19,095 nt of DNA. Source: Pseudobacteriovorax sp. (GTDB taxonomy: Bacteria > Bdellovibrionota_B > Oligoflexia > Oligoflexales > Oligoflexaceae). The position numbers and the translations under genes are program-made. The stretch's first letter is position 1. Every line of letters starts with the position of its first letter. The DNA lies in assembly GCA_050293845.1 (NCBI GenBank), contig JBNKNM010000101.1:1-19095 (forward strand). The letters run 5' to 3'. Positions 1 to 19,095 of the stretch are shown here, in pieces. Below the pieces are notes generated by a model, which saw only the letters and a list, made by a program, of their open reading frames with translations, was not told the origin of the DNA and did not search any database.

Positions 1-1057
1 TAAGAGCTGATACCGTGGAGACTGCCGACGCTATGGCCCAGTGATCATAGGGCGTCTGACAGGTTTCTTGGATGGCAACTGCTAATTGCCATAATCCACC
101 GCTAGGACAAGGAGCCTTTGGCGTTCCCTCAAATTTGGTCTCTGGTTTTTCAGAGGCAATCCTTTGCTGAGGAGCCTGCCGCTTGCGCTGTTTCCTTGAA
201 ACGCTAATACCAGCGTGATGAAAAAGCGTGCCAAGGGTACGCCCTTCGCTCTTAAATGAAGCCCATTTTTTAGCGCAAGCACCGGCTTGGTATTTACTGC
301 TTTGCTGTGACCACTGGTCCCATACGTCAAGGCCATGACTATCCCCTGTAGAGTGCAGGCACATGCCTATTTCAAGCCAATCTTCATAGCTGTGTGCCCT
401 GGCTCCCAGCCTTGAGAGGGCTTCACTGACAGCAAACCAATCAACGCTGCCGTCGAGGTAGCCCTGTCCTTTGTTTGAAGGTTGCTTTATAGAGCTAGAA
501 GGTAATTTTGACTTTTCACCCTCTGATAGTTTGATGAGCCATTTAGGCGCTTCCCGCATGGGAACATTCCAAGGTTCATATTTGTTGACCCATCTATATC
601 GTTCACCTGAAATATGAAGACTAGGAGCTAGAACAACATAGCCGCCGTTGGCACGGATATCGATACCCTTTAGGATTCCTGTGCGCGTCTTGAGCGGCCT
701 GTTTGTTCTGTAGAAGATATGAAAGCCACCGCCACCGGTATGGGCCATGACGGTCTTGAAATCATCCCCATACTTTGCCTTTAGCTCCCCTAGAGTTTCT
801 AGACCGCCACTTTTTTTATCGGCATCAAGGACAATTAACGACTCACCACAGTAAAGCCCCACATTGGAACCATTAAAATCTTCGGCGCTAGAGTGTACCC
901 TAGCGGACTTGAAGCCGCCTTTTGCCTTGGGGTGCTTTCCGGGGGTGCGACAATTATCGTCACTGCACGTACATTTGCCATTCTCAACAGTATAAAGAGG
1001 AAAGGTTTCTAGGTTACTAGCTGAAAATATATCGAGTGTTTTTTGCAATTCGCTCAT
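1..1057 (-). CDS. Bifunctional DNA primase/polymerase (Prim-Pol, AEP superfamily) with PriCT-2 domain; 3' end outside window
   Basis: Not in the ORF track; translated by hand from ATG at 1057 (SD GGAG upstream): MSELQKTLDIF...FPLYTVENGKCTCSDDNCRTPGKHP...NVGLYCGESLIVLDADKKSGG...HTGGGGFHIFY...GIDIRANGGYVLAPSLHISGERYRW (Prim-Pol motifs DxD, TxxGGxH, DIR-GGYV-APS), then SYEDWLEIGMCLH...WDQWSQQSSKY...KWASF...TLGTLFHHA (PriCT-2). The frame is open to the window edge. Confidence 0.92.
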   Translation of the reverse strand, partial: MSELQKTLDIFSASNLETFPLYTVENGKCTCSDDNCRTPGKHPKAKGGFKSARVHSSAEDFNGSNVGLYCGESLIVLDADKKSGGLETLGELKAKYGDDFKTVMAHTGGGGFHIFYRTNRPLKTRTGILKGIDIRANGGYVVLAPSLHISGERYRWVNKYEPWNVPMREAPKWLIKLSEGEKSKLPSSSIKQPSNKGQGYLDGSVDWFAVSEALSRLGARAHSYEDWLEIGMCLHSTGDSHGLDVWDQWSQQSSKYQAGACAKKWASFKSEGRTLGTLFHHAGISVSRKQRKRQAPQQRIASEKPETKFEGTPKAPCPSGGLWQLAVAIQETCQTPYDHWAIASAVSTVSAL

Positions 1058-1169
1058 TCGGCTGCTCCAGGTTCAAGTAATCAGGTATTAACTCACGTTT
1101 TTTGCTGGGGTTGTTGTTTGACCTTAGTCCTAGGCTCATTTCTTCGGTTATTTGAATACGTAGCAGCAT
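1017..1169 (-). CDS. Small hypothetical protein (50 aa)
   Basis: Strong SD AAGGAG 5 nt before ATG at 1169; MLLRIQITEEMSLGLRSNNNPSKKRELIPDYLNLEQPNERIAKNTRYIFS*. Fills the gap between helicase and primase and overlaps the primase start. Confidence 0.45.
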   Translation of the reverse strand: MLLRIQITEEMSLGLRSNNNPSKKRELIPDYLNLEQPNERIAKNTRYIFS

Positions 1170-1189
1170 GACTACTCCTTTAAAAAGTA

Positions 1190-2779
1190 TTAGAAAGGCA
1201 TTTCTGCCGAGTCATAAAAGTTAGGTTCAACGCGGGGAAACTTCGGATTTTTCCCCGGTATGATGTTTATGGTGTCAAACTTTAGATTATTTATTTTCCA
1301 GAGCTTAAGGTTAGCTCTTTTCCGCTGCCAGCTTTGACCAGCTCCCGTGAGAATCCATTCTTTATATCTCTTACCATCTTCCGTGTAGTAGTAGACAATA
1401 GAACAGTCTACACCATTTTTAGTTTGTTGATCGGTATAAACCTTAAATGAATCTACTGTATAGGTTTCATAGCTTGGACCTTGATAGGTCTCATCGGTGT
1501 GACTAATAAAAAGGTGCCCACAATGATCGCAAGTAGTTTGGCTCTCTGACATATTTTCGCATTTGGGGCATGCTCTTAAGCCACCTGATGAATGTGACCT
1601 ATTTTCTTCTCTGCGCTCTTGCTTTTTAATTGAACCTTCGATGTAGGGGTCTTCGATTGATCCAAAACGGTCTAAGTTCCCAGCCATGTCGAGCACAAGG
1701 CAGTCCTTCTTATCGTCTGCGGTTCTTAATCCACGACCTAGACACTGAATCAGAAGAGACACCGATTGCGTTGCTCTGAGCATAACCACACAATCAATGC
1801 TGGGTGCGTCAAATCCGGTCGTGAGTACCCCTACATTCACGATTGCCTGATATTTCTCTGCTTTGATATCAGCTAGTATCGTCTTTCTCACAGTACCAGT
1901 GATATCTCCATCCACATAGCAAACCGATTCGGGGCTTAAATACTCATTGGTGAGTTGATTAAAAACTTCCTTCGCATGGTCCCGAGAGCAGCAAAAGAAA
2001 ATTGACAGCTTCCGATCTGCGGCAAACTTATGCCATTTTTCAAGACAGGCACCAACGACCTTGTTGGATTCAACCGTTAGCTCTTTGCTATTATAGTCAC
2101 CTGTTGAGCTAATCTTGACGTTGCTAGTATCGATAAGGGAATCGATTTCAGGAAACTTGTATTCAGATAGGTAGCCCTGGTCAATTAGCTCTCTCATCTT
2201 GATCTCATAGGCAAGATCCTCGAAGAATGCCTTGTCATGGCCCCAGATCTCACCGATGCCTAGCCGCCAGGGCGTACCCGTAAAACCAACGACAAACTTC
2301 GCATTAGCCGAATGGACCTTAAAGATTTTGCCGTAGCTGGTTGAGCTATCGGCATTTATAAGGTGAGCCTCATCGATGATAATAGCGTCAAAGAAGCCGC
2401 AAATATCGGGTTTATTCCTAAGTGAATCTCGGGAGGCAAAGATCACCTGCTGCCTTTTGTCTTTCCTCCCTTCACCAGCGCAGTAGACGCCGGTGGTGAT
2501 TGTCGGTTCAAGGTCGTTAAGCGTAGCCTCATTCTGGGTGAGAAGGTGCCCCTGGTGGCAGAGTACCAAAACCCTGGCCCAGCGATGGCTCTTTAAAAAC
2601 CATTGGCAGAGCATGGCCACCATAAGGCCCTTACCCGAACCTGTAGGGGCGACACCTAATATTCGATGGGCTAAACCGGCGTCAATTTTCTTAGCAATGC
2701 TATCAATCATAGCTGTTTGGTAGTCTCTAGGCACAAAAGTTCTCTGTGCCGCTAAAGGCAGGGCCTTTGCAGTATCCAT
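1190..2779 (-). CDS. Superfamily 2 DEAH-box helicase, RadD/YejH/IRC3-like, with C-terminal zinc ribbon
   Basis: PRDYQ Q-motif, Walker A APTGSGKG, IIDEAH, GFTGTPWR, VLTTGFDAP, QCLGRGLR, CPKC-x9-CDHC. Confidence 0.93.
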   Translation of the reverse strand: MDTAKALPLAAQRTFVPRDYQTAMIDSIAKKIDAGLAHRILGVAPTGSGKGLMVAMLCQWFLKSHRWARVLVLCHQGHLLTQNEATLNDLEPTITTGVYCAGEGRKDKRQQVIFASRDSLRNKPDICGFFDAIIIDEAHLINADSSTSYGKIFKVHSANAKFVVGFTGTPWRLGIGEIWGHDKAFFEDLAYEIKMRELIDQGYLSEYKFPEIDSLIDTSNVKISSTGDYNSKELTVESNKVVGACLEKWHKFAADRKLSIFFCCSRDHAKEVFNQLTNEYLSPESVCYVDGDITGTVRKTILADIKAEKYQAIVNVGVLTTGFDAPSIDCVVMLRATQSVSLLIQCLGRGLRTADDKKDCLVLDMAGNLDRFGSIEDPYIEGSIKKQERREENRSHSSGGLRACPKCENMSESQTTCDHCGHLFISHTDETYQGPSYETYTVDSFKVYTDQQTKNGVDCSIVYYYTEDGKRYKEWILTGAGQSWQRKRANLKLWKINNLKFDTINIIPGKNPKFPRVEPNFYDSAEMPF

Positions 2780-2810
2780 TTTGTCGTCCTTAAATGTTCA
2801 GTTTGAATGA

Positions 2811-2841
2811 CGGGAAGAGGTGGGGCGCATTCCTCCCCCCG
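2811..2841 (-). other. GC-rich stem-loop between bet and helicase
   Basis: Minus strand CGGGGGGAGG-AATGCGCCCCA-CCTCTTCCCG, a 10-bp stem with G-U pairs. No U-tract, so probably an attenuator, processing or stability element rather than a strong terminator. Confidence 0.5.
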
Positions 2842-2847
2842 GTTAGT

Positions 2848-3654
2848 TTAACTCTTCATAAGCTGTTTAATGGCTTCCTCTAGCTTAGTAACTTTGAACG
2901 GTACGGCGCTTGCTATAAGCTCTTTGTTAATCCGTTGCATTTCGCCGATTTCTTCGACACCCATACGCTTCATGGCATCCATTACCAGCATTTTCTGATG
3001 GTCAAGCCCCTGGTAGGGCATAACTCCAAGTTCAGCATTGGCAAGTTTAATCGGTTCCTCGGAAACAACTTCCGCCTGGCCCATCTCCTCAATGCTATGT
3101 AGACCCTCAAGATCCATAGGAAAGGCACGTCTAAGGGCTAGGGACTCGGCAACTTTAGCAATCATGGCCTCAGGGCCTTTTGCCCAAAAGCCGGTTGGCA
3201 CCATTTCTCCAGTCTTTTTGCTTTTATGCCTTTGCTCATAGGTAGCGAATTTGGCAATACCCCAAATAGCCTCACGTTTGCCCTTGCGATAGACACCAAC
3301 CTTGGCCGCTACGGGTGGATTGTCATCGATCCAAAAGTCACACCAACCCATTTCCTTGTCAAACCAAAAAGGACCGATATAACCTTCGTGCTCACCCGTG
3401 CGCTCTGCAATAATTCTTAGTGCATTGATACCTAGAAACGGGCGCATGACATATTGATTTTTGTCGTTATCCCACACCTTGATCGAATGGATTTGTTGGG
3501 TCAGCAAATCAAGGCCAAGCTTATTAGCCGTATAGAGCATCAAAGCTAGCTCATCATCTGAGCAGTCTTTGCCAATCATTCTTTTGACAAGTTCGAGTTG
3601 TTCTTGAGTGTTGCCAATATTATCAATAACAGTGTTTTGTTGTAGTGCTGTCAT
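2848..3654 (-). CDS. bet: Phage recombination protein Bet (RecT/Red-beta single-strand annealing protein)
   Basis: CSDDELALML...LGLDLLTQQIH...GINALRIIAERTGEHEG...W.D.W....PPVAAKVGVYRKG...W.K.PEAMIAKVAESLALRRAFP..L.GL.S.EEM, which matches the phage Bet family pattern. Confidence 0.92.
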   Translation of the reverse strand: MTALQQNTVIDNIGNTQEQLELVKRMIGKDCSDDELALMLYTANKLGLDLLTQQIHSIKVWDNDKNQYVMRPFLGINALRIIAERTGEHEGYIGPFWFDKEMGWCDFWIDDNPPVAAKVGVYRKGKREAIWGIAKFATYEQRHKSKKTGEMVPTGFWAKGPEAMIAKVAESLALRRAFPMDLEGLHSIEEMGQAEVVSEEPIKLANAELGVMPYQGLDHQKMLVMDAMKRMGVEEIGEMQRINKELIASAVPFKVTKLEEAIKQLMKS

Positions 3655-4013
3655 AGGTCAATATCCTCTAAAAGTTCGTTATCATCTTCGCTAATGGCCT
3701 CATCAAGAAAGTCGTTTTCAAGCATTTCTTTTTTAAGTTGCTCTCTTTGCTCTTTCTCACTGGCCGCCTTCTCTTTGATCACCCCGAAGCCAGGAAATAT
3801 CTTAATGATCATAGACTCAGGACATTGAATCGCTGAAAGGGCACCGATTATCCTCGGCGTGACAGTCGGTCCGGGGACCTCATGACCATTGAGGTATAAT
3901 GACATTGTAGATGGGCGTACTTTGCAGAAATTTGCAAAAGCTGCTTGACTATAACGTCTGCTTTTCAAAAATTGCTTCAACAGGCTATGGTTGAGTCGGT
4001 AGATATTTTTCAT
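3651..4013 (-). CDS. XRE/Cro-family helix-turn-helix protein with acidic C-terminal tail
   Basis: LKQFLKSRRYSQAAFANFCKVRPSTMSLYLNGHEVP is a typical HTH_3 pattern. SD AAGGAG lies at the end of the upstream gene, and there is an ATGA overlap with bet. Confidence 0.8.
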   Translation of the reverse strand: MKNIYRLNHSLLKQFLKSRRYSQAAFANFCKVRPSTMSLYLNGHEVPGPTVTPRIIGALSAIQCPESMIIKIFPGFGVIKEKAASEKEQREQLKKEMLENDFLDEAISEDDNELLEDIDL

Positions 4014-4017
4014 AGAA

Positions 4018-4653
4018 TTACTCCTTGTTTAACTGAACTCTAATTTTTGCTCTAAGTTTTTCCATTGAATATGGCAGCACCCCACCAGGGTCAAACCTAG
4101 TGCCGTCTCCCCTTGCTTCGTCAAAACCGCAGATTTGAGCTGGATCAATATTAAATGCAGTCACAGCCCACATAATAAATGATTCGAAAGTTTCAAGTTG
4201 AGCCGCTGACACTGTGTCCCAGTACATGATCGGGAACTGACCAGATTTAGCGGCAATGTTCGCCGGTCTTGGGAAAATGTTGGCAGGGCTAACCCTGTCT
4301 CCCGTCTCAGAGCGAAACGTCCTATTGAAACCGGGAACCACAACGCCCCACGATAGCAAGCTAACAATGAGGTGTTTGTTGTTAATGTCGTGGCCACCCC
4401 ATCTCACCTTACCGCCATGCCGCTGACTTGTGTGATAAGCTGATAGTTGAAACCCCCTTCCCCTGGCATCTATTAGCACATGAGTGCCTTGGCTAGACTC
4501 TTTCATATATCTGATAGCCTTTGCTCTACTTCTTTCGAATGTTGCGCGCACCGTTACACCAATTGGTTTGCCGTTGGCAAATTGCTTCCCTTGACCCAGT
4601 AGGTCATAGGAAAGAACGGTGAAGTTGCGCGCAGGGTGAGAATCGATCTTCAA
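4018..4653 (-). CDS. Amidase_2 / AmpD / PGRP-fold protein with degenerate active site
   Basis: Motif order matches Amidase_2: PIGVTVRAT, THVLIDARG..FQL, RHGGKVRWGG..IN, LIVSLL, SAAQLE, ICGFDE, RFDPGG.LP. Start chosen at TTG 4653 (GGAG 6 nt upstream) rather than TTG 4665, which has no SD. Confidence 0.75.
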   Translation of the reverse strand: MKIDSHPARNFTVLSYDLLGQGKQFANGKPIGVTVRATFERSRAKAIRYMKESSQGTHVLIDARGRGFQLSAYHTSQRHGGKVRWGGHDINNKHLIVSLLSWGVVVPGFNRTFRSETGDRVSPANIFPRPANIAAKSGQFPIMYWDTVSAAQLETFESFIMWAVTAFNIDPAQICGFDEARGDGTRFDPGGVLPYSMEKLRAKIRVQLNKE

Positions 4654-4703
4654 TTTGCGCTCCAAAAAACAGAAGAGGGGTGGATCAATAACGATCTACT
4701 AAA

Positions 4704-4732
4704 AACGTAGTGTGTGAAATTTAATTTGCCAA
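4704..4732 (-). promoter_or_regulatory. Putative sigma70 promoter for the leftward replication operon
   Basis: Minus strand TTGGCA-N17-TACGTT with an A9 tract (UP-like) just upstream of the -35. Confidence 0.5.
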
Positions 4733-5317
4733 GCTTTTTTTTTGGAGTTGCAAAATTGATATCACAAAAAATGACAACTTGTGATTAAGCCCATATTAAA
4801 GGGTAAATTGTGACGTTAATCGGCCTCGATTAAAAAGAGTCAACTAAAATTTCTTAGAGAATATTTAAAAAAGATCGTCATGTTCATAAAGAGCGCTCTT
4901 TGCGCTTTCACTTTAATCATCGTGGAAAAAAATTTGAGAATGCACGAGAGCGATTGCTGATGAGTGACTTTGGAGTAAGATGCAATATGAAATAAGAAAC
5001 TCTCAAATACCTTTCTATGAAAGGTAAATGAAAATTCTTACGGTTTGATCAGTTTTGCCTGGTTTAGCGGCAAATTGCGATTTTCGGGTGCTTTGAAAAA
5101 AATAGTCGTCGGAAATCATTTCGAAATTCGAAAATTTCTAAACAATTTTAGGGACAGACCTGCGCAATTATTTTTTAGATGTGATTCACTACCTGTTGTA
5201 GCGCGGATAAAGGAGGGATCTTCTCTCTCTTGATGCGATCAATCTTAAAATATTTCCCGGTAAGTTGAAACATCGTTGTTTCACAAGGGGACCACTTTAC
5301 CTAATTAAGGAATCCTT

Positions 5318-6202
5318 ATGTTTAAGAAAGTTCTCATTTTGACGTCAATTTCATTGTCTACTTCCGCTATATGCACAGATAAGGGAAACATAACGGAAGA
5401 AATCGTATCCCCTGCTCAGATATATAAAGTAAGTAAGAGCAGAACAGAGTTAGCAACAACTGTGACCCAGGCGACTCACCCGGATACCAATGTTAGTAGC
5501 CAACAAGTAGCTATTAGTTCTTTCGCCGCGAAAGGAGGTGCCGTCTTCGGGGTCAGTGGTAAGCATCAAACTTTCGAGGTGGCAGACATAGCAAATGGCT
5601 ATGGCCAAGCAAATGAGCTGTCAGTTATGGGAGCCTATACTTTTCATGACATACTAACTGTGGGTTTAAGGGGAGAATTTGGCAACTTTCATAAGCATGT
5701 ATTTGACCTAAGTTCCGTAAGTGAATACCAAGGTTACTATGATGACCGCTCATATAGCAGTTACCAAGTTGGGCTTGCAGTACATCAAAAAGGTTTTGAG
5801 CTGGGCCTGACATACAAACCCAAGTATGAACAAAACGGGTTGCTACTCAGGGAAGAAGTGCTCGCACATGGTAGCTTCGCCTTATCTGATAGTTTAGATA
5901 TTGGTCTTGTTGCTAGGGCTGAGCCTACTTATAAAGGTCAAAAGAAATATGACCTGACGGCCTTCACTGACTATAGGCAAACCGACTCTTTCACTATCCG
6001 GCCAGCACTTTCCTACTACAAGGTAGATCCAGACGGAAAAAATACAAGAGCGTATGAAGCTAGCCTTGGTGCATACTACGACATTTCAAATGTAACTCTC
6101 GGGGCAAAAGTTTCATACAGGCTATCTGACCCTAACGATGACCTACGTAAATCAGACTTCAAACAATCTTCCGCAATGGCCTCTATTGCGTACAGGCTCT
6201 AG
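5318..6202 (+). CDS. Outer-membrane beta-barrel protein (prophage accessory/moron gene)
   Basis: Sec signal peptide (MFKKVLILTSISLSTSA), repeated amphipathic strands (LTVGLRG, YQVGLAV, FELGLTY, LDIGLVA, ASLGAYY, TLGAKVSY) and a C-terminal beta-signal ASIAYRL. SD AAGGA. Confidence 0.8.
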   Translation: MFKKVLILTSISLSTSAICTDKGNITEEIVSPAQIYKVSKSRTELATTVTQATHPDTNVSSQQVAISSFAAKGGAVFGVSGKHQTFEVADIANGYGQANELSVMGAYTFHDILTVGLRGEFGNFHKHVFDLSSVSEYQGYYDDRSYSSYQVGLAVHQKGFELGLTYKPKYEQNGLLLREEVLAHGSFALSDSLDIGLVARAEPTYKGQKKYDLTAFTDYRQTDSFTIRPALSYYKVDPDGKNTRAYEASLGAYYDISNVTLGAKVSYRLSDPNDDLRKSDFKQSSAMASIAYRL

Positions 6203-6220
6203 CTTTTTTCTTATTTCATC

Positions 6221-6251
6221 GGGCGGGGCTTCGGCCCTTGCTCATTTCCTT
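6221..6251 (+). terminator. Stem-loop with cUUCGg tetraloop after the beta-barrel gene (probable weak intrinsic terminator)
   Basis: GGGCGGGGC-TTCG-GCCCTTGCTC followed by ATTTCCTT. Confidence 0.6.
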
Positions 6252-6264
6252 AAAGGGTTCAGAT

Positions 6265-6837
6265 ATGGCAGATATAGCTAATAAACCGACACCGATGGAA
6301 TACGCAGCACAAAGCCTTACTGATATTTATAGGCTTATAGATAACAGTGAAACCATCGACGATTACTTGATCAATAATTTTAAACAGTCAAGCCTTAAGC
6401 TAGCAAGCGCTATCGATCGCAGGATTGCACTGTTAAAAAACCTTAAATTTGAACAGGACAAACTCAAAACCATTAAAGGGCAATATGAAAACTATCTAAG
6501 AACTGTGCGACGTATTGAGGAAAGTGTTAAGGATTATACGAAGTATATCATGGAAGGTAATCCAAATTTACAGTATCGGGGTGATTTGGGTCGTATAGCT
6601 TTACAGCCATCTCAGCCTAAGTTGGTATTAGATTTTTCCCTTGAAAGCCGGACAATTTCAAATTGTATCTCGGACAAAGTACTACTCGATACCAAGATAC
6701 CTGAAAAATACATCGTTAAGCACATCCACTATGCAATCGATCGTGAAGCAATCAAGACCTATCTCGGTCAAGGTGATGTTAGCCTACCATGGGCACGCCT
6801 TGTTAGAGACAAACACATAAGAATTTATCGAGCATAA
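6265..6837 (+). CDS. Siphovirus Gp157-like protein
   Basis: Helical N-terminus (KLASAIDRRIALLKNLK...RRIEESVKDYTKYIME), then IALQPSQPKLVLD...IPEKYI...IDREAIKTYL.QG....WARLVRDKHIRI, the characteristic Gp157 C-terminus. ATG 6265 preferred (AAAGGG upstream). Confidence 0.8.
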   Translation: MADIANKPTPMEYAAQSLTDIYRLIDNSETIDDYLINNFKQSSLKLASAIDRRIALLKNLKFEQDKLKTIKGQYENYLRTVRRIEESVKDYTKYIMEGNPNLQYRGDLGRIALQPSQPKLVLDFSLESRTISNCISDKVLLDTKIPEKYIVKHIHYAIDREAIKTYLGQGDVSLPWARLVRDKHIRIYRA

Positions 6838-6857
6838 CATCATAGAAAGAAAAGAAG

Positions 6858-7208
6858 ATGATAAAGAAAAAAGCATACGATTTTAGGGAAGTAAAAGGCT
6901 ATTCGGTAGCAGAATTGGCAGAAAAACTCGATATGTCAGAAGAGAAGCTTTTATCTGTGGTTGACATCAAGCTACTCACCCGTTTCCAAGAACGGGGCTT
7001 TGATGTCGTTATCGGCGAAAAGGTCGAGGACTCGATCATAGGTCTTAAGGCGGCTCGAATTATCGGCAAGAAATTCTTTAAGGAAGTAGCTCAGGACTTT
7101 ATTGATGCCCTAGAAGTTCACCTGATTCTAGAAGCCCACGATGACAAGATTAGAAGGGAATTTAGCCATATCCCTTCTACCTCTGAAGCAGAAAAAAAAT
7201 CACACTAA
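6858..7208 (+). CDS. Stand-alone antirepressor-like DNA-binding domain protein (paralogous to the N-terminus of the next gene)
   Basis: GYSVAELAEKLDMSEEKL HTH-like start; aligns by eye with the N-terminal domain of 7219..8070. Confidence 0.6.
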   Translation: MIKKKAYDFREVKGYSVAELAEKLDMSEEKLLSVVDIKLLTRFQERGFDVVIGEKVEDSIIGLKAARIIGKKFFKEVAQDFIDALEVHLILEAHDDKIRREFSHIPSTSEAEKKSH

Positions 7209-7218
7209 GGAGAAAACT

Positions 7219-8070
7219 ATGAGCAAAAACGAATTAAAACCCATCTACGTTGCACCTTCACCAAAAGCCGAGCTTGGCGGGAAAGAAGGACTTTATGCCG
7301 ATGAGATTGCAATAAGCTTAGGTATTCCCCCTAAGAAGGTTCGGTCTAAGCTTGAGTCCGAGGGATTTCTTGGTCTCTTAAAAGAGTATGATTTTGACAC
7401 GGTTCGATTTCGGACCCCGAATAAATCCAATAGTATAGAGTTCACAGAATATGCATTAGAGACCATTGCGGCTAAATTTTTTGTTGCCCGATATAATAAT
7501 AAAATGGGTAACGGCTACCTAATCTATTTGCTCCAACTAGAAGCATTTGTAGAAAAGCAAAAAGGAATGACTTCTAGGTTGGAGTTGTTCTGCCAAACAG
7601 ACCCTATCTTTGGCCTACATCTGAGTGCAATAAAAGAGAGAAAAAGAGTACTCGAACGCCGTGAGGCTCAAGATCAAAAGCACTATGAAGGCATCGAAGC
7701 AATTGTTAATCGCAACCTTCCAAGCACGTCACTGGGATCGTTGACTCGTAATCTAGCTAAGAAGTCTTCTCGAAAAACCGCTGGGAACAGTATAAGCGAA
7801 ACCATTTCACTTAAGAAATTAAGCCAAGATTATTTCTATGGCTTGGCTCCACATATCATTAATCGGTATCTGAAATCGGTTAACCACGGAAAAAAAGGAA
7901 GTATGTGGCTGCGAGAGGGGATTGAATTTGCAGCGCGCCGTTTCTTTAAGGATGTCACTTTTGATCGTCACATTGAAGATCAGAAACTGAATGTTTACTA
8001 TCACAAACCTATTGGCTTCCACTTCACTACTGCTGACCATGTTGATCCATTACCTATTAGCAACAACTAA
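7219..8070 (+). CDS. Antirepressor-like protein (AntA/AntB-like N-domain plus C-terminal domain shared with next gene)
   Basis: SD TAAGGAG before ATG 7219. EYALETIAAKFFVARYNNKMGNGYLIYLLQLE resembles the AntA/AntB segment EY.L.ld.AK...m...n..G...r.Yfi..E. Confidence 0.65.
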   Translation: MSKNELKPIYVAPSPKAELGGKEGLYADEIAISLGIPPKKVRSKLESEGFLGLLKEYDFDTVRFRTPNKSNSIEFTEYALETIAAKFFVARYNNKMGNGYLIYLLQLEAFVEKQKGMTSRLELFCQTDPIFGLHLSAIKERKRVLERREAQDQKHYEGIEAIVNRNLPSTSLGSLTRNLAKKSSRKTAGNSISETISLKKLSQDYFYGLAPHIINRYLKSVNHGKKGSMWLREGIEFAARRFFKDVTFDRHIEDQKLNVYYHKPIGFHFTTADHVDPLPISNN

Positions 8071-8075
8071 CCGTC

Positions 8076-8110
8076 AAAAAAGCAAGGGTAGCAGTGGTTG
8101 CTACCCAAGC
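8076..8110 (-). terminator. Intrinsic terminator oriented on the minus (antisense) strand
   Basis: Perfect 8-bp inverted repeat GGGTAGCA-GTGGT-TGCTACCC (8086-8106), with A6 at 8076-8081 on the plus strand giving a U-tract for minus-strand RNA. Confidence 0.6.
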
Positions 8111-8140
8111 ACTAAAATTGAATACATAAGGATCTCTCTT

Positions 8141-9025
8141 ATGACAAATCTTCAAGTGTTTCAAAAGGAAATTACGACCCAAGGCAAACGACTATTTGTC
8201 GATCTTGTCAGAATGGAAGGTGATGAGTTTGTTACCGTATCCCAAGCGGCGACAATGTTTGGTGTGACCTATCGGAACATTCATAAACACCTAAAGAATC
8301 ACAATTTAACTGGTAGAAAGATAGTAGACCAGTCCATTAATGACTTTAAAGATCAAGGACTTGTGGACAAAAGAGCAAGGGAGGTTGTCCTCCTTGGAAA
8401 AGATACAGTCCGTCAATTAGTTAGAGTTATTAATACTCAGCAAGCAAAGGAGGTCTATAACTTGCTATGGGAAGTTGCTGAGCGGGCAGATCATTTTTAC
8501 CAAAAACAAGCAGCTTCTATTGATCCTTTAGATGTGGTGCTAAATACCATACTAGCCGTGAAGGAGCATAATCGTCGCACCGAATTGGTCCAAGCAGAAC
8601 ACAATAGCCGCATTGAAGCAGTAGAGCAAAAGACAAGCCCCGAAGCCTTGAAAGCTGTCATGGGTGAAGCAATTATAGAGCAATCTAGGTTTCCCCAAGG
8701 ATGCACCCCCATGGCTGACATTAGGAGGCTCTATTTTTTCGGTATAGCTGAGAAAATGATCCGGGATGTCTTGGATTATCTAAACCACCCTTGGGAGTAT
8801 TATCGAATCCATATCGAGGATACTAACAGCTATCGGGATGGTCGTGCGTATAGGACTAAAGGCTTAACTGCCGCTTCTGAGCTTTTCCTTGAAGAGGTTA
8901 AGCTCTCAAAAATGACAGATACTAACTATATTTACTACCACCAAGGGCTAGGTCGAAATTTCTATAAGCCAAGGCATTCTGGCCCGCTACCGTTGATTGA
9001 TAAGCAATTAAATCAAATAAGCTGA
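8141..9025 (+). CDS. ORF6N/Bro-N-like antirepressor-type protein
   Basis: SD AAGGA before ATG 8141. FVTVSQAATMFGVTYRNIHKHL...FKDQGLVDKRAREVVLL...VINTQQAKEVYNLL resembles ORF6N. A coiled linker and a C-domain shared with 7219..8070 follow. Confidence 0.65.
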   Translation: MTNLQVFQKEITTQGKRLFVDLVRMEGDEFVTVSQAATMFGVTYRNIHKHLKNHNLTGRKIVDQSINDFKDQGLVDKRAREVVLLGKDTVRQLVRVINTQQAKEVYNLLWEVAERADHFYQKQAASIDPLDVVLNTILAVKEHNRRTELVQAEHNSRIEAVEQKTSPEALKAVMGEAIIEQSRFPQGCTPMADIRRLYFFGIAEKMIRDVLDYLNHPWEYYRIHIEDTNSYRDGRAYRTKGLTAASELFLEEVKLSKMTDTNYIYYHQGLGRNFYKPRHSGPLPLIDKQLNQIS

Positions 9026-9127
9026 TGTGGCAGCCATATGGTTTTCTATGGCCCCTAATTTCAGGGGCTTACACTGCAAACATGACATTGAATGAATAAG
9101 GTTAAAATGATACTTTGTGGAGATTTT

Positions 9128-9355
9128 ATGGGTACTGATAAGGCTAAAGCTGATCAAGACCAGCTCTTTGAAAACTTTATAAGCATAGAGCAACTTGCGG
9201 AACTAATCGGTAGGAAACCAAAGACTATTGTGAACTGGTGCCACGAGCGGAAGATACCACATATCAAAGCTGGTAGTCGCACCTTGTTCCTAAGGTCATC
9301 GGTGTATGCGTGGCTTGCTTCTTCGGAGGTAAAAAATGTCAAAAAACGTCGATAA
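9128..9355 (+). CDS. xis: Excisionase / HTH_17 DNA-binding protein
   Basis: FISIEQLAELIGRKPKTIVNWCHERKIPHIKAGSRTLFLRSSVYAWL; directly upstream of the integrase. SD GGAG before ATG 9128. Confidence 0.85.
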   Translation: MGTDKAKADQDQLFENFISIEQLAELIGRKPKTIVNWCHERKIPHIKAGSRTLFLRSSVYAWLASSEVKNVKKRR

Positions 9356-9394
9356 AAAAATGGTTTCTAAAGATAAAGCAAGGAGGTCACTCTA

Positions 9395-10582
9395 ATGGCT
9401 GTGACTATGAGAACCAGAAAAAGGGATGGTAAAACTGTAAGGTTTTATCATGCTGAGGTTTGGATAAGAGGTAAGAGAGCTACTAGCAAGTCTTTTGATA
9501 ATCGTGCCGAGGCATACCAGTGGCATGATGACGAAAAGCGGTTAAGGACCATTGGTTTTGCTAATCCTGATATCAAGACCGACTACACGTTAGAAGATCT
9601 TGTTACCGAGTATCGAAGAGTTGAAGAACCAACCAAACGACGATCTACTGTTGAAGCAGATGAGTGTCGATGGAAATATTTTCTTGATTCTCCGTTAGCA
9701 AACCTACCTGTAACAAATATCAATGCTATGGCTATTGATCATTGGTTTGAATGGCTTCATGATCATGATTGCGTTAAGTCGTATAAAAGAACTTCATTCC
9801 TATATGAGCTAGCTTTGTTCAAAACTTTGCTTAATTGGTATCGAGAGAATAAGGAGAATGGCTATGTTGTCCCCTTTCTTCGCCGCCATAAGAAAAGAAC
9901 TAAGATTCCTGGCAAGGTTAGCTACAGAGGAAAGACTAACGAGTTCTACATGAACGTTGAAGACGTTAAAAGGTGGCTAGAAGTTCTGGAAACAATGAAA
10001 AATCCAGTTTATCTAAAGCTTGCCCATCTAATGGTAGGAACAGGTTTTCGTTTGGGTGAAGCTTGTGGTTTGCGTTGGTCGCCATGTATCGATTTTGATA
10101 ATAGTACTATTACTATAGATCGAACTCTTTCATGGGATCAAAAGACTAAGCGGCCCTACCTTCAAGATGAGGGCGAAGCTAAAAACACTCAGTCCTTAAG
10201 AACCATAGCAATGCCTGAAGGTCTTAGGATAATGCTTTTGGAAATGAAGGTAAAAAGTAGGCATCGCCATTTCATCTTTGAACGAGATACGGGTGAGGCA
10301 CTACATTACTCAACTTTGTATAAGGCTTTTTCTGGATCTATGGAGAAGGCGGGAATCAAGTTTTCTGGCACTCATATCTGTCGGCATACGTTTGCAACTC
10401 TGGCCCTTAAGGTCACAGGGGATCTAGCGAAGATCCAAAACGTTCTAGGTCACATTAGCGAAAGGCAAACCAAGCACTACGCTAAAATCGCAATCCTAAA
10501 CGGCAACGATACGCCTCAACAAGTCTACGGTCTTTTTCAAAATTTAGGTGACTCAAAAAAAGAAACCCCGGTAAGTTTTTAA
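9395..10582 (+). CDS. int: Tyrosine recombinase / phage integrase
   Basis: Catalytic set intact: TGFRLGE (R), AKN (K), HICRHT (H-x-x-R), LGH, TKHYAK (Y). N-terminal arm-binding-like beta domain. SD AAGGAGG. Confidence 0.96.
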   Translation: MAVTMRTRKRDGKTVRFYHAEVWIRGKRATSKSFDNRAEAYQWHDDEKRLRTIGFANPDIKTDYTLEDLVTEYRRVEEPTKRRSTVEADECRWKYFLDSPLANLPVTNINAMAIDHWFEWLHDHDCVKSYKRTSFLYELALFKTLLNWYRENKENGYVVPFLRRHKKRTKIPGKVSYRGKTNEFYMNVEDVKRWLEVLETMKNPVYLKLAHLMVGTGFRLGEACGLRWSPCIDFDNSTITIDRTLSWDQKTKRPYLQDEGEAKNTQSLRTIAMPEGLRIMLLEMKVKSRHRHFIFERDTGEALHYSTLYKAFSGSMEKAGIKFSGTHICRHTFATLALKVTGDLAKIQNVLGHISERQTKHYAKIAILNGNDTPQQVYGLFQNLGDSKKETPVSF

Positions 10583-10613
10583 GTTCTTACCGAGGTCTTC
10601 TGGAATATTTTTT
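10555..10613. terminator. Probable bidirectional terminator between convergent int and tRNA
   Basis: GAAACCCCGGTAAG...CTTACCGAGGTCTTC imperfect inverted repeat, with an A-tract on the left and a T-tract a few nt to the right. Confidence 0.6.
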
Positions 10614-10674
10614 CTTGGGTTCTAAGCTCTAATTTCATCCGTCTACCAAACTGTTGAAATCATTGCCTTTCTAG

Positions 10675-10695
10675 AATCACGTAATAAATCACGTA
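10675..10695. repeat. Direct repeat AATCACGTA x2, candidate integrase arm-type sites
   Basis: AATCACGTA at 10675-10683 and 10687-10695, 46-66 bp from the tRNA 3' end; typical position and spacing of arm sites. Confidence 0.6.
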
Positions 10696-10740
10696 CCAAG
10701 TAAAAAATTATTTAATCATCTTCAAGACTTAAGTCTTATT

Positions 10741-10816
10741 TGGTGGAGGTAAGCGGAGTCGAACCGCTGACCCTCAGAATGCAAATCTGATGCTCTACCA
10801 ACTGAGCTATACCCCC
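10741..10816 (-). tRNA. tRNA-Ala(TGC), prophage attachment site
   Basis: GGGGGTATAGCTCAGTTGGTAGAGCATCAGATTTGCATTCTGAGGGTCAGCGGTTCGACTCCGCTTACCTCCACCA: 76 nt, anticodon TGC, G3-U70 alanine identity pair, encoded CCA. Confidence 0.98.
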
Positions 10817-10914
10817 AAAACTAGGTGAGACGATTAAATGCCCTAATCTCTCTAAAATTGCAAGTCTTTTGGAGCACTTTTTACCTCTTCAGGTTTCTTT
10901 CTGCTGCCAATTAT

Positions 10915-10943
10915 TTTACCAATCCTTAATTATCCCATACAAT
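10915..10943 (+). promoter_or_regulatory. Putative sigma70 promoter for the lipoprotein gene
   Basis: TTTACC-N17-TACAAT, with an additional TATAAT at 10945-10950. Confidence 0.45.
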
Positions 10944-10980
10944 ATATAATGACACAGTGCACAAATGGGAGGGTTATTCC

Positions 10981-12564
10981 ATGGGACGCAAATCTTTGAT
11001 GATAACAATTAGTCTAGCTTTATCGCTTTGCAGCTGCGGTCGGTCTAAGGGCGGTGGGCAAGACTCAGGTGTATCCCTAGGAGAAATTAGGTCCACAGTC
11101 GGCCAGGTGTCCCAAGAGTTTCAAATTCCTTCTCGGCTGCTACTTGCCGTGGGGTTCAAGGAGTCGGGACTTTCTGCCCTTCCTTCCAGCAGTATCTATA
11201 ATGCCGAGCATAGCCTCGGAGTTTCTGTAGGCGAAAGTGCATTTGGTCTGAAGCTGGATGAACTAGGTCTCGAAAATGAAGACAGCAGCTATCAGCTTCC
11301 GAGTCAAATTCGTGCCTACGCTAAACTTGTCAGAACTTACATCGACGAAAAGGGTCTAAGTTTAGGTATTAATATCGACAGCCCTGATGAACTATATGAC
11401 TGGGTATGGCAACTGTCCCTCTTGCACCGTAAAAGCAACAAAAATCGTAAAAATGTACAGATTATTTTCGCTCTCGAACTCATCAACTATCTTAATGAAG
11501 GTTATACCTGGCAATCTTCAAAAACAGGAGAGATTGTTCAATTAGCCCCAGCAAATCCAAAAATTCTAACAGAAAACTTTTCCAATCAGATTCAAAAAAA
11601 CCTAGAACTGGATACTCAAAAAAGTGAGATTTATTCTGTAGACTACATGCAACTGACCTTTGATCAAGGCTCTGGACAACTCAATATACCGAACCACATC
11701 CGGGTCATTCATTGTCCATTTTCATTATCTGCCTGCTTGGAAATACAAAGTAAAACCCATAATCAGGAAGATGCTAGATTACAAGCTCACTATGTTATTC
11801 CTCCAGATCAAAGCATACTCACAAACCCCATAAAAATTCTGCAACACAGGATTCCTGTACTTGTGACCGATAATTTGGGCAGGGTAGAGCAGATTCGTAA
11901 CGCCGTTGTCATCATGCTAGTTGGTGACAGCGGTCGCTATGTAGATGGCATTCGTGTGCGGAGTAATCCCCTGTGGTATACTTCCTACCAGTTAAAAAAC
12001 CTAGGCGAAATCGTCCATGGTATTTGTGAGCTGATGAAATTAGATAACCCTACGGTTAATCTCGATACATGTAAGATTCCTGGGGTTTCCGGTGGAGTTC
12101 AATTTATGGAACAAGGTTCATCCGAGAATTATCGCTGGGGCACCATTCCAGATTTTAACAAAAATATCTTTTGGAGTTACATCTATGATCCTGATGAACA
12201 AGACGGTTCAGCAGAATTTGATTTCGGTAAGGAAGAACGCCTCTATAATGCCGGAGAGTCTATTGATTTTGATGTAAATTTTATCCGCGGCGCAAGGAAA
12301 ATAGAAATCGAGCTTCTCGAGAGGTGCGAGAATGGAAAAACAATCTGGACAACCTTAGAAACAAGGTATGTCAGGGATGCAGCCTCTAGCCACATACAAA
12401 CTCGACTATACCAACAGGGGCCCAATTTCAATGGACAACATTTTTTCCGCGCACTAGTTTATGGAGAAGATAACCGACTGACATCTTGGGCTGTGGTTGA
12501 TCTATTTTTAAAGGACTATGATCAAGAAAAATATGTTTTTGCAGAATTAGATGCTTGCTCTTAA
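10981..12564 (+). CDS. Putative lipoprotein with lysozyme/SLT-like N-domain and degenerate Amidase_2-like domain
   Basis: SD GGGAGG before ATG 10981. Lipobox-like signal (MGRKSLMITISLALSLCSCG). EFQIPSRLLLAVGFKESG (SLT-like helix with ES), then HIRVIHC, AHYVI, AVVIMLVG, WYTSYQLKNLGEIV in Amidase_2 motif order. Confidence 0.6.
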   Translation: MGRKSLMITISLALSLCSCGRSKGGGQDSGVSLGEIRSTVGQVSQEFQIPSRLLLAVGFKESGLSALPSSSIYNAEHSLGVSVGESAFGLKLDELGLENEDSSYQLPSQIRAYAKLVRTYIDEKGLSLGINIDSPDELYDWVWQLSLLHRKSNKNRKNVQIIFALELINYLNEGYTWQSSKTGEIVQLAPANPKILTENFSNQIQKNLELDTQKSEIYSVDYMQLTFDQGSGQLNIPNHIRVIHCPFSLSACLEIQSKTHNQEDARLQAHYVIPPDQSILTNPIKILQHRIPVLVTDNLGRVEQIRNAVVIMLVGDSGRYVDGIRVRSNPLWYTSYQLKNLGEIVHGICELMKLDNPTVNLDTCKIPGVSGGVQFMEQGSSENYRWGTIPDFNKNIFWSYIYDPDEQDGSAEFDFGKEERLYNAGESIDFDVNFIRGARKIEIELLERCENGKTIWTTLETRYVRDAASSHIQTRLYQQGPNFNGQHFFRALVYGEDNRLTSWAVVDLFLKDYDQEKYVFAELDACS

Positions 12565-12902
12565 GGCCAAAGCAGATACTCATTGTTTTCTGGAAAGTCA
12601 AGGGGATGCACACCATTCCTGTAAGAAAGTTTTTTCTCTAACTTTAAGTCATAGTAGTCAGCAAAGGTTGAGATACCATCCTCATTGGTAATCTGTAGCA
12701 CATTAGGATGACGTTGGTTAATGTGTTTAACTGTAAACTCGTCCCCTTCTACAAAATCAGCATTTTTAGAATGCTTTAGAACAACTTCGTCTTTAGGTAG
12801 CATATTATGGAGTTTCGGTGGCGGTCGTCGCCGAATAGTTTTTTTAACCCCATCTTGATAATAGGTAACTTTGTAAGGTTTGCGATTAAACTGAATTGCC
12901 AA
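12561..12902 (-). CDS. Hypothetical protein (113 aa, beta-rich, possibly SH3-like)
   Basis: TTG start with SD GAGG; natural composition; stop codon overlaps the convergent lipoprotein stop. Confidence 0.75.
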   Translation of the reverse strand: MAIQFNRKPYKVTYYQDGVKKTIRRRPPPKLHNMLPKDEVVLKHSKNADFVEGDEFTVKHINQRHPNVLQITNEDGISTFADYYDLKLEKKLSYRNGVHPLDFPENNEYLLWP

Positions 12903-13021
12903 AACAGTTACCTCAATCTAATTTTGGCAATTCTTCGGAATAAATCAGAACAAACTAAAGAAATAGATCCCATTCCACCATTATTCCAGTGGCTTACATT
13001 TGCTTAAACCGTGAGGAATGA

Positions 13022-13258
13022 TCAGATGATTTCGCGACCAGCAATATACCCAGTACTTCGGGTATTGCATCCGCAAGTTCTGTTACCAGCTGATTCGAAA
13101 AGAGTATTACAGGCAATGCAAGTACGTATTTTGACTTTGATGGGAGAAAGCCCTGCAAGTCTACGCGCATGGTTTTTAAGTTCAATGTCTTTCAAAACGG
13201 ACGGAGGAAGACGCTTGATCTTATTCGATTTAAAATCATTCTCGATCTCTTGAGACAT
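13022..13258 (-). CDS. Small zinc-ribbon protein
   Basis: RTCIACNTLFESAGNRTCGC (CxxC...CxC); basic N-terminus; good promoter upstream. Confidence 0.75.
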   Translation of the reverse strand: MSQEIENDFKSNKIKRLPPSVLKDIELKNHARRLAGLSPIKVKIRTCIACNTLFESAGNRTCGCNTRSTGYIAGREII

Positions 13259-13311
13259 AGGCCAGAGCCCCTATATTGTTTCTTGAATAATAAAGGCGAG
13301 AAACCCGTGCC

Positions 13312-13340
13312 AATATCTCAAATATTAAGGGAGATGTCAA
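13312..13340 (-). promoter_or_regulatory. Putative sigma70 promoter for the zinc-ribbon gene
   Basis: Minus strand TTGACA-N17-GATATT with TG at the extended -10 position. Confidence 0.5.
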
Positions 13341-14042
13341 CGACGATTTCAAATTTCATAACTTTTGCTAAGGAACTAGCAGGATAGATAACTTTAGCTT
13401 TCTATTTTCGTACACTTAGTTATGCTATTTTCCTATAAAAAAAAAATCAATCTGCAAAATAAAGATAAACTGGCTAATATCATCTCAGATGACCGTTTTT
13501 TTTATAATAAGAGTCTCAACTGCAATTTGCATTGCCGAAAACAAGTGAATTTAATCCAATACCTAAATTACCTTAACGCTATTCATGATTTTAAAAAAGA
13601 CATCGAGCAGGGTCAATTATTCATCTTCACAAGCTAAGCAATGCAACAAGTATTAAAGCAAATTGTTAGTGTGAAAACAAAGGTCAGGATCAGATTTAAA
13701 TCAGAAATTCCAAAATTTGGGTATTAAATGATCCTAGTTGGTTTGTGTGTGAAATGTATGCGGTAGCCGAATGGATGTGCAGCTGTCCAAATATCGAACA
13801 TGAATAACTAGATATAGACTTTTTGCAAGTCAAAGAGGCTGTATCTACAAACGAAGATGCGATATCTTCAGAAATACCAAGCTGTAATACGGGAGGAAAA
13901 CACAAGCATTTGCCAATAACTGGTTGGATTTGCAGTTAAAATCTGGCATTTTGGGTCATTGGATGCGACAGAAAATAGCACAGCAGTTACAAAAATGACA
14001 CAGAAAGATTAATATCTTTCATTATATCCTAGGGGTTAGCCA

Positions 14043-14573
14043 ATGAGAATTGCCGGAAGAGTTCCTAAAACACTATTTTCCCAAGCAGACATAGCAAAAA
14101 GAGTCCGCGATCTAGGAGTTCAAATTTCCCAAGATTACAAAGGTGAGACGCTTATTGTCGTAGGGGTGCTTAAAGGGGCTGTTATCTTTCTGGCAGACCT
14201 TATCCGTGCCATAGATACACCACTAGAAATTGAATTTATTGGAGTTTCCAGCTACGAAGGAACCTCTTCCACTGGTCATGTTCAGATCAATCAAGATTTA
14301 AGCCGTGATGTGCAAGATACTCATGTCTTATTAGTAGAGGATATTATCGATACAGGTTTAACAATAGATTATCTTATCAACCTGCTACAACTGCGAGGAC
14401 CAAAGTCGGTAAAAGTATGCTCATTACTAAGTAAACCCGAATCTTACCAAATGAAACATCCCATAGATTATGTTGGCTTTGAGATCAGTAAAGAGTTTGT
14501 AATAGGTTATGGGCTTGACCTTGATGGGCGATACCGCGAATTACCTGAAATACTACAGCTTATCGAAGATTAA
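14043..14573 (+). CDS. hpt: Hypoxanthine phosphoribosyltransferase
   Basis: VGVLKGAVIFLADLIR, VSSY, PRPP-binding motif VLLVEDIIDTGLT, FVIGYGLDLDGRYRELP. Confidence 0.97.
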   Translation: MRIAGRVPKTLFSQADIAKRVRDLGVQISQDYKGETLIVVGVLKGAVIFLADLIRAIDTPLEIEFIGVSSYEGTSSTGHVQINQDLSRDVQDTHVLLVEDIIDTGLTIDYLINLLQLRGPKSVKVCSLLSKPESYQMKHPIDYVGFEISKEFVIGYGLDLDGRYRELPEILQLIED

Positions 14574-14625
14574 CCTCTAGTACTAGCGATGGCAGGTATC
14601 TGCTTGTTGGTATGAAGTTACTATT

Positions 14626-15102
14626 TTAACTAATAAAAGCCAGGTCCGACCAGTCGATAATATAGGGATGGTTTTCAAAAAGCCGTACCTGCCAGTAATC
14701 TTGGTAACTTAACTGATGATGACTCATGAGCCTCTCCAAAGACCCTAACATATGATTCCATAGCCGCTTAGGTGCCACATGAGGACAGTGGGGTTTCAGA
14801 TATGCAACACAAAATTCATTGATCCAAAATGTCTCCATGGGTGCGATAAGAGGGTGTTGAAGAGTTGATAGGGTTTCCATCGCTCGCATCCACGTAGCGA
14901 GCCCAGTTGTAAGACCTCCTTGAAAATCAGGCCTAGAAATAGACAGCACCATAGACCATCCATTTATTTTTACTAAATATGATACAAAATGCCTACCTTT
15001 CCCGATTTTTTCCATATTTTCAGGTTGTTTAAGTAAACTATGGACCCTACTGCGATCCAGGCAAACATAGAACCTTCTCCGGTGTTTTTGTATGGGGTCC
15101 AT
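14626..15102 (-). CDS. Hypothetical protein with minimal, degenerate protein-kinase-like fold
   Basis: SD AGGAG 8 nt before ATG 15102. KIGKGRHFVSY (Gly loop), LSTLQHPLIAP (subdomain IV), YQD and IIDW (HxD- and DFG-like). Confidence 0.55.
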   Translation of the reverse strand: MDPIQKHRRRFYVCLDRSRVHSLLKQPENMEKIGKGRHFVSYLVKINGWSMVLSISRPDFQGGLTTGLATWMRAMETLSTLQHPLIAPMETFWINEFCVAYLKPHCPHVAPKRLWNHMLGSLERLMSHHQLSYQDYWQVRLFENHPYIIDWSDLAFIS

Positions 15103-15471
15103 GAGTAACACTCCTATGGGAAAGCCCTCTGATCAATCATAGCAAGCTTTCCCCGGAAAAAATACATATCTAAAGAGAAGCCTTAACTGCGAGATTCATT
15201 AGAGTAATCTGACTATATGCCTTCTGTCCCTTGGAATACCATCTAGAATTGTTTGCTAACTTGTTTGACATTTGTTATGGCTACATACAGTTCTCCCGTG
15301 TTAGGGCTTTCATATGTCCAGTTTAACTAGCGAGTTTAACTGAGGCCTTTGGTGCTTAATAAAGAAGAAAACATGATCCACATGGCATATTAATTGCTTC
15401 TTCACTGGTAAGGCTCCCGCCTAAAAAAAGTGAAAGCTGTAAATGTATTTGCAAAAAGTCTGGAGGTCGCG

Positions 15472-15675
15472 ATGCAAACTGATAATAATGAAAACAAGGT
15501 GGTCTCGATTTTTGATCGACCACGTACTACGGACGAAAAATCAAAAGCGGATAAAGATGAAGATTTCGATTTTGAAACGATTATAAAAAAGAACGCTGAT
15601 AATAAATACCGCCAGAACCGCGATCGAGCGAAATCTAACCGTGGTGTAATCCGTTCATACCGCCTAAAACATTAA
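15472..15675 (+). CDS. Small hypothetical protein (67 aa)
   Basis: SD GGAGG before ATG 15472; MQTDNNENKVVSIF...NRGVIRSYRLKH. Confidence 0.8.
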   Translation: MQTDNNENKVVSIFDRPRTTDEKSKADKDEDFDFETIIKKNADNKYRQNRDRAKSNRGVIRSYRLKH

Positions 15676-15731
15676 ATAAATGTCAAGGATAGTTTAATAT
15701 TATTTCCAGTTTCGGAAGACTTGTTTCTATT

Positions 15732-15765
15732 TGTTGTTCTCTTACTGTTGTTCTCTTACTGTTGT
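15732..15765. repeat. 14-bp tandem repeat (TGTTGTTCTCTTAC x2.4)
   Basis: TGTTGTTCTCTTAC TGTTGTTCTCTTAC TGTTGT in the intergenic region. Confidence 0.85.
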
Positions 15766-15797
15766 ATTTGCTGTTGCTGTTCTGGAGTTGAGTTGTT

Positions 15798-16049
15798 ATG
15801 GAAAAAAATGTTGTTGATTTTAAAACCTTTCGTGAAAAAAAAGAAACTGAAAAAGAAATTGCCAGAGGTCGTGTTCCACTACATGTCAGCCATTTGACGG
15901 GCCGTGTAACTGGTAGCCCTCACTTCAAGCGCCCTCAAGCCGATGATTTTGGAGATCGCATGCAAAGGATTAAAGCAAGCCTCGAAAAAATCAACAAATT
16001 GATGGCCGACCTAAAAAAATCTTCCAGAGATCAAGACATCCGAAATTGA
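15798..16049 (+). CDS. Small hypothetical protein with C-terminal coiled coil (83 aa)
   Basis: SD GGAG; MEKNVVDF...DFGDRMQRIKASLEKINKLMADLKK; followed by a hairpin. Confidence 0.8.
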   Translation: MEKNVVDFKTFREKKETEKEIARGRVPLHVSHLTGRVTGSPHFKRPQADDFGDRMQRIKASLEKINKLMADLKKSSRDQDIRN

Positions 16050-16053
16050 ACTA

Positions 16054-16074
16054 TGAAGGCCCTCGGGGCCTTCA
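16054..16074 (+). terminator. Stem-loop after small-gene pair
   Basis: TGAAGGCCC-TCG-GGGCCTTCA, a perfect 9-bp stem; no clear U-tract. Confidence 0.55.
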
Positions 16075-16238
16075 GCCTCATCAGAAACTCCACCTAACTC
16101 TGCAAGCATCTATATTCACATTAGTTTTTTGTACTTCCTGGCACCCTGATACTGGTGAAAAGCAAATCCAGTTCGCATTATTTACGCTTAAGAGCTAAAG
16201 ACTAATATAAAAACAATAATTCAAATCTCAGACCTTCT

Positions 16239-16880
16239 TCATGCTTCTACAAATCCATTGCGAATTGCATAGCGGGCGAGTTCTATTTGCGATCTCATAC
16301 TTAGTTTATTCATAATATTTGCTTTGTGACGATCAACGGTTTTCACACTAATATGTAGATCTCGAGCTATCTCTTTTGCTGTCATTGCCTGTGCCACACA
16401 ACAAAGTACATCAACCTCGCGTGGGCTCAAAGGATGTTCCATACGGTTGTTAACACCCTCACGTTGTTTGCTAACTAAGTTACGTGAGGAACTGTTATTC
16501 GGGAAACAGGAGTTATTAACCATAACGTTACGAATACAATCGAGGATAGCATCCATGTCATCAAAAGAAGATACCAAACCCTTAGCTCCGACTCTTTCCG
16601 CCTGTCTTTTATGCTCGGGCAATGGCAAGGCACTCGTCAGGATAAGCTTCAGCCCAGGCTTACTTTCTTTAGAATCATTTGCTATTTGATAGATCGAACC
16701 GAGAATTTGCAGGTCTAACATCAAGATGTCAGGTTGCAGCTTCTGAACTAATTCACGAACACTTAATGATGAAGGGCCAGAAGCCACAACCCTGAGGTCT
16801 TCTGCTTTATCCAAAACAGCATTGAGTCCTTCTCTTATGATTGGATGATCGTTCAAAATGAGAATTGATGTAGTCGTCAT
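16239..16880 (-). CDS. NarL/FixJ-family response regulator (REC + LuxR HTH), atypical receiver
   Basis: ILILNDHPIIREGL...PDILMLDL receiver; LSPREVDVL...TAKEIARDLHISVKTVDRHKANIMNKL LuxR HTH. Confidence 0.93.
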   Translation of the reverse strand: MTTTSILILNDHPIIREGLNAVLDKAEDLRVVASGPSSLSVRELVQKLQPDILMLDLQILGSIYQIANDSKESKPGLKLILTSALPLPEHKRQAERVGAKGLVSSFDDMDAILDCIRNVMVNNSCFPNNSSSRNLVSKQREGVNNRMEHPLSPREVDVLCCVAQAMTAKEIARDLHISVKTVDRHKANIMNKLSMRSQIELARYAIRNGFVEA

Positions 16881-17091
16881 GGTTCGCCACTCTCAATTAA
16901 ATTAAAGTTAAACTTCCCTGTCACATAGACTTTAGCTATAATTAAGCACAAAACTCCCCGGTGAGAAAAAATCCATAACTACAAATGCACCAAATGCAGT
17001 GATTTGGGCTTCATAGCTAAAAAGAAATCTCACGATTCCAACTTCGTGCGTTTATAACCTTAAAGGTACTAGATAAAGGATGTATATGCAT

Positions 17092-17109
17092 TGTAAACAA
17101 TGTAAACAA
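17092..17109. repeat. Tandem direct repeat TGTAAACAA x2, possible transcription-factor site
   Basis: Exact 9-bp duplication in the AT-rich region upstream of the response regulator. Confidence 0.5.
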
Positions 17110-17363
17110 AAAGAGTGGTTAATTTTTGTTAACTTAGATTGTCCTGATAACAATTTTGATCAAATTGTAATTTTCCAGAAAAGTATAGAACTTATATAAT
17201 GCATAGATTTATATAGAAACAAAAGGGAGTTTTTTCCTTAATATTATTTATTTAGTGAAATCTCTCCCGTCACGAAAGCCAAGAAATATTAGGCTATCTT
17301 TACTGCAGCAATGTTGACTGGGATAACAAATCTTGATAACTCGTATCCCATATTTAGAAAAAA

Positions 17364-19095
17364 TTAATTGCTTCTTTCGCTAATTTTTGGATTTCCTGCT
17401 TGATTTTTTTCTGGTTCCCCCTCTGATTCCTGAACTTTTTTCTTAGATGCACGAGGTGGAAACTCAAATCGAAAGCCAACTCCGTCATTTTCCATGACAA
17501 GCTTAGCTGCAAATTTACGGCCTCTTTTGGAAATAAACCCCGCTAAAATAGGCGTTTCGCCATCATTAAGGTAAGCTTGGACTTCCTCCCGCTTGATTTC
17601 GCGCTTGCAAAGCATGCGAGGGAATTTAAATCCACCGGGGTTTTTTTCTCCCTGTTTCAACCCTTCAGCACGAGCGCTGCAAATAAAAGCTGTTTCAGTC
17701 TCAATAACCAAGTCATTGTCTTCACATTTTAATGGACAGGTACCTAAAGGTTCAGCGTTGACTTCGAATATTTCATCAGGGTTAGGTTCCGCTTCGGAGG
17801 TGTTTTTGCGAACAACAGAGCCATTTTCCAATGTCAAAATAGCCTTATACTCCTTGCCTGAAGCATTTTTAAACCCATCAAGCTCAGTAGTAACCCCCTT
17901 TTCGATAAGATCCTTGACTACCTGCTTATTGATGTAGCGACCATTATTATCCTTCCATATCAAAAAGTCGCACTCTTTCTTTCCAGAACGCTTTGTACTT
18001 TCCGTGCAACCATAAAACCATGCACGCTCGAACAAATCACGCTTGCACTTGGGGCACTTTCCTAGGCTTTCTACATCGGGATATATGGATTCCCAGTCGA
18101 AGTCACGGGTCGCAGATACAACTTCTTCTGTGTAGCGAGCTATCTCGGTCATGAAATCAATATTTGTGCGATTCCCCTTTTCAACTTCATTGAGGTGCAG
18201 CTCCAGTTGCGCTGTCAACTCAGCAGAGGTAAGCCTTGCGGCGTTGATACGATTTAGCACATCAATAAGTCTAATCCCTTTGGGGGTCGGTCTTAACCTA
18301 GCATCTACATACTCTCGTGCTTTCAAGTTCTCAATGATGTCAGCTCGTGTGGCGGCCGTACCAAGCCCTTCTGCCGTATTTAGAGCTGAAGCTAGTGCAG
18401 CATCATCAACCTGGCGACCAGCGTGCTCCATTAAGGAAAGCAAGCCAGCTTCAGATATTCGGGAGGGCGGTTTCGTGGCAAAATCCTGAATCTTGGCCTC
18501 TTTATTACTCACAGTCACCCCTTCTACCTTATTTTTTCCAGGAGTAAGGGGGGTAAAAGCCTCTTCACTAGTACCCACTGTTTTACCAAACACAGCCTCC
18601 CATCCAGCATCTTTTAGTACTTTGGGTGGTTTACTTTTAAAAAAATAGCCTTTGGCTTCTGTGATACGTTCTACATCTTCATAGACAGAGGGGGGATAAA
18701 AAGCTGCCATGAATTGTCGCGACACTAAATCATACAACTTGGCATCGTCCCCTTCTAAATCTTTCCATTCTCCGGTGGGGATGATTGCAAAGTGATCGGT
18801 AACGCCAGCATCGTCAAATATTTTGTCCTGATTTAAAAGTCCCTTTTTCTGAAGATACTTAGCGTGGGGACCGAATTCCTTAGTCAAAGAGAATATCCCC
18901 AAGACCCGGCTCACCTCTTCTTTATAATCGTTTGGTAGATTTTTAGATGACGTTCTCGGGTAAGTTAAAACCTTATGGGTCTCATAGCATCTTTGAGCAG
19001 CCTTAAGCGTTCGTGTCGCCGACCATCCAAACCTCGTATTCGCCGTACGCTGTAACGAGGTTAAGTCAAACAGCGGAGGAGCTTTCCGTGGTGAG
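17364..19095 (-). CDS. topB: DNA topoisomerase III (type IA), 5' end outside window
   Basis: The frame is open to the right edge: PPLFDLTSLQRTAN...AQRCYETHKVLTYPRT (catalytic Tyr), VTDHFAIIPT, GLGTAATRADIIE, CPKC and C-terminal GFxSKxG repeats typical of TopB. Confidence 0.95.
   Translation of the reverse strand, partial: SPRKAPPLFDLTSLQRTANTRFGWSATRTLKAAQRCYETHKVLTYPRTSSKNLPNDYKEEVSRVLGIFSLTKEFGPHAKYLQKKGLLNQDKIFDDAGVTDHFAIIPTGEWKDLEGDDAKLYDLVSRQFMAAFYPPSVYEDVERITEAKGYFFKSKPPKVLKDAGWEAVFGKTVGTSEEAFTPLTPGKNKVEGVTVSNKEAKIQDFATKPPSRISEAGLLSLMEHAGRQVDDAALASALNTAEGLGTAATRADIIENLKAREYVDARLRPTPKGIRLIDVLNRINAARLTSAELTAQLELHLNEVEKGNRTNIDFMTEIARYTEEVVSATRDFDWESIYPDVESLGKCPKCKRDLFERAWFYGCTESTKRSGKKECDFLIWKDNNGRYINKQVVKDLIEKGVTTELDGFKNASGKEYKAILTLENGSVVRKNTSEAEPNPDEIFEVNAEPLGTCPLKCEDNDLVIETETAFICSARAEGLKQGEKNPGGFKFPRMLCKREIKREEVQAYLNDGETPILAGFISKRGRKFAAKLVMENDGVGFRFEFPPRASKKKVQESEGEPEKNQAGNPKISERSN

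Follow-up and report, generated by a model that had tools for sequence, protein, structure and literature searches.

Relatives of cell-wall hydrolases that have lost catalysis are already known as receptors, namely the non-catalytic PGRPs, which are devoid of the zinc ligands and still bind muropeptides. A different type of module is seen in ImmR/ImmA, DdrO/IrrE and CapH/CapP, wherein the partner of the repressor is an active zinc metallopeptidase that cleaves it. The active zinc amidase T7 lysozyme (gp3.5) is also known to have a second, non-catalytic role in the inhibition of T7 RNA polymerase, which an excerpt of PMC4573324 gives as independent of catalysis. Our searches of the full-text literature recovered no description of a dead Amidase_2 protein that is kept by selection and heads the replication or regulatory operon of an integrative element.

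Here, we analyze a 19,095-nucleotide stretch of DNA (hereinafter the window), corresponding to positions 1 to 19,095 of contig JBNKNM010000101.1 from Pseudobacteriovorax sp. (GCA_050293845.1). On its minus strand (4018–4653) it codes for a 211 aa protein with a predicted Amidase_2 fold of the T7-lysozyme type, hereinafter the pseudo-amidase. We posit, with a confidence that falls somewhat short of even, that the gene descends from a T7-lysozyme-type endolysin of a phage and that the dead endolysin persists, as a binding protein without enzymatic function, within the early/regulatory module carried by an element integrating at a tRNA-Ala gene.

Fold and active-site positions of the pseudo-amidase

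The 211 aa form of the protein starts at a TTG at 4653, with a GGAG Shine-Dalgarno-like motif (4660–4663, minus strand) read from the sequence 6 nt 5′ of it, and the database protein P0003 begins at the same codon. An alternative TTG at 4665 would yield 215 aa. The ORF (4018–4665) is uninterrupted, as was stated in the original prediction made from the DNA alone, and the Amidase_2 motifs noted there as being in the proper order are all found in the translation (VTVRAT, LIVSL, ICGFDE and RFDPGG). The Pfam Amidase_2 profile (PF01510) matches the protein only weakly (E = 0.011; 16.5 bits, below the curated gathering cutoff of 26); in alignment A1, 58 of the 59 sequences match it at E ≤ 0.01, the window protein being the sole exception. 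Homology is seen via intermediates: the window protein has hits, with E-values as low as 1.3e-32, among proteins that in turn match Amidase_2. The AF2 model (pLDDT 91.4, pTM 0.88) retrieved 45 PDB matches at E ≤ 1e-3 with Foldseek, the best being AmpD (2y2b, E = 1.9e-7). Among the matches listed all have the Amidase_2 fold (amidases, endolysins and PGRPs), including the PGRP structures 1sxr, 2cb3 and 1s2j and, at rank 42, T7 lysozyme (1aro_L, E = 8.4e-4). The three kinds of structure against which the protein had been proposed for comparison, AmpD, T7 lysozyme and PGRP, were thus all matched, the family profile matches AmpDh2 at 2e-19, and we are confident in the modeled assignment of the pseudo-amidase to the Amidase_2 fold. 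No match was obtained against the PADLOC, NCBIfam and PHROGs libraries. The only matches in a direct sequence search of the PDB, to WD40 and MMP-9, were rejected as spurious. A hydrophobic N-terminus was looked for and is not present, in keeping with the earlier call of no signal peptide, and the protein is predicted to be cytoplasmic.

Catalytic columns were counted over 96 aligned sequences in the numbering of the 211 aa protein, with the equivalence to solved enzymes taken from a profile alignment to AmpDh2 and from alignment A4, which includes T7 lysozyme (record NC_001604). Position 36 (His17 of T7 lysozyme) is His in 89 of the 96 and Arg in the window protein; position 57 (Tyr46) is Tyr in 71 and Thr in the window protein; position 177 (His122) is His in 88 and Phe in the window protein; and position 186 (Lys128) is Lys in 86 and Arg in the window protein. 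The fifth, position 188 (Cys130), is Asp in 91 sequences and also in the window protein. The alignment thereby bears out the replacement of the first His by Arg and of the GH His by Phe, and the retention of the DPG Asp, all of which had been noted from the sequence of the window. It does not uphold the further claim that a Glu to Ser change at the ‘GIE’ position, Ser98 in the window protein, is a catalytic loss: of the 96 sequences, 71 carry Ala, Ser or Cys at this position and only 18 carry Glu, all 18 being without Tyr57. Ser is not diagnostic of loss here because the subfamily is Tyr-type, with Tyr in place of Glu, and the true fourth loss is that of Tyr57 to Thr. Such Tyr-or-Glu alternation in a family alignment helps distinguish true catalytic loss from normal subfamily variation in amidase annotation.

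By these columns, the pseudo-amidase belongs to a phage-borne subfamily with a T7-lysozyme-type active site (His, Tyr, His, Lys, Asp). From the zinc triad of an active N-acetylmuramoyl-L-alanine amidase (EC 3.5.1.28), His, His and Asp/Cys, it has only Asp188, the others being Arg36 and Phe177, and in place of a catalytic Tyr (T7/PGRP type) or Glu (AmpD type) together with Lys it has Thr57, Ser98 and Arg186. With four of the five catalytic or zinc positions replaced, the window protein is probably without hydrolytic chemistry; for the Ts2631 endolysin, an excerpt of PMC4573324 reports that single substitutions of the equivalent residues leave 3–17% of the activity (83–97% lost). Both zinc His residues are absent in just three of the 96 sequences: the window protein, its paralog P0004, which has Lys where the window protein has Arg36, and the unrelated P0009.

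Relatives of the pseudo-amidase and selection on its two copies

When 1.84 billion representatives were searched exhaustively with HMMER, no dead close kin were recovered other than the window protein and this paralog. A word-based protein search for further members of the dead clade returned only the window protein itself, a search with alignment A7 of viral and metagenome contigs returned none, and a single-protein search of 60 related genomes found no homolog. So far, the dead clade has been seen in a single genome. A profile search of 131 genomes of the phylum gave one further match, a canonical Glu-type amidase (in G004), which sits behind a membrane ORF. The loci of the relatives were gathered with a narrower alignment (A3) confined to zinc-retaining members, which are found at 41 IMG/VR loci. 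Of the 31 relatives’ loci examined, 14 have a small membrane-type ORF in a holin-like placement, immediately upstream and on the same strand. About 90% of the Atlas neighbors are viral, and the closest active relatives look like phage endolysins. The original prediction had raised the conservation, among homologs, of the ligand loss and of the adjacency to an HTH gene. The former is shared by the paralog but not by the other close relatives, which retain zinc ligands; the latter recurs in both elements that carry the two copies but, with the clade so far confined to this genome, this conservation of the pairing rests on two related, non-independent elements.

The paralog is 35% identical to the pseudo-amidase, intact, and encoded by the same genome at the same position of a sister element, with the same losses. 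Within the Tyr-type clade of the tree, the two group together (SH-aLRT 99), and the stem leading to them has a length of 1.18 changes per site. Identity between them at the three codon positions is 46/63/34%, pN is 0.45 as against a pS of 0.77 (saturated), and in a simulation of random substitutions at the observed divergence just 2 of 20000 replicates remained without stop codons. Neutral evolution had been put forward as an alternative for this copy; the codon-position pattern and the simulation instead show both copies to be under purifying selection, with the gene not decaying. Among the 23 columns conserved at ≥85% in the family, 18 are kept by the window protein and 16 by the paralog, the five lost in the former being H36, A80, H177, R185 and K186; outside the active center, almost all of the positions conserved in the family remain. 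Among four DNA runs compared with the window, one from a second study has a 398-nt contig (4103–4500) that shows 3 differences and a 151-nt contig (4529–4679) that shows none. Since the catalytic residues are lost and yet the gene is kept by selection, we infer that its product has probably taken on a new, non-enzymatic role in binding or regulation.

The leftward operon, its control region and the host element

The TAA stop of the pseudo-amidase (4020–4018) is followed after 4 nt by the ATG (at 4013) of a 120 aa, putatively XRE-type HTH protein (3651–4013, minus strand). An AAGGAG (4021–4026, minus strand) contained in the final two sense codons of the pseudo-amidase gene lies 7 nt upstream of this ATG, just as had been described from the sequence, and the sister element shows the same layout at this junction (AGGAGA, TAA, 1 nt, ATG). 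This arrangement indicates that the pseudo-amidase is translationally coupled to the HTH gene. That coupling, proposed earlier, stands, but it is not peculiar to this pair: the HTH gene is also coupled to the next gene, coding for a RecT-family single-strand annealing protein (2848–3654, minus strand), whose ATG overlaps the HTH stop codon (ATGA), so coupling characterizes the operon in its entirety rather than these two genes. Downstream lie a superfamily-2 DNA helicase with ResIII and Helicase_C domains (1190–2779, minus strand) and a Prim-Pol/PriCT_2 primase (2–1057, minus strand) cut by the contig end, the sister copy of which has 725 aa.

The HTH protein is provisionally assigned to the XRE type from HTH_31 (E = 0.019, below the cutoff), phrog_3 (transcriptional repressor; E = 1e-5) and its AF2 model (pLDDT 80.5), for which the best fold matches are all XRE-type, with weak E-values of at least 0.019. 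These weak matches include HigA, DdrO, CapH, SinR and TP901-1 CI, all XRE regulators working with partner proteins. A search for relatives of the element by way of the HTH protein gave generic HTH matches only. The protein begins with a basic part of 75 aa (pI about 10), which is followed by a long helix and an acidic C-terminal tail comprising the last 40 aa (pI about 4). Co-folding of the pseudo-amidase (A1) with the HTH protein (A6) scored 0.00 in two control-less runs, which speaks neither for nor against binding. The adjacency of the two genes may also reflect a compact operon rather than a partnership.

Upstream of the pseudo-amidase is a 664 bp control region (4654–5317) between the leftward and rightward operons. 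It contains no convincing ORF, no operator or repeat array was found in it, and it has no detectable nucleotide similarity to the control region of the sister element. The sister element carries a TCGTGA array phased at 10 bp. The pseudo-amidase indeed heads the leftward operon, as predicted; the leftward promoter placed before it was not recovered, a consensus scan of the minus strand over 3500–5400 finding no sigma-70-like site. Amino acid identity between the two elements is 84% for the primase, 88% for the helicase and 76% for RecT, falling to 38% for the HTH protein and 35% for the pseudo-amidase; on the rightward side it is 42% for the first gene, 51% for the Gam-like protein, 63% for the excisionase and 68% for the integrase. 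By these comparisons, divergence between the two elements is greatest over the pseudo-amidase, the HTH gene and the control region, a pattern like that of immunity modules. High divergence of such a region may also arise from diversifying selection unrelated to regulation or from replacement by recombination.

The first gene of the rightward operon (5318–6202, plus strand) codes for a 294 aa protein whose N-terminus is hydrophobic and which weakly resembles beta-barrel porins (BBP2, E = 9e-4). Profile matches identify a Gp157/Mu Gam-like protein (6238–6837), an HTH_17 excisionase-like protein (9092–9355) and a tyrosine integrase (9395–10582), all on the plus strand. The 3′ end of a tRNA-Ala(TGC) gene (10741–10816, minus strand; the tRNA being the only hit of an Rfam scan) faces the integrase and is hence the presumed attachment site. 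A 20-nt copy of this 3′ end is present on another contig, and a comparison of the first 320 nt of contig C26 with the tRNA-Ala region of that contig gave no repeat of at least 10 nt. We detected no capsid, tail, large-terminase or lysis genes in the 10.7 kb of the element within the window, and the scan of the window ORFs for holin or lysis families was likewise blank, in agreement with the original prediction; rather than lying in a lysis cassette, the pseudo-amidase is flanked by the control region and the HTH gene. The contig of the sister element joins two candidate continuation contigs with RusA and a small-terminase-like gene, and in these we detected no large terminase, portal, capsid, tail or lysis gene. 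A search for relatives of the element via RecT gave only RecT genes with 36–41% identity in other contexts. With neither virion genes (capsid, tail) nor lysis genes detected in the parts examined, the element may be a satellite rather than a phage. Thus, the description of the locus as a phage replication operon holds insofar as the pseudo-amidase leads a RecT-helicase-primase operon, but ‘phage’ is too specific for an element with no structural genes seen and a presumed integration at tRNA-Ala.

Possible roles and comparison with known systems

Under the preferred reading of a dead endolysin kept as a binding protein, the former substrate groove would be used for binding, with the basic side chain (Arg36, or Lys in the paralog) standing in the groove at the place of the first zinc His. 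The ligand might be a muropeptide-like molecule or an acidic peptide, e.g., the acidic tail of the HTH protein, and its binding would tune the control of the divergent promoters by the HTH protein in an element-specific manner. If true, this would be a clear case of endolysin re-use, and if the protein senses wall fragments or holds the regulator, it would represent a new kind of induction input for mobile elements. A more elaborate version, which we regard as a long shot, has the endolysin domesticated as the ligand sensor of a two-protein immunity switch: it would sense wall damage, caused by a phage breaching the wall or by wall turnover, via its muropeptide groove, inform the XRE repressor and trigger the replication operon, with sensor, repressor and operator having co-evolved in each element. 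Such a switch, if real, would be a bacterial mobile-element counterpart of the sensing by non-catalytic PGRPs in animals.

It is unlikely, though in keeping with several features of the locus, that the HTH protein is uninvolved and that the pseudo-amidase has a second function akin to that of T7 lysozyme, binding and modulating a component of a polymerase or replisome, e.g., the host RNA polymerase, the Prim-Pol or the helicase, to time transcription or replication. The active site of the subfamily is of the T7-lysozyme type, the gene leads an operon for RecT, helicase and primase, the amidase gene of T7 sits amid others for DNA metabolism and is flanked by endonuclease I and an HNH gene (NC_001604), and recombination genes adjoin some zinc-retaining relatives (RecE-like and Sak4 at L009 and L014; Gam-like at L010 and L015). 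Further, an excerpt of PMC4573324, citing Cheng et al. 1994, has the amidase-defective T7 lysozymes Y46F and K128T retaining the inhibition of RNA polymerase. However, no single-subunit RNA polymerase was seen among the ORFs scanned in the element and in the candidate continuations of its sister, and T7 lysozyme is a distant structural match of the pseudo-amidase. We also know of no conservation of its polymerase-binding surface outside T7-like phages.

The endolysin-like appearance of the closest active relatives, the conserved non-catalytic fold positions that are kept and the satellite-like content of the element (integrase, excisionase, primase and helicase, plus RusA and the small-terminase-like gene on the candidate continuation contigs, structural genes having gone undetected) would also suit a lysis decoy, whereby a dead copy of a helper’s or competitor’s endolysin occupies peptidoglycan or the partners of the endolysin and delays or blocks lysis. 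We give this a slim chance: being without a signal peptide, the protein could reach the wall only after holin action, its gene is in the early replication operon and not with late genes, and no helper phage is known. Quite improbable is an addiction or toxin-antitoxin-like pair of the higBA order, in which a basic protein (pI 9.99; 8.46 in the paralog) is neutralized by the downstream XRE-type antitoxin with its acidic tail. The gene order and translational coupling fit this, as do the HigA antitoxins that figure among the top structural hits for the HTH model, but no toxin family is known to have an Amidase_2 fold minus catalysis, PADLOC gave no match, the resemblance to HigA is that of the generic XRE fold, and RecT directly follows in the same operon.

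That the protein is still a hydrolase, with His58, His79, Glu179, Asp188 or Cys175 rebuilding a metal site or metal-independent catalysis, is very improbable: the fold is intact and His58, His79, Glu179 and Asp188 are kept, but these are equally conserved in active relatives with the canonical triad and so are not replacements, both zinc His, Tyr and Lys are gone in two copies, and single substitutions suffice to cripple a relative. The rebuilt zinc site that had been named as a possible refutation of a dead enzyme therefore finds no support. A functionless endolysin relic carried along by the operon, as the lost catalytic residues and a clade restricted to one genome might suggest, is very unlikely given two intact copies at 35% identity with the above codon-position pattern, simulation outcome and retention of conserved columns.

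Several known systems share individual features with the locus as construed under the preferred reading. As in ImmR/ImmA, DdrO/IrrE, CapH/CapP and TP901-1 CI/MOR, modules of mobile elements and defense systems, a small, putatively XRE-type HTH gene and the accessory gene coupled to it adjoin the divergent control region of a mobile element, and DdrO, CapH and TP901-1 CI are among the weak fold matches of the HTH model; in contrast to the metallopeptidases of the first three, the putative partner here adopts another fold and lacks a metal site. The bacterial anhydro-muramyl-L-alanine amidases AmpD, AmpDh2 and AmiD provide the best structural and profile matches of the pseudo-amidase and its family, and AmpD is cytoplasmic, as is predicted for the pseudo-amidase. 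However, they are Glu-type active enzymes with the full zinc triad, whereas the pseudo-amidase has only the Asp and neither Glu nor Tyr. The non-catalytic PGRPs, such as Drosophila PGRP-SA and PGRP-LE, share with it both the Amidase_2 fold and the loss of zinc ligands; they are, however, eukaryotic and mostly secreted or membrane receptors, and of separate descent, the pseudo-amidase being nested inside the phage-amidase clade in the tree.

T7 lysozyme differs in being an active enzyme, whereas the pseudo-amidase is without four of the five catalytic residues; the two are 17% identical (alignment A4), and the one is encoded by a lytic phage and the other by an integrative element with no T7-type RNA polymerase seen among the ORFs scanned. 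Nevertheless, both have the same fold and are small proteins without a signal peptide, cytoplasmic or predicted to be so, with genes among those for DNA metabolism, and the parent subfamily of the pseudo-amidase shares with T7 lysozyme an active site lacking the ‘GIE’ Glu. The parallel with T7 lysozyme that was drawn in the original prediction is therefore apt, because it is the T7 type of active site that characterizes the subfamily.

The Amidase_2 fold and its active-site positions

The window protein, a pseudo-amidase of 211 aa, is encoded by the first gene of a tight leftward operon (4018–4653, minus strand). Its direct match to the Pfam Amidase_2 profile is sub-threshold (E=0.011, 16.5 bits against a threshold of 26), and searches of PHROGs, NCBIfam and, by sequence, the PDB returned nothing useful, a WD40 match in the last of these being spurious. 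An exhaustive HMMER search over 1.84 billion representatives recovered 103 matches at E≤1e-3, 48 of them at E≤1e-10. We aligned the protein with 58 of these, omitting its own database entry (P0003), three short fragments, a further entry (P0061) and three long repeat proteins which, like the spurious WD40 hit, match in many short stretches. Amidase_2 is detected at E≤0.01 in 58 of these 59 sequences, the window protein being the sole exception. An AlphaFold2 model computed from this alignment (pLDDT 91.4, pTM 0.88) retrieves 45 PDB chains at E≤1e-3 with Foldseek, AmpD (2y2b) being the best at 1.9e-7 and the matches listed comprising AmpD, AmpDh2/3, AmiD, Amidase_2-fold phage endolysins, PGRPs and T7 lysozyme; the ESM Atlas neighbors are Amidase_2 clusters, about 90% of them viral. 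Structure modeling thus confirms the Amidase_2 fold proposed in the original prediction.

On AmpDh2, the ...HYT..., GHdE and gRKvDPG motifs of the family profile correspond to HYTS, GHSD and GRKVDPG, respectively, and the Ala of ‘...avalvswG’ to the Glu of IGIEIVNQG; the VHCSAT, GYHFII, GVCLV and AHHEV segments of T7 lysozyme (NC_001604) fall in the same columns. A passage of PMC4573324 gives the T7 lysozyme site as His17, His122 and Cys130, plus Tyr46 via water, with K128T reducing activity, and 3–17% activity left in the Ts2631 endolysin after H30N, Y58F, H131N and C139S. In a broader alignment of 96 sequences (the window protein and 95 of the 103 HMMER matches, its own entry and seven long repeat proteins having been omitted), the positions concerned, in 211-aa numbering, are His36 (89/96), Tyr57 (71/96), His177 (88/96), Lys186 (86/96) and Asp188 (91/96). 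Position 98, that of ‘GIE’, is occupied by Ala in 42 sequences, Glu in 18, Ser in 17 and Cys in 12. All 18 Glu98 sequences lack Tyr57, and wherever the GYH motif has its Tyr, the ‘GIE’ position is Ala, Ser or Cys, indicating two alternative catalytic set-ups, a T7 lysozyme-like Tyr type and an AmpD-like Glu type. As the window protein belongs to the Tyr-type part, its Ser98 is ordinary, and the Glu to Ser change earlier read as a catalytic loss is replaced in that role by Tyr57 to Thr. The disappearance of both zinc-binding histidines, likewise called at the outset, holds good (Arg36 and Phe177). Apart from the window protein (R, T, F, R, D at the five positions), just two of the 96 lack the pair: its paralog P0004 from the same genome (K, G, I, R, D) and another database relative, P0009 (A, Y, L, E, S). 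With four of its five Tyr-type catalytic positions replaced, the window protein is very unlikely to retain residual enzyme activity. The Tyr/Glu alternation in Amidase_2 relatives helps separate real catalytic loss from subfamily variation.

Paralogy, selection and origin of the family

P0004 is encoded on C26, another contig of this genome: 207 of 208 residues are identical, the start codon accounting for the sole mismatch. Its gene belongs to a sister element that has the same gene order as the window element and adjoins a tRNA-Ala(GGC). In a quick IQ-TREE phylogeny (85 rows, 11 fragments omitted), the window protein and its paralog form a pair (SH-aLRT 99) inside the Tyr-type clade, on a stem of 1.18 changes per site as compared to 0.06–0.4 for the other inner branches shown. 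P0009 (202 aa) groups elsewhere, as sister to the zinc-retaining relative P0027 (support 92), and catalysis was therefore lost at least twice; the only source of this independent second zinc-site loss is a 2-kb contig. The dead clade was found beyond the one genome in none of the collections searched, and a second-study run contains near-identical contigs over part of the pseudo-amidase gene.

Between the window copy and its paralog pS is 0.77 (saturated) and pN 0.45, with nucleotide identities of 46%, 63% and 34% at codon positions 1, 2 and 3. Only 2 of 20,000 random-substitution replicates at the observed 52% divergence stayed stop-free. At a threshold of ≥85%, the family has 23 conserved columns, of which 18 survive in the window protein and 16 in its paralog; the five that the former has lost (His36, Ala80, His177, Arg185 and Lys186) are at the active center or adjoin it in sequence. 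The codon-position bias, the rarity of stop-free replicates and the retained columns speak against neutral evolution of this copy, which had been named as contrary to the original prediction. These sequence comparisons indicate that the window gene is a maintained pseudoenzyme; that it is a relic, its lost residues reflecting decay, is highly improbable.

A search with the zinc-retaining members of the family yielded 41 IMG/VR loci and a further one from a cyanobacterial MAG, of which 31 were examined after setting aside two without a clean gene call, four near-duplicates and five weak matches. Of the loci examined, 14 have a small ORF (≤145 aa) encoding a hydrophobic segment one or two genes upstream on the same strand, a holin-like placement. 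The neighborhoods proved heterogeneous: PHROGs searches (E≤1e-5) of 140 neighboring ORFs identified a tail fiber, a terminase with portal, or a tail-fiber assembly protein at three loci, RecE-like plus Sak4 or Mu Gam-like proteins at four, and HNH or other endonucleases, ParB-like and queuosine genes at further loci; none of the 140 fell in the ‘transcription regulation’ category. Against named phages, tblastn found ~28%-identical ‘amidase’ genes in ~150-kb alphaproteobacterial phages. On these grounds, the ancestors of the pseudo-amidase look like phage endolysins, and the HTH–RecT–helicase–primase setting is peculiar to the two dead copies.

The element and its control region

The pseudo-amidase gene starts with a TTG at 4653 behind GGAG and a 6-nt spacer, in agreement with the start of database protein P0003 (an alternative TTG at 4665 would give 215 aa). 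It is followed on the minus strand by genes for a 120-aa HTH protein (3651–4013), RecT (2848–3654), a superfamily-2 helicase (1190–2779) and a Prim-Pol/PriCT_2 primase (2–1057, cut by the contig end). AAGGAG lies within its last codons, followed by TAA and, after 4 nt, the ATG of the HTH gene, whose stop overlaps the RecT ATG. The comparable arrangement in the sister element (AGGAGA, TAA, 1 nt, ATG) bears out the predicted coupling of the two genes.

A 664-bp non-coding region (4654–5317) separates this operon from a rightward one on the plus strand. The latter opens with a 294-aa protein (5318–6202) having a signal-like hydrophobic N-terminus and a weak β-barrel porin match (BBP2, E=9e-4), which could be a surface moron or exclusion protein. 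Behind it come a Gp157/Mu Gam-like protein, three ORFs without a family match (116, 309 and 344 aa; 6858–9025), in whose place the sister element has a single 98-aa HTH_17-like ORF, an excisionase-like HTH_17 protein and a tyrosine integrase, beyond which stands a tRNA-Ala(TGC) whose 3′ end faces the integrase. Immediately outside the element is the gene for a 535-aa protein (10957–12564, plus strand) whose N-terminus is lipoprotein-like and to which Pfam, NCBIfam and PADLOC gave no match.

The far end of the element is not on the window contig. The first 77 nt of C26 overlap the ends of two contigs, C78 and C251, both of which continue with RusA, a small-terminase-like HTH gene, function-unassigned genes, DUF4747 and a SIR2-like gene; the SIR2-like and DUF4747 proteins (L051 on C251, 4714–5739; L050 on C78, 7342–8202) may be defense-type cargo. 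These candidate continuations yielded neither a large terminase nor a portal or capsid gene. At C121:344–363, 20 nt duplicate the 3′ end of tRNA-Ala and are a candidate distal att site; the same contig encodes (L052, 10429–12903, minus strand) a protein resembling polymorphic toxins (PT-TG, WHH/colicin-DNase C-terminus), with a SUKH-family immunity gene behind it. A third related integrase adjoins another tRNA-Ala on C64, giving at least three such integrases beside tRNA-Ala genes in the genome (C101, C26 and C64). A satellite-like element would account for the gene content no less well than a prophage; thus, of the ‘phage replication operon’ first proposed, the RecT–helicase–primase operon stands and its phage nature is not established.

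Amino-acid identity between the two elements falls towards the center, from 84% (primase), 88% (helicase) and 76% (RecT) on one side and 68% (integrase), 63% (excisionase) and 51% (Gam-like) on the other to 38% for the HTH protein, 35% for the pseudo-amidase and 42% for the first rightward gene. At the nucleotide level, similarity does not extend past window position 3600, and the two control regions are unalignable. This central divergence is the pattern of the immunity/regulatory region in related temperate elements, and it is mainly on this indirect ground that we place the pseudo-amidase and HTH protein in regulation. In the sister control region (L003, C26, 6171–6259), TCGTGA recurs about seven times with a 10-bp period and two flanking copies of TTGTTCACGATGAA, resembling an operator or iteron array; no comparable TCGTGA-type array was seen in the window control region.

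Proposed function of the pseudo-amidase

The AlphaFold2 model of the HTH protein (pLDDT 80.5) has five short helices, a long helix (74–106) and a disordered end, and the PDB structures that match it best are XRE-type throughout (ClgR, HigA, CylR2, TP901-1 CI, P22 c2, DdrO, CapH and SinR), all at E≥0.019. Its first 75 residues have a pI of ~10 and its last 40 (3651–3770, minus strand) of ~4; such an acidic tail with hydrophobic final residues is present in the HTH proteins of both elements, and recalls the partner-recruiting tails of single-strand-binding proteins.

The window encodes a predicted-cytoplasmic, non-catalytic Amidase_2-fold protein that is under selection and presumably co-expressed, through coupling, with a probable XRE-type DNA-binding protein; the two genes lie near the control region, where the element is most diverged. 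We infer that the pseudo-amidase acts by binding. The reading that we favor, slightly less likely than not, is that the former substrate groove, where a basic side chain replaces the first zinc ligand in both copies, now accommodates either a muropeptide-like ligand or a peptide of acidic character, the HTH tail for example, and that this binding would adjust how the HTH protein controls the divergent promoters, element by element. A T7 lysozyme-like modulator of a polymerase or replisome protein, as the shared fold and the helicase and primase genes downstream might suggest, is unlikely. Slightly less probable still is a decoy interfering with lysis, which the endolysin-like ancestry would suit and the place in an early replication operon would not. 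The tight coupling of two small genes recalls a toxin–antitoxin-like pair, which we consider improbable. Full-text searches, their results read at abstract level, returned no literature on a dead Amidase_2 protein in the replication or early operon of a mobile element. The kinds of protein to which we liken the pseudo-amidase are already known: non-catalytic Amidase_2/PGRP-like proteins on the one hand and the moonlighting T7 lysozyme on the other.
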